Positions 1 to 50,288 of a stretch of DNA of 50,288 nt are shown piece after piece; the first letter of the stretch is position 1; every line of letters begins with the position of its first letter. A program made the translations under genes and the position numbers. The stretch is from NCBI GenBank assembly GCA_964497535.1, contig CAZCCG010000003.1:60436-110723 (forward strand), in the 5' to 3' direction. Under the pieces are notes generated by a model. That model searched no databases, was not told where the DNA came from, and worked only from the letters and a program-made list of their open reading frames with translations. Source of the DNA: an uncultured Gammaproteobacteria bacterium (GTDB taxonomy: Bacteria; Patescibacteriota; Microgenomatia; Levybacterales; UBA12049).

Positions 1-150
1 AGATAGGAGGTGTGGGAGATGTACGAGAGGTAGAAGAAAGTAGAAAAAGGTAAAGCGGGTATCAAGGGTAAACAATTGTCAATTTTCATTGAATTCTTCG
101 ACTGAGCTCAGGACAAATTTTCAATGATTCAATGATCAGTGAATTATTGA
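1..150. repeat. Intergenic low-complexity repeats: ~9-nt purine-rich period (1-72), then an imperfect hairpin enclosing CTTCGACTGAGCTCAGGAC (96-114)
   Basis: GAGGTAGAA/AAAGTAGAA/AAAGGTAAA/AAGGGTAAA units; TCATTGAA...TTCAATGA arms around the short palindromic element. Confidence 0.55.
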
Positions 151-206
151 GAAAAAAGAGAGGAAAATCAAAGAATATTCTGGTATAGTGAGGAGACTCA
201 AATAGT

Positions 207-1049
207 ATGGAAGAATTTGTTCCTATCTTATCAAACCAAGAGAAAAAATTAATTAAACCAAAAAATTCCCTTTTTGTTTTAGTTACTGGATTAACTGTGG
301 GACTCGTCCTTTTGATTGGCTATTTCAAGTTTTTTTCAGGATCAAGTCTGCCGCAAAACTTTATCGTTGCGTATCAAGTAGTAGATTCAACAACCAAAGC
401 TATTTTGGGATCGTATAATTTCAATTTTTCACAATTGTCATCATATGGAAAAAACCATGACGTAGAGGGAGCATTAAAACTGATAGCAGACGGCCTTTCT
501 CAAAATATTCAAAATTCTCAACGAATGGGTAAACTTGTAAAAGAAACTGTTGCTTTAAAATCGCAGCAAATTGATAGTTCTAACCAGGCATTGAGTGATA
601 AAGCAGCAAAGCTGTATAGCCTAATTGACCAGCGCAATGCTCATATATCTTCATATCTTTCCAATCAGGAAAAAGTCCTCACAGCGCTTAAGAAATTCTA
701 TGAAGCAGGAGAAGGAGCAAAACTTGAAATCGATATTGATCAGTTGCTTACGCTGATGCAGCAGGATTTTGGTTCTATTAATGAGCTGAATTTTCAGATA
801 GATGCTACATATCAAGATCTTTTAAAGATAGCCGGTGTTAACACAGATGAACAACAGGCAAATGGCGCTTTTATACAATTGCAACTGCGTACAACTCCAG
901 AGATAAAACCAACAGTGCAATATTCGGTTCCAACAATACCCCCAACGCCTACTATAGCCGTGGAAGCTCCAACTGCTACTCCGGCTGCAACTTCTATTCC
1001 GACTCCTGTTTTGACTCTTTCTCCGGCTGCAACTTCTTCAGCCCATTAA
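207..1049 (+). CDS. Membrane-anchored hypothetical protein, helical body with Pro/Thr-rich tail
   Basis: N-terminal TM segment; C-terminal PTPT/TPAAT repeats. Confidence 0.75.
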   Translation: MEEFVPILSNQEKKLIKPKNSLFVLVTGLTVGLVLLIGYFKFFSGSSLPQNFIVAYQVVDSTTKAILGSYNFNFSQLSSYGKNHDVEGALKLIADGLSQNIQNSQRMGKLVKETVALKSQQIDSSNQALSDKAAKLYSLIDQRNAHISSYLSNQEKVLTALKKFYEAGEGAKLEIDIDQLLTLMQQDFGSINELNFQIDATYQDLLKIAGVNTDEQQANGAFIQLQLRTTPEIKPTVQYSVPTIPPTPTIAVEAPTATPAATSIPTPVLTLSPAATSSAH

Positions 1050-1078
1050 TATTGACAGCCCAGTACTTATAATAAAAG

Positions 1079-1113
1079 TTAGCAATTAGCAATTAGCAAT
1101 TAGCAGTTAGAAA
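1079..1113. repeat. Tandem heptamer TTAGCAA x3 plus two degenerate copies
   Basis: TTAGCAA TTAGCAA TTAGCAA TTAGCAG TTAGAAA read directly. Confidence 0.85.
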
Positions 1114-1172
1114 CTTGACAGCAATAAAACCTATCTTCTACTATAGATAGAGGTACTGCATAGTAGGATAAT

Positions 1173-1276
1173 AAAGGAGGTGAAATAATAACAACTAACA
1201 ACTAGCGAATAACTAATAACAATTGTATAAAGAATTTTTGTTGGCAGTTAGATGTTAGCAGTTAGAAGTTGAATAC
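1173..1276 (+). promoter_or_regulatory. Shine-Dalgarno separated from its ATG by an 88-nt periodic hairpin (copy 1)
   Basis: AAAGGAGGTGAAATA, then ~34-nt arms pairing in 5-bp blocks with 2-nt internal loops, then C ATG at 1277; homologous to 37861-37962. Confidence 0.7.
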
Positions 1277-1687
1277 ATGGGTAAAAGTAGAAAAAATACA
1301 ACAGCTCCAAAATCTGGCAGCGCAACATTGTGGATTGCCTTAATTGCTTTGGTTATTGGTTTAGTAGGTGGATTTATGGTTGCCAAAGTAAAATATTCTG
1401 CAAAAATTACGACACTGAGCATTATGTACAACCAGAAAGATGGTCAACTGAATGAGCTGAAAGCTCAGGCTAATCGCATGATGTTACTAAATGGGCAAAT
1501 GTATGTAATGAAGGATGGCCAACTAAGTCCGATGACAGAAGATATGATTTTGACCAACGGTTCCAAAGTGATGAAAAATGGTGAAGTAGTGCTGCCCGGA
1601 GGTAAAACAATGATGATGGGTAACGGTGACTCCATAGGAATGGATGGAACAGTACTGGGACAAAAGATGAAGGGTGTCCAATTTTAA
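1277..1687 (+). CDS. Membrane-anchored protein with Met-rich C-terminal domain (DUF6799-like)
   Basis: TM helix, coiled coil, then MMLLNGQMYVMKDGQLSPMTEDMILTNGSKVMKNG. Confidence 0.65.
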   Translation: MGKSRKNTTAPKSGSATLWIALIALVIGLVGGFMVAKVKYSAKITTLSIMYNQKDGQLNELKAQANRMMLLNGQMYVMKDGQLSPMTEDMILTNGSKVMKNGEVVLPGGKTMMMGNGDSIGMDGTVLGQKMKGVQF

Positions 1688-1744
1688 TACTACCTGCAAT
1701 TTATTTATTCTTAACTACATACGAGTTGGGTGTATAATAGAGGT

Positions 1745-2164
1745 ATGGATGGAGACTATAAATTCGTTGCGATTTTGAATAAAAAGATTGCGCTTGGAAG
1801 ACTTCTGAACGCATTAGGGCATATGACTGCCGGGTTGGCAGGAGGATATGAGAAAACATCCGAGATGAATTTCCTGCGTTACGAAGATAAAGAAGGCGGA
1901 ATCCATCCCAATATTTCCTATTATCCGTTTATAATCCTGAGAGCCGATACCTCCAACCACATCCGTACTGTACGCAATCTCGCAATTGAGAAAGGTATTG
2001 CCTTTACCGATTTCACACATACTATGGTTGAGGGATCGAGTGAGGAACAATTGGAACGAACAAAAAATACATCAGAGGCTGACCTTGAGTATTTTGGTAT
2101 CTGTTTGTTTGGTCAAAGATCTGACGTAGATCCAGTAACTCGTAAATTCTCTCTTTTTAAATAG
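1745..2164 (+). CDS. DUF2000 family protein (PTH2-like fold)
   Basis: [39 protein letters not shown]; ATG 1745 lies just after a TATAAT. Confidence 0.75.
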
Positions 2165-2205
2165 GAGAGCTTGTTCTCTATAATAGATTTGATATCATAC
2201 ATACT

Positions 2206-2610
2206 ATGAGTAATACACATGATTTAAAGACGTTATCCGAAGAGGAATGGAAGAAAAAGCTGACTGCCCAGCAGTACCATGTTTTGCGGGAAAAGGGAAC
2301 AGAAGCACCATTTACAGGACCACTGTTAAATAATCATGAGAGTGGGATGTATGAGTGTGCCGCATGTGGGATTCCACTATTTTCCTCCGACACCAAATTT
2401 GACAGTGATTGTGGCTGGCCGTCTTTTGATAGGCAGTTAAACAAAGAAAACATTATTCTTCAGGATGATTCTTCCCTTGGTATGCATAGAACTGAAGTAT
2501 TGTGTAAAAAATGCGGTGGTCATTTGGGACATCTTTTCAACGACGGTCCCACTCAGACAGGACTCCGCTATTGTATTAATTCAGCCGCCCTCAATTTTCA
2601 TAAACGCTAA
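2206..2610 (+). CDS. msrB: Peptide-methionine (R)-S-oxide reductase
   Basis: [34 protein letters not shown]. Confidence 0.97.
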
Positions 2611-2753
2611 CCACGATTTAGTCGGAATATAAAAATACACTGATCCACATTTCTAATATCATAGCAACCATCTTATTGGTATAGTTTGATTTATTGACAT
2701 TTATTATAATTAATGTTAATTTTAATTTAAAGTCAACAAAAATTAATATAAAT

Positions 2754-4187
2754 ATGAATGAAAATAATATAAAGAACTTTTTGGAACTTTCATACGAAAA
2801 ACTTGAAGAAATGAATTTACGTGCAAAAGAGCGTGCCGTAACAGAAGATAGAAAGCTTTTGGAGAAAGAATACCGTAAATATTTAGAAGATGAAAAAAGA
2901 ATAAAGGCAGTAACGCTTTGTTTTTCCGATATTGAAGGTAGATTTCACATGTTGGATTATGATAAAAAGTTTTTATTAGAATCAACCTCTAATCTTACGT
3001 TTGACGGGTCTTCCATTCGGGGATTTACCGCCCAATTTGAATCAGATCTTCGCCTCGATATTGATTGGACCAGTATCCGTTGGCTTCCTTCTGATGTTTT
3101 TGGTCCCGGTAAAGTAATCTTTTTTGCAAATGTATTGGGAAGGGATAGAACGCCATATGAATCAGATTTCCGGGGTGTATTGATGCATTATCTTGCAGAG
3201 TTGGAGAAAAAAGAGGGGATTGTTCCCTATCTATCGGCCGAAGTAGAAGGATTTGTCGTTGATGGAGTTAGTGCTGAACAACGATATACTCAAGAGGCCG
3301 GATTTCATCTGATATCAACCGGTGGTTATTTTCACTCATTGCCACTTGATCCACTGAGACAGTTTATTGATAAAGCTGCGGAAGCACAACGGTCTATGGG
3401 GTTTAAAAATGAAAAAGATCATCCTGAAGTTGCCCCATCGCAATTTGAAATGAATTTTTCTTATACGACAGTACTACGGGCATGTGACCAAATACAACTA
3501 TACAAACTCGTGTGCCGACAGGTTGCCAATAGCATGGGAATGAGCGCAACATTTTTACCAAAGCCGGTAGCAAATATTAACGGATCAGGGATGCATACCA
3601 ACATATCATTATCCAAAAAAGGAAAAAATATCTTTTATGATCCCAAAGGTGTTGATGGATTGTCAAAACCTGCATGGGATTTTATTTATAAAGTATTAAA
3701 CCACGCACCTGAGCTTTGTCTGGTACTCAATTCAAGTGTAAATGCATATCGGCGACTTGATCCACATTTTGAAGCTCCCAATCAAATAAAAGTTTCGGCA
3801 ATTGACCGGGGATCAATGATTCGCATTCCCGTTGCGAATGAAAAAACAGCCCGAATAGAAGTACGGTCAGTCGCGCCAGATGCCAATCCATATCTTGTTA
3901 TCTATTCATTGCTTCGCAGCGGGCTTGAAGGGAAAAGACTCGTAAAAGAAACAGGAAAACGGGATCGATTGAGATTTCTTCCCGGTACTATTAATGATGC
4001 TATTAAGTTATTCAAAGCAAGTGATTTTATGGATAAAATACTCGGGGCAGCCAATACAGAAAAGTATGCCGCTTACAAGCAAACAACAGCAGATAAAAGT
4101 CCGAAAGAACTTGGAGCAATAGTAAAAACATCTGAGATTATCTATCATCATGAAATAACAAACCAAGTATTGTGGAACCTATTTTGA
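2754..4187 (+). CDS. glnA: Glutamine synthetase (type I-like)
   Basis: FDGSSIRGF, HPEVAPSQFE, ATFLPKP..INGSGMH, NAYRRL...FEAP, RIEVRS..PDANPY; TTGACA at 2694. Confidence 0.93.
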   Translation: MNENNIKNFLELSYEKLEEMNLRAKERAVTEDRKLLEKEYRKYLEDEKRIKAVTLCFSDIEGRFHMLDYDKKFLLESTSNLTFDGSSIRGFTAQFESDLRLDIDWTSIRWLPSDVFGPGKVIFFANVLGRDRTPYESDFRGVLMHYLAELEKKEGIVPYLSAEVEGFVVDGVSAEQRYTQEAGFHLISTGGYFHSLPLDPLRQFIDKAAEAQRSMGFKNEKDHPEVAPSQFEMNFSYTTVLRACDQIQLYKLVCRQVANSMGMSATFLPKPVANINGSGMHTNISLSKKGKNIFYDPKGVDGLSKPAWDFIYKVLNHAPELCLVLNSSVNAYRRLDPHFEAPNQIKVSAIDRGSMIRIPVANEKTARIEVRSVAPDANPYLVIYSLLRSGLEGKRLVKETGKRDRLRFLPGTINDAIKLFKASDFMDKILGAANTEKYAAYKQTTADKSPKELGAIVKTSEIIYHHEITNQVLWNLF

Positions 4188-4217
4188 TCCCCCAAAACAG
4201 GTGACAGAGCAGTTAGT

Positions 4218-5543
4218 ATGAAACTTATTATTTATATTGTTGGATTATTAATAGTGGGGATTTTGATCGGTTACAGTTCCTTGTATTTCGCCGGTGCTTC
4301 TTCAGGACCCTTTGACCCCCGTATGATTAACTCAGGAGATACTGCATGGATGCTTGTTTCAACAGCGCTTGTTATGCTGATGACACCTGCTGTCGGGTTC
4401 TTTTATGGAGGAATGGTGCAAAGTAAAAATGTAGTCAGCGTATTAAAGCAATCGATGATGATTCTCTCTCTGGTAAGTCTGCAGTGGATTCTTATTGGAT
4501 ATAGTTTGGTTTTTGGTACCGATATACATGGGGTTATCGGAAATCTGGAATATTTTGCGTTAAGAGGAGTTGGGTTTGCTCCCAATGTGACATATGCTGC
4601 GACAATTCCACATTTAGTATTTATGATTTATCAAGCGATGTTTGCGGTTATTACTCCGGTTCTTATCATCGGAGCTGTGGTTGAGAGAATCCGTTTTAGA
4701 ACGCTTATTATTTTTACTTTATTATGGACAACTCTGGTATACGACCCGATTGGTCATTGGGTTTGGGGGGGCGGAGGATGGTTGCATGCTCTTGGTGCTT
4801 TGGATTTTGCTGGAGGAACCGTTGTCCATGTAAGCGCAGGCTTTTCCGCAATTGCTGCAGCACTACTGGTTGGAAAACGAACGAAAAAGCTTCATGTAAA
4901 TCCGAATAATGTCCCCTTTGTTATTTTAGGAGCAGCATTATTGTGGTTCGGGTGGTTTGGATTTAATGCTGGAAGCGCACTTTCCTCATCTGCGTTGGCA
5001 GCGAATGCATTTGTTGTAACTAATATCGCGGCTGCGGCAGCAGCGCTTACGTGGATGATATTAAGTTTTGCGGAACATAAAAAACCGAGTGCCGTTGCAA
5101 CAGCAACAGGAGCGGTATGTGGATTAGTAGCAATCACCCCCGCAAGCGGATTTGTAGGACCGGTTGCAAGTGTAGCAATTGGGATACTGGCAGGAGTTAT
5201 TACCTATTTGGCTCTTCTTCTTCGAGCGAAACGAATAAAAATAGATGACACACTTGATGTGTGGGCTGCGCATGGTATCGGGGGATTTACCGGCGCAGTC
5301 CTCACCGGTGTTTTTGCTGAAAAAATTATTAATTCTTCGGGACAAAACGGTGCATTATTTGGAAATCCTCATCAGTTATGGATACAACTGGTTGCAGTTT
5401 TGGTTACAGCAGGGTATTCATTTATAGTGACATATATTATCTTAAAAATCCTGAGTATAAAATTAAAGCTTCGAGTTACTCTTCCCGAAGAAAAGCAAGG
5501 ATTAGATTTAGCCGTACATGGAGAGTCAGGATACCGATTGTAA
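4218..5543 (+). CDS. amtB: Ammonium transporter
   Basis: DTAWML.STALVMLMTP, DFAGGTVVH, LLWFGWFGFNAGS, GLVAITPA, IDDTLDV..AHG. Confidence 0.97.
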   Translation: MKLIIYIVGLLIVGILIGYSSLYFAGASSGPFDPRMINSGDTAWMLVSTALVMLMTPAVGFFYGGMVQSKNVVSVLKQSMMILSLVSLQWILIGYSLVFGTDIHGVIGNLEYFALRGVGFAPNVTYAATIPHLVFMIYQAMFAVITPVLIIGAVVERIRFRTLIIFTLLWTTLVYDPIGHWVWGGGGWLHALGALDFAGGTVVHVSAGFSAIAAALLVGKRTKKLHVNPNNVPFVILGAALLWFGWFGFNAGSALSSSALAANAFVVTNIAAAAAALTWMILSFAEHKKPSAVATATGAVCGLVAITPASGFVGPVASVAIGILAGVITYLALLLRAKRIKIDDTLDVWAAHGIGGFTGAVLTGVFAEKIINSSGQNGALFGNPHQLWIQLVAVLVTAGYSFIVTYIILKILSIKLKLRVTLPEEKQGLDLAVHGESGYRL

Positions 5544-5566
5544 TTATGTGTTACAATAGATGAGAA

Positions 5567-6187
5567 ATGAATAAATATATCATGGAGTTTATTGGCACAT
5601 TCTTTTTGACCCTTGTTGTTGCGATGACCGGAAATGCCCTCGCTATTGGAGCAGCTCTTTGTGCTTTAGTTTATATGGGTGGTTATATATCAGGTGGGCA
5701 TTATAATCCCGCAGTAACGATTGCGGTTTGGTTCCGAGGTAAGATTAATACCTATACAGGATTATATTATATAGCAGTGCAGATACTGGGAGCATTTATC
5801 GCTGTCCTTACATCGTACTGGATAACCAAGGCGAAATTTCTGGTTGCTCCTGCAGTTGGGGTAGCACCATATTCCATATTCATTGTTGAATTCCTCTTTA
5901 CATTTGCTCTTGCCAGCGTGGTTCTCAATGTGGCAACCTCCCGGAAAAACGAGAATAACCATTTTTATGGTATCGCAATCGGGACAGTGCTGATGGCCGG
6001 CGTATTTGCAGGAGCAGCAGTTTCAGGCGCGGCGTATAATCCAGCAATAACAATCGGTTCCTGGATTTTCAACTTTGATCAGATTCTTACTGCGCCACTC
6101 AATATAATTCTTTACATAGTTGCTCAACTCCTTGGTGGTTTGGCCGCAGCCTTCGTATACCGCTATACATCTTCAGATAAAAGATAA
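5567..6187 (+). CDS. Aquaporin / MIP family channel
   Basis: Two NPA motifs (SGGHYNPAVT, GAAYNPAIT) and multiple TM segments. Confidence 0.92.
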   Translation: MNKYIMEFIGTFFLTLVVAMTGNALAIGAALCALVYMGGYISGGHYNPAVTIAVWFRGKINTYTGLYYIAVQILGAFIAVLTSYWITKAKFLVAPAVGVAPYSIFIVEFLFTFALASVVLNVATSRKNENNHFYGIAIGTVLMAGVFAGAAVSGAAYNPAITIGSWIFNFDQILTAPLNIILYIVAQLLGGLAAAFVYRYTSSDKR

Positions 6188-6284
6188 TATATAAATATCC
6201 CATCTTGCTGAGCTCCCTATAGCAATTTTGAAGCCTTGACCTTTTCTTTCAGTTATGTATACACTAGAAGTACTCTACAATTGG

Positions 6285-6312
6285 CCTGCCTCGACTTGTG
6301 AGGCAAGGCGGG
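6285..6312 (+). repeat. CCTGCCTCG...CAAGGCGGG palindromic element, intergenic copy
   Basis: Same 9-nt ends as 39860-39895; abuts the SD of the next gene. Confidence 0.7.
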
Positions 6313-6327
6313 AAGGAGGTGGAAAAA

Positions 6328-6555
6328 ATGGATATGAAATTATTACACATGGTAACATTTGTGCTCGTTATTGTCGGAGCGCTGAACTGGGGACTCGTTG
6401 GTCTCTTAAATTTCAACTTGGTGCACGTTCTGCTTGGTGCATCAATGATGCTTGAAAATGTAGTGTATGTATTGGTAGGTCTTTCAGGTCTCTATTTAGC
6501 AGCAACCCACATGAACGATTGCAAAATGTGTGCCGCTAAAGGAAAGAAAAAGTAA
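6328..6555 (+). CDS. DUF378 family small membrane protein
   Basis: LVIVGALNWGLVGLLNFNLV...VYVLVGLSGLY; SD AGGAGGT 7 nt upstream. Confidence 0.85.
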   Translation: MDMKLLHMVTFVLVIVGALNWGLVGLLNFNLVHVLLGASMMLENVVYVLVGLSGLYLAATHMNDCKMCAAKGKKK

Positions 6556-6666
6556 CCCTTGGATTAGAATCCAGACTCAATAATTTTCCTATTCTTATAG
6601 GAAGATTATTGTTTTATAAAACGGATAGTATCTTTACTTTGTATCATCCGTTTGTTTCTATACACT

Positions 6667-8355
6667 ATGCATCTTTTTATAGAACTGAGCATCATTATAG
6701 GAATTGCCGCAGTGATGTCTCTGCTTATGCGGCTGTTGAAGCAACCGCTTATCGTTGGATACATTCTGACGGGTATTGTATGCGGGAGATATTTCTTAAA
6801 TATCCTTACTTCAACTGATGAAGTAGAAGTATTTTCAAAGATTGGTATTGCAATACTTTTGTTTATCCTCGGACTGAATTTAAGCCCGCGTGTTATTCGT
6901 GAAGTAGGAAAAGTGTCTATTCTGGGAGGAATAGGGCAGATTATTTTCACATCTATTATTGGTTTTATTATTGCAATACTGCTTGGGATTCCTCAGATTG
7001 CTGCTTTATACATAGCAATTGCGTTGACATTTAGCAGCACTATTATCGTTTTGAAACTGCTTTCGGATAAAAGAGATCTTACCAAGCTGTATGGAAAAAT
7101 CGCAATTGGGTTTTTACTCGTACAAGATATTGTTGCCAGCCTGATTCTTTTGGCAATTTCGTCTTTTTCCCAATCACATGGTACCAATCTTGTGGATGCT
7201 GCTGCTACAATTATTCTCAAAGCAGTCGGGATTTTCCTCATGTTATATCTTTTCAACCGATTTGTGATGCCCTACGTCAGTAGATATGCCGCAACGTCCC
7301 AGGAAATGTTATTTCTTTTTTCTCTTGCATGGGGACTGGGATTATCTACCTTATTTTATCTGTTCGGTTTCTCCATAGAAATCGGCGCACTGATTGCCGG
7401 AGTTGCATTATCTCTTACCCCTTTTTCTTATGAAATAGCCTCAAGGCTCAAGCCACTGCGTGATTTCTTTATCATTTTATTTTTTATCCTTCTTGGTTCT
7501 CAGATGGTTTTGGGTAATCTGGGGAATTTGTTTGTTCCGGCTCTTGTCTTGTCCATTTTTGTTCTCATTGGTAATCCGTTGATTGCCATTATCATTATGA
7601 ATTTGCTAGGATTTCAAAGGAAAACCGGATATCTTGCCGGAATTACAGTAGCACAAATTAGTGAATTTTCTCTGATTCTTGCAACTCTTGGATTCAACCT
7701 GGGGCAGTTATCTTCAGAAATGCTCTCACTGATTACGTTAGTTGGCCTGATTACTATCGCAGGATCAAGTTATCTCATTTTATATGGAGAATCTTTATAT
7801 CCTCATATTGAACCATATCTTCGATTTATCGAATTTAACAAACGTTCCAAAAGAACCGCCAAAGATGAAATTCATCCTGATATTCTTCTATTTGGATTTG
7901 GGAGAGTGGGGAGACATTACGTACATGCGTTTCGGGCGTTGAAAAAGAACTTTCTAGTTATTGACTATAATCCTATGAGTATTGCAAAACTGCAGCAAGA
8001 ACATATCCCTCATCTGTATGGCGATGCTGATGATATTGAATTTGTCCAAGAGCTTGGGTTACCACATATAAAAATGATGGTTTCAACAATGCCTGATTTC
8101 AAAACGAATATGGGACTTATCCAAAAAGTTAGAGGGGTAAACAACGATGCAATTGTAATTGTAGTTTCCCATACCGTAAAAGAAGCAAAAGAATTTTATA
8201 AAGCGGGTGCTACGTATGTTATTATGCCGCATTATTTAGGTGCGCAATATGCAGTACAAATGATAGAAGAACATGGATTTGATAAAACCAAATTTGACGA
8301 TGCACGGGGAATTCATATGGCTCATCTGAATTTTGAGCACTTTGTACAGGGATAG
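6667..8355 (+). CDS. CPA2 cation:proton antiporter with C-terminal TrkA_N (RCK) domain, Kef-like
   Basis: LKQPLIVGYILTG, FSSTIIVLKLL, LLVQDI, AQISEFS, GFGRVG. Confidence 0.92.
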   Translation: MHLFIELSIIIGIAAVMSLLMRLLKQPLIVGYILTGIVCGRYFLNILTSTDEVEVFSKIGIAILLFILGLNLSPRVIREVGKVSILGGIGQIIFTSIIGFIIAILLGIPQIAALYIAIALTFSSTIIVLKLLSDKRDLTKLYGKIAIGFLLVQDIVASLILLAISSFSQSHGTNLVDAAATIILKAVGIFLMLYLFNRFVMPYVSRYAATSQEMLFLFSLAWGLGLSTLFYLFGFSIEIGALIAGVALSLTPFSYEIASRLKPLRDFFIILFFILLGSQMVLGNLGNLFVPALVLSIFVLIGNPLIAIIIMNLLGFQRKTGYLAGITVAQISEFSLILATLGFNLGQLSSEMLSLITLVGLITIAGSSYLILYGESLYPHIEPYLRFIEFNKRSKRTAKDEIHPDILLFGFGRVGRHYVHAFRALKKNFLVIDYNPMSIAKLQQEHIPHLYGDADDIEFVQELGLPHIKMMVSTMPDFKTNMGLIQKVRGVNNDAIVIVVSHTVKEAKEFYKAGATYVIMPHYLGAQYAVQMIEEHGFDKTKFDDARGIHMAHLNFEHFVQG

Positions 8356-8410
8356 ATATGGAGTGACATCTTTTAAAAGAAAGGTAAAGAAATATAATGG
8401 GTATACATCT

Positions 8411-9067
8411 ATGAATAAAGTAGAACATAAACTTACTTCCTCAATAGTGGTAAAGACGATTGTTTGGGCAGCAGTACTGATACTTCTCATTTTTGGAGCA
8501 TCATATCTAAGTAAAAGCAAACAGTCTATGAATAACTCTTCGTTCCAGCCATCTTCAATAGCAAAAGCAGACCAAAGTAAACCAGAGCTTTATACAAACA
8601 CTACCTATGGATTTACCATTGCTACTCCCAATGGGTGGCACATACGTGAGATTGACAAGACCGGAGCTGCATTTCGTCCGGGTGATAAACCAAATGATTA
8701 TCAATATGAATATATTTCTGTGACAGTAATGGATAAACCGGCTAATCTTACTTCAACGCTTTTTGATCAATATGTGAAGGTTGCAGCGACTTCAGAAATC
8801 CAGAATTATCAAAGTCTTTCAACAATCCAAAAAGTTACTACTGATTCTGGAGTTGTTGGGTACGAAACAACATGGAATGTCTTGCCGATGTATGGAATGG
8901 GAACTACACCAACACCCGGCACAACAGTGTCGTTACCAATTACGTATTTTCCTATGCCTGATGGATCGTTGAAGAAATCTATTCAAGTAAGTTTATCCAA
9001 TAAAGATTATGTAACTACTTATAACCAGATGATTCAGACATTTCACTATACATCAGGGCAGCAGTAA
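8411..9067 (+). CDS. Membrane-anchored extracellular protein, PsbP-like
   Basis: TM anchor, YTNTTYGFTIATPNGW motif, terminal YNQMIQTFHY. Confidence 0.65.
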   Translation: MNKVEHKLTSSIVVKTIVWAAVLILLIFGASYLSKSKQSMNNSSFQPSSIAKADQSKPELYTNTTYGFTIATPNGWHIREIDKTGAAFRPGDKPNDYQYEYISVTVMDKPANLTSTLFDQYVKVAATSEIQNYQSLSTIQKVTTDSGVVGYETTWNVLPMYGMGTTPTPGTTVSLPITYFPMPDGSLKKSIQVSLSNKDYVTTYNQMIQTFHYTSGQQ

Positions 9068-9135
9068 CGTATCACTGTTGGGTTTTAACGAAAACGGACA
9101 GAATAATCTGTCTGTTTTTGTTTATAATAAGCTTT

Positions 9136-9639
9136 ATGAAACAGTACCAAAGAGGATTGGTTATCGGGAGGTTTCAGCCATTTCACAAAGGACATGCATA
9201 CCTTTTGCAAAAAGCATTTGCACTGTGTGACAAACTTGTCATTGGGATTGGGAGTTCTAATATCAGTGATCAAACAAATCCTTTCTCCTATGAGTTTCGG
9301 AAATATATGATCCAATCTTTTTTAGAGCATGAAGGATTAGATCATCAGGTGTTGAAAATAATTCCAATTCCTGACATCCCCAGTGACGAGGAGTGGTTTG
9401 AAATGGTAAAAAAAGAAGTAGGGAATTTTGATATTTACATTGGCAATGACGATTGGACCACGGGAATCATGAAAGATTATGGATACCAATTTCTACGCGT
9501 AGGATTTTTGAAACGGGATATACTTGAAGCGACGCAAATAAGAACTCTTGTTGAAGAGGGGAAACCTTGGGAAGATAGAGTCCCTTCATATTTAATCCAA
9601 CCAATCAAACACTATTTCCAGACAACGAAAGCTCTATAA
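9136..9639 (+). CDS. nadM: Nicotinamide-nucleotide adenylyltransferase (NadM type)
   Basis: IGRFQPFHKGH, IGIGSS, NPFS, ATQIR...WEDRVP. Confidence 0.85.
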   Translation: MKQYQRGLVIGRFQPFHKGHAYLLQKAFALCDKLVIGIGSSNISDQTNPFSYEFRKYMIQSFLEHEGLDHQVLKIIPIPDIPSDEEWFEMVKKEVGNFDIYIGNDDWTTGIMKDYGYQFLRVGFLKRDILEATQIRTLVEEGKPWEDRVPSYLIQPIKHYFQTTKAL

Positions 9640-9643
9640 GCAA

Positions 9644-9925
9644 TTATGCTGCGGGTGGGGGATTATCGTCCAGAGGATATCCTAATTCCTGTGCAGTTAT
9701 ATGTGCCGCAATATCTTCTTGCGGTTGTTTTAATTGACGGTGTAAATTCATATGGACGATATCCTGGGCATCTTCAACGCTGGCTGAGTTCCAGAGTAAT
9801 GCATCCCGTTCTTTTGCGTGTCGTTGATACCGCGCAAGCGGGACTTCCAGATAGGGTACTTGCTGGGGGTTATTTCCTCCTTCTATAACAGTAAAAGGGA
9901 AATGATTTCTTTCTGCGCCGATCAT
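9644..9925 (-). CDS. Hypothetical ORFan
   Basis: Fills the gap; -10-like TACATT shortly before ATG on the minus strand; no motif. Confidence 0.5.
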   Translation of the reverse strand: MIGAERNHFPFTVIEGGNNPQQVPYLEVPLARYQRHAKERDALLWNSASVEDAQDIVHMNLHRQLKQPQEDIAAHITAQELGYPLDDNPPPAA

Positions 9926-9986
9926 ACAAGTAATGTAACAGAAGAGTTTTAAAAACTCTGTAATAAAAGATACAGATTATAATTGC

Positions 9987-10023
9987 ACACACCCGGTGTG
10001 TGGTAGGTAGACACATCAGGATT
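9987..10023 (+). repeat. REP-like palindrome copy 1
   Basis: ACACACCCGGTGTGTGGTAGGTAGACACATCAGGATT. Confidence 0.9.
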
Positions 10024-10074
10024 TGGTAACAAATTCATACTTTTTTTTGTCAAAGATATGAGTATAATAAGATT

Positions 10075-11919
10075 ATGAATGACATTGAAAAGCTTGAGAA
10101 GTATATTCGATATCTTTGCCTAGTCTCTACTACCGCTGCAAATTCAGGTCATCCAACCTCTTCACTTTCCGCTACAGATCTAATGACAGTACTTATGTTT
10201 GGGGGGTTCTTCAAATTCGATCTTGATAAGCCTACTTTACCCAATAATGACCGGCTCATTTTTTCCAAAGGCCATGCATCTCCTTTGTTTTATTCTCTCT
10301 ATGCAGCAGCAGGGAAGGTAACGGAAGAAGAGATGATGACGCTTCGAAAAATTGATTCCCGTCTGGAAGGCCATCCCACCATGCAATTTCCTTATACCGA
10401 AGCTGCTACCGGATCACTTGGGCAAGGGCTATCAGTAGGATTGGGAATGGCTTTAAATTCTAAATATGTTGATACGGTTCCATATAATACCTTTGTCCTT
10501 TTGGGTGATAGTGAAATGGCAGAAGGTTCGGTCTGGGAAGCTTTGCAGCTGGCAGTTCATTACAAGCTCAATAATCTAATCGGAATTCTGGATGTAAATA
10601 GATTGGGTCAACGGGGAGAAACGATGTATGGTCATGACACAGAGGCATATGAAAAAAGAATCGTAGCTTTTGGGTGGAATGTTATAGTCATTGACGGGCA
10701 TAACAACGATCAGATTAAGCAGGCATACGAATATGCTTTGAAACCTTCAGATACCCCCACAATGATTATCGCAAAAACGATCAAAGGCAAAGGAGTAACA
10801 CTTCTTGAAGATAAAGATGGATGGCATGGGAAAGCACTTTCACCTGATCAGCTCAAACAAGCATTGGTTGAAATGGGAGAAGTGGAAAAAAATGTACAAG
10901 GAACGATAGAAAAGCCAAATGAAGTCAAAAGTCAAAAGTTAAAAGTCAAAAATACAATCCAAAATGCAAAATTAAATGAGATTAATTATCCAAAAGGGAC
11001 AGATGTTCCGACTCGATTGGCCTATGGGAATGCGCTTGCCCGGATTTTTCCCCAGTTTCCAAACATTGTTGTACTGGATGCAGAGACAAGTAATTCAACC
11101 TATGCTGAAATATTCCAAAAAGCATATCCGGATCGTTTTTTTGAAATGTATATTGCCGAACAGAATATGGTAGGTACGGCAATTGGCCTATCCCGTCGAG
11201 ACAAGATACCATTTGTTTCCACCTTTGCAGCTTTTTTCTCTCGGGCTTTTGACCAAATTCGTATGAGTCAATATTCAGATGGGAATATTAAATTTGTCGG
11301 ATCGCATGCCGGGGTATCGATTGGAGAAGATGGCGCGTCACAAATGGGGGTGGAGGATATTGCTATGTTTCGTACTCTTTTGGGTAGTGTAGTTTTATAT
11401 CCATCAGATCCTATTGCTACAGAAAAATTGGTAGAAGCAGCAGCACAGCATACCGGTAATGTTTATATCAGAACAACGCGTGCAAAAACACCGGTTTTAT
11501 ATGACTCGTCAGAAGAGTTTGTCATTGGAGGAAGTAAAGTTGTAAAACAAAGCGAGCAAGATGTTGTTACGGTAATTGGTGCGGGGATTACGCTGCATGA
11601 AGGACTCAAAGCGTATGAGCAACTTCAAAAACAAAATATCACTATCCGCGTAATTGATTTATATAGTATTAAACCGTTAGATACAAAATCATTGGAAAAA
11701 GCAGCACAACAAACAAAAGCTTTGATTGTTGTAGAAGATCATCATTCAGAAGGAGGAATCGGAGAAGCAGTACGAAGCGCATTGGTTGGGATCAAAACTC
11801 CTATTTACTCTCTTGCAGTTACAAAAATGCCGCATTCTGGGACAGAAATGGAATTACTAGAGCTTGAGGGAATATCTGCCAAAGCAATTGTTGGGAAGGT
11901 GAAAGAAATAAACAAATAG
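10075..11919 (+). CDS. tkt: Transketolase
   Basis: SGHPTSSLS, SKGHA, TGSLGQG, GDSEMAEGSVWEA, IAEQNMV, GEDGASQ. Confidence 0.96.
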   Translation: MNDIEKLEKYIRYLCLVSTTAANSGHPTSSLSATDLMTVLMFGGFFKFDLDKPTLPNNDRLIFSKGHASPLFYSLYAAAGKVTEEEMMTLRKIDSRLEGHPTMQFPYTEAATGSLGQGLSVGLGMALNSKYVDTVPYNTFVLLGDSEMAEGSVWEALQLAVHYKLNNLIGILDVNRLGQRGETMYGHDTEAYEKRIVAFGWNVIVIDGHNNDQIKQAYEYALKPSDTPTMIIAKTIKGKGVTLLEDKDGWHGKALSPDQLKQALVEMGEVEKNVQGTIEKPNEVKSQKLKVKNTIQNAKLNEINYPKGTDVPTRLAYGNALARIFPQFPNIVVLDAETSNSTYAEIFQKAYPDRFFEMYIAEQNMVGTAIGLSRRDKIPFVSTFAAFFSRAFDQIRMSQYSDGNIKFVGSHAGVSIGEDGASQMGVEDIAMFRTLLGSVVLYPSDPIATEKLVEAAAQHTGNVYIRTTRAKTPVLYDSSEEFVIGGSKVVKQSEQDVVTVIGAGITLHEGLKAYEQLQKQNITIRVIDLYSIKPLDTKSLEKAAQQTKALIVVEDHHSEGGIGEAVRSALVGIKTPIYSLAVTKMPHSGTEMELLELEGISAKAIVGKVKEINK

Positions 11920-11992
11920 ATATTAAGAGACTAAGATATTAAGAAAATCCTTATTCCACTTAATATCTTTATATCTCAATATCCTAGTATCT
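11919..11992 (+). repeat. 8-nt-period imperfect hairpin between tkt and gnd
   Basis: GATATTAA GAGACTAA GATATTAAG ... CTTAATATC TTTATATC TCAATATC CTAGTATC. Confidence 0.7.
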
Positions 11993-12002
11993 TTTATACT
12001 CT

Positions 12003-12914
12003 ATGCAAATTGGTTACGTTGGTTTGGGAAAAATGGGGAAGAATATGGTTCTGCAGCTACTTGAAAAAGGAGTTGCTGTTGTTGCGTGGAACAGATCAGT
12101 AGAACCCAGAAATGAAGTCTCAAAAAAAGGTGCTAAGTCGGTAGAAACTCTTGAAGAACTGGTCCAAAAACTAAAAGCACCTCGTATCATTTGGCTTATG
12201 GTAACGGCAGGAGAAGCAGTAGATCAGGCACTCGCACAGTTGATGCCATTTTTATCTCCAGGAGACATGGTAATAGATGGGGGAAATTCTTTTTATAAAG
12301 ATACCCTCAGGCGGGGTGCGTCATTACAAAAAAAAGGAATTCGTTTTATGGATGTGGGTGTTTCGGGAGGTCCGGGAGGGGCATTGACTGGAGCTTGTTT
12401 GATGATTGGAGGGGACAGAGCAGATTATGAGCTGTTGAAACCTTTATTTCAAACTGTAGCAGCACCGCAGGCATATGGGTATTTTGGAAAATTAGGTTCG
12501 GGGCATTTTGCAAAAATGGTTCATAACGGTATTGAATATGGCATGATGGAAGCAATCGCAGAGGGTGCCGCGGTACTGAAATATAGCGGTTTGGATTTGG
12601 ATATGGCAGAAGTATTTCGTGTATATAACAACCGTTCGGTTATCGAATCCCGTTTGGTTGACTGGGCACAACAAGCATTTGTAGAAGATCCTAATTTGTC
12701 TGATATATCTTCCAAAATTCATGCATCAGGGGAAGGTGAATGGACTGTCAAGACAGCACAGGATTTGAAAATTCCAGTCCCGATTATTGAGGGGTCATTA
12801 CAGGTGCGTTTTGATTCCGACCATGTTGTTTTGGGCTCACCTGAGGAATATCGTAATAAAGTAGTATCAGCACTGCGGGGTAAATTCGGTCACCATCCGG
12901 TAAAAAAAGAGTAA
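12003..12914 (+). CDS. gnd: 6-phosphogluconate dehydrogenase, decarboxylating (short type)
   Basis: GLGKMG, IDGGNS, DVGVSGG, GHFAKMVHNGIEYG, SGEGEWT, FGHH. Confidence 0.95.
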   Translation: MQIGYVGLGKMGKNMVLQLLEKGVAVVAWNRSVEPRNEVSKKGAKSVETLEELVQKLKAPRIIWLMVTAGEAVDQALAQLMPFLSPGDMVIDGGNSFYKDTLRRGASLQKKGIRFMDVGVSGGPGGALTGACLMIGGDRADYELLKPLFQTVAAPQAYGYFGKLGSGHFAKMVHNGIEYGMMEAIAEGAAVLKYSGLDLDMAEVFRVYNNRSVIESRLVDWAQQAFVEDPNLSDISSKIHASGEGEWTVKTAQDLKIPVPIIEGSLQVRFDSDHVVLGSPEEYRNKVVSALRGKFGHHPVKKE

Positions 12915-12924
12915 AGCGAACTGT

Positions 12925-13545
12925 ATGAAGTTTCGAAATAGAATTGATGCCGGCCAAAAACTTGCGAGAAAACTGTTACATTATAAAAATTCCCAACCGA
13001 TTATTATTGCGTTACCTCGTGGTGGGGTACCTGTTGCACATGAGGTTGCCAGAAAACTCCATGCTCCTTTGAAAATTCTTGTTGTTCGCAAACTGGGTGC
13101 TCCTGATAATGAAGAATATGGTATCGGAGCAATTAGTTCTACTGTTCGTTTTTTAGATCAATCAACAATTCGTCATTTAAAAGTATCAAATGAATATATT
13201 TCTGAAGTGACAGATCAGGAACTAAAAGAACTCGCTCGTCGGGAGCAAGAGTATGATCATATTGTCGAACCGGAACTGGTTGCAAGCAAAACAGCGATTG
13301 TGATTGATGATGGATTGGCCACTGGTGTTACTGCCAAAGCAGCATTACTATCTATAAAAGCGATGCATCCTAAGCAGTTAATTTTTGCCACTCCGGTATG
13401 TATTGACAGCTCATTTGAGGAAATCAGAAAAGGAATTGATGAGTTTGTTTGTCTATCTCATACGGGCAATACATCTGTTGCCAGTAACTATGATGAGTTT
13501 CCTCCGGTATCTGATACTGAGGTATCTCACATTTTAGAGAACTAA
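12925..13545 (+). CDS. Phosphoribosyltransferase family protein
   Basis: FRNRIDAG, ALPRGGVPVA, VRKLGAP, VIDDGLATG. Confidence 0.9.
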   Translation: MKFRNRIDAGQKLARKLLHYKNSQPIIIALPRGGVPVAHEVARKLHAPLKILVVRKLGAPDNEEYGIGAISSTVRFLDQSTIRHLKVSNEYISEVTDQELKELARREQEYDHIVEPELVASKTAIVIDDGLATGVTAKAALLSIKAMHPKQLIFATPVCIDSSFEEIRKGIDEFVCLSHTGNTSVASNYDEFPPVSDTEVSHILEN

Positions 13546-13639
13546 ACTTTCCAAAAAATTATTTTCGTAGTGATCACTTCTCGTATGATTCTTACATATT
13601 TTTCAACAGAACTTTAAAAAAATAGGATAGAGTTGAGAT

Positions 13640-14074
13640 ATGAAAAGAATTATTCCTCTCTTACTACTCTTATTATCCTTATTCCCCACTACTGTTTTTG
13701 CGCAAACTTCCGGGAAACGGATTGTGGTCAATACCGAAAGTCAAACTTTAACAGCGTACGAAAACGGACAAGTAGTTTACCAAACTGCCGTCTCAACCGG
13801 TTTGCCTAGTCATGCAACAACTCATGGCACGTTCTCAATTTATTCCAAGCTTCCTTCCCAGGAAATGAAAGGGGGATCGGTAGAATACGGCTATTATGAT
13901 TTACCCAATGTTCCCAACGTCATGTATTTTGATGGTGGGCAGGCAATCCATGGGGCTTACTGGCACAATAACTTTGGGAGTGAGATGAGCCATGGATGTG
14001 TAAATGCGCCGCTTGCTGCCTCTGCATGGCTTTACAACTGGGCCCCCGTCGGTACTACGGTAGAAGTAAACTAG
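13640..14074 (+). CDS. L,D-transpeptidase (YkuD domain), secreted
   Basis: Signal peptide, AVSTG, AIHGAYWHNNFG..MSHGCVN. Confidence 0.93.
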   Translation: MKRIIPLLLLLLSLFPTTVFAQTSGKRIVVNTESQTLTAYENGQVVYQTAVSTGLPSHATTHGTFSIYSKLPSQEMKGGSVEYGYYDLPNVPNVMYFDGGQAIHGAYWHNNFGSEMSHGCVNAPLAASAWLYNWAPVGTTVEVN

Positions 14075-14224
14075 CTAGCAGTTAGCAGTTTGTTCATCGG
14101 TTTAAACCGAAAAACTGAAGACTGACTAATCAGAATCCGACACCTGATAACTGGGGACCAATAACTGAAACTTCTTGACTTCTTATTTTATAGGCGGTAG
14201 CATGATTTCGAAGGGAGGATATAG

Positions 14225-14566
14225 ATGGCATCTACAAAAGAATTTCATGATTATTTGCTTATGGATGTTTTCCAAAATATTGATGGTATAACCTCCAAGC
14301 GGATGTTTGGGGGATTTGGTTTTTATCTAAATGGGATTATATTTGGACTGATTATTGATGATAAGTTATATTTTAAAGTTGGAAAAGCAAATCAAAAAGA
14401 TTATGAGAATTATAATAGCAAACAATTTTTGTATCCGGTGAAGGGAAGAAAAGATTTAGTTGCGTTGCCTTATTGGGAAGTGCCGGTTGATGTATTGGAA
14501 AATAGAGAAGAGATAGAACAGTGGATTGAAAAATCAGCAGCTGTTACTGCTCAAAGACAGAAGTAA
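14225..14566 (+). CDS. TfoX/Sxy N-terminal domain protein
   Basis: KRMFGGFGFY..GIIFGLI.DDKLYFK, YWEVPVDVLE. Confidence 0.88.
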   Translation: MASTKEFHDYLLMDVFQNIDGITSKRMFGGFGFYLNGIIFGLIIDDKLYFKVGKANQKDYENYNSKQFLYPVKGRKDLVALPYWEVPVDVLENREEIEQWIEKSAAVTAQRQK

Positions 14567-14605
14567 TTTATTGACATCAAAAATAATCTATTGTATGGTT
14601 GAGGT

Positions 14606-15100
14606 ATGTTTACATTAGTATTCCTTATCTTAGGTATTATTTCAGCTCTTATCCATCTGGTTATTACTAAATCATTTCACAACACCCAAAGAAGGTTGGA
14701 AATCATTACACTCAATCTTATTGTCTGGACAATTGGAGGGACAGGATTATTAGCTGCATCAGGACATATTTTTATGGCAGAAAAAATTGCACGGGAAATC
14801 GGCTGGCCACCGGGAAGTCCCTTTCAATTTGAGGTTGGTGTATCCAATTTAGCATTTGGAGTTTTAGGCATCCTTTGTATTTGGTTTCGTAAACAATTTT
14901 GGTTGGCAACTGTTATAGCATCTGCAGTATTTTTACTCGGTGATGCCTATGGACATTTTGTCCAAATGCAGCGGGGAGATCTTGCTCCATACAATACTGG
15001 AATTTTAGTATATGTAGGCGATATATTTATTCCTCTATTAAACTTTATTTTGGCAACTATGTATTATTGGAAATACGTCCAGAATAAGAAAAAGAAATAA
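14606..15100 (+). CDS. DUF6790-like membrane protein
   Basis: Four TM segments, IGWPPGSPFQFEVG, GDAYGH. Confidence 0.7.
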   Translation: MFTLVFLILGIISALIHLVITKSFHNTQRRLEIITLNLIVWTIGGTGLLAASGHIFMAEKIAREIGWPPGSPFQFEVGVSNLAFGVLGILCIWFRKQFWLATVIASAVFLLGDAYGHFVQMQRGDLAPYNTGILVYVGDIFIPLLNFILATMYYWKYVQNKKKK

Positions 15101-15105
15101 CCTAA

Positions 15106-15186
15106 GCGTCTAGTTATGAAGCGTTTAGCGTTTAGTTCGAAAAATAGTATTAACTATACACCATACGCTTATCCAACTATGCGCTA
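15106..15186 (+). repeat. Heptamer-period hairpin of the GCGTTTA family
   Basis: GCGTCTAGTT..GCGTTTAGCGTTTAGTT / AACTATACACCATACGCT..AACTATGCGC; related to 31752 and 48456. Confidence 0.65.
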
Positions 15187-16247
15187 TGCTAGGTAAACTT
15201 TTTATCCGTAACATCTCCTATAACTCTCTCCTTGAAGTCTTTCTGGTATCCGGTGTATCAGTAATTCTCCTCCTTCGGTTCTATTTACAACTTGCTAATT
15301 ATCCTCAAATTGGAGGAAATGGGTTGCATATTGCTCACATGCTGTGGGGAGGGATGTTTATGTTGCTGGCACTATTACTTCTATTGTTTTTTTATAGCAG
15401 TATGTTACTTCGGATTGCAGCAGGTATTGCCGGTATTGGATTTGGGTTATTTATCGATGAAGTAGGGAAATTTGTAACCTCTGATAATAACTATTTTTTT
15501 CAGCCTTCGTTTGCAATTATATATGTTATTTTTATCATGGTGTATCTATTTGCAAAGTTTATAGGAAGAAGAAAGTTTTCACCCACTGAATATCTCGTTA
15601 ACAGTTTGGAGCTGGTAAAAGATATTGCCATCGGGGATTTGGATACTGAAGAAAAGAAAAAAGCACTCATGTACTTACAACAGGCGGATTTGAGAAATCC
15701 TCTTGTTAAAAATACTCATGATATTTTTGTAAAAGCCTCTATCAATCGTACAACACAGTTTTGGGTTATAAGACTTTTGAATAGTATAACCAAGGTCTAT
15801 GACTCCATTGCTTCAAAAAAATGGTTTCCAAATCTTATCAGCGCTTTTTTTGTAATTGATGCATTAGTATCAGTTGTATTTGCACTGATTTTTTCATTGG
15901 GTGTTGGATTTTTCTTTTTGAAGGGAATTTTGCCCAAAGAAGTGATTCCTCATATACTCAATGTTACTTTTTCTGATAAGGTGGAATTTTATAGTGGGCT
16001 CCTTTCTGCAATTCTGGTGGTTATTGGGGTTACTAATTTGAGAAAGTCCAGAATAAAAGCATATCAATTTTTCAAATGGTCAATTCTTGTCTCAATCTTT
16101 ATCACTCAGGTATTTTCTTTTTATGAATTGCAACTAGCAGCAATTTTCGGACTTATTTTTGATCTTTTGCTTCTTTTGACTCTTAATTTTATGATAGAAA
16201 AAGAACGTTATACTGCAATTTCTATGACTTCTTTGGGGAAGAAATAA
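15186..16247 (+). CDS. Multi-pass membrane protein of unknown function
   Basis: About 8 TM segments; HIAHMLWGG, GLFIDEVGKF. Confidence 0.8.
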   Translation: MLGKLFIRNISYNSLLEVFLVSGVSVILLLRFYLQLANYPQIGGNGLHIAHMLWGGMFMLLALLLLLFFYSSMLLRIAAGIAGIGFGLFIDEVGKFVTSDNNYFFQPSFAIIYVIFIMVYLFAKFIGRRKFSPTEYLVNSLELVKDIAIGDLDTEEKKKALMYLQQADLRNPLVKNTHDIFVKASINRTTQFWVIRLLNSITKVYDSIASKKWFPNLISAFFVIDALVSVVFALIFSLGVGFFFLKGILPKEVIPHILNVTFSDKVEFYSGLLSAILVVIGVTNLRKSRIKAYQFFKWSILVSIFITQVFSFYELQLAAIFGLIFDLLLLLTLNFMIEKERYTAISMTSLGKK

Positions 16248-16278
16248 CTAAACGTTTCTAAACTATACGCTATTACGA

Positions 16279-16743
16279 TTATGGTGTGGGAGATGGGTAA
16301 GAGGGTTGGCATGTTCCGTTGTATACCGCTTCGTCGCTACAAACTGTTCCATCTGAAAATGTACATTTGGCATTTTTTATTGCCAATGTTTGTCCTCCGA
16401 CCCACGCACAGTATTTCTGCTCAATTGTATCAAAGCCGGTGGTTCTTACTCCGCCTTTTGGACAATTCCCTCGCAACAGTGCCCATTCTTCACATGCGTA
16501 ATTATCCTGGAATTGACACAGCCCATATTGTCCACCATCACCACGAGTTTGGATCACCGTGGTTCCCCCAACTTTCTTACAGTTTACCGAGGCAGGATTA
16601 GCAAGACCGGTCTGTTGTTGAGTTGGAGATGGTGATGGGGGAACGGTTTGTTGGGCAGGTATTTGTGCAGAGTTTGATGCAATAGCACCCACGATTCCTG
16701 CGACAATGATCAGGACTAGGGGAATTACAAGTCTATGGCTCAT
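16279..16743 (-). CDS. DUF333 domain (putative hemolysin-like) secreted protein
   Basis: LANPASVNC..VGG...GLCQF...CEEWALLRG.C plus a degenerate second repeat. Confidence 0.85.
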   Translation of the reverse strand: MSHRLVIPLVLIIVAGIVGAIASNSAQIPAQQTVPPSPSPTQQQTGLANPASVNCKKVGGTTVIQTRGDGGQYGLCQFQDNYACEEWALLRGNCPKGGVRTTGFDTIEQKYCAWVGGQTLAIKNAKCTFSDGTVCSDEAVYNGTCQPSYPSPTP

Positions 16744-16826
16744 TCATATAGTATACAAGAAGAAAGAAACATTTCACAATAATCTAGTATATATACAGTT
16801 TATTGACAGTTGTAGGATGAAATAGT

Positions 16827-17441
16827 ATGGTTGAAAAGGAAATGAAAAAGTTATATTCTTCTAGCCGAGTCGAGGCATTAACCGATGGTATTTTCGGATT
16901 TGCTATGACACTTCTTGTGTTGGATTTACATGTTCCCAAGCTTGGAGCTTTAATAACCAACAACAATTTAATTCATGCTCTTACAGGACTGGATATAAAG
17001 TTTTTCAGTTTTTTACTGAGTTTTATTCTGCTTGCTTCTGCCTGGGGAGTACATCATCGTCAGTTTGACACAATTAATAAAGTTGATAATACGTTAGTAT
17101 GGCTCAATAACTTTCGGCTGATTTTTGTGGTTTTTGTACCCTTTGCGACCTCTCTTGTCAGTGAGTATCCGACATTGACTGCGGCAGTTTTTTTATTCAG
17201 CATAAATATGTTTTTTATGACTTTTATTGGATTTTTGCAGTGGAAGCATGCGGCAGGCCATAATTTGGCAGGGGATCTTACCCAGGCGGAGAAAAATGAC
17301 GGCAATGTCCGCAATCAACTTGTATTGGCTGTTGATGTATTAGCTATTGCATTGTCATTTGTAAATCCGAATTTGGCATTATGGTCATTTATGTTAATTC
17401 CGGTAGGCTTAGGTATGGTTAAATATTTCTCCAAAGAATGA
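16827..17441 (+). CDS. TMEM175 family potassium channel
   Basis: RVEALTDGIFGFAMTLLVL, W..HH, FVPF. Confidence 0.88.
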   Translation: MVEKEMKKLYSSSRVEALTDGIFGFAMTLLVLDLHVPKLGALITNNNLIHALTGLDIKFFSFLLSFILLASAWGVHHRQFDTINKVDNTLVWLNNFRLIFVVFVPFATSLVSEYPTLTAAVFLFSINMFFMTFIGFLQWKHAAGHNLAGDLTQAEKNDGNVRNQLVLAVDVLAIALSFVNPNLALWSFMLIPVGLGMVKYFSKE

Positions 17442-17496
17442 GGTAATCTAAGCTTGCAAGTTGCAGAGAATATTCTTATAATAGAACAAGCTGCCT

Positions 17497-18837
17497 ATGG
17501 TATTTGGCAAAAAAAGACTCATCGTATATCTTCAAAAAAGCTCACTTGAGTTGATTGGTCCTCACTTGGAAAGCCAGGAAAAGATTGATTTCCCCAAAGA
17601 TACCTTTCGCGACTTACAACTGAAAGACAAAAACCAATTCAGAGAGTCAATTATTATATTTCTGGCAAAAACAAGCCTTCCCAAACATAAAATTACCCTC
17701 ATTCTATCTAAAGATTTGTTATTCGAAGAAACGGTTCCTTTTACTGATCGCGATAAAGTAAAAGAACAGGCAACTGCATTTTTCAACTCCCTTCCTCTGA
17801 ATGCAGAGCAAATAGCCAATGAAATGCTTGCAAACGATAAGGAAGTTTATTTATATGCTACCAATCGTGAGATTTATAGTATTATTATTGACGCATTTTC
17901 TTCCATCGGTTGGGATGTAGATACGGTTATTCCGGTAACTCTTCTTGAGGTAAAAGAACAAACAATAACGCGAGAATTAGCCCAGAAGATTCTCAAAGAT
18001 AAATCTCTCATAAAAACCGGGGATTTGCTGGTAAAAAATCAACCGCTTGCAATTGTAGCGCCACCGATAGATCCTAAGGCAGAAAAGGGAGCGGATACAG
18101 AGGAATCTGATCGGCATCCGTTATTGCAGGAAGAGGTTGAAGAAGAGAAGACTATAGAAAAAAAGCCTGAAAAAGAAGAAAAGAAGTCTAAGGCCCCGGA
18201 AGTAAAAGAAGAAAAACCACAGAAAGAACAAGAAAAACTTGAAGAAAAGGAAGCATCTCATGTTTCAGCAGGACAAAAAGGAGAAGAAGAGGTTAAAAAG
18301 GCTGAGGGAGACTATTTTATTAAGTCAGATAGCTTTGAGATTAAAAATGAGAAGAAAGGATTTCCAAAACAATATTTGTTTTATGCATTCCTGATATTTC
18401 TTGTTGTAGTAGGAGCAGTAGGAGGGTGGCAGATTTATTCCAGAATCCAACTACGGTCCTCAATTGAAAAAGATCTAAATACCGTGGATGTTGCCAAAAA
18501 AGCAAAGGTTACCCCAACGCAAATACCGACTCCAACCGTGGTTGGGAAACCAAAAGAGAACCTGAAGGTGGAAATTCAAAATGGAACCGGAACTCCCGGT
18601 CAGGCAAAAAAAGTTCAGGGTATCGTATCAGATCTGGGATACAAACAAATTGAAGCAAAAAATGCCGAGAGTACCGATAATGCGGATACCATTGTTTCTT
18701 TCTCACCAAATATTTCTTCATCGGACAAACAAGAGCTTCTTGCTACACTCAAAAAGACATTCAAAAAAGTTGTCTCGAAAGATTTACCTGAAAGCAGTAC
18801 TTCAGATATCCTCATCGTCACCGGAGCAGAACTCTAA
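17497..18837 (+). CDS. Membrane protein with C-terminal LytR_C domain and Glu/Lys-rich linker
   Basis: VEIQNGTGTPGQAKKV...DILIVTG after a single TM. Confidence 0.78.
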   Translation: MVFGKKRLIVYLQKSSLELIGPHLESQEKIDFPKDTFRDLQLKDKNQFRESIIIFLAKTSLPKHKITLILSKDLLFEETVPFTDRDKVKEQATAFFNSLPLNAEQIANEMLANDKEVYLYATNREIYSIIIDAFSSIGWDVDTVIPVTLLEVKEQTITRELAQKILKDKSLIKTGDLLVKNQPLAIVAPPIDPKAEKGADTEESDRHPLLQEEVEEEKTIEKKPEKEEKKSKAPEVKEEKPQKEQEKLEEKEASHVSAGQKGEEEVKKAEGDYFIKSDSFEIKNEKKGFPKQYLFYAFLIFLVVVGAVGGWQIYSRIQLRSSIEKDLNTVDVAKKAKVTPTQIPTPTVVGKPKENLKVEIQNGTGTPGQAKKVQGIVSDLGYKQIEAKNAESTDNADTIVSFSPNISSSDKQELLATLKKTFKKVVSKDLPESSTSDILIVTGAEL

Positions 18838-18874
18838 ACCTCTTATTAATACGGTTAATCGTTAAGTTATAAAC

Positions 18875-21130
18875 TCATGGTGTAGGTGTGACAGTAAGCA
18901 GCGGTGGAACTGTTACGGTAGGAATAGTAGCTGTGGGTGAAATTAGAGGAGTTGCTGTTGGAGCAGGTGCGTTGGTGGGAGCCGGTGTTGGTGTCTGTTG
19001 TTGGGTTGGAGAGGGAGTCTCTGTCGGTTTGGGTGTTGTCGTTGGTGTTGGGGTATTGGCAGGGGTAGGAGTCGGGTCTTCACAGCTTTTCTTCGGTTGG
19101 GTTCCCGATATAAAATAATCCATAACTGCAGATCCAGTAGCAAAAGGTGTCTCTTTTTGTCCTTTGTACGGACACACTTTTGCTTCTACTATTCCAAAGG
19201 GTTTTGTAAAGGGCTCATTGGGAAGATCTGCTAAAAATTTCGTCATCAAGAGCCGCCAGATGGGAGCCGCACCGATTGCTCCTGCGACCTGGCTCATTGG
19301 AGTATTATCATTGTTCCCAACCCAGACTCCGACCGTAAGATTTGGTGTATAACCAATAGTAAGGGAGTCTTTAAAATCGTTGGTTGTTCCTGTTTTGACT
19401 GCGGCAGGCCGAAAAATGTTGAGCAAGGTTCCAAATTCTTCAGCCCGTGCTTTGTCATCTGAAAGAATGGAGGTAATCAGAAAAGCCGCATCACTTCCCA
19501 ACACCTGGTGTTGGTTTGTAGAACTCGTATAGATAGTGTTTCCATACTTGTCTTTGATTTGGGTAACATCCATGAGTGGTTTGTAGACCCCACCATCTGC
19601 AAATGTCGCGTATGCATTGGTCATATCGGTTAGTTTTACTTCTGCGGCACCCAAGACTAAGGGAAGTCCATAATTGTGATCGGGGTTTAGAGTCGATATT
19701 CCCAGTTTTTGGGCAAATTCCACTCCTTGTTTCACTCCGACTTTCTGCATTACCTCAATTGCGGGAATATTGAGAGAATTAGATAGCGCACGTCTAACCG
19801 TGACAGGACCTCTAAATTTGCCGTCAAAGTTTTGCGGAGTATAGCCGCCGGGAAATGTAATTTTCTTGTCATCCAATAGTGTTGCCGGTGTGATAAGTTT
19901 TTCTTCAAATGCATCGGCATAAATAATGGGCTTAAAAGATGATCCCGGTTGCCGAGGGGTAGTTGCCATATTGATTGTTCCAAACTTTGGGTTACTCCAA
20001 TCAATACTGCCAACCAGCGCTTTTATTTCTCCGGTTTTGGGATTTAACACGACTGCTGCACCATTTGTCACTTTATTAAACCGCAAATAATACACCTGAT
20101 TCTTGACTACATCTTGTGCGTATTCCTGCCATGAGCGCTTGAGTGTTGTAGTTACTTTGAAGCCTGATCGGATAACTTGTTCTTCCCCATATTTTTTAAT
20201 GAGTTCATCTTTGACCATAATGGCAAAATGCGGAGCCAAAATATTGTTATCGCTCGTTTTTTTAGCAGTATATGCCAGTTTTTCTTGTTCTGCTTCATCT
20301 GCTTGCTTTTGGGTAACATATCCGGCTTGTACCATATTTTCTAGTACAATTTGTTGCCTTTTTTTTGCAATCGCAGGATCATTTGAAAGAGGAGAAAAAG
20401 CAGAAGGAGCAGGTAATATCCCTACCAGGAGTGTTGACTGTGCCAGGTCCAATTTGCGGGCAGGAATACCAAAGTATGTTTGTGAAGCATTCTCAATACC
20501 AAATGAACCCTCACCAAAGTAAACCGAGTTGAGATACAATTCGAGGATATCTTTTTTGCTATATCTGCGGTTGAGCTCGATTGCCAGTACTAATTCCTGG
20601 TATTTACGCAGAAAAGTTTGTTCTGAGGTAAGAAGGGCATTTTTTACCAGTTCCTGGGTAATAGTAGAACCTCCCTGTACAATAGTACGAGCCTGGAAAT
20701 CTTCACGTATTGCGCGAAATATGCCTTTGATAGAAAATCCAGGGTTAGTATAAAAATCACGATCTTCTGAAGCAACAACTGCATCCTGGGTTGATTTAGG
20801 GACCAGATCAATACCAATATAGGAAATTTCTTTCGGTTGGTAAAAGCTAAAAAATGCTTGCCCTGTATCATCCAGAAGTGTCAAACCGCTTTGGCTTCGG
20901 TTCATAATCCGTTCTTTATTTTGAATATCTTGTATAAAGAGAAGATAGGTGATGATAGCGATACCAATAAGACTCACGACAACGCCGACTATCCCATAGA
21001 GCATCGGGCGGCGCAGGGTTGTCCATATCTCTTTCCAGGTTTCTTTTGAACGGGGATTTTGGGCGAGTTTATGGAATAAAAATAAAAACCGTGTCCAGGC
21101 GTGAATAATACGATATTTAAGATGATGCAT
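18875..21130 (-). CDS. Class A penicillin-binding protein (transglycosylase/transpeptidase), Pro/Thr tail
   Basis: EDRDFY, GGSTITQELVKN, RKYQE, YLNSVYFG; SSFK, SLN, KTG. Confidence 0.95.
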   Translation of the reverse strand: MHHLKYRIIHAWTRFLFLFHKLAQNPRSKETWKEIWTTLRRPMLYGIVGVVVSLIGIAIITYLLFIQDIQNKERIMNRSQSGLTLLDDTGQAFFSFYQPKEISYIGIDLVPKSTQDAVVASEDRDFYTNPGFSIKGIFRAIREDFQARTIVQGGSTITQELVKNALLTSEQTFLRKYQELVLAIELNRRYSKKDILELYLNSVYFGEGSFGIENASQTYFGIPARKLDLAQSTLLVGILPAPSAFSPLSNDPAIAKKRQQIVLENMVQAGYVTQKQADEAEQEKLAYTAKKTSDNNILAPHFAIMVKDELIKKYGEEQVIRSGFKVTTTLKRSWQEYAQDVVKNQVYYLRFNKVTNGAAVVLNPKTGEIKALVGSIDWSNPKFGTINMATTPRQPGSSFKPIIYADAFEEKLITPATLLDDKKITFPGGYTPQNFDGKFRGPVTVRRALSNSLNIPAIEVMQKVGVKQGVEFAQKLGISTLNPDHNYGLPLVLGAAEVKLTDMTNAYATFADGGVYKPLMDVTQIKDKYGNTIYTSSTNQHQVLGSDAAFLITSILSDDKARAEEFGTLLNIFRPAAVKTGTTNDFKDSLTIGYTPNLTVGVWVGNNDNTPMSQVAGAIGAAPIWRLLMTKFLADLPNEPFTKPFGIVEAKVCPYKGQKETPFATGSAVMDYFISGTQPKKSCEDPTPTPANTPTPTTTPKPTETPSPTQQQTPTPAPTNAPAPTATPLISPTATIPTVTVPPLLTVTPTP

Positions 21131-21242
21131 AGTGAAATTGTAGCACAGATAGGAGCACCGGATCTTCTTAAAGAGTTCTTACATATTTTTAGTTGTGTTA
21201 TTGCACTTGAGTATTACTATATACCTATAGAAATGAAGGAAT

Positions 21243-21422
21243 ATGCCTAAATATAGTAAAAAATCTCAGAATTATGTAGAAAAAGCTATGCATGAGTATA
21301 AGCGTGGTAAGCTTACCAGCGGCAAAAAAGGCGGAAAAGTAAAAAGCCGTAAACAAGCAGTAGCAATTGGATTATCGGAGGCTCGAGAGCATGGAGCACG
21401 AGTCCCAAAACAGAAAAAATAA
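21243..21422 (+). CDS. DUF6496 family small basic protein (missing from ORF track)
   Basis: Hand translation MPKYSKKSQNYVEKAMHEYKRGKLTSGKKGGKVKSRKQAVAIGLSEAREHGARVPKQKK. Confidence 0.85.
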   Translation: MPKYSKKSQNYVEKAMHEYKRGKLTSGKKGGKVKSRKQAVAIGLSEAREHGARVPKQKK

Positions 21423-21428
21423 AAAAAT

Positions 21429-21818
21429 ATGATTGCGTTATTATTATTAGTCATTTTTGGAATCGGAGCAGGGTATTTTGCAACACAAAATACTGTGGGA
21501 GTACCGATTTCATTTGGAGGATCTACCATTCTTGGAGTACCTCTGTACATCATAACGCTTGGAGCATTGCTTCTGGGGATTTTCGTCAGCTGGTTGATAA
21601 GTTTGATTGACTCCTTATCTTCAAGTATGATTATCCACGGAAAGAATTCTGCAATAAGTGATGCCCATAAAACTATTGAGCGATTGAAAAAAGAAAATCA
21701 CCAGTTAGAGCTTGAAAATGCAAGTCTAAAAGGGGAACATCATGAACCGGTTATTATAGAAAAAGAAGTTAGTCCTCGTCCCTCATTGTTCCACCGGTTT
21801 AGACAGAACTCCGGATAA
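21429..21818 (+). CDS. LapA/DUF1049 family membrane protein
   Basis: FATQNT..V, PLYII.LGALLLG, coiled-coil tail. Confidence 0.75.
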   Translation: MIALLLLVIFGIGAGYFATQNTVGVPISFGGSTILGVPLYIITLGALLLGIFVSWLISLIDSLSSSMIIHGKNSAISDAHKTIERLKKENHQLELENASLKGEHHEPVIIEKEVSPRPSLFHRFRQNSG

Positions 21819-21857
21819 CCTCAAGAATTACAAGAACGTTTGTTGTATTATCATTAT

Positions 21858-22340
21858 ATGCTTGTTTTTGTCATATGTCTTTTGAGCGTTATTTTGGCTG
21901 TCAGTATTTCTTTCTATGGTATGGTATATGTGCCAAGTACCAATTGGGCAATGGATGAAATGCTTACATTGGCACGTATAAAAAAAGGGGAGAAAGCAAT
22001 AGATTTGGGTTCTGGCAATGGAAAGGTTGTTATTGCGTTAGCAGAAAGAGGCGCAAAGGCACATGGTATAGAACTCAATCCATTTCTTCTCATCCTTTCC
22101 TATTGGAATATTAAAAAAGCAGGAGTTGCCGCATCTGTTCAGTTTGGCAACATATTCCATACAGATCTATCTTCTTATGATGTTATTACTCTCTATGTTG
22201 TGCCGGTGGTTATGAAGCGGCTTGAGAAGAAATTGCGTCAAGAATTAAAACCTGGTGCGCGTCTGGTTACAGAAACATTTGTATTTCCCAATTGGAAACC
22301 TACACAAAAAAATGGGAGTGTATATCTTTATACAAAATAA
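21858..22340 (+). CDS. Class I SAM-dependent methyltransferase
   Basis: YVPS, DLGSGNG, GIELNP, ELKPGARLV. Confidence 0.88.
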   Translation: MLVFVICLLSVILAVSISFYGMVYVPSTNWAMDEMLTLARIKKGEKAIDLGSGNGKVVIALAERGAKAHGIELNPFLLILSYWNIKKAGVAASVQFGNIFHTDLSSYDVITLYVVPVVMKRLEKKLRQELKPGARLVTETFVFPNWKPTQKNGSVYLYTK

Positions 22341-22391
22341 TGCTTATGGCCCACCGACTACTATCTGCAGATGCAGTTGGTAGTCAGCTTA

Positions 22392-23222
22392 CTATTGTTG
22401 TTTCTCCGGGGTATAGCACTGGTTGTAGAGAGATTTGGGTATGCTGTATTTCTGGATATCTGCACAGAGAGGCAAATCCGGGGTTTGAATAACAATTGCC
22501 CACGTACCATTGGTTTTTTTAGCATACCAACCGGTTCCATAGACATTGGAAATGTATCCTTGTGCATAATTGCCATCTACCTTCTGAACCCGGAATACAT
22601 AACCAGAGTTTTTAGAATCTTTGGGATCAATAAGACTAGAAAATTCCTGTTGTAGTTTTTGCTGTGCTGTATCTGCTATGCCACAAATGACATATCCAAA
22701 GGGATCGCTTTGGCTGGAAAGGCTGACAACGCACAGCGTTTTATCTTTGGAAAATTCTACCCTCATGGTATTCATTTCATCAAAGGTAGTACTGGAATCG
22801 ACCATGTTTTTTGTAAATCCCTGTGTCACAAAAAACGCAGTTATTTGAGTGGCCAGATTTTGTATGAATGGTTGGGTTACCTGGGTAATATCATTATCTT
22901 TAATTGATCCGGCGCTGCCCATGCCGTTTTGTGCTTTGGTACCGATTACCAGCATTGAACCAGTAAGGGGAATATGGGTGCCGTTTTGGATATAATCCCA
23001 GTCTGAAGTCTGGCGGGGAGTTCCTCCTGTTTTTAATGAAGTCACAAAACGGTTGAGAATTTGTGTAGAAGTGGAGGAGTTTGGGGGAGAACCAGCAGTT
23101 ATATTCTCTGAAACGGTAGAAGTGGGTTGCATGGAGGAGGATTTAATAGAAGATTTGTATAGTAAGACTACGCCGGAAATTACAAGCAAAAAAACAATTG
23201 CAAGGAGGATGACCTTTTTCAT
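22392..23222 (-). CDS. Secreted or membrane-anchored hypothetical protein
   Basis: Signal anchor MKKVILLAIV, Ser/Thr linker, paired cysteines. Confidence 0.7.
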   Translation of the reverse strand: MKKVILLAIVFLLVISGVVLLYKSSIKSSSMQPTSTVSENITAGSPPNSSTSTQILNRFVTSLKTGGTPRQTSDWDYIQNGTHIPLTGSMLVIGTKAQNGMGSAGSIKDNDITQVTQPFIQNLATQITAFFVTQGFTKNMVDSSTTFDEMNTMRVEFSKDKTLCVVSLSSQSDPFGYVICGIADTAQQKLQQEFSSLIDPKDSKNSGYVFRVQKVDGNYAQGYISNVYGTGWYAKKTNGTWAIVIQTPDLPLCADIQKYSIPKSLYNQCYTPEKQQ

Positions 23223-23267
23223 TAGAATCAGTATTGCACAGTTTGTAGCTTCTGTCAAAGAAAATTA

Positions 23268-23777
23268 TTATTCAGTGCGCTCTACTACTTTGTTGGCTTT
23301 GCGTTTGTGGATTGTTTGATGCTTGAACTGATTGGATAAGACACTAATATTCCCATCTGCCTCAAGTACTGCCAAATCTACCTCTTTTTCGCTTTCTACC
23401 CCGTGTTCGCGAATAGCAGCTTGTAGCTCACCTCGTGATATTTCCGCCTGTTCCAAGTGTTTGGATAGCACTTTGCCATGGTAAATCAACATGACTGGCT
23501 TGCCTTCCAGGAGAGTACTGACCTTTTTTGAACGAAACAAAAGGATTCCCAGAATCCGATTGATCACAAAAAGGGTAATTGCTGCTATGATACCGGCCAG
23601 AAGTGTCGTATTGGGACCGACCATGGCATTTTGTACGGAATTACTGATAAGAAGGATAAAAACCAGGTCGATGACTGATAGCTGGCTGATTTCCCGTTTG
23701 CCAAAGATACGGATAGCAATGATAATAAAAAGGTAGACAACAGTGGAACGAATAATGACGTCCAGATATGGATCCAT
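23268..23777 (-). CDS. DUF421/YetF family membrane protein
   Basis: RIFGKREISQLS..DLV, EGKPVMLI..G, AVLEADGNISV. Confidence 0.9.
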   Translation of the reverse strand: MDPYLDVIIRSTVVYLFIIIAIRIFGKREISQLSVIDLVFILLISNSVQNAMVGPNTTLLAGIIAAITLFVINRILGILLFRSKKVSTLLEGKPVMLIYHGKVLSKHLEQAEISRGELQAAIREHGVESEKEVDLAVLEADGNISVLSNQFKHQTIHKRKANKVVERTE

Positions 23778-23819
23778 ATCTCTATTATACATGTGAATGA
23801 CAAGTGGTACAGGAGAAGC

Positions 23820-23848
23820 TTGACATAGCCTATAATGTGTGTTATAGT
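23820..23848 (+). promoter_or_regulatory. Sigma70-type promoter TTGACA-17-TATAGT with extended -10 TG
   Basis: TTGACA 23820-25, TATAGT 23843-48; inverted repeat CTATAA-N6-TTATAG overlaps it. Confidence 0.8.
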
Positions 23849-24425
23849 CTCATTTGTGTCAATTTTTATAAATTGATTCTGGCCACCTATGCATATTGCG
23901 CAAACGGTGGAGTACTTTTACAAGGAAACAGGGAAATCAAATAGAAATAAGATAAATGATCGGGTACGGGATACCAGGTACTACACAAAAGTGGTGCTTG
24001 ATACCTTGTACCCGGTTGTGTATGGCGGCAAATCGGGATGAAGGCGTCAGCCTCATGGCTGGTGAGATTTTGATATTTTTCACCGGAAAGGAGCGAAGAT
24101 GCATCCACCGTAATGTCGAGGCCCAAACAGGCGGCGGGAGAGGGTATTTCCATTTTCGCCAGGCGCAAAGGCTCATTTGGGCTTGTTCGTTGACTCTTTC
24201 GAAGAGTTATCGACAAGCCCTGGCCGGGCACCTATCGGCCTCACAGGCTGAATCGGGGTGACCCAGGCCGGCGGAGCCATGCCTGCGGAGAGGGTAGAGT
24301 ACTACTCCCGCCGCCTCGCGTTCTTTAGAATGCGCCTTCCCAGTGCCGTTTCATGTACTTTTCCGGGTGCTATTCCCGCGTACAGCTCCCGGTGCGAGGT
24401 ACATTACAACTGAAAGGAGGTCTCC

Positions 24426-24536
24426 GTGAGGAGACTGCTGAAACGCAGGCCGGTCCTGCGGGTACCACACATTAAATTGGTCGACTATCACGGCGCCGGC
24501 CACGACGGCCAGCACGGGGGGCACGGCGTCAGCTAG
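24426..24536 (+). CDS. Possible 36-aa micro-peptide MRRLLKRRPVLRVPHIKLVDYHGAGHDGQHGGHGVS
   Basis: AAAGGAGG 5 nt before GTG; the start codon lies in a GTGA tetraloop hairpin. Confidence 0.4.
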   Translation: MRRLLKRRPVLRVPHIKLVDYHGAGHDGQHGGHGVS

Positions 24537-24612
24537 CGTGTGAAGCGCTGATCGGCTGATGCCACTCTCCAGGGGCGGACCCCGACTAGATCGGGGTTCG
24601 CCCCGCCCACAT

Positions 24613-24685
24613 GACGGACGAGTCGTTTCTTTCCGAGCGGCACCTCGCGGAAGGCGACTCGTCCGTCTCCAATTCTTTTTGATTT
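24613..24685 (+). terminator. Terminator-like hairpin
   Basis: 13-bp perfect stem GACGGACGAGTCG/CGACTCGTCCGTC followed by TCCAATTCTTTTTGATTT. Confidence 0.65.
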
Positions 24686-24913
24686 ATAATCCTGCTGTTA
24701 TAGCAAACCACACGGCGGTCACAATAGCGACTTACCATTTGGTCCAGCTTTTACAGCCGGAAAATCGAGAGTTTTTCTCACCCTGTTCCTTTTTTATCTT
24801 CCAGCTTCTTCACGTCCACATCATTTTCCATTCTAGAATCCTTCATTAAACAACTCATTATATATACATGCCTATATTTGTACTCAGTGGCGTGAGTAAA
24901 ATCACTGCTGTGC

Positions 24914-25167
24914 TTGAAAAATATACGAAAATGGTATATAGTTTAATTATTATTAACAACTGAAAACTATTAATCGCAAGGTGAGAATAACGATTTGGAT
25001 GGGGTATTACGAGGGGCCCTGCGAAACGAATATTTTTTTGCTGCCCTCTCCAAATCCGCTTTTTAACTTCAGTACACAAGAACTGTGTTTCGATAAAAAG
25101 ATTCTCTGGCACGCAAAAAAAGCGAATTTATTTTGATGAAACTTTTTTTGAGAGGAGGTGAACGGAT
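24914..25167 (+). promoter_or_regulatory. Promoter TTGAAA-17-TATAGT with ~220-nt structured leader
   Basis: -35 at 24914, -10 at 24937; stem 24992-25056 followed by a T-run; SD GAGGAGGT 8 nt before ATG 25168. Confidence 0.55.
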
Positions 25168-25659
25168 ATGAAAAAGAATGGAATTGTAACAATTCACGGG
25201 AAAGAGTATATGACAGTTGCCAGGCGGGTAGAATTGGCTCATCAGGATAAAGAACTACAAAGTATTGAGACTGAGGTTCTCAGTCACAATCCTATTGTTG
25301 TAAAAGCAACAATACGAGTTCAAAATAAAAGCTTTACTGGAATTAGTGCAGTAAATCCGGACAGTACACGGGTGATCGAAAAAGAAAACCCGTATGAAGT
25401 TGCTGAAACTTCAGCAGTCGGACGAGCATTAGGTTTTGCAGGATATGGGTTGATTGAAAGTGTTGCTTCTGCTGATGAAATGACACGCGCAACTTCTGCA
25501 CAGGCAACGCTGGATCTGCCTACACCAGAACAAACGGTTTGTGAGATTTGTGGTAAACCCGCTACCGAGCGGGAAGGTACTACAAAAGGGGGAAAACATT
25601 ATCATGGTATATTCTGTTCTACAGAAGACAGAACACATACCCGATGGCTCTGGAACTAA
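25168..25659 (+). CDS. Phage-type ssDNA-annealing-like protein (Rad52/Sak-like) with C-terminal zinc ribbon
   Basis: GKEYMTVARRV, E.AETSAVGRALGFAGYG, SVASADEM; CEIC...C...H. Confidence 0.6.
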   Translation: MKKNGIVTIHGKEYMTVARRVELAHQDKELQSIETEVLSHNPIVVKATIRVQNKSFTGISAVNPDSTRVIEKENPYEVAETSAVGRALGFAGYGLIESVASADEMTRATSAQATLDLPTPEQTVCEICGKPATEREGTTKGGKHYHGIFCSTEDRTHTRWLWN

Positions 25660-25678
25660 CGTTTTTCCCACGATAGTT

Positions 25679-25714
25679 CAACGTGAAGCAACTCATGTGA
25701 GCTGCTTTGCGTTG
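25679..25714 (+). terminator. 3' hairpin after the annealing-like gene
   Basis: CAACGTGAAGCAACTCA TG TGAGCTGCTTTGCGTTG, G.U pairs on + strand. Confidence 0.5.
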
Positions 25715-25721
25715 TGTGTAG

Positions 25722-26267
25722 TTAGGCACTTCGATAGAGCAGAGTTGGGTCTTTTCGTGGAGTAAGTAGATTAATAATGATCGAAAGGTAATAGTCTGAA
25801 TTGGGAATATTGAGAAAGTATTCGGAGGTTTTTTGGGCATGAAGTAACCGATAATCAAATTTTAGATTTCCATAATGAAACATTTTTCCCAATGCATCAG
25901 ACGTAGCAGTTGCTGAGCCAAATTCTGATAATTCTATCGCTTGATCTTTTGAACTGAAAATTCCGCTTTTGAGAATAATACGGTTATTATAGATTTCATA
26001 GTGAATTGATTCCCATTGAGCTACAATAAAAAAGATACCAATTGCGTAGATGAGTAAAATTCCGGTTAAGAAAAAATAATCCGCGGGGATTAAGGAAAAA
26101 ACTTGATTCCCCATAATAGCTTCTAAAGAACGAAACAATAATGACAGTAACACAACAATAAAAAAACACAACAGAGTCCAAAAGAAAATTCTAATTTTCA
26201 AAATAGCAGGAGATTGATTAATGCGAATTGAAGGAATCTCTATGGAACTTGGGTCAGCTTGAGCCAT
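25722..26267 (-). CDS. Membrane protein with bacterial PH domain (bPH_2-like)
   Basis: Two TM segments then YEIYNNRIILKSGIF...LGKMFHYGNL; TATAAT 7 nt before ATG. Confidence 0.78.
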   Translation of the reverse strand: MAQADPSSIEIPSIRINQSPAILKIRIFFWTLLCFFIVVLLSLLFRSLEAIMGNQVFSLIPADYFFLTGILLIYAIGIFFIVAQWESIHYEIYNNRIILKSGIFSSKDQAIELSEFGSATATSDALGKMFHYGNLKFDYRLLHAQKTSEYFLNIPNSDYYLSIIINLLTPRKDPTLLYRSA

Positions 26268-26359
26268 AGAAATATTATACATGAATTTCATTATTTGAAT
26301 AGAAGGGAGAAGAAATGCCTCTGGTAATTGAGATATTGATCGGGTATATAATAAAAGAT

Positions 26360-27043
26360 ATGGATGCGGAAGAAAAAAAAGAAGAAAAAAATGCCTTTGA
26401 AACGCTTCAGTCATACATTGATGAAAATAGGGTTATCAATTTCTCAGATGCAGTATTTGCTTTTGCCGCCACACTTCTGGTACTCAAAATTGACTTACCG
26501 GGCCTTTCCAAAGAACAACTTTCAGGATCATTTTTGCAAATCCTTCATCACTTGTGGCCTCAATATTTTGCCAACATAATCAGTTTTCTTATTATTGGAT
26601 ATTACTGGCTGAATCATCATGTCATCTTTGCGATGCTAAAAAAGTTTGACCGGGGAATTGTATGGATCAATCTCGTTTTTCTCATTTTTCTTTCTTTTTT
26701 ACCGTTTCCCGTAGATTTATTCGGAGATTTTTCCGATGTGCCGGTGGTGATTGCTTTTTATTCTATTAGTCTGGCACTGGTTGGGTATCTGCTTGTTCTT
26801 ATTTGGGTATATGCATCATATAAGCATCGGCTTGTAGATCCAAAGCTAAGCAGCCGTCATATTACCTATTATTTATTTCGAATTCTGGTAGCTCCGGTTG
26901 TATTTACAATCGCGGCTCCGCTTGCCTTTGTTGATCCGTTATTGGCACGATTATCATGGATTTTTGTTCTTATTGGATTATTCGCTGTTGGGAAATTCTT
27001 TAACTACAAAAGAATGAGTGAGATGGAAAAAAGTACGATCTGA
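26360..27043 (+). CDS. TMEM175 family potassium channel (second paralog)
   Basis: RVINFSDAVFAFAATLLVL, YWLNHH, FLPFP. Confidence 0.9.
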   Translation: MDAEEKKEEKNAFETLQSYIDENRVINFSDAVFAFAATLLVLKIDLPGLSKEQLSGSFLQILHHLWPQYFANIISFLIIGYYWLNHHVIFAMLKKFDRGIVWINLVFLIFLSFLPFPVDLFGDFSDVPVVIAFYSISLALVGYLLVLIWVYASYKHRLVDPKLSSRHITYYLFRILVAPVVFTIAAPLAFVDPLLARLSWIFVLIGLFAVGKFFNYKRMSEMEKSTI

Positions 27044-27090
27044 GGCCCTCTTGCCTTGACAAGTTTGAGTAAACCTGTCACGATTTTTAT

Positions 27091-27438
27091 ATGGAAATAT
27101 TTGATGTTGTACAAATAGTCGGGAAAATTCTTGATGTATGCGGGGTTGCAATTATTTTGATAGGTGCAGTTATTTCAACAGCTCTTTTTATCGCCGGATT
27201 TTTCGAAAAATCCAAGCTGGAGGTACTATATAAAGTATATCGCCAAAACTTAGCCCGCAGTATTCTGCTTGGTCTGGAGTTTTTGGTTGCAGGGGATATC
27301 ATCCGTTCAGTAAGTGGTACCCCGAGTTTTACCAGTGTTGGAGTCCTTGCGATCCTGGTGTTGATCCGGTCCTTTTTGGGAATTGAATTTGAAATGGAAG
27401 TAGATGGCCGCTGGCCCTGGCAAAAAAAGAGGGAATAA
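27091..27438 (+). CDS. DUF1622 family membrane protein
   Basis: RQNLARSILLGLEFLVAGDIIRSV, LIRSFL, GRWPW. Confidence 0.9.
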   Translation: MEIFDVVQIVGKILDVCGVAIILIGAVISTALFIAGFFEKSKLEVLYKVYRQNLARSILLGLEFLVAGDIIRSVSGTPSFTSVGVLAILVLIRSFLGIEFEMEVDGRWPWQKKRE

Positions 27439-27908
27439 TGGATCAGGATAAAAAATTTCTTGGTAAAGCATTAGAAATTGCAAAAAAATCAGTAGAGCGG
27501 GGAGGATTTCCTGCAGGAGCGGTGGTAGTAAAAGATGGGATAATAATTGCAGAAGGAATTAGTATTGGAACTATCCTTCATGATCCTACCAGCCATGCCG
27601 AAACTGCAGCGGTGAGAGCAGCTTGCGCCAAATTGCAAACGGAAAATCTCGACGGTGCAACCTTGTATGAATCTCTCGAGTGTTGTGTTATGTGTTTTTC
27701 AGTGGCACAGTGGGCAGGAATCTCACGAATTGTCTATGCGTGTAAAAAAACGCCTGATATGGTTTCAAAAGGGTATTATGAAGGATCAACAAATAATGAA
27801 ATTCTGAACGAAGAAAATAACAGAAAAATAGAGTTACTATTCATTCCTGATTTTGAAGAACAATCATTACAATTAGTCAAAGACTGGGAAAAGCAATTTT
27901 CAGCGTAG
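27438..27908 (+). CDS. Nucleoside/guanine deaminase family protein
   Basis: DPTSHAE, LECCVMC (HAE...CxxC), PAGAVVV. Confidence 0.88.
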   Translation: MDQDKKFLGKALEIAKKSVERGGFPAGAVVVKDGIIIAEGISIGTILHDPTSHAETAAVRAACAKLQTENLDGATLYESLECCVMCFSVAQWAGISRIVYACKKTPDMVSKGYYEGSTNNEILNEENNRKIELLFIPDFEEQSLQLVKDWEKQFSA

Positions 27909-29117
27909 TTTAGCGTTTGTGTTCTGGATGATATATATAGTTCCTGCTTTATCGTCAGATACATAGAGGTTTCCCTCTTTATCAAAAATTACATCCACCG
28001 GACGGCCCAAGCTATTGTCTCCGCTTGAACTTCCACCCGGTAAAAATCCGGTCAGAAAGTCATCTGCTTGGCTAATCGTATCACCCTCGACCTTCATATG
28101 GACTATCTTGTATCCTACTGGGGTACTGCGGTTCCATGATCCGTGGTAGGCTACCAATAAATCATTTTGCCAATCGGTGGGAAATTGCGAAGAATTGATA
28201 AATGTCAATCCAAGCGGAGCCGAATGGGCAGGAATTTGATAAATCGGGGCAATCGTGTTACCACAGGTATGAGTGTGGGAAGGGTCAAATTGATCATCAT
28301 GCACTTTATCTCCATAACAGTATGGCCATCCATAATTTTTTTTGTTTTCAATTATATCTATTTCGTCAGGTGGTATGTCATCTCCTAAATGGTCACGTCC
28401 CATTTCAGTTGCCCAGAGCTTATTCGTATCGGGACTTATTGTCAGAAAAGGAGCGTTGCGAAGCCCTGTGGCAAATACTTTTGGAGTATCGCCATTCATA
28501 TTTGAAATAAGTACCGTGCCGGATAAGTTGGAAGATTCATTACAGACATCACAGGTTGAGCCCACCGAAATATACATTATTCCGTTCTGGTCAAAAGTAA
28601 GGGTCCGATTGTTATGATCGTCATTGGGAGGAAGAGAAAATAATACTTTATCCAGACTCGCTTCTACATTTTGTTCATTCCAATTATACCGAAGCACCCG
28701 ATCGACATCTGCTACATATAATTTCCCTCCATAAAATGCTACACCATGCGGATGGTTCTGGTCGTCTATAATTACTTTTTTCGTATCGGCAATACCGTCA
28801 TGATTTCTGTCAGGCAAAGCCAATATTTGTCCACCAGCAGGGTTGGAAACAACAAGCGTTCCGCCGGGGGAGTAGGATAGATCCCGGGGATTGTCCAAGG
28901 TATCTGCAAAGACATGGATAGTGTAGCCGTCAGGGACGTGGAGCGGGATGTCTGGTGAGCCGCCGCGGGAAATCTGTACGGAATTATTCTGTGCATCTGC
29001 AGGAGGAGTAATCTTTTGATTTAAAGGAGTAGTATTTTTGTGGGATTGCATGGTGATCCCGGCAAAAACTACGATAATCAAAACAACAAAAATAAGAAGA
29101 ATTTGTAATCGTTTCAT
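27900..29117 (-). CDS. PQQ-dependent sugar/sorbosone dehydrogenase family beta-propeller
   Basis: YISVGSTCD, ATGLRN, NYGWPYC, AHSAPLG, GRPVDV, SDD. Confidence 0.88.
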   Translation of the reverse strand: MKRLQILLIFVVLIIVVFAGITMQSHKNTTPLNQKITPPADAQNNSVQISRGGSPDIPLHVPDGYTIHVFADTLDNPRDLSYSPGGTLVVSNPAGGQILALPDRNHDGIADTKKVIIDDQNHPHGVAFYGGKLYVADVDRVLRYNWNEQNVEASLDKVLFSLPPNDDHNNRTLTFDQNGIMYISVGSTCDVCNESSNLSGTVLISNMNGDTPKVFATGLRNAPFLTISPDTNKLWATEMGRDHLGDDIPPDEIDIIENKKNYGWPYCYGDKVHDDQFDPSHTHTCGNTIAPIYQIPAHSAPLGLTFINSSQFPTDWQNDLLVAYHGSWNRSTPVGYKIVHMKVEGDTISQADDFLTGFLPGGSSSGDNSLGRPVDVIFDKEGNLYVSDDKAGTIYIIQNTNAKLR

Positions 29118-29208
29118 ACAAATAAAAAACCATTTCTATTGTACCGCTTCAACTATAAATCTTTAATGAGAATTTTGTAATAAATATACAGTATATAGAT
29201 TTTCTAGA

Positions 29209-29895
29209 TTATTTCCTTCTGCCTGCGAACCTGAGGATAAAGAGGAATAAATTAATAAAGTCCAAATAAAGCGTAAGTGCTCCCATTACTTCGGCTCTGC
29301 CTATGGTATCGGAGTCACCATTTCCTGAAATGGCAAATTGTTTGATCTTTTGTGCATCATAGGCAGTTAGCCCTGCAAAGATAATAACTCCCAATATACT
29401 CGTAATCCAATAAATCACAGGATTATTCAAAAATATATTAACGATTGATGCCAGAATAATACCGATTAAGACCATAAGTGCTATAGAACCAAATCCTGTT
29501 AGATCTTTTTTTGTTGTGTATCCAATTATTGCCATACATCCAAATGTTCCCGCTGTTACAAAGAACGCAGTAGCGATTGAAGACGCAGTATAAATCAAAA
29601 AAATAGTGGAGAGTGTAATTCCATTGAGTATGGCATATGCGAAAAAAGCAGCAAAGGCAGTAGTAGGACTCATGGTTCGAATTCTAAATGAAAGATACAT
29701 CACCAATGCTACTTCAGCAATCAAAAGTCCAATATAAATAAAAGGGGATGAGATAAGTAGATTACTCAACGATGGGCTAGCAGTGACAATCAGGGATACG
29801 ACTGCAGTAACAGCAAGTGCTCCTCCCATCCATAGAAAGACACGTGAAACAAGAGAACTCAATAGTGTAGAAGATTGGGCTATTGATCCATTCAT
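29209..29895 (-). CDS. Bax inhibitor-1/YccA family membrane protein
   Basis: GYTTKKDL, TAYDAQKIK, ALTLYLDFINLFL. Confidence 0.92.
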   Translation of the reverse strand: MNGSIAQSSTLLSSLVSRVFLWMGGALAVTAVVSLIVTASPSLSNLLISSPFIYIGLLIAEVALVMYLSFRIRTMSPTTAFAAFFAYAILNGITLSTIFLIYTASSIATAFFVTAGTFGCMAIIGYTTKKDLTGFGSIALMVLIGIILASIVNIFLNNPVIYWITSILGVIIFAGLTAYDAQKIKQFAISGNGDSDTIGRAEVMGALTLYLDFINLFLFILRFAGRRK

Positions 29896-29990
29896 ACATA
29901 GATATTGTAGCATATTTAAAAAGATCTTCTTTTCATGAGGAAGAAATGTATAGTAAGATAAATCTATTAAGATTTTTAAAGATGTACCAT

Positions 29991-30935
29991 ATGACTACAC
30001 AACATAAAACCACAAAGAAGAAAATACGTGTTAAAAGAAAACTGCACGATTCCAGAAGGATTATTTTTTTCTCCTTACTTTTTTTAGTTTTAATTCTTTG
30101 TATCAGTGGGTTAGCGGGATTTTTTCTCAGCAATTATTCCTATCAAAGAATGGTAGCCGTAGAATCAGAACCGCCTGACATGACGAGGATCCCTCTTGAT
30201 GTAAGAAGAACAATGAGGTATGCAAGTCCTTCAGCGACATTTCGTGTTCCGGTTCTGATGTACCATTATATAGAATATGTAACCGATAAAGGGGATACAA
30301 TTCGGCAAAGTCTCAATGTTAGCCCCTCTATTTTTGAACAACAACTCCAAACGTTAAAAAATGCCGGATACACTTTCTTGACCGCAAAAGAGATGGGGGA
30401 TGTACTGGATGGTAAATCCAAGTTGCCCCAAAAGCCTATTTTATTAACGTTTGATGATGGGCATAGGGATTTTTATACGGATGTTTTGCCCCTCCTTCAA
30501 AAGTATAAGGTGAAAGCGACCGAATATATTATCCCCGGTTTTACCGGTGGTTCTGACTTTATGACACAGGAACAACTTCAGGAGGTGATACGCAGTGGTC
30601 TGGTCGAGATTGGAGCACATACGGTTCACCATATAGCGTTAAAAAATAAACCCTTTCCGCTTGTTGTTGATGAAGTATTCGAGAGTAAAAAAATGCTGGA
30701 AGATCTCTATCATATTCATGTTGTATCTTTTGCATATCCCAGCGGTTTTTTTGACCAACAGGCAATCGATATCGTAAAAAGTGCCGGTTTTAAAACTGCA
30801 ATGTCTACCATTCCGGGAGAAGATATCAACCAAACAAATAGATTTTTTATCTATCGTCTGCGGCCGGGATATCGCAGTGGAGAAACCTTACTTTCATATC
30901 TTCTTACTAATCCGTGGACGCCAAAACAGAGATAA
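29991..30935 (+). CDS. Polysaccharide deacetylase (CE4), membrane anchored
   Basis: VPVLMYH, LTFDDG, IGAHTVHH, FAYPSG. Confidence 0.92.
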   Translation: MTTQHKTTKKKIRVKRKLHDSRRIIFFSLLFLVLILCISGLAGFFLSNYSYQRMVAVESEPPDMTRIPLDVRRTMRYASPSATFRVPVLMYHYIEYVTDKGDTIRQSLNVSPSIFEQQLQTLKNAGYTFLTAKEMGDVLDGKSKLPQKPILLTFDDGHRDFYTDVLPLLQKYKVKATEYIIPGFTGGSDFMTQEQLQEVIRSGLVEIGAHTVHHIALKNKPFPLVVDEVFESKKMLEDLYHIHVVSFAYPSGFFDQQAIDIVKSAGFKTAMSTIPGEDINQTNRFFIYRLRPGYRSGETLLSYLLTNPWTPKQR

Positions 30936-31030
30936 TTATTCCGTATTCTTACTCAACAATTACAAGATACTCATACAACTTTTAAACAGTTGAGTTACTC
31001 TTAATATATAAGGAAAGGGGGTGATGAAAT

Positions 31031-31174
31031 ATGAGTATTACATTTGGCACACTGAATCCAATAGTATCTATTTTATTTGGAATCCTTATTCTTATTTTCC
31101 CAAAGTTTCTCAATTATTTAATAGCTGTCTATCTGATAATCATTGGTCTCTTGGGATTGGGAATAGTACATTAA
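31031..31174 (+). CDS. DUF3096 family small membrane protein (missing from ORF track)
   Basis: MSITFGTLNPIVSILFGILILIFPKFLNYLIAVYLIIIGLLGLGIVH; SD AGGGGGT 8 nt upstream. Confidence 0.82.
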   Translation: MSITFGTLNPIVSILFGILILIFPKFLNYLIAVYLIIIGLLGLGIVH

Positions 31175-31250
31175 GCAAAATCATAGTTTCCTGCTTTTTT
31201 ATTGCTTATTTATTACATAATCTTAATAATTGTTGTGTTATCATAAGCGT

Positions 31251-31742
31251 ATGAGAAATACTGCAATCGCATTAGCTGTTATATTAGTATTAGCCCTTGG
31301 GTTATTTTTTATTAGCCGATCCAATAATAACTCACAAAACCAGCCCGCGGTGAATCAAACAACACAACAAGCCCCATCACAAGCAGTTTCTCCAACTGTA
31401 ATGTCTCCTTCCATATCTGCGAACCCTTCTGGAAGTCCTGTTCCATCTAGTGCAGCAATGCAGGATGGCAAAGAAATAACCGTAGTGGGGAATGAATTTA
31501 GTTTTCAGCCTTCCACATTGAATCTCAAACAAGGGGATAAAGTCTTATTAGTCTTCAAAAATGAGGGAAAATATCCTCACAACTTGGCAATCCCGGATCT
31601 CAAAGTTACAACCAAAACAATTCAACCAGGGCAAAGCGATATGATTAATTTCACTGTGGACAAAGGTGGTAACTATGCATTTGTTTGCACGGTTGATTCC
31701 CATGAGCAAAAGGGAATGAAGGGGACTGTAAACGTACAATAG
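31251..31742 (+). CDS. Cupredoxin-domain protein
   Basis: FSFQPS, N.GKYPHN, FVCTVDSHEQKGMKG type-1 copper ligands. Confidence 0.88.
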   Translation: MRNTAIALAVILVLALGLFFISRSNNNSQNQPAVNQTTQQAPSQAVSPTVMSPSISANPSGSPVPSSAAMQDGKEITVVGNEFSFQPSTLNLKQGDKVLLVFKNEGKYPHNLAIPDLKVTTKTIQPGQSDMINFTVDKGGNYAFVCTVDSHEQKGMKGTVNVQ

Positions 31743-31751
31743 AATAAGAGC

Positions 31752-31783
31752 GTTTAGTTAAAAAGCGTTTAGGGTTTAGTTAA
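31752..31783 (+). repeat. 32-nt repeat identical to 48456-48487
   Basis: GTTTAGTTAAAAAGCGTTTAGGGTTTAGTTAA. Confidence 0.85.
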
Positions 31784-31793
31784 TTAAGGAGTG

Positions 31794-32414
31794 TTAGAAG
31801 CCGAGTGATTCATTTACAAAGATGACATGGATACGGTTGGGTGTTTTCTCCTTATTTATAACCAGAAGTTTGCTGACAAAAGTATTGAAGGTATCCGGTA
31901 AATTATATGCTTTTCTTGCACGAACAGATTCTTTCGGCACAATATATTCTTCGATACGTTTCATAGCTTGTTCATGGTCTTTTACAATCTTTTTTGTACT
32001 GACGATCCAGAGTATATGGGGTGAGCCATATGCATAACCGGGGAGTTGACTCCCGGAATTTGAGGCAATATAGACACTTCCTGCTTCTGTAATTGCATGT
32101 ACGCTGCCGATTGCATACTCCGGCGCTGCACCAAGCTTTTGCATTTCAAGGCTTTGGGTCTTTCGATCCATTTTCCCAAGCTCTTTTTTTACCGATTTGT
32201 AATTACCTGAATCATTGAGTTCTGAGGCTAAGCCAGTCTGTTCCAGGGTAATTGAGGTCATAGTCATTACTTCAGAGCCTTTCGGGATTAGAGAAAGCAC
32301 TTTTTGCTTTGCCTCGTGGCCATTTTCTACCAGTTCGGCAGTCATACCATTTTGGGTAAGTGCGGTAATGATTTTTTCAATTGTTTCTTGTGGAGCGAGT
32401 TTTGAGTAATCCAT
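31794..32414 (-). CDS. LUD domain (lactate utilization-like) protein
   Basis: GSVHAITEAG...ASNSGSQL..YAYG, IVSTKKIV. Confidence 0.78.
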   Translation of the reverse strand: MDYSKLAPQETIEKIITALTQNGMTAELVENGHEAKQKVLSLIPKGSEVMTMTSITLEQTGLASELNDSGNYKSVKKELGKMDRKTQSLEMQKLGAAPEYAIGSVHAITEAGSVYIASNSGSQLPGYAYGSPHILWIVSTKKIVKDHEQAMKRIEEYIVPKESVRARKAYNLPDTFNTFVSKLLVINKEKTPNRIHVIFVNESLGF

Positions 32415-32477
32415 ATACATTGATTTTTATAAGCATCTAAGGTATAATTGATATAGATTTCTTAGTGCTATTAAAAG

Positions 32478-32501
32478 TATAGTACTATAAAAATTATAGT
32501 A
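32478..32501. promoter_or_regulatory. Putative HxlR operator between divergent genes
   Basis: Palindromes TATAGTACTATA and TACTATAA-AAA-TTATAGTA. Confidence 0.5.
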
Positions 32502-32824
32502 TGTCAAGATGCAATTGTCAAAAAATTTCAAAAGAGTTAGATAATGCCATAAAAATGCTGGGAAATACCTGGACGCTTTGTATTATTGGGAGTTTGGCAA
32601 AAAGTAACCAGAGGTTCAATGAATTACAGCGGGCAATTGAGGGTATTAATCCTGTTACGTTATCAGATCGTCTCAAAAAATTAGAACAAGCAGGAATTTT
32701 GGAAAGAGAAGAGGAAACGGTTGATAAATTATCAGTAGTCTATGGGCTCAGTAAAAAAGGCAGGTCAATTCTGCCGGTTATTAACGAGCTTGAAACATTT
32801 GCCAAAGCTTTTTATAAAAAATAA
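32501..32824 (+). CDS. HxlR/MarR family wHTH regulator
   Basis: WTLCII, RFNELQRAI.GI.P..LS.RLK.LE, Y.LS.KG; N-terminal Cys. Confidence 0.9.
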   Translation: MSRCNCQKISKELDNAIKMLGNTWTLCIIGSLAKSNQRFNELQRAIEGINPVTLSDRLKKLEQAGILEREEETVDKLSVVYGLSKKGRSILPVINELETFAKAFYKK

Positions 32825-33009
32825 TCTGATCATTGATTATTGGTACATTGGGAGATATGCTTTTGGAAAGCATCATGAAACCGGGAAAAAGCCTGGGTAT
32901 TGCTTACCATATATCCCTGTTCCCATGCGCCACATCTTATAACAACTACTCCATACCGAACAACAGGCAGTTTATTATCTTCTTTGAACAGTCCTTGTTG
33001 ATATATGGA

Positions 33010-33993
33010 TTATGGTTCTTTTATTTCGTAATAAACACCATTGGTAGTACCTCGTTTGCGAATCAGGCCGGCATCAACCAGTTTCTTCAGATCATATCGC
33101 AGCGTTCGTTCATTTACCGCCATAAAACGGCGTCTAATCTGGTCGAAATTCACCATATAGTGATCTTTTACAATACTGAGGATTTCTGCTCTGCGCGGCA
33201 GCAAATAATCCTGTGGTTCTATCTTCTTTTTCTCAAGCACCAGTTTCTTTGCATTTTCAGCAGTTACACAGATGGCTTCCAGCATAAATTCTATATAATC
33301 CGTAACATCTTTCTCTGTATTTTCCAGCATTCTATAGTAGGTACTTCTATGATTATCCAAATATTCTTCAATTGGTAGAAGTCCTTTCATGCCATAGCCG
33401 GCTTTCTGTAGGGTTGCTTGTAACATAAGCCTGCCAACCCGTCCATTTCCATCCAGAAACGGATGAATTTTTTCAAAATTATAATGGGCAAGACAAGCCC
33501 GAACCGGTACAAATCGTTCTTTTGAAGAATTCACAAATTTTAATAGTTTATTGGTAAAAGATAGTATTTGACGAGGTGGAGGAGGCATATAGATTGCAAT
33601 GCCGGCAGAATTAAAAATAGCGCTTACTTCGGTTCTGAAATGACCGCTCTGTGGGGTTAATCCTTGCATGACAATTGCATGAAGTTCCAATAGATCTTTG
33701 ATAGTAAGGTCTTTTGCCCGTTTTTGGTTGAGTGTTTGCCATGCTTTCAGGATATTAAAAACCTCAATTTTCTTCTGATCTGTGGATGAACGGGTTGATA
33801 CATCATCAAGAGTAAGGGTGCTACCTTCAATACGGGCAGAAAACAGAGAGCTTTTGAGTGTCGATTGTCTTCTGATATTGGTTTCCACTTCCGGTGGAAG
33901 AGGTATGGTTTCAATAATCTCTTTACTCGCTTCAATAGAGGAAAGCAATTGTGATATTTGAGGAGTCAAAAAATATTTGGGCGGTATTAACAT
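33010..33993 (-). CDS. Fic family protein (class II-like) with C-terminal wHTH
   Basis: HPFLDGNGRVGR; N-terminal SARIEG inhibitory motif; ERTLRYDLKKLV. Confidence 0.92.
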   Translation of the reverse strand: MLIPPKYFLTPQISQLLSSIEASKEIIETIPLPPEVETNIRRQSTLKSSLFSARIEGSTLTLDDVSTRSSTDQKKIEVFNILKAWQTLNQKRAKDLTIKDLLELHAIVMQGLTPQSGHFRTEVSAIFNSAGIAIYMPPPPRQILSFTNKLLKFVNSSKERFVPVRACLAHYNFEKIHPFLDGNGRVGRLMLQATLQKAGYGMKGLLPIEEYLDNHRSTYYRMLENTEKDVTDYIEFMLEAICVTAENAKKLVLEKKKIEPQDYLLPRRAEILSIVKDHYMVNFDQIRRRFMAVNERTLRYDLKKLVDAGLIRKRGTTNGVYYEIKEP

Positions 33994-33997
33994 ACAC

Positions 33998-34047
33998 TTT
34001 CCTAATATTACCAGATATTGCCATATGTTACCAGATGCTGCCAAATA
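33998..34047 (-). promoter_or_regulatory. Five 10-bp tandem direct repeats upstream of fic
   Basis: Minus strand TATTTGGCAG CATCTGGTAA CATATGGCAA TATCTGGTAA TATTAGGAAA. Confidence 0.65.
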
Positions 34048-34107
34048 GTACATTCCTCCTAGGCATTGCGTATTGACAAAAGGCTGCAAAATGCTCTTAA
34101 TGGATAT

Positions 34108-34644
34108 ATGGCCAAAAAATCTTCTCATCATTCCGTATTTGATCGGGTGAGTTTACTTATCATTGTTTCTTTGATACTTCTGGCAGCAGTAGGATATTTG
34201 GGGTTAAAAGACCTTTCTACAAGAATAAAATTGCAAAAGTTTTCTGCTCAGATACAACAGGATGCGCAGCAGTATGCTGCACAGAAAAACCACGAGGAAG
34301 CAATGATGATTGCCACTACAGTCTCCATGGTACCGGCCGGTTTACCACTGTATAGACAACCGCAAGAATTACAACATTATGTTACGACTATTAGTCAACA
34401 GACAGCGCGTGATTTGGTTATTACCGATGCAAGCGAAATTATTCTTGCAGATACAATTCCTGCCAATATCGGCACTCAATATATCATGTCTCCTCATAAT
34501 GAAGTACAAGAAACGCTCTCTGATGGAAATCCCCGTGTATTTGAAGAAAAAGGAAAAGATTATCCGCAGGGTATTTGGCAGACAGTAGTACCCATAAAAG
34601 ATTCGAAAGGTTCTATAGTCGGTTCAGTTATCTTCTCACGATAA
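34108..34644 (+). CDS. Membrane-anchored stand-alone Cache/PDC-like domain protein
   Basis: One TM; DLVITD...ILAD, VVPIKDSKGSIVGSV; no cytoplasmic output domain. Confidence 0.6.
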   Translation: MAKKSSHHSVFDRVSLLIIVSLILLAAVGYLGLKDLSTRIKLQKFSAQIQQDAQQYAAQKNHEEAMMIATTVSMVPAGLPLYRQPQELQHYVTTISQQTARDLVITDASEIILADTIPANIGTQYIMSPHNEVQETLSDGNPRVFEEKGKDYPQGIWQTVVPIKDSKGSIVGSVIFSR

Positions 34645-34674
34645 ACCCTTCTTTCTCTATTTAATCTCACTTTA

Positions 34675-34818
34675 TTGCCTCCTGTAACAACCTGTAGTAT
34701 AATACTTCAACTTAAAGTACGTTTACAACGGTGGTCGTTAGTATTGTGGTTATAACCTGATTGTAACTACTATGCTAGCGGTCACTAGCATTACTGAGCC
34801 ATTCGATGGGGAGGATTC
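34675..34818 (+). promoter_or_regulatory. Promoter TTGCCT-17-TATAAT, leader with 26-bp G.U-rich hairpin, SD GGGAGG
   Basis: Arms 34730-55 and 34761-86; 25 of 26 positions pair, 7 as G.U. Confidence 0.75.
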
Positions 34819-35601
34819 ATGGACTCTACCGCGGTTTGGAAGTCGTGGGAGCTTGCTCACCTTATGTGCCAAGCGGCAGGTGAGCATCTCTACACGACGG
34901 TGATGATAAGCGGTTTACACGGAGAAAATCCGGTAGTCAAGAAGAACTGGGCCGGTGGAGAACCGTCTCGTTCTTCTCGAGCGCCTCAGATCGGTCCTGC
35001 CAAGCTCGATGAGCTTCTCCATGGTGATCTTACCAGGCCTTTTGAGCTCTCTCCCGTAGCCGGGTATGAGAAGAGTACCGGGTACCTCGGCGGTGTCCGC
35101 CTGCGGCATCCCGAAGAAGACATCCAACTGTGGGTTTCGGGCAGTGCTTGGGCAGAGCGTTGCGATGCCCTGTTCGCTCTCACAACGATGTACTCGCTTC
35201 TGCATGAGGTACATCTGCATCACGTAGGTTTCGGACATGAGTCCGAGGATCAGATGATGGAGGCCGTTCGTCAGGACGAAGCGCGATTGGGCAGCATGGC
35301 TGTCCATGCACCTGCGCCCGACCATGATCGGTACTACCTTCATGTAGATGCTCCCTATGCACCCTTCCTCGGTTACTTGAGGGAGCATCAGTTCGGCATG
35401 GGTTCCAATCTCCATTGGGATCTCTGGACCCCAAATCCCTTGGAATTGTTGGAATTTGTCGCCGAGCTTCTGCCGGGTAGCACGCTCGATACGTGGGATG
35501 CAGGTCCGAACGACCCGGTGGGGGTCATCTGGGAAGTCAACCGTGATGGTAGGCGCTATGGCATCATGGCGCGCAACAACACCTGGCGTCCTGCGGCTTA
35601 A
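34819..35601 (+). CDS. GC-rich hypothetical protein (possible GlcG-like plus VOC-like halves)
   Basis: SD, promoter and terminator bracket it; GGVRL...VSGS...D and LHHVGF are only weak resemblances. Confidence 0.7.
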   Translation: MDSTAVWKSWELAHLMCQAAGEHLYTTVMISGLHGENPVVKKNWAGGEPSRSSRAPQIGPAKLDELLHGDLTRPFELSPVAGYEKSTGYLGGVRLRHPEEDIQLWVSGSAWAERCDALFALTTMYSLLHEVHLHHVGFGHESEDQMMEAVRQDEARLGSMAVHAPAPDHDRYYLHVDAPYAPFLGYLREHQFGMGSNLHWDLWTPNPLELLEFVAELLPGSTLDTWDAGPNDPVGVIWEVNRDGRRYGIMARNNTWRPAA

Positions 35602-35635
35602 CCAGAACGCACTCAGTAGTGTGACCGCAAGCGCA

Positions 35636-35698
35636 GGAAGGTTGTGTCTACGACCTTCCAAGGAGGGTGCCGTCTGGCACCCTCCAACCTTTTTTCTT
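35636..35698 (+). terminator. Double hairpin and intrinsic terminator
   Basis: GGAAGGTTGT/ACGACCTTCC then GGAGGGTGCC/GGCACCCTCC, then T-run. Confidence 0.8.
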
Positions 35699-35738
35699 TC
35701 CCCTTGATTATTTTTCACTACAACCTTACAGTTAAGGA

Positions 35739-36341
35739 GTGCACAAAGATTTTTTTCGTCTGTATCATCTCTTATTTGGAGTTTTCAATCTCATTGCACT
35801 TTTGACAGCTTTTTATTTGTCCCGTAACTTCATTGTTGATTACTTCAGCTACTTTACGATTCTTAGCAATATTCTTGCTACTACTGTTTTTCTTTATTTT
35901 GGTTTTGGAGAGCAAAAAACCGTTGCCAACAGTAAGCTCCTTGCAATGGTATATCCACCCTCGGTTTTGTACATGATGATTACCGGTATCGTGTTTTGGA
36001 TATTATTGCATGGAGGTCATGCACTTCCTACAACAACGCAGTGGATTACTCTAGAGCTTCATGGAGTTATGCCCGTTGCGGTTCTAGTTGGGTGGTTATT
36101 ATTTCCCCCTGCCAAAAGGATTGCTTGGCAATCAGTCTGGAAATGGCTCATTTTCCCGCTCGGTTTTGTTTTTTTTACATTAGTACGGGGATCACTCGTT
36201 CATTGGTATCCCTATGTAATTTTGAATCCGGCCACAGCAGGGGGATATGTGGGAGTACTAAAATATGTGGTTGGTATTTTATTGGGTAGCTGGGTTATCG
36301 CATATTTGCTTGTCCAGGTGACTAATAAAAAGAAGAAATAA
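35739..36341 (+). CDS. Pr6Pr (FAR-17a/AIG1-like) membrane protein
   Basis: YFSYFTILSNI, ITGIVF.ILL, LHGVMP, RG....WYPY..LNP. Confidence 0.85.
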   Translation: MHKDFFRLYHLLFGVFNLIALLTAFYLSRNFIVDYFSYFTILSNILATTVFLYFGFGEQKTVANSKLLAMVYPPSVLYMMITGIVFWILLHGGHALPTTTQWITLELHGVMPVAVLVGWLLFPPAKRIAWQSVWKWLIFPLGFVFFTLVRGSLVHWYPYVILNPATAGGYVGVLKYVVGILLGSWVIAYLLVQVTNKKKK

Positions 36342-36362
36342 GAACGATTCTTATTTTGTTCT

Positions 36363-36399
36363 ACACACCCGGTGTGTGCTAGCTAGACACATCAGGATT
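36363..36399 (+). repeat. REP-like palindrome copy 2
   Basis: ACACACCCGGTGTGTGCTAGCTAGACACATCAGGATT. Confidence 0.9.
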
Positions 36400-36507
36400 T
36401 TTACCTTTTTCTACTTTCTTTTACCTTATTGTACTCTTACAAACGTGAGAGGCTCGTTGCTTGACAACCAAGAGAGATTGGAAGATACTAGGAAAGCACA
36501 AAATAGT

Positions 36508-36825
36508 ATGGATGATGCACAAAAAAAACAAGCACAACTCAAAAAGATGGCAGATGATAGCCAGGTTGTAAGTCGTGATCAATACAATGAGGATAAAAAT
36601 GTAGCGCATGAGCCTGAGTCAGAAGATTCAATAGCCTTGAAATCTCCTTCAGTACAGGGAAGTGATGCTGTAAGTGGTTCAACTCCAGATCCGGAGAGTG
36701 ATGATGATACATTACTGAATGCTCACGCGATGGGACTCCAATTGGATGAAGATATCGAACATCCCAAGCCGCTTGATCTTGCTGGAGATATCAACAAGGC
36801 AGAAAAATACCACAGGGATAATTAA
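36508..36825 (+). CDS. Acidic hydrophilic hypothetical protein
   Basis: SGSTPDPESDDD; ATG 36508 downstream of TTGACA. Confidence 0.65.
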   Translation: MDDAQKKQAQLKKMADDSQVVSRDQYNEDKNVAHEPESEDSIALKSPSVQGSDAVSGSTPDPESDDDTLLNAHAMGLQLDEDIEHPKPLDLAGDINKAEKYHRDN

Positions 36826-36833
36826 TACCTTCT

Positions 36834-37442
36834 TTAGCAGCCGAGTTTTTGTTTGCAGGAAGCTTTTGCAGTTGCATTCGGAATAGAATCACATGCCGAA
36901 CATGCATTTCCCATTTTGATGCTTGGTCTTATTCCCTGCATAGCATTTGAGGCATCAATAAAATTGATATTGGATGGGGGAGTAAACAGAGTTGTATCAG
37001 GTGTCCAGCTTGTGCAGGTATAGTTATATTTTTGATTAAAATTATCCATTTTTTCTTGAGAGGGCATGCTCGTTGGGTTTGTTGCAGCTTTGTACGTCAT
37101 TTTAGTTCCTATATTTGCTGCAGATGTCCAGGTATAAATAATATCTCCTTTTTTAATCATATAAGTCTTTATCGTTTGTTTTGCTATTGTTGTAGTAAAA
37201 TTACCTCTTAGATTGGCTCCTGAGACATATATCACTCCATTGCTAATTGTTTTTTGTTGTTTAGTGGAATAGGTACATTGCATATCTTTTCCGGTATTGG
37301 TGAGATCCCAGAATTTACCGGTCAGTTTTTTGTTGATTACGGGAGTTTTTGCATCTGCAAGGGGAACACTATACGGGGAGGAAGAAAGAACGATTCCTAC
37401 TATTGAAATGAAAGCTATCAGTAAGACAATAAGCTTATTCAT
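36834..37442 (-). CDS. Secreted hypothetical protein with Cys-rich tail
   Basis: Signal peptide, CTSW.PD..LF.PP, C-terminal CSAC...C...C. Confidence 0.75.
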   Translation of the reverse strand: MNKLIVLLIAFISIVGIVLSSSPYSVPLADAKTPVINKKLTGKFWDLTNTGKDMQCTYSTKQQKTISNGVIYVSGANLRGNFTTTIAKQTIKTYMIKKGDIIYTWTSAANIGTKMTYKAATNPTSMPSQEKMDNFNQKYNYTCTSWTPDTTLFTPPSNINFIDASNAMQGIRPSIKMGNACSACDSIPNATAKASCKQKLGC

Positions 37443-37505
37443 AATCTATAACCAGTATATCACATGGATTGCACGATTTTCAATAGACAATGTGAGGGGA
37501 TTATA

Positions 37506-37543
37506 AATTAAGCATTGACTTAATTAAGAAAATAGTTTATTAT
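37506..37543 (+). promoter_or_regulatory. Promoter TTGACT-17-TATTAT with overlapping ArsR-type operator
   Basis: AATTAAG-N6-CTTAATT palindrome covers the -35; ATG 6 nt after the -10. Confidence 0.7.
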
Positions 37544-37549
37544 GTCTCC

Positions 37550-37876
37550 ATGGATACATTTTCGGCACTTGCAGACCCGACCCGTCGACACATTATCGAA
37601 CTTCTCGCAAAAAAAGGAACGTTACCTGCGACTTCTATTTCTTCCAACTTTCGGATGAGTCCGCCTGCAATTTCCCAACATCTCAAGGTGTTACACACTG
37701 CAAATTTAGTATCTGTTGAAAAAAAAGCGCAGCAACGGTTGTACAAAATCAACCCCAATGCAATAGACGAAATTGAGACCTGGCTTCACATGCTGAAAAA
37801 ACAATGGGAAGCACGGTTTGATCGGTTAGATATATTACTTGCTAAAGAACAAAAAAAACGAAAGGGGGTGAAATAA
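37550..37876 (+). CDS. ArsR/SmtB family regulator
   Basis: FSALADPTRRHII, AISQHLKVL, W..RFDRLD. Confidence 0.92.
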   Translation: MDTFSALADPTRRHIIELLAKKGTLPATSISSNFRMSPPAISQHLKVLHTANLVSVEKKAQQRLYKINPNAIDEIETWLHMLKKQWEARFDRLDILLAKEQKKRKGVK

Positions 37877-37962
37877 TAACAACTAACTACTGATTCATGA
37901 CTACTAACATGTATGTAAAAGATTTGTTAGAAGTTAGAGGTTATTAGTTAGAAGCTGATATT
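37861..37962 (+). promoter_or_regulatory. Shine-Dalgarno separated from its ATG by an 85-nt periodic hairpin (copy 2)
   Basis: AAAGGGGGTGAAATAATAACAACTAAC...GTTAGAAGCTGATA TT ATG; 29 of the first 31 nt match copy 1. Confidence 0.7.
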
Positions 37963-38439
37963 ATGGAAGATCAAGTTGGTAAAGAATTAACAATGACCCG
38001 TACGTTTGACGCACCAAGAGATGTGGTTTTCAACGCATGGACTGATGCCAAATTAGTTGCACAGTGGTGGGGACCAAATGGAGTATTTAATCCTGTTTGT
38101 GAAGTTGATGCTCGCGTAGGAGGCAAAATACATATCATTATGGAAGCCGGAGAGGAACTGGGTAAATTCAAAGGAACTCAGTGGCCGATGACGGGGGAAT
38201 TTAAAGAGATAGAAAAACCATCAAAAATTGTTTTTGCTGCGAATGCTATCAACAATGATACAGTGATTTTGGAGCATCTCACAACTGTTACATTTGAAGA
38301 AGAGAATGGTAAAACCAAAATGAAAGTTCATGTCGTTGTAACAAAAGCTCTCCCAGGATCAGAATTTGCCATTAAAGGCATGGAACAAGGATGGAACCAG
38401 CAATTGGACAAACTGGTGAAGTTTATCCCAACAAGCTAA
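37963..38439 (+). CDS. SRPBCC/Aha1-like domain protein
   Basis: RTFDAPR..VF.AWTD...WWGP, GWNQQLDKL. Confidence 0.9.
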   Translation: MEDQVGKELTMTRTFDAPRDVVFNAWTDAKLVAQWWGPNGVFNPVCEVDARVGGKIHIIMEAGEELGKFKGTQWPMTGEFKEIEKPSKIVFAANAINNDTVILEHLTTVTFEEENGKTKMKVHVVVTKALPGSEFAIKGMEQGWNQQLDKLVKFIPTS

Positions 38440-38468
38440 GGTTTCTGTATGAAAGGAGGTGAATAAAA

Positions 38469-38957
38469 ATGAAAGATAAAAATGAATTAGTGATTACTCG
38501 GGTTTTTGATGCACCGGTTGCTATCGTTTGGAAATATTGGAGTGAGCCGGAATACATGAAAAAATGGTGGGGACCGAAAGATTTTACGGCACCGGTTGTC
38601 AAAATTGATTTTAAGGTAGGAGGAAAGATTTTGGCTTGTATGCATGGCGTTGGAATGCCCGGGACAGAAGCACAAGACTTTTGGAGTACCGGAACATACA
38701 AGGAAATTGTTCCAATGAAAAAAATTGTGGTAACCGACTCTTTTGCTGATGAAAATGGCAATGTAGTTTCGGCAGAAAAATATGGTATGCCAGGGTTTCC
38801 TATGGAACTTCTGATAACCATAACTTTTGAAGAAAAAGACGGAAAAACAAAAATGACATTAGTGCATTCTGGAATTGCACAACTTGATGAAAAAACACGT
38901 CAAGATATGAATCAAGGATGGAATCAGTCGTTTGACAAATTCGCTGCGAATTTGTAA
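38469..38957 (+). CDS. SRPBCC/Aha1-like domain protein
   Basis: RVFDAP, WWGPKDF, GWNQSFDK; SD AGGAGGT. Confidence 0.9.
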   Translation: MKDKNELVITRVFDAPVAIVWKYWSEPEYMKKWWGPKDFTAPVVKIDFKVGGKILACMHGVGMPGTEAQDFWSTGTYKEIVPMKKIVVTDSFADENGNVVSAEKYGMPGFPMELLITITFEEKDGKTKMTLVHSGIAQLDEKTRQDMNQGWNQSFDKFAANL

Positions 38958-38969
38958 TAAGAAAGTGAG

Positions 38970-38995
38970 AGGGAGGAATTACATCCTCCCTTTTT
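38970..38995 (+). terminator. Intrinsic terminator
   Basis: AGGGAGGA/TCCTCCCT stem then TTTT. Confidence 0.75.
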
Positions 38996-39047
38996 GCTTT
39001 CAAAAGTTATTGCATATTTCCCATTTTTTGTTATACTAACTAAACGT

Positions 39048-39464
39048 ATGAAACCAACTTTGGCACCTTATCTTAACTTTAATGGTAATGCAAAGGAAGC
39101 AATGGAGTTTTATCAGTCAGTTTTGGGTGGGAAATTGTATATCCAAACTTTTGGTGATGCCAAAATGGCAAAAAATGATGCGGAAAAAGATTTAACGGTT
39201 CATGCTGCTCTTACTGCCGATGGTATTAGTCTATATGCCAGTGATGGACATCCGGAAACCAAAGTAGTGTTTGGCGACAATGTGCATCTAAGCTTAATGG
39301 GTAATGATGAGGCAACCTTGACAAAATACTTTAATGGACTCTCTGCAGGTGGGAATGTTGACATGCCGCTTGCCAAACAATTTTGGGGAGATACCTTTGG
39401 CATGCTCACCGATAAATTTGGCGTCCATTGGATGGTTAATATCGGCTCCGCAACACAAAAATAA
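39048..39464 (+). CDS. VOC/PhnB family protein
   Basis: PYLNFNGNAKEAMEFY, FWGDTFGMLTDKFGVHWM. Confidence 0.92.
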   Translation: MKPTLAPYLNFNGNAKEAMEFYQSVLGGKLYIQTFGDAKMAKNDAEKDLTVHAALTADGISLYASDGHPETKVVFGDNVHLSLMGNDEATLTKYFNGLSAGGNVDMPLAKQFWGDTFGMLTDKFGVHWMVNIGSATQK

Positions 39465-39499
39465 ACTCCCGCTTTTCTATAAATAAGGAAAATAGTTAT

Positions 39500-40105
39500 A
39501 TGAGAAAAATAATTGTTTTTAATTTAATTTCTCTTGACGGTTATTTTGCCGGAGTTGATGGGAATATTGATTGGCATCAGGTAGATGATGAATTTAATCA
39601 ATTTGCTATTGAACAAACGAGCAGTTTTGGAGGAATCATTTTTGGAAAAACTACCTACAAAATGTTTGAAGAATTCTGGCCAAAAGCGCTGACAGATCCC
39701 AAAACTTCTCCCGATGACCGCAAAATCGCCCAAATAATTGACGATATCTGGAAATTGGTATTCTCCACATCTCTCACAGATGTTACCTGGAAAAATTCAA
39801 AGCTATTGAAAGAAATAAATCCGGATGAGATTAAAAAATGGAAAGCAATGGATGGCAAACCTGCCTCGCCTGACGAGCGAACGAGTCAAGGCGGGGACTT
39901 AGTTATATTTGGCAGCGGTACAATTGTCCAGCAATTTACCAATTTGGGATTGATTGATGAATATAGATTATTGGTAAATCCGGTGATTTTGGGAAAAGGC
40001 AAACCAATGTTTGCAAATATGAAAGATAAAGTTGAACTGAAACTTCAAAATGAGCGGACATTTAAAAACGGTAACGTTTTACTTACATATGTGCCGCAAC
40101 ATTAA
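39500..40105 (+). CDS. Dihydrofolate reductase-like (RibD C-terminal) family protein
   Basis: ISLDGY, FGKTTY, IFGSG, LIDEYRL.V.PVILG.G; carries a 12-aa palindromic insertion. Confidence 0.9.
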   Translation: MRKIIVFNLISLDGYFAGVDGNIDWHQVDDEFNQFAIEQTSSFGGIIFGKTTYKMFEEFWPKALTDPKTSPDDRKIAQIIDDIWKLVFSTSLTDVTWKNSKLLKEINPDEIKKWKAMDGKPASPDERTSQGGDLVIFGSGTIVQQFTNLGLIDEYRLLVNPVILGKGKPMFANMKDKVELKLQNERTFKNGNVLLTYVPQH

Positions 40106-40355
40106 GCCACTTTTCAATTTTGATCCCCCTGCGACAGATGAAGAAATCAGAAATGCATCTTTGCAGTATGTGCGAAAACTGTCAGGTTTCCAAAAACCCT
40201 CAAAAGCCAATGAAGTTGAATTTGAACGAGCAGTTGATGCAGTTGCAAAAGTAACGCAGAAATTGCTTGATTCGTTTGTTACCGATGCCAAAGCTCGTGA
40301 TAGGGAAGTAGAAGCCGCTCGCGCCAAAGCCCGCTCTGCAAAGAGATTTAGCTAG
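40089..40355 (+). CDS. DUF2277 family protein
   Basis: MCRNIKPLFNFDPPAT..EI...SLQYVRKLSG. Confidence 0.88.
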   Translation: MCRNIKPLFNFDPPATDEEIRNASLQYVRKLSGFQKPSKANEVEFERAVDAVAKVTQKLLDSFVTDAKARDREVEAARAKARSAKRFS

Positions 40356-40390
40356 ACACACCCGGTGTGTGTTAGCTAGACACCTAAGGA
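40349..40390 (+). repeat. REP-like palindrome copy 3 (overlaps the DUF2277 stop codon)
   Basis: TAGCTAGACACACCCGGTGTGTGTTAGCTAGACACCTAAGGA. Confidence 0.9.
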
Positions 40391-40400
40391 GTTCCCTTTA

Positions 40401-40775
40401 TCATTTCTTCCATTTTGGTGGGCGGTAGCGATTACCCTTGGGTCTGACAGCTTGACTATCATAGACAATATGTTCGGTGGGGGGTTGATAATTAACAAGA
40501 CTTTCATGAGTGGTTTGATGCGCATACCACATCAAATCTCCAATGATGTTACGAGGGTGAGGTAATCCATGAAGTGCTCGGGCATTAAGTGTAAAAACAA
40601 TAGCTGCAACTTGTGTTCCCATTTTCAATTTTCGTTGCCAGGGAGACTGAATAACCTCCAAACGCTTTTGGGCAACCGGGCCGGGCCTCCCTTGGGGTAA
40701 TTCGACGCACGGTGAGGGAGGGGGGATTTTAATTCTTTCGGCAATTCCTGCAGCAAGTTCTCCAAACTCTTTCAT
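40401..40775 (-). CDS. Hypothetical ORFan
   Basis: TATAAT shortly before ATG on the minus strand; no motif. Confidence 0.55.
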   Translation of the reverse strand: MKEFGELAAGIAERIKIPPPSPCVELPQGRPGPVAQKRLEVIQSPWQRKLKMGTQVAAIVFTLNARALHGLPHPRNIIGDLMWYAHQTTHESLVNYQPPTEHIVYDSQAVRPKGNRYRPPKWKK

Positions 40776-40859
40776 AATCTGAGATTATATCATCTCTCCT
40801 TATAATTTTCTTACAATAAAACCCTTGCGTGATAAAATTATTTGAGATATACTTATATT

Positions 40860-41219
40860 ATGTTGAATTTAAATTCGGTAATGGTCGGATCAATGCAGCC
40901 CAAAGTTATGGCTGCTTTTTATGAAAAAGTATTTGATAAAAAGCCTGATATGTCTGAAGGTGGATGGAGTGGCTGGTCAGTGGGAAGTGCCTTTTTCTCA
41001 GTAGGGGAACATTCCGAGATGAAAGGTCAGGCAAAAGATCCAGGACGGGTGATGTTTAACTTGGAGACCAAAGAAGTGAAAGAAGAATTTGAACGTATTA
41101 AAGCCTCGGGAGCAACCGTCATAAAAGAACTCTATGAAATGGGCGGCGGCTGGATTGCCACCTTTGCAGACCCCGATGGCAACTACTTCCAAATCATGAC
41201 CCCCTGGGACAACAAATAA
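40860..41219 (+). CDS. VOC/glyoxalase family protein
   Basis: AAFYEKVF, ATFADPDGNYFQ. Confidence 0.9.
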   Translation: MLNLNSVMVGSMQPKVMAAFYEKVFDKKPDMSEGGWSGWSVGSAFFSVGEHSEMKGQAKDPGRVMFNLETKEVKEEFERIKASGATVIKELYEMGGGWIATFADPDGNYFQIMTPWDNK

Positions 41220-41348
41220 TATCCTCACACGAAGTTTATACCAACGAAACACATTAGATTTTTATACAAAGTTTATTAGCCAATGGGTTGGAGGATCTCT
41301 AATAAGAAGCATATTGGCATATTTTCTTAGGAGGTATATGATAGATTC

Positions 41349-41876
41349 ATGAAAACGTATACCTGTCCAATGCACCCAGAAATAAAAGGAAAAAAGGGGG
41401 AGAAGTGTCCCAAATGTGCCATGATGCTTGTGCCCAAATCAACGAGCTTGAAAAAAGTAGCTCTCAGTGCGACGCTTCATTGTCTGACTGGTTGTGCTGT
41501 CGGAGAAATTTTAGGCATGGTTATCGGTACTTATTTTAATATCCATAACCTTGGTTCTATAGTGTTATCTATCTTTCTTGCATTTGCCTTTGGTTATTCA
41601 TTTAGTCTTATTCCCTTATTGCGTTCAGGACTGTCTTTTGTAAAAGCTTTACCACTTGCGTTGGCTTCTGATACGGTTTCTATAACAGTTATGGAAATTA
41701 TGGATAACCTTATTATCTTTTTTATCCCTGGGGCGTTGGACGCACAGTTAAATACAGGTCTTTTTTGGGGCAGTCTGGCTGTATCTCTGTTTGTAGCGTT
41801 CTGGTCTGCATACCCGGTCAATATGTACCTTATTTCCAAAGGGCGCGGTCATGCAGTTATCCATACTCACCACTAA
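41349..41876 (+). CDS. DUF4396 membrane protein with N-terminal heavy-metal-binding domain
   Basis: YTCPMHPEI...CPKCAMML; ATLHCLTGCAVGE; His tail. Confidence 0.88.
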   Translation: MKTYTCPMHPEIKGKKGEKCPKCAMMLVPKSTSLKKVALSATLHCLTGCAVGEILGMVIGTYFNIHNLGSIVLSIFLAFAFGYSFSLIPLLRSGLSFVKALPLALASDTVSITVMEIMDNLIIFFIPGALDAQLNTGLFWGSLAVSLFVAFWSAYPVNMYLISKGRGHAVIHTHH

Positions 41877-41910
41877 TACATTCTTATAACTTCAAATAGT
41901 TTGTTTTACA

Positions 41911-41950
41911 TAGACACACCCGGTGTGTGCTAGCTAGACACATCAGGATT
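41911..41950 (+). repeat. REP-like palindrome copy 4
   Basis: TAGACACACCCGGTGTGTGCTAGCTAGACACATCAGGATT. Confidence 0.9.
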
Positions 41951-41983
41951 GTTGCCTCTATAATCAAGAGGTAGGTATCTTCG

Positions 41984-42895
41984 ATGAAAAAAACTCTCTT
42001 TATTTTCTTTTTTCTCTTCTTGGGTCTTTTGCATTCCAGTGGGGTATATGCCAATAATCCCGACCAGCCTCATTCAAGTCTGAGTGCATCTGGTTCATTT
42101 CCGGCTGATGGGAAAACCCAAGCGACTATAACAGTGACGCTCTTGGACAAATTTGGTAATCCTGTAGTCGGACATTCTGTAAATATTTCAGATCCCAATA
42201 ATAGTACTGTGGGTATTACAACCGTTTCCGGGACAACCAGTAGCAGCGGACAAGCAACATTTTCAATTACCTCAAGTCTTGCTCAGACAGATAATCTCAA
42301 TATTTTGGATATAACATCCGGTTCAGTTCTCAATGGGTTGGGAACGGTTACATTTTATTCTATCGTACCTACTGCGGCAGGAGCTTGTTCCAATCCTCCT
42401 CCGGGAAGTTATCCTGTTTTGACATCGGCTGTGGCAAGCGGCCAGAATCAAATTACACTCACATGGTTGCCAGCTGCAAGCCCAGTTACTTATTATGTGT
42501 TGGTATATGGAACGTCCTCGGGAAATTACATGTATGGTAATCCCAATATAGGCAATGGAACCTCATACACAGTGAGTTATTTAAACCCTGGCAAAAAATA
42601 CTATTTTGCCATTAGAGGAGTAAATATTTGCACACCGGGCAGTTACTCCAATGAACTATCTGCAGTGACTCAAGGTGGGGGAACAACTTCTTCTTATGCT
42701 GTTTCCAACTCAGCACCCGCAGCTAAACCAGTAGTAAGTCTGGCGGTTGCTAAACCGGCGACGAATGCACTGCCCACTAGTCCGGCGTTTCAAACAAGCG
42801 TACAGCAACCTATTCAATCACAAAAAAAGTATGTACCCCCTGTTCCAAAATCTACACAACCCCAAAAAACCTGTTTCCTCTTTATTTGTTGGTAG
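41984..42895 (+). CDS. Secreted Ig-like (Big_1) plus fibronectin type III protein
   Basis: PADG...ATITVTLLD..GNPV.G; ITLTW...YTV..L.PG..YYFAI. Confidence 0.85.
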   Translation: MKKTLFIFFFLFLGLLHSSGVYANNPDQPHSSLSASGSFPADGKTQATITVTLLDKFGNPVVGHSVNISDPNNSTVGITTVSGTTSSSGQATFSITSSLAQTDNLNILDITSGSVLNGLGTVTFYSIVPTAAGACSNPPPGSYPVLTSAVASGQNQITLTWLPAASPVTYYVLVYGTSSGNYMYGNPNIGNGTSYTVSYLNPGKKYYFAIRGVNICTPGSYSNELSAVTQGGGTTSSYAVSNSAPAAKPVVSLAVAKPATNALPTSPAFQTSVQQPIQSQKKYVPPVPKSTQPQKTCFLFICW

Positions 42896-42907
42896 AATCT
42901 AATGCTT

Positions 42908-42935
42908 GTCATTGCGAGCGCAGCGAAGCAATCTC
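42908..42935 (+). repeat. Short palindromic element GTCATTGCGAGCGCAGCGAAGCAATCTC
   Basis: ATTGC/GCAAT arms; GTCA...ATCTC ends shared with the reverse complement of 44991-45017. Confidence 0.65.
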
Positions 42936-42965
42936 TCCGTGCTTGCCTCGTTAAGTCTGTGAGAA

Positions 42966-42995
42966 TAGCTAGACACACCCGGTGTGGGTTAGCTA
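42966..42995 (+). repeat. REP-like palindrome copy 5
   Basis: TAGCTAGACACACCCGGTGTGGGTTAGCTA. Confidence 0.88.
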
Positions 42996-43011
42996 TAATT
43001 AGCTCATAAGT

Positions 43012-43614
43012 ATGAAAAATACCAATTCCAAAGTTGATGACTATATAAAAAATGCTCAACCGTTTGCCCGTCCTATTCTCAAACACATTCGGGAGCTGAT
43101 GCACAAAGGATGTCCAGAGCTTACGGAGACTATCAAATGGGGCATGCCACATTTTGAATATCATGGTGTTATTGCCAGTATGGCGGCTTTTAAAGAACAT
43201 GCTGTTTTTGGTTTTTGGAAACAGGATCTTATTCCTGGGATGAAACAATATATCAAAGAAAAAGAGGCGATGGGATCATGGGGGAGAATTACAACGCTTC
43301 AAGGAATTCCACCGGATAAAGATATTATTGAATTTGTGCATGTTGCTGCAAATTTGAATGAACGGGGAATCAAATCTCCAAAGCGTGCGCCAAAGCCAGT
43401 CAAATTTGATATGCCTTCTGATTTTATGAGAGCGATCAAAGCAAATAAGAAAGCATTTGAAACGTATGAAGCTTTCAGTCCAAGCAACAAAAGAGACTAT
43501 GCAGAATGGATCAATGATGCCAAAACTGATGAGACACGAGAAAGTCGGATGAAAACAGCAATTGAGTGGATGTCAGAGGGCAAACCACGCATGTGGAAGT
43601 ACATGAAAAAATAG
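43012..43614 (+). CDS. YdeI/OmpD-associated family protein (DUF1801)
   Basis: VDDYI, ETIKWGMPHF, AKTDETR..R. Confidence 0.88.
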   Translation: MKNTNSKVDDYIKNAQPFARPILKHIRELMHKGCPELTETIKWGMPHFEYHGVIASMAAFKEHAVFGFWKQDLIPGMKQYIKEKEAMGSWGRITTLQGIPPDKDIIEFVHVAANLNERGIKSPKRAPKPVKFDMPSDFMRAIKANKKAFETYEAFSPSNKRDYAEWINDAKTDETRESRMKTAIEWMSEGKPRMWKYMKK

Positions 43615-43627
43615 GAGAAAAATTTGT

Positions 43628-44059
43628 ATGTCTTCAATACCTTCTGATCAGAGTCTGTATGACCAACTAGCTTACTACACGCTCGCACATGCATATGAGC
43701 ATCCCGAATTTATCCATCAGTATATTGTCGATGCATTTGCCGCCCAGACCGCTGATGCAAAAACCAAACCAATCACTATTACTTTTGCACTCCTTGGTCT
43801 GTATCTCCATTTAGAAAAAAAGTATACAGGTAGACAAGTACAACTGGCTCATATAGAGTTAGCCAAAAAGCAAAAAGTTTGGCCAACCTTTGCTTTACCA
43901 CAGAATCGAGGAGATGTTACCGTTGCTGATGTCCTCAAAGTCGCCGAAGGTTCCCAGCGAGATGAAATGATAAACAAATGGTGTGTTTCAGTATGGAATG
44001 CCTACAAAGATATCCATCAACAAGTAAAAGATTTAGTAAACAAGTACCTAAGTGAATAA
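43628..44059 (+). CDS. DUF5946 family protein
   Basis: HQYIVDAFAAQ, LLGLYL.LE, W..SVW.A. Confidence 0.75.
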   Translation: MSSIPSDQSLYDQLAYYTLAHAYEHPEFIHQYIVDAFAAQTADAKTKPITITFALLGLYLHLEKKYTGRQVQLAHIELAKKQKVWPTFALPQNRGDVTVADVLKVAEGSQRDEMINKWCVSVWNAYKDIHQQVKDLVNKYLSE

Positions 44060-44088
44060 AATCCTTTTCTTCTGCTATAATTAGCTTC

Positions 44089-44811
44089 ATGAAAAGCTCA
44101 AAAAAAATACTTCAAAAAGTTGAGGATAGTTATTTGAAGTTTTCAGAACACTCGAAAACTCGGTGGTTTAGAGGTGTGCTGCAATCTCTTGACGTTGATC
44201 TTAATTCAAATGGAGGGATAAGAATTAATTTAGGACAGTTTCTAGAAAGATTTCTATTTACTCAAGCAGATATAATCTCTCAGGAGAGAGTGGAAAGTTC
44301 AGTAAGAGAATTAAATAATAAACTTAAGTTGATTAATATAGATCATAAAGAACTCAAGGAGAGATTGGAAGAATTTGCAAAGCTATTTCTAAGATTTTAC
44401 GCTATGACGGGATCTCAGGCATCCGGTGAACTTCGTAACGCATATGTAAATCAAATGGCAAATTTCTTTGATGAAAGAAATGCAGAAGAATCCAATAACT
44501 TGTTTTATCAACAACTCTTATTTAGACTTTCAGCACAACATTATAGTATCCTGGTATATGCAGAACAAATCTTTGGGAAAGATGCTGGGCAACGATTTGA
44601 GAATTCAAAATCTCTTAGAGAAGCAATCAGAGATAAATTTATAAAACAGGGATTAGAGGAAGCAGTGATTGAAGGTATAATTAAAGACTTAGATGCCATG
44701 GGCTTAATGAATTCTACTCAAAGTTCACTCTTTGGAGGGGATTTACATCAACTTTTTGTTACAAAATTAGGAAGTAAGTTACTTAGTCAAGTGGAGGATA
44801 TCAAAAAATGA
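44089..44811 (+). CDS. Hypothetical protein, possibly Abi-alpha/DUF4393-like with C-terminal winged helix
   Basis: Lower GC; LRNAY..QMANF, LLFRLS..H..IL, DL.AMGL...VT.LG..L. Confidence 0.55.
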   Translation: MKSSKKILQKVEDSYLKFSEHSKTRWFRGVLQSLDVDLNSNGGIRINLGQFLERFLFTQADIISQERVESSVRELNNKLKLINIDHKELKERLEEFAKLFLRFYAMTGSQASGELRNAYVNQMANFFDERNAEESNNLFYQQLLFRLSAQHYSILVYAEQIFGKDAGQRFENSKSLREAIRDKFIKQGLEEAVIEGIIKDLDAMGLMNSTQSSLFGGDLHQLFVTKLGSKLLSQVEDIKK

Positions 44812-45953
44812 ATTTGTCTGTTGGGATTGTTGGGTTACCAAATGTAGGCAAAAGCACATTGTTCAATGCGCTTTTGAAAAAGCAGCAGGCTTTGGCTGCA
44901 AATTATCCATTTGCGACAATCGAGCCTAATTTGGGGATTGTGCCAGTCCCGGATGAGCGACTCGAGATGTTGGCACGGATTACCGCGGCAGAGATGCTGA
45001 AACAAGTTCAGCATGACAGTATAAACGGAGAAGAGGATAGATCAAAATGGCCGCCGATAAAAAATGCGACGGTGGAGTTTGTGGATATTGCGGGATTGGT
45101 GAAAGGTGCTTCAGAAGGGGCAGGCCTTGGAAATAAGTTTTTATCTCATATTCGGGAAGTTAGTGTAATTTGTCATGTAGTCCGGGCATTTGTAGATGAC
45201 AATGTTATTCGAGAGGGGAGTAGTGACCCTGAAAATGATTATGCAGTTATCCAAACAGAATTAATACTTGCGGATTTACAAAGTGTTGAGAATTCAAAAG
45301 GCAAAATTCAAAAGGCAAAAGTGCAAGGTAAAAGTCAAAAGTTATTGGATAAACTTATTGATAGTTTAAATTCGGGGATCCCAGTAAGGAATATCATGTT
45401 AGACGATGAAGAAAAAGAAGAAATAAAGCAATTGTTTTTGTTAACTGCAAAACCTGAACTTATTTTGCTCAATGTATCAGAAGATGAATATACGCCAACA
45501 CGTATTGATACATTGATTGATAGATATTCAAATTTGTTACAGCTGCCGCGAGAAAAGTTTATTGTTATTTGTGCAAAGATTGAATCTGAATTGGCAAGTT
45601 TGTCAGAAGATGAGCAAAAAGAATATCTCAAGGATTTAGGTCTTGAAAAATCGGGACTTGAACGGCTCATCCAAAAAGCATATGAGACCTTGGGTCTTAT
45701 TTCTTTCTTGACAGCAGGGGAGAAAGAAGTAAAAGCATGGACGATCAAAAAAGGGATGAATGCACAAAATGCGGCAGGAGTCATCCATACCGACTTCACT
45801 AAGAAATTTATCAAAGCAGAAGTAGTATCGTATGACGTTTTTGTGGAATTAAATGGTTGGAAGGGTGCACGAGAGAAGGGGAAAGCCCGCATGGAAGGCC
45901 GGGATTACATCATGCAGGACGGTGACGTGGTGGAATTTAAAATTGGCAGTTAA
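44808..45953 (+). CDS. ychF: Redox-regulated ATPase YchF
   Basis: GIVGLPNVGKSTLFN, NYPFATIEPN, DIAGLVKGAS.G.GLGN.FL, AGVIHTDF, DGDVVEF. Confidence 0.98.
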   Translation: MNLSVGIVGLPNVGKSTLFNALLKKQQALAANYPFATIEPNLGIVPVPDERLEMLARITAAEMLKQVQHDSINGEEDRSKWPPIKNATVEFVDIAGLVKGASEGAGLGNKFLSHIREVSVICHVVRAFVDDNVIREGSSDPENDYAVIQTELILADLQSVENSKGKIQKAKVQGKSQKLLDKLIDSLNSGIPVRNIMLDDEEKEEIKQLFLLTAKPELILLNVSEDEYTPTRIDTLIDRYSNLLQLPREKFIVICAKIESELASLSEDEQKEYLKDLGLEKSGLERLIQKAYETLGLISFLTAGEKEVKAWTIKKGMNAQNAAGVIHTDFTKKFIKAEVVSYDVFVELNGWKGAREKGKARMEGRDYIMQDGDVVEFKIGS

Positions 45954-46903
45954 TTGTCTAGTCTAATTTTCATGTCTCTCAAATATGTCCGAATAGTATC
46001 TCTATGAAGGCCAGTCTCTCGTGACAAATGAGATTGAGTAATCTTAATTCCTCTCTGTTTAGACTCATTCATAACTCTTCTTATTTCTTTCTTTCTCTCA
46101 TTAACTACTCGTTTGGGAACTTTTCCTTCTGGTAATCCGCCAGTATGAAGTCGTATCGTGGATCTATCTTGACCGGTAAAACGAGCAATTTCGCCTGGCC
46201 AAAATCCATCCTGTGCTAATTGTCTTTCTTTCTCAATAGCTGCTTGCTTCTTTTTATCAAATTCCTGCAAAATATCTTCACACCATTGTGTAACTGTTCT
46301 GTTTCCAACTTGTAACATCATAGAAACTTTATAAACTGCAACGCCTCTTTGTACAAGTTCACGAACCGTATTTTTCTTAATTGTTTGTAAGTCAATTCGG
46401 ATGTCTTGGGTCCAGTGATTTACAACTTCCCAATCTTTTTGTAGCATCTCTGCAATTGATTTGGTATCTACTCCGGTACGAGCCAGGATACGTGCTGTTA
46501 AAAGATTTGCTCTTTCTTGAACAGATATTCTTCGTGGAGGAAGCTCTCTCTCTGGATTTTCGGAAAGTACACTGGTAACAGAATGAAAAGCATCTCTGGG
46601 GAAGGCTGAAAGTGCTGGGCCATAATCATGGATAATATCCTGGGCCAAAAGAATAGTTCTTTCTCTAATTGTTGTTGGGTTTATCCCTCTTTTTAATACT
46701 CCAGGAATGGTGAAGTGGGGTTGTTCAATTTGCCTTTGAAATCTGCGCTCTATATCGGATTTCAAAATTTGTGCTTCTCTGAATGCACGTTCTAAAGAAT
46801 TGCCTTGTTGAGGTGGGCTTTCAACTTTTACTTCAGGTGGATTCGATCTAATTCTAGAGTCATTGTCAAAATGAATAATTGGGGTGCCAATTCGTTCATG
46901 CAT
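45950..46903 (-). CDS. Hypothetical protein with four tandem HTH-like repeats
   Basis: KSIAEMLQKDWEVVNHW, YKVSMMLQVGNRTVTQW, GEIARFTGQDRSTIR, SHLSRETGLHRDTIRTY. Confidence 0.7.
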   Translation of the reverse strand: MHERIGTPIIHFDNDSRIRSNPPEVKVESPPQQGNSLERAFREAQILKSDIERRFQRQIEQPHFTIPGVLKRGINPTTIRERTILLAQDIIHDYGPALSAFPRDAFHSVTSVLSENPERELPPRRISVQERANLLTARILARTGVDTKSIAEMLQKDWEVVNHWTQDIRIDLQTIKKNTVRELVQRGVAVYKVSMMLQVGNRTVTQWCEDILQEFDKKKQAAIEKERQLAQDGFWPGEIARFTGQDRSTIRLHTGGLPEGKVPKRVVNERKKEIRRVMNESKQRGIKITQSHLSRETGLHRDTIRTYLRDMKIRLDN

Positions 46904-46927
46904 AGACCTATATTATACAGTATGGTG

Positions 46928-46963
46928 GCCGGGGGAGAAAGAACGAGTCTTTCTCCCGCCGGC
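46928..46963 (-). terminator. Strong hairpin 3' of the desaturase
   Basis: GCCGG(C)GGGAGAAAGA/TCTTTCTCCCCCGGC on the minus strand; poor U-tract. Confidence 0.55.
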
Positions 46964-46989
46964 TTGGATATACCTCCTTTATAGAATCA

Positions 46990-47931
46990 CTACCATGGAC
47001 CGTGGGTTACCCCAGGCAGAAGATTACGTTGGATGTCCGCTTCTGTAGGGAGTCTGAGATCGGATACGAGACCGACTTGTTCGAGCCGTTGGAGAACCCA
47101 GTAGGTTAAATCATACTTTGAGTGCCGGGCGCTCCATTCCCACATGTGATGTGGATCGTGGCCTAGTTCGCCAAGAGTTAAGCCGGAAAATATGATTCCC
47201 AGCACTCCGTTTCCGATGTATCTACTGTGATCACCGGTGTTGAAGTATTTTTGCCCAAGGGAATCCTTGTGCCCGGCAGAGTTGACGAGCCAGGTTACGT
47301 GATGAACGAGGAAGATCCTCGTTAGGCCAAACCATAGGAAGCAGTCGACACCTCCGAGTAGAGGTCCCAGTAGCGAGATCCACACGAACAGCCAGTAGAT
47401 CTTACTGAGACGTTCAAGAACCGGATCGTGATAGAGGTTATGAGCCCATGCTTCTGGATCAGCATGTCTTGCTTTGAACAACCATCCCCAATGGGCATGC
47501 CAGAATCCATGAATGCTTCCCCATAGGTTCTTTTTAAACCCTGCGTTTGGGGAATGCAAGTCATGCTCTGTATCGGAGTACGTGTGATGGAGATGGTGAT
47601 CGCCGACCCACAGACTAACCGGTCCCTGTAATGCCAATGCCGATAACACGGCAAGGACAAATTTGAGACGCGGATCTGCCTTACAGCAAGCATGGGTAAA
47701 AATGCGATGGAGACCTCCTGTCACTGAGAATGCGATGGGAAGGAACACAACTGCCATACCTAGAATCGCGAGAATCGCAACTAAGAGATTGCTCCATAGG
47801 AATATGGGAGCCGTGATCGTTACCAGGAAGGGTCCTACTGCCATAACGACCATTACTAGTCGTATAGCATAGGTATTTATCCAGCTTCCCTCTGGGAGCA
47901 AACGTATCCGTGCTGTCATAGTAGCATCCAT
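46990..47931 (-). CDS. Delta9-type acyl-CoA/acyl-lipid fatty acid desaturase
   Basis: His boxes HRIFTH, HHLHH, HDPHH; LQGP..W, DLHSP, GFWHAHWGWL, TWLVNSAGH; SD GGAGGT. Confidence 0.9.
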   Translation of the reverse strand: MDATMTARIRLLPEGSWINTYAIRLVMVVMAVGPFLVTITAPIFLWSNLLVAILAILGMAVVFLPIAFSVTGGLHRIFTHACCKADPRLKFVLAVLSALALQGPVSLWVGDHHLHHTYSDTEHDLHSPNAGFKKNLWGSIHGFWHAHWGWLFKARHADPEAWAHNLYHDPVLERLSKIYWLFVWISLLGPLLGGVDCFLWFGLTRIFLVHHVTWLVNSAGHKDSLGQKYFNTGDHSRYIGNGVLGIIFSGLTLGELGHDPHHMWEWSARHSKYDLTYWVLQRLEQVGLVSDLRLPTEADIQRNLLPGVTHGPW

Positions 47932-48175
47932 GGGTTACCTCCGTGTTCCGTTTTTACTCACATATATGGCCGCGAGGCGGTCATCCGATTTCCATGGTAA
48001 TAAAGATAAAAGGTGCGATTTGTAATTCCCACAAAAAAAATAATTTGCGTTCGTCTTGGGAAATTACTTGAGTATTGTAACAGGTTGGGAAGAAATGATA
48101 TATAAAGAATCTTACTGAAATGCCCAAAGAAAATACTGCTTGCTTTAGCTTAAGGCTATATTGTAAAATAGGGCA

Positions 48176-48454
48176 ATGAGATTATACGATCTTGTTGTGG
48201 TTTTCAAAACCTCGCTGACAGAGGAAAAACGAAAGAAATTGCTTGAGTCTATTAAAGAGATGCTCAAGGATGTTAAAGTTAGCAAAGAAGAGTCATTGGG
48301 CCAAAAAGTCTTAAGCTACCAAATCAAGCATGAACAGCTGGGTGTTTTTTATCGTATGGCCTTGGAGACTGACAAAACTGTTCCGCTCGACTTTGAAAAA
48401 AGACTGATAAATAACGAATCGATACTCAGACACTTGTTAGTACGAACTAAGTAG
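48176..48454 (+). CDS. rpsF: 30S ribosomal protein S6
   Basis: MRLYDLVV, G.K.L.Y.I, ILRHLLVR; rpsF-ssb-rpsR order. Confidence 0.92.
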   Translation: MRLYDLVVVFKTSLTEEKRKKLLESIKEMLKDVKVSKEESLGQKVLSYQIKHEQLGVFYRMALETDKTVPLDFEKRLINNESILRHLLVRTK

Positions 48455-48518
48455 GGTTTAGTTAAAAAGCGTTTAGGGTTTAGTTAACTATACCCTGTAC
48501 GCTAATAACTAAACGCTA
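48452..48518 (+). repeat. Heptamer-period hairpin filling the rpsF-ssb spacer
   Basis: TAGGGTTTAGTTA..AGCGTTTAGGGTTTAG / CTATACCCTGTACGCT.ATAACTAAACGCTA. Confidence 0.8.
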
Positions 48519-48526
48519 GATACACT

Positions 48527-49048
48527 ATGGCTAGGAGTTTAAATAAGGTACAGTTGATTGGAAATTTGACACGAGATCCGGAATTACGGTATACCCCGAC
48601 AGGGACTGCTGTTTGCACTTTTACGATCGCAACGAACCGTTCCTGGACAACCGATACCGGGGAAAAACATGAAGAGACCGATTTTCACCGCGTGGTTGCG
48701 TGGAACAAATTAGCAGAGCTTTGTAGTCAATTTCTAGTAAAAGGACGAAAAGTTTATGTTGAAGGTCGACTTTCCAATAGAAGCTGGACCGGACAAGACG
48801 GAGCTCAAAAGACAACAACAGAAGTCGTAATTGACGACATGATCCTTTTGGATAGTGCCAGACGAGGGGACGAATCTCACGCGGCACCGATGCGATCAGC
48901 TCCAAAAGAAGAAAGCAAAGAAGAACCGGCAGAGTCCAAAAACAAACCTGAGCAAAAACCGGAAGCAGTTAGTCCCAAACCCAAAAAAGAAGAAAAGAAA
49001 GATTCAGCAGGGTCTGAAGAAGTAGATTTTGACGATATTCCATTTTAA
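48527..49048 (+). CDS. ssb: Single-stranded DNA-binding protein
   Basis: NKVQLIGNLTRDPELRYT, C-terminal DDIPF. Confidence 0.98.
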   Translation: MARSLNKVQLIGNLTRDPELRYTPTGTAVCTFTIATNRSWTTDTGEKHEETDFHRVVAWNKLAELCSQFLVKGRKVYVEGRLSNRSWTGQDGAQKTTTEVVIDDMILLDSARRGDESHAAPMRSAPKEESKEEPAESKNKPEQKPEAVSPKPKKEEKKDSAGSEEVDFDDIPF

Positions 49049-49054
49049 TGTAGT

Positions 49055-49297
49055 ATGGCACGACCAACACCAAAACCAAGAAGAAAAATTATTGTTCCAA
49101 AACATTGCTATTTTTGCTCAGAGCATAAAGAGCCGGTGTATTTGGATGTTGAAGTAATCCGAAGATTTATCACAGAACGAGGTAAAATTATCCCCAGATC
49201 CCGTTCGGGTCTGTGTGCAATGCACCAACGACATTTAACTCTGGCCATCAAACATGCCCGTCATCTCGCATTATTACCGTTTATCGTACAACGATAA
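49055..49297 (+). CDS. rpsR: 30S ribosomal protein S18 (Zn-binding form)
   Basis: CYFC, FITERGKIIPR, C..HQR, AIKHAR.LALLPF. Confidence 0.96.
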   Translation: MARPTPKPRRKIIVPKHCYFCSEHKEPVYLDVEVIRRFITERGKIIPRSRSGLCAMHQRHLTLAIKHARHLALLPFIVQR

Positions 49298-49336
49298 TTC
49301 TGTAAGGCTGCATAGAGTAAGAAAAGGATTTTCTCA

Positions 49337-50288
49337 ATGAATATAAAGTGGTTGCATTTTTTATTTGCCATAGTAATTGCAGGATTATTGGGGTATTGGG
49401 TTGGAGTATCTCAAGTAAACGTCCAATGGAAAAACTACAAACCCAATGTTACGGTTACCGGTAAAGAACCTCCAGCACAACAACAAAATGTTGATTTTTC
49501 ACTCTTCTGGACTGTTTGGGAAAAATTACAAGATTCATACTACGATAAAACAGTCTTGGATCCTCAGAAAATGCTCAACGGTGCAATTGCCGGTATGGTT
49601 GACAGTATTGGAGATCCCTATACCGTTTTTCTCCCACCTGTGCGAAATACTGATTTCAAACAAGGATTAGCCGGTCAATTTGAAGGTATCGGTGCTGAGT
49701 TGGGTCTAAAGGGCAAACAAATCGTTGTAGTTGAGCCGTTGGGGGGTATGCCGGCTGTTGAAGCAGGGATTCGTCCCGCAGACACAATTTTAAAGGTAAA
49801 TGGCGATTCGACAGATGGATGGACGTTGACTCAAGCAGTTGAAAAAATTCGAGGTCCCAAAGGCACCAAAGTATTATTGACAGTATTGCATCAGGGAGAA
49901 ACCAAACCGGTCGATGTATCTATTGTTCGCAATACCATACAGGTGAAAAGCGTCGATGGTTGGGTAAAAAAAATAAAAGATATTCCTCAAATTCATAAAG
50001 AGAACCTCAATGGTGATTCAGAAATTGCTTATGTAAGACTCTCTCAATTTGGAGATAACACCAATCAGGAATGGTTGGTTCTTATTAATAAGCTTGCACT
50101 CAATATCAAACAAAATGATGGCAGCGTTAAAGGAATGATTCTGGATCTTCGCAATAATCCCGGTGGATATCTGACCGATGCTACCTTTATTGCATCAGAA
50201 TTCCTCAAAGATGGGACAGTAGTTATTGAGGACCGCGGGAATGGTGAACAAAATCCATTTACTGTCAACAGAAAAGGAATTTTGCTTG
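49337..50288 (+). CDS. S41 family C-terminal processing protease with PDZ domain (truncated by window end)
   Basis: Hand translation: DFSLFWTVW, GDPYTVFLPP, FEGIGAEL, IRGPKGT, LDLRNNPGGYL. Confidence 0.92.
   Translation, partial: MNIKWLHFLFAIVIAGLLGYWVGVSQVNVQWKNYKPNVTVTGKEPPAQQQNVDFSLFWTVWEKLQDSYYDKTVLDPQKMLNGAIAGMVDSIGDPYTVFLPPVRNTDFKQGLAGQFEGIGAELGLKGKQIVVVEPLGGMPAVEAGIRPADTILKVNGDSTDGWTLTQAVEKIRGPKGTKVLLTVLHQGETKPVDVSIVRNTIQVKSVDGWVKKIKDIPQIHKENLNGDSEIAYVRLSQFGDNTNQEWLVLINKLALNIKQNDGSVKGMILDLRNNPGGYLTDATFIASEFLKDGTVVIEDRGNGEQNPFTVNRKGILL

Follow-up and report, generated by a model that had tools for sequence, protein, structure and literature searches.

The window, by which we mean the whole 50,288-nt stretch of DNA analyzed, is part of a 1.17 Mb Levybacteria (CPR/Patescibacteria) assembly. 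In front of two of its genes, AAAGGRGGTGAAATA is followed by a hairpin of 83-92 nt with 7-nt periodicity and then by the ATG. The features of these two sites, all on the forward strand, are the following.

1079..1110, + strand: tandem heptamer array (TTAGCAA) x4.6 (TRF period 7, 96% matches), directly 5' of a -35 box
1115..1144, + strand: promoter-like site TTGACA-18-TACTAT (consensus scan, 10/12 matches; prediction only)
1173..1188, + strand: site 1 Shine-Dalgarno sequence (SD) AAAGGAGGTGA and A-rich spacer; 11-nt complement of the genome's own 16S 3' tail
1189..1271, + strand: site 1 hairpin, with an (NNCTAAC)n arm, a 15-nt loop and a (GTTAGNN)n arm (MFE fold; matched by models R1 and R2)
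1277..1687, + strand: downstream gene 1, an intact ORF for a membrane-anchored DUF6799 protein of 136 aa (Pfam PF20606, E 5.5e-18)
37550..37876, + strand: arsR-family regulator gene (ORF; PF01022, E 1e-12), the last codons of which hold the site 2 SD
37861..37872, + strand: site 2 SD AAAGGGGGTGAA, in the same place in hairpin-free orthologous junctions
37873..37964, + strand: site 2 hairpin (MFE -21.7 kcal/mol, z -3.2, as good in 0/200 shuffles)
37963..38439, + strand: downstream gene 2, an intact ORF for an AHSA1/SRPBCC protein of 158 aa (PF08327, E 2e-26)

At site 1, GGAGG lies at 1176-1180 and the ATG at 1277. The intervening MFE fold consists of 5-6 bp helices with 2x2 internal loops between them every 7 nt (dG -19.3 kcal/mol, z -2.1, equally good folds in 4 of 200 shuffles), and TRF recovers period-7 arrays within it at 1187-1222 and 1246-1270. 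At site 2, GGGGG (37864-37868) falls in the final arsR codons, and the base of the hairpin pairs the arsR stop codon (TAA, 37874-37876) with the A and U of the downstream AUG (ATG at 37963), which form the bottom two pairs; as read from the sequence, this hairpin also contains an in-frame stop. The predicted promoter at 1115-1144 would place the SD and hairpin of site 1 within a 5' UTR. Both SDs have promoter-like sites upstream of them, whereas none is predicted inside or after the hairpins of sites 1 and 2, so that a promoter within the hairpin was discarded as a candidate. No terminator-like site was found in 1000-1400 or 37400-38100; an intrinsic terminator was likewise rejected, the combination of GC-rich stem and U-tract being absent (no U-tract). 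The (TTAGCAA) array at 1079-1110 belongs to the same unit family as the site 1 hairpin and adjoins the -35 box of the promoter-like site. Rfam gave no match at the gathering score in the whole window.

Both loci (1173-1279 and 37861-37965) are as an earlier note on this DNA had described them. Alignment confirms that the 31-mer AAAGG(A/G)GGTGAAATAATAACAACTAAC(A/T)ACT common to the two sites is identical at 29 of 31 positions, and the SD-to-ATG segments have a mean column identity of 80%, the nonperiodic loop included. The arithmetic of the note, in which skipping the hairpin restores an ordinary spacing, is correct, as are the spacings that it gave for the canonical SDs at 6328, 25168, 31031, and 38469; measured from GGRGG to ATG, these lie at 8-9 nt.

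A third copy and the heptamer repeat family

The arrangement had been described as present twice, and a genome-wide scan for it had been proposed. The scan returned three strong module matches in 1.17 Mb: a covariance model of the module finds sites 1 and 2 at E 9e-21 and 3e-19 and, across the whole genome, also a copy on the minus strand of contig C6 (4385-4475, E 3e-13); the best of the remaining matches has E 0.07. The recurrence of SD, hairpin, and ATG is not a matter of chance, and the hairpin is one of many heptamer hairpins in this genome. In the C6 copy (site 3), AAAGGAGGTGAAAT is followed by a shorter CTAAC/GTTAG hairpin and then by the ATG of a 64-aa membrane ORF; its fold is no better than that of shuffled sequences (z -0.4). 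An exact-motif search with up to 4 substitutions recovered the window copies only, missing the third because of an indel, and a seed-based inverted-repeat scan missed all focal hairpins owing to imperfections in their stems. The distance from the last base of GGRGG to the ATG is 96 nt at site 1, 94 nt at site 2, and 74 nt at site 3, and the three junctions share the sequence GGTGAAAT(A)|(A)TAACAAC. No ORF lies upstream of site 1 or of site 3, and Pfam revealed no functional theme common to the three downstream genes. A different heptamer hairpin (dG -43, z -2.75), on contig C4, lies between AAGGAGGT and an ATG 10 nt past its 3' foot, an SD-AUG insert of about 130 nt.

The genome contains 235 arrays of 7-nt period in several unit families, with units such as TAACAAC, TAACTGC, and TTAGCAG, for which the period of 7 was confirmed, and perfect (TTAGCAG)n arrays stand at the ends of two contigs and after a stop codon at C2:170474. 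Ten copies of the hairpin from 7 genomes can be aligned, giving a 5' arm consensus of ATAAC-AACTAAC-TACTAAC-ANCTAAC-TTCTAAC, then the loop, and a 3' arm consensus of GTTAG-NAGTTAG-AAGTTAG-TAGTTAG-AAGTTGA. The hairpin-only model R2 matches 54 of 151 family genomes and 37 of 89 genera. Judged by sequence, the hairpin family is a CTAAC/GTTAG heptamer repeat that is widespread in this Levybacteria family, and it occurs in intergenic settings of all kinds, among them the 16S-23S spacer and the intervals between tRNA genes. A search of the published literature found no description of Levybacteria heptamer hairpins or of CPR SD-hairpin starts, and the family appears to be undescribed.

No covariation was detected in the arms of the ten aligned copies: 87.3% of cells are paired compared with 88.1% after shuffling, and the score is below that of the shuffles. 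RNAalifold placed these copies in a slipped register because the arms are periodic, and the nested register was supplied by hand. Since the paired cells are no more numerous than in shuffles, the pairing follows from both arms retaining the heptamer consensus, and arm pairing, as read from this alignment, does not speak for selection acting on RNA structure. Sites 1 and 2 are mutual nearest relatives (0.71 identity, against 0.47-0.64 to other copies), which suggests copying inside this genome; site 3 is no nearer to them than foreign copies are.

REP, BIME, and REPIN-RAYT elements, Correia elements, and ERIC-type MITEs are short, palindromic, intergenic, multicopy, and cotranscribed with genes, their copies being more alike within a genome than between genomes. 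The heptamer hairpin resembles them in these features, but its arms are internally heptamer-periodic. Base counts over 14 nt either side of 61 copies gave no obvious target-site duplication and no flank consensus, and hence no conserved target of the kind that marks MITEs and insertion sequences. The ATA or TA at the G000 junctions is ambiguous as a signal of the element end. The sole Y1-transposase gene of the genome (PF01797, C2:120237-120935) is not flanked by the repeat, and no inverted repeat of at least 14 nt was found in its 3.2-kb locus. Among the 151 family genomes, hairpin and Y1 gene occur together in 37, the hairpin alone in 17, and the Y1 gene alone in 34, with 63 lacking both, in a tally made by hand that counts genomes regardless of relatedness; in genus g2, hairpins occur in 4/4 genomes and a Y1 gene was found in 0/4. 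Mobilization of the repeat by a RAYT is a weak lead.

The closest described repeats are the intergenic TAACTGA direct repeats of marine Beggiatoaceae, Cyanobacteria, and Bacteroidetes (MacGregor 2015, PMC4679880). As far as that account goes, the heptamer is nearly the same, with TAACTGC and TAACAAC here and units that share at most 6 of 7 positions with TAACTGA; in both cases arrays end a few nucleotides before starts, most of the genes lack an SD, and long arrays break assemblies. The TAACTGA repeats are direct and predicted to be unstructured, whereas those described here are inverted pairs that fold into hairpins. The former lie upstream of the SD where there is one, ending 2-25 bp before it, whereas the latter lie between SD and ATG, and the host phylum also differs (CPR here).

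Orthologous junctions and the survey of relatives

The arsR-AHSA1 junctions of relatives read AAAGGRGGTGAnnnnnATG and lack the hairpin. All ten AHSA1/SRPBCC junctions that could be oriented (L002, L004-L008, L011, L012, L014, and L015) have an SD of the GGAGG or GGGGG type ~3-9 nt before the ATG, again with no hairpin; L012, for example, has AAAGGGGGTGAAAAATA-ATG behind an arsR homologue, arsR being upstream in at least this case. The metagenome orthologues of gene 2 are 74-76% identical to it, one of them aligned from residue 1, and their junctions include GGGGGTGAAAAATA-ATG (L038) and AAAGGAGGTGAAAAAA(A/TA)-ATG/GTG (L040-L042). Among the best 16 metagenome junctions a hairpin was seen in L037 only (74% identity), and it is of a different kind, a perfect 14-bp palindrome (z -4.7) with the last-codon SD of an upstream paralogue on one side and the ATG on the other. 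The L037 insert reads as an independent event. For gene 1, homologues are at most 36% identical, which is too distant to define an empty site, and their alignments begin at residues 6-17; the sole readable junction, L023, is a canonical AGGAGGTGATATT-ATG.

Removal of 37876-37960 from the window leaves GGGGGTGAAATATT-ATG, the length seen in hairpin-free orthologues, so that the spacing foretold by skipping the hairpin is found in nature at the empty sites. Because the orthologous junctions have the SD and lack the hairpin, the SD is ancestral and the hairpin was inserted in the spacer between SD and start; and because the skipped window has the length of the orthologues, the element was added to a canonical spacer and did not bring the SD along. 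The comparison with orthologs suggested in the earlier note thus bears out its view of the hairpin as a copied or inserted element in an otherwise canonical spacer, and insertion of a repeat element into an ancestral SD-start spacer is, on this comparison, very probable.

In outline, we propose that insertion, or recombinational copying, on three occasions placed the element, a palindromic heptamer repeat with (NNCTAAC)x4-5 and (GTTAGNN)x4-5 arms on either side of a loop (copies of 83-92 nt), in the A-rich spacer of 8-9 nt that separated an ancestral AAAGGRGGTGA SD from the start of unrelated genes. Since the SD of site 2 lies inside arsR coding sequence, the bases from stop to ATG were the only noncoding target there. 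At sites 1 and 3 further noncoding DNA was at hand besides the spacer. The junction pattern could reflect microhomology of the A-rich spacer with the terminal AATAAC unit of the element, or it could have arisen if a cassette was copied by means of homology to the SD consensus. A mirror case occurs in a relative at L196, where two hairpins have a common 3' flank that extends up to the ATG of two different genes. What is new is that a dispersed hairpin built from heptamers takes up the spacer between SD and start in cellular genes.

An unbiased survey of the usual setting of the element in relatives took in 60 loci with 63 R2 hairpins, read on both strands (126 orientations). A start was taken mechanically as a codon opening a long frame from -4 to +22 nt of the hairpin 3' end, and some of these are spurious. 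A qualifying start was present in 48 of the 126 orientations, 39 of which had no SD word. The SD lay between hairpin and start in 6 of the 48, several times within the last GTTAGGAG or GTTAGAGGT unit, and 5' of the hairpin in 1-3 of the 48 (a 4-nt word in 2, a 5-nt word in 1). Inspection of 24 loci matched by R1, the model that contains the SD, yielded one clear foreign split case, AAGGAGGTGAAAACA-hairpin-GATATAAATCA-ATG (L124 in G067). L133, also in a relative, has an SD, then ATG GCA TAG, then a hairpin, and then an ATG. Within the genome analyzed here, 31 of 37 heptamer hairpins ending within 16 nt of a start have no SD-like word nearby, a count that gives rough context only, as the periodicity and MFE scans behind it are noisy and missed the three focal sites. 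A strong distal SD combined with any single bridging hairpin was found for 24 genes, against 12 with reverse-complement decoys, a two-fold excess only.

The survey, the C4 hairpin, and the decoy counts together indicate that the split arrangement is real, recurrent, and rare, and that it is not the normal context of the element, which by its sequence surroundings usually sits in the spacer before an SD-less start codon. The suggestion in the earlier note of a translational-control module fits poorly with this picture: most hairpin-adjacent starts in the survey have no SD and hardly any have one 5' of the hairpin, the arms do not covary, and the orthologues have no hairpin. The split sites are tolerated repeat insertions that most likely survive by folding out, and not control modules in their own right.

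Proposed bridging from the distal SD

The SD AAAGGAGGTGA is an 11-nt complement of the tail of the genome's own 16S rRNA, GGATCACCTCCTTTCT, at the start of contig C3, where the stretch matched is GATCACCTCCTTTCT; all three SDs are perfect 11-nt complements of this tail. At sites 1 and 2 there is no SD-like 4-mer in -18 to -3 and no alternative start behind the hairpin. The sequence AGGRGGTG occurs 63 times in the genome, with a start 3-15 nt downstream in 32 cases; the hairpin sites are 3 of the other 31.

In the mRNA the insert would fold as a long weak hairpin leaving 4-13 unpaired nucleotides from SD to AUG. The predicted single-stranded linkers on the two sides of the hairpin are 8+5 nt at site 1, 4+0 at site 2, and 13+0 at site 3, and about 1+10 nt for the C4 hairpin. 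They are not tuned to one value, ranging from 4 to 13 nt here and from 18 to 20 nt in L037 and L124. At sites 2 and 3 part of the AUG is drawn into the stem (unpaired probabilities 0.61-0.79 and 0.17-0.52), and in longer predicted folds the SD itself is mostly paired (unpaired 0.21-0.24). Because the hairpin base leaves just 4-13 nt, a 30S subunit bound at the SD can probably reach the AUG, and this continued access to the start across the folded hairpin is most likely why the insertions were tolerated.

To our knowledge, hairpin-bridged ribosome-binding sites have been experimentally tested for two phage T4 genes only, with inserts of 22-27 nt. In these split or "accommodated" sites (Nivinskas 1999; Malys and Nivinskas 2009, as summarized in PMC3014915), structure shortens the SD-start distance from 27 to 11 nt in gene 25 and from 22 to 5 nt in gene 38, and mutations in the stem lower initiation. 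The precedent to which the earlier note appealed is real. Both cases have a strong SD far upstream of the AUG; a stem-loop shortens the effective spacing to 5-11 nt in T4 and would shorten it to a predicted 4-13 nt here. The last part of the upstream cistron contains the SD both at site 2 and at the T4 26-25 junction. As in those sites, the SD is complementary to the 16S 3' end and linearly too distant, and sites 1 and 2 offer neither a proximal SD nor another start.

The T4 inserts measure 22-27 nt, whereas 74-96 nt separate SD and AUG here, with about 130 nt in the C4 case. According to the same summary, the T4 structure is kept across T-even phages and was tested by mutation, whereas the present hairpin is known from its sequence and predicted folds. 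Unlike the T4 structure it is a dispersed repeat that does not covary, and the orthologous junctions of the 10 relatives that could be oriented lack it. The AUG, again unlike that of T4, is partly in the stem in two of three copies.

By analogy, the SD-hairpin-ATG arrangement probably works like a T4 split site, the bridging geometry making this plausible, with the 30S subunit bound at the SD probably still reaching the start codon. The downstream genes are intact and have strong Pfam matches, although the copies have diverged by about 20%. Taken together, the complementarity to 16S, the predicted upstream promoters and linkers, the T4 precedent, and the intact genes favor an insert that is looped out with the old SD in use. 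We infer use of the distal SD through the folded hairpin tentatively, at slightly short of an even chance. The explanation as a whole, with repeat insertion in the spacer, bridging by folding, and the split sites as a by-product of repeat spread, we regard as evenly poised.

These are intact genes of a cellular genome whose sole SD is 74-96 nt away from the AUG, on the far side of a dispersed repeat. If they are expressed through this distal SD, the ribosome tolerates very large looped-out inserts, which would explain how a repeat can colonize the tightest noncoding sites of a streamlined CPR genome with the genes surviving. If the distal SD is not used, the sites are natural experiments in SD loss. 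In either case annotation is affected, as gene callers that require a proximal SD will misscore such starts.

Other readings of the split starts

The most serious alternative, though on balance a doubtful one, is that the distal SD is a relic. The genes would then be translated without an SD, and the hairpin would be neutral selfish or slippage DNA or would have some other function at the start, for example as a site for an RNA-binding protein, as proposed for the Beggiatoaceae TAACTGA repeats. The prevalence of SD-less starts next to the hairpin speaks for this, both in relatives (39/48) and in this genome (31/37), as does the low frequency of proximal SD words, which occur in 376 of 1274 genes (about 30%, from crude gene calls); on this count SD-independent initiation seems common in the genome. 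The related TAACTGA heptamers, as far as they have been described, likewise end a few nucleotides before SD-less starts (MacGregor 2015, PMC4679880). Against a relic, the three SDs are undecayed, perfect 16S complements despite the divergence of the copies. At site 2 the SD is also arsR coding sequence, and its preservation there consequently says little either way. SD-independent initiation usually requires an open start region, and the partial sequestration of the AUG at sites 2 and 3 would hinder it.

It is unlikely, though conceivable, that Levybacteria cassettes consisting of SD, spacer, hairpin, and pre-ATG spacer are copied between junctions and that initiation across hairpins of 80-130 nt is routine. 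The invariant SD consensus would serve as the homology arm, and the insert would be looped out with the SD bound, or else crossed in a shunt-like hand-over from a stop codon at its 5' foot to the AUG at its 3' foot. If true, this would amount to noncontiguous ribosome-binding sites on the scale of a cellular genome, where to date no more than two phage genes are known to have them.

Selection of the unit as a module, in which a weak AU-rich hairpin masks or uncovers the start, acting as an RNA thermometer or by binding a protein that recognizes the heptamers, is improbable. One and the same unit does precede three unrelated genes, sites 2 and 3 have a partly paired AUG, and the short 5-bp AU-rich helices of the stem should melt easily. 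Against a switch, the module is not kept at orthologous junctions, its arms do not covary, there is no match to an Rfam family, and the three downstream genes have no functional theme. The distribution of the family over all intergenic contexts, the 16S-23S spacer and tRNA intervals among them, is equally at odds with a dedicated switch.

At site 2, a ribosome that ends arsR at the 5' foot might be handed to the AUG at the 3' foot, that is, terminate and reinitiate across the looped-out insert. The pairing of the arsR stop (37874-37876) with the AUG (37963-37965) in the bottom helix suits this idea, as does the order of elements in L133, but it is an argument from geometry, and sites 1 and 3 have no upstream ORF; we consider it very improbable. 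The hand-over presumably resembles the shunt of plant pararetroviruses and the bypassing of T4 gene 60. Programmed bypassing in the style of gene 60 was itself rejected, there being no upstream ORF at sites 1 and 3 and no matching take-off and landing codons seen at site 2.

Excision of the hairpin from RNA or DNA, by which the earlier note had supposed that it might stay silent, would restore a contiguous ribosome-binding site with canonical spacing if precise, but it is scarcely credible: contigs from four DNA runs of one study, three of which may be the source of this assembly, contain no variant, indel, joint, or deletion at site 1, the 61 aligned copies have neither target duplication nor flank consensus, and no known bacterial mechanism is indicated.

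Split junctions and hairpins in relatives

Hairpins were located in a metagenome contig and in relatives' genomes:

L037:636-725, metagenome contig: perfect 14-bp palindrome, TTAAAGTTCAAAAT / ATTTTGAACTTTAA
L196 (G080:C15:17658-17729 and 18258-18329): two hairpins spaced 600 nt apart
L133 (G018:C10:469-580), minus strand: AAGGAAGTGAAATA (SD-like), mini-ORF, hairpin, gene ATG
L128 (G066:C115:53-127): CTAAC/GTTAG hairpin immediately 3' of the 16S rRNA end (CACCTCCTTTCTAAA...)
L148 (G021:C52:213-283): CTAAC/GTTAG hairpin immediately 3' of the 16S rRNA end (CACCTCCTTTCTAAA...)

In L037 the orthologue (74% identity) of the AHSA1/SRPBCC gene downstream of arsR has a split junction of its own, independent of the window's: the palindrome separates the ATG from an SD that lies within the final codons of an upstream AHSA1 paralogue. 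At L196, a hairpin-plus-leader cassette has been copied from junction to junction; the hairpins precede two different genes and have the 3' flank GACTGAAAGAAGATAT-ATG in common as far as each start codon. The L133 hairpin, built of CTAGC-type heptamers, follows a mini-ORF of two codons (ATG GCA TAG) and seems to have been inserted directly 3' of a former start codon. The L128 and L148 hairpins are located in the rRNA spacer.

Other heptamer hairpins and arrays in the Levybacteria genome

Further heptamer repeats in the genome under study, on the contig containing the window (C3) and on other contigs, include:

window ~15105-15185 (C3:75540): TAGCGTT / AACGCTA-type hairpin, 0 nt before the ATG of a 353-aa ORF
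window ~48448-48522 (C3:108883): TAGCGTT / AACGCTA-type hairpin, 4 nt before the ATG of a 173-aa ORF
L033:555-725 (C4 ~7070-7210), minus strand: ~120-nt CAGTTNT / ANAACTG hairpin between AAGGAGGT and ATG
C6:40470-40524, contig end: perfect (TTAGCAG)n / (CTAACTG)n array, at least 7-8 units
C9:20523-20576, contig end: perfect (TTAGCAG)n / (CTAACTG)n array, at least 7-8 units
C2:170474-170529: third such array, beginning within a stop codon

The TAGCGTT / AACGCTA units form a family distinct from the focal CTAAC/GTTAG, and no SD-like word was present near either hairpin. CAGTTNT / ANAACTG is likewise a family other than CTAAC/GTTAG; its hairpin precedes a 467-aa ORF in a divergent intergenic region of 173 nt, so that any promoter 5' of the SD would have only ~25 nt available. 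Two contigs terminate in (TTAGCAG)n / (CTAACTG)n arrays, and these arrays therefore break assembly.

The arsR start and a Y1 transposase gene

Judging from its sequence, the arsR mRNA is probably leaderless, because within window 37515-37552 a predicted promoter-like site (TTGACT-17-TATTAT) ends 7 nt upstream of the arsR ATG (37550), with no SD between them.

The genome also encodes a Y1 transposase:

C2:120237-120935 (L204/L205): intact single-copy gene, 233 aa, IS200/RAYT-like (PF01797)

No inverted repeat flanks this gene. Homologues were found in 71 of the 151 family genomes, with a maximum of ~9 matches per genome, some of them containing internal stops.

What the first reader, a model, noticed from the sequence alone, without database searches (positions are those of the whole stretch)
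23820..24685. Candidate undescribed ~830-nt structured RNA with its own promoter and terminator
Seen: a consensus promoter (TTGACA-17-TATAGT, extended -10) points into a GC-rich block with no convincing long ORF; hand-counted lines reach ~65% GC against ~38% background. The block is tiled with hairpins: 23958-24017 (25 of 27 positions pair, 7 G.U), 24059-24086, 24179-24220, 24353-24404, 24420-24435 (GNRA loop), 24525-24563, 24572-24604, and 24613-24667 (13-bp perfect stem plus T-run). A 12-bp long-range helix AGGCGGCGGGAG/CTCCCGCCGCCT (24129-40/24305-16) closes a multi-branch domain. Most non-Watson-Crick positions are G.U, which pair only in the + strand transcript. Inference: selection on RNA structure. 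I could not match it to tmRNA, RNase P, SRP or group II intron signatures.
Basis: partly seen in the sequence, partly recalled or inferred. Interest (0 to 1): 0.9.

Follow-up and report, generated by a model that had tools for sequence, protein, structure and literature searches.

The report
Orphan GC-rich structured RNA candidate
A 0.7-0.8 kb GC-rich stretch without a gene, sitting behind a strong promoter in a small AT-rich soil bacterium, folds far better than chance and matches no known RNA family, but no relative of it was found anywhere, so it remains an untested one-off candidate for a large non-coding RNA.

Summary
Window 23956-24667 is a 60% GC block in a 39.5% GC genome. It has no ORF over 114 aa and no Rfam match. 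The named helices all appear in the minimum-energy fold, and a near-consensus extended -10 promoter lies just upstream. Folding beats shuffles on a compositionally even core: z -8.8 on the + strand and -7.5 on the - strand. The energy gain on + is about twice that on -.

It is not RNase P RNA, which lies split over two contig ends, nor tmRNA.

The reading "selection on RNA structure" could not be tested, because every homologue search came back empty. These were BLAST and a covariance model over relatives, class and phylum, phage and plasmid collections, pattern scans, loci holding the neighbour genes, and translated frames against billions of proteins. No RNA run is listed.

The block is one of several GC-rich islands found only in this genome; others encode small orphan proteins. 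It is therefore probably recently acquired DNA.

Best reading (0.4): an accessory large structured RNA read from the + strand, perhaps carrying a 36-codon ORF. Main rival (0.3): a decayed foreign gene cassette. Interest is moderate.

The parts
23820..23848 (+). Sigma-70-type promoter TTGACA-17-TATAGT with TG (extended -10); the predicted start is near 23855
   Evidence: 11 of 12 matches, TG present, best of 7 sites in 23000-25500. The function is inferred; transcription is not shown.
23855..23955 (+). AT-rich 5' leader with small hairpins (23858-23877, 23883-23910)
   Evidence: pair probabilities 0.96 and 0.99
23934..23946 (+). 5' arm of the closing helix / inverted repeat AAATCAAATAGAA; it pairs with 24673-24685
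   Evidence: I4: 13 nt, 92% complementary, 726 nt apart; pair probabilities 0.95 and 0.89
23956..24019 (+). Long hairpin, 15+10 bp with 8 G.U pairs
   Evidence: pair probabilities 0.93 and 1.00
24020..24128 (+). Poorly defined region with one firm hairpin (24059-24086) and an exposed Shine-Dalgarno-like GGAAAGGAG (24086-24094), followed by a 4-codon ORF
   Evidence: hairpin 0.91; the other helices 0.13-0.38; D2; sequence
24129..24316 (+). 188-nt multi-branch domain closed by the perfect 12-bp helix AGGCGGCGGGAG/CTCCCGCCGCCT, with two nested arms (24179-24220, 24221-24270)
   Evidence: I5. Used for covariance model R1.
24317..24404 (+). Hairpins 24317-24334 and 24353-24404
   Evidence: pair probabilities 0.91-1.00
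24413..24436 (+). AGGAGG followed by a 7-bp hairpin whose GUGA loop holds a GUG start codon
24426..24536 (+). 36-codon ORF. It is the only ORF of 20 aa or more in 23850-24900 preceded by a Shine-Dalgarno motif. GC by codon position is 0.73/0.41/0.81.
   Evidence: No homologue among proteins of 22-70 aa.
24516..24667 (+). Three strong consecutive hairpins: 24516-24570, 24572-24604 (14 bp) and 24613-24667 (13 bp perfect plus inner pairs)
   Evidence: I1, I2
24673..24685 (+). T-rich 3' arm of the closing helix (TTCTTTTTGATTT). It may act as a terminator tail, but it starts 9 nt after the stem.

Best explanation
The block is a recently acquired accessory island, seen in this genome only. It is probably transcribed from its own near-consensus promoter into an RNA of about 830 nt on the + strand.

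The RNA would fold into a 5'-3'-closed, multi-domain structure:
- a long G.U-rich hairpin;
- a 188-nt multi-branch domain closed by a 12-bp helix;
- several further hairpins;
- three strong 3' hairpins.

I read it as a stable structured non-coding RNA of foreign, possibly phage or mobile-element, origin that acts as a scaffold or protein-binding RNA. A 36-codon ORF with a good ribosome-binding site may also be translated from it.

Shown here: composition, lack of long ORFs, the fold statistics, the strand preference, the promoter match, single copy, and absence from the relatives searched.

Inferred: transcription, the ends of the RNA, and any function.
For: - GC-rich and ORF-poor.
- No Pfam match in 6 ORF translations.
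- No protein homologue for three frames. For 23890-24231(-) the only hit is a gene call from this same DNA. For 24354-24683(-), run against 1.84 billion representatives, there was one hit at E 1.3e-4 to a tandem-repeat protein, which I judge spurious. For 24414-24533(+) there was none.
- Core fold z is -8.8 on + and -7.5 on -, and -8.3/-7.3 with windowed shuffles. A GC-rich coding control gives -2.8.
- The energy gain over shuffles is 71 kcal/mol on + and 39 on -.
- The ensemble is best defined on +: 42% of bases have pair probability above 0.9, against 15% in shuffles.
- Three inverted repeats of 12-14 nt at 93-100% complementarity nest properly, one of them spanning 164 nt.
- The promoter scores 11 of 12 with TG on the + strand.
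- The assembly is sound: contigs of 3 runs bridge 22400-25722 with 0 differences. These runs may be the source of the genome, so they are not independent support.
Against: - No homologue, so no covariation test was possible. Counts: 0 of 60 relatives by BLAST. In 400 class genomes, 4 had short matches of 20-29 nt and none was longer. 0 of 400 phylum genomes. 0 of 149 relatives and 0 of 149 class genomes with model R1. 0 in phages and 0 in plasmids. 0 for an exact 26-mer in metagenome contigs. 0 in 85 loci fetched through the two neighbour genes.
- The terminator is not canonical.
- The G.U count on + equals its shuffle expectation.
- Other GC-rich islands of this genome that do encode proteins also fold well: z -5.8 for C1:120250-120900.
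- The island architecture (AT-rich promoter, GC-rich body, hairpin) is shared with those coding islands. The block could therefore be a broken one.
Confidence: 0.4

Rival explanations
1. The block is a decayed, non-functional remnant of a horizontally acquired GC-rich gene cassette. It would be one of a set of such islands in this genome. The hairpins would be leftovers of terminators and palindromes from the donor, and the 36-codon ORF a leftover piece of the gene.
For: - The genome holds several GC-rich islands with the same layout that encode small proteins with no Pfam match: C1:120387-120827 (146 aa), C1:66619-67134 (171 aa) and C9:13181-13705 (174 aa).
- The 146-aa one was found in 0 of 100 relatives and had no homologue among proteins of 80-256 aa. 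It is therefore as orphan as the block.
- Only the 24426-24536 stretch keeps a codon-like GC pattern, 0.73/0.41/0.81.
- The block is absent from every relative searched.
Against: - There is no overall 3-base periodicity: 0.72 against 10-12 for the host genes. This is weak evidence, because one apparently coding island scores 0.01.
- All six frames are broken.
- No protein homologue was found for three frames.
- The long-range nested helices and z of -8.8 exceed every coding island tested.
Confidence: 0.3
2. It is the mRNA of a 36-residue protein (24426-24536) with an unusually long structured 5' UTR and 3' UTR.
For: AGGAGG lies 5 nt before the GUG. It is the only ORF of 20 aa or more in the block with a Shine-Dalgarno motif. 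Its codon-position GC pattern is typical of a GC-rich coding sequence.
Against: - The ORF covers 111 nt of about 830.
- The start codon sits in the loop of a 7-bp hairpin.
- No homologue was found (run with the 40-aa stop-free frame).
- A 37-codon sample is too small for the GC pattern to carry much weight.
Confidence: 0.12
3. It is a DNA-level element: single-strand hairpins that serve a mobile element, a recombination site or a replication function.
For: - With DNA parameters the + strand still folds at z -7.2, against -4.4 on -.
- A 13-nt inverted repeat brackets the block (I4).
- The 8-mer TGTTATAG is seen in the sequence at 23841-23848 and 24695-24702; I located it by eye.
Against: - It is single copy in the genome.
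- No transposase, integrase or replication gene is next to it. The neighbours are a DUF421/YetF protein and a 163-aa protein of unknown function.
- Cumulative GC skew does not turn here.
- The first copy of the 8-mer is simply the -10 box.
Confidence: 0.1
4. It is a highly divergent copy of a known housekeeping or mobile RNA (RNase P, tmRNA, SRP, 6S, a group I or II intron, OLE, GOLLD, ROOL or HEARO) that Rfam models miss.
For: Rfam models work poorly in this clade. RNase P RNAs of relatives score 27-104 bits against a cut-off of 100, and only 1 of 41 genomes is over the cut-off. The SRP RNA model hit 0 of 40 genomes.
Against: - RNase P RNA is found elsewhere, split over two contig ends.
- tmRNA is found elsewhere.
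- A housekeeping RNA would be present in relatives, and the block is not.
- No Rfam match has E below 3.7 in the region.
Confidence: 0.03

Closest known systems
Large ornate bacterial RNAs (OLE, GOLLD, ROOL)
   Same: Several hundred nucleotides long, many helices, no coding capacity over most of the length, function not evident from the gene context. The three names and their description as large ornate bacterial RNAs come from the abstract start of PMC12286853 in a search listing. That GOLLD and ROOL often lie in prophages is recalled.
   Different: - There is no Rfam match to any of them.
- Those families are defined by many homologues with covariation; this block has none.
- Its helices are longer and more perfect than I would expect of them (recalled impression).
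- The host is a small-genome Patescibacteria-type organism. That placement rests only on one related record titled Candidatus Levyibacteriota.
GC-rich intergenic regions used to find structured RNAs in AT-rich genomes
   Same: A long, GC-rich intergenic region in an AT-rich genome is the signature those pipelines select for (abstract starts of PMC8723152 and PMC11109978, seen in the search listing).
   Different: Those pipelines accept a candidate only after homologues show conserved structure. Here that step fails, and other GC-rich islands of this genome are protein-coding.
RNase P RNA and tmRNA of the same genome
   Same: GC-enriched, structured and transcribed on their own. tmRNA shows similar ensemble statistics.
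   Different: Both lie elsewhere in the genome, and RNase P RNA is found in most relatives. The block is in none.

Membership tests
Any Rfam 15 family (4227 models, including OLE, GOLLD, ROOL, HEARO, group I/II introns, RNase P, tmRNA, SRP, 6S) | Covariance-model score at or above the family's gathering score | tested here: not met
   0 matches in the whole window; the best match in 23700-24850 is snR52 at E 3.7, 22.6 bits against a cut-off of 45.
Bacterial RNase P RNA | Conserved P4 strand GGAAAGTCC, as seen in the first 80 bases printed for 12 relatives' RNase P RNAs, and a match to a clade profile | tested here: not met
   an nhmmer profile built from 12 relatives matches C4:80734-80944 (E 4.9e-38) and C1:393298-393088 (E 1.2e-44), not the block. 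The motif was not reported in the block.
tmRNA | tRNA-like domain plus tag reading frame | tested here: not met
   ARAGORN finds none in the window; tmRNA lies at C1:88014-88436 (90.2 bits).
SRP RNA | Match to RF00169 or RF01854, and presence across relatives | tested here: not met
   no match in the block or anywhere in the genome. The block is absent from relatives. The model also finds nothing in 40 of 40 genomes of the order, so the model test alone is weak.
Group II intron | Domain V/VI match, and usually an intron-encoded reverse transcriptase | tested here: not met
   no intron family at E up to 10; no reverse-transcriptase ORF in or beside the block.
Repeated palindromic elements (REP/MITE-like) | Many copies per genome | tested here: not met
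   single copy in the 1.165-Mb assembly. Only one 27-29-nt hairpin resembles a repeat seen twice in one class genome.
Conserved structured non-coding RNA in general | Homologues with compensatory base changes in the helices | not testable with these tools
   No homologue was found in any search. The laid contigs showed no variant inside the block.
Expressed RNA gene | A discrete transcript with defined ends | not testable with these tools
   One search lists 4 runs of one study, none on record as RNA.

The most novel reading that the evidence does not exclude
The block is the first seen member of a new class of large, ornate, independently transcribed RNA in Patescibacteria-type bacteria. It would be carried on a small foreign island and possibly double as the message for a 36-residue peptide. 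The second ORF-free GC-rich island of this genome (C4:28480-29030) would be another RNA gene of this sort.
Probability: 0.25. Interest if true: 0.7.

Novelty: new member of a known kind. Interest (0 to 1): 0.42.

Why it matters
If this is a real RNA, it would add a large structured RNA to a group of bacteria in which almost no non-coding RNA has been described. My searches for such work were made, and I saw nothing relevant in the listings. It would also show that small foreign islands can deliver RNA genes as well as protein genes.

Its value is limited for now. It is a single sequence from a single population, so computation alone can establish neither its structure nor its function.

The wider pattern may matter more than this one block. 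The genome is 39.5% GC, yet it is dotted with 56-72% GC islands that are found in no relative searched. Each of the four I read in sequence has a promoter-like sequence ahead of it.

Tried and rejected
RNase P RNA was a serious lead. Rfam models RF00010 and RF00011 found none in the genome, although the protein subunit gene rnpA is present. I rejected the idea when a profile built from relatives' RNase P RNAs found the gene split across the ends of contigs C4 and C1.

Synteny gave nothing.
- The 163-aa neighbour has relatives at 66-74% identity in 5 genomes. None carries the block or the same neighbours. Only its coding part aligns.
- The DUF421 neighbour brought 80 metagenome loci at 65% identity or less. 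None gave a BLAST or nhmmer match to the block, and none has a GC island beside the gene.
- A GC-rich stretch in locus L024 turned out to hold a 182-aa ORF on the other strand and is unrelated.

Short BLAST matches of 20-29 nt in 4 of 400 class genomes look like chance. One hairpin matches a repeat element in G282. Three exact 17-mer matches in viral contigs extend no further than 19 nt.

Other checks that led nowhere:
- Model R1 on 32 of the 124 held loci gave only a 14.6-bit match at E 0.27.
- The GC-rich islands of the genome share no sequence with one another.
- Tertiary-motif words recalled from memory (tetraloop receptor, loop E) gave nothing useful.
- An attempt to score the mirrored structure on the other strand gave meaningless energies and was dropped.
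- The 163-aa neighbour stayed without a function.

No RNA holder is listed. One search gave 4 soil-metagenome runs of one study, all apparently DNA, and 3 of them may be the source of the genome. Run X4 has no contig over 23874-24543, which says nothing either way.

Supplementary files were not consulted. No paper was read beyond search listings and abstract starts.

Full report
**What is there.** The window lies in contig C3 of a 1,165,384-base assembly of 10 contigs, estimated 95.7% complete and 39.5% GC. A related record is titled Candidatus Levyibacteriota.

Between a DUF421/YetF gene (23268-23792, - strand) and a 163-aa gene of unknown function (25168-25659, + strand) lies a stretch with no ORF over 114 aa. 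From about 24000 to 24700 its GC is 0.52-0.625 in 200-nt windows, against 0.32-0.46 around it. The 400-nt maximum of 0.6375 lies above the genome's 99.9th percentile of 0.6075.

A promoter-like site, TTGACA-17-TATAGT with TG, sits at 23820-23848 on the + strand. It is the best of the 7 sites in 23000-25500.

**The fold.** The minimum-energy fold of 23855-24690 on the + strand is -388.6 kcal/mol, z -11.5. The - strand gives -331.2, z -9.15. The first 100 nt are AT-rich, which inflates such scores, so I repeated the test on the even core 24020-24670:

| Strand | MFE (kcal/mol) | Shuffle mean | z, whole-sequence shuffle | z, 60-nt windowed shuffle |
|---|---|---|---|---|
| + | -327.8 | -256.4 | -8.8 | -8.3 |
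| - | -285.9 | -246.6 | -7.5 | -7.3 |

With DNA parameters z is -7.2 on + and -4.4 on -.

Three inverted repeats of 12-14 nt are 93-100% complementary, and one of them closes a 164-nt multi-branch domain. A further helix joins 23934-23946 to 24673-24685.

On the + strand 42% of bases have a pair probability above 0.9, against 15% +/- 8% in shuffles. The genome's own tmRNA reaches 30%.

**Limits of the intrinsic evidence.**
The + strand has 36 G.U pairs, and its shuffles have 32.8 +/- 4.3. Only the - strand is depleted, with 15 against 24.3 +/- 3.6.
- GC-rich islands of this genome that carry ORFs also fold better than shuffles: z -2.8, -3.5 and -5.8.
- The 3-base periodicity test (0.72 for the block, 10-12 for the host genes) is not reliable here. 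One island with a clear 171-aa ORF scores 0.01.
- The terminator is not canonical. The T-run begins 9 nt after the stem.

**Known families.**
- Rfam gives nothing at gathering score in the window. In the region it gives only E 3.7-7.7 matches.
- ARAGORN finds no tRNA or tmRNA in the window. tmRNA lies at C1:88014-88436.
- RNase P RNA seemed missing although rnpA is present. Of 41 genomes (40 relatives plus this one), 35 have an RNase P RNA match at E 0.001 or better. Only 1 of the 41 is over Rfam's cut-off. A profile of 12 of these RNAs finds the gene of this genome split across the ends of C4 and C1. The block is therefore not RNase P RNA.
- SRP and 6S models match nothing in the genome.

**Homologue search.** All of the following gave nothing usable.

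| Search | Result |
|---|---|
| BLAST, relatives | 0 of 60 |
| BLAST, class | only 20-29-nt bits, in 4 of 400 genomes |
| BLAST, phylum | 0 of 400 |
| Phage collection | 0 |
| Plasmid collection | 0 |
| Model R1 (24125-24320, 76 pairs), relatives | 0 of 149 |
| Model R1, class | 0 of 149 |
| Exact 26-mer, metagenome contigs | 0 |
| Four patterns, viral contigs | 0, apart from three chance 17-mers |
| Loci of the 163-aa neighbour | 0 of 5 |
| Loci of the DUF421 neighbour | 0 of 80 |

Translated frames, which would also catch spurious gene calls on homologous DNA, gave nothing either:
- Frame 23890-24231(-) found only a gene call from this same DNA.
- Frame 24354-24683(-), run against 1.84 billion representatives, found one repeat-driven hit at E 1.3e-4.
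- Frame 24414-24533(+) found nothing.

Contigs of three runs from one study bridge the block with 0 differences. No variant lies inside it, and no other contig of those runs matches it at 80% likeness. So the assembly is sound, but there is no natural variation to read.

**Context.** The genome has other GC-rich islands.
- Three hold small ORFs with a Shine-Dalgarno motif; two of the three also have a signal peptide. All three lack a Pfam match.
- One of these, the 146-aa ORF, was found in 0 of 100 relatives and had no homologue.
- A fourth island, C4:28480-29030, is ORF-poor, has no Rfam match and folds at z -5.9. It was found in 0 of 80 relatives.
- The islands share no sequence with one another.

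The block therefore belongs to a set of islands found only in this genome, which points to recent acquisition.

**Small ORF.** Inside the block one ORF stands out. The 36 codons at 24426-24536 follow AGGAGG at a 5-nt spacing. Their GC by codon position is 0.73/0.41/0.81, and the GUG start lies in the loop of a 7-bp hairpin.

**Verdict.** Whether selection acts on RNA structure cannot be shown without homologues or expression data.

My weights:
- accessory structured RNA, 0.4;
- decayed foreign cassette, 0.3;
- small-protein mRNA, 0.12;
- DNA-level element, 0.1;
- divergent known RNA, 0.03;
- the rest for artefact or something unforeseen.

Noticed in passing
Whole genome G000 and 39 relatives of the same order (outside the window): No trace of the signal recognition particle was found. 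The small SRP RNA model RF00169 matched 0 of 40 genomes. The SRP54 M-domain PF02978 matched 0 of 40. In G000 the SRP54-type GTPase domain PF00448 (0 of 1) and the large SRP RNA model RF01854 (0 of 1) also matched nothing. The two protein-domain searches (PF02978, PF00448) ring in 14 of 14 control genomes, RF00169 in 12 of 14 and RF01854 in 7 of 14. I saw nothing on this in the listings of two paper searches. Either the pathway is lost or it is very divergent in this order.
   Followed up: partly
G000 C4:80734-80944 (+) and C1:393298-393088 (-), outside the window: The RNase P RNA gene is split across two contig ends, so the end of C4 very likely joins the end of C1. Across the order, RNase P RNAs score far below Rfam's cut-off: 1 of 41 genomes is over it and 35 of 41 reach E 0.001 or better.
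   Followed up: yes
G000 C4:28480-29030 (locus L032:681-1231), outside the window: This is a second GC-rich (0.55) island with no ORF over 79 aa. It has no Rfam match at E 0.01 or better, folds at z -5.9 (+) and -4.3 (-), and was found in 0 of 80 relatives. It may be another RNA gene or another remnant.
   Followed up: partly
G000 C1:120387-120827, C1:66619-67134 (-) and C9:13181-13705, outside the window: These are GC-rich (0.56-0.72) single-gene islands encoding small proteins of 146, 171 and 174 aa. None has a Pfam family, and two have signal-peptide-like starts. An AT-rich promoter-like sequence can be read ahead of the C1:120387 and C9:13181 ORFs (I located them by eye), and a terminator-like hairpin after the two C1 ORFs. 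The 146-aa protein has no homologue in 100 relatives or in the protein collection at 80-256 aa.
   Followed up: partly
window 25168-25659 (+): The 163-aa protein downstream matches phage family phrog_11717 (E 1.4e-14, function unknown) and ends in a Cys-rich stretch. Relatives at 66-74% identity sit in five other genomes in unrelated gene contexts, so the gene itself may move.
   Followed up: partly
window 23841-23848 and 24695-24702: The 8-mer TGTTATAG occurs on both sides of the block, and the first copy is the -10 box of the promoter. I read this by eye from the sequence. It could be chance or a trace of insertion.
   Followed up: no
window 24084-24096 and 24623-24635: The exposed GGAAAGGAG stretch can pair with the inner part of the last hairpin (13 nt, 85% complementary, I7). 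That would be a possible long-range or alternative pairing.
   Followed up: no
G282 loci L026 and L030 (a genome of the same class): A short hairpin (CCCCGACTAGATCGGGG) like that at window 24580-24608 occurs twice in G282. Both copies sit inside copies of a repeated palindromic element.
   Followed up: no
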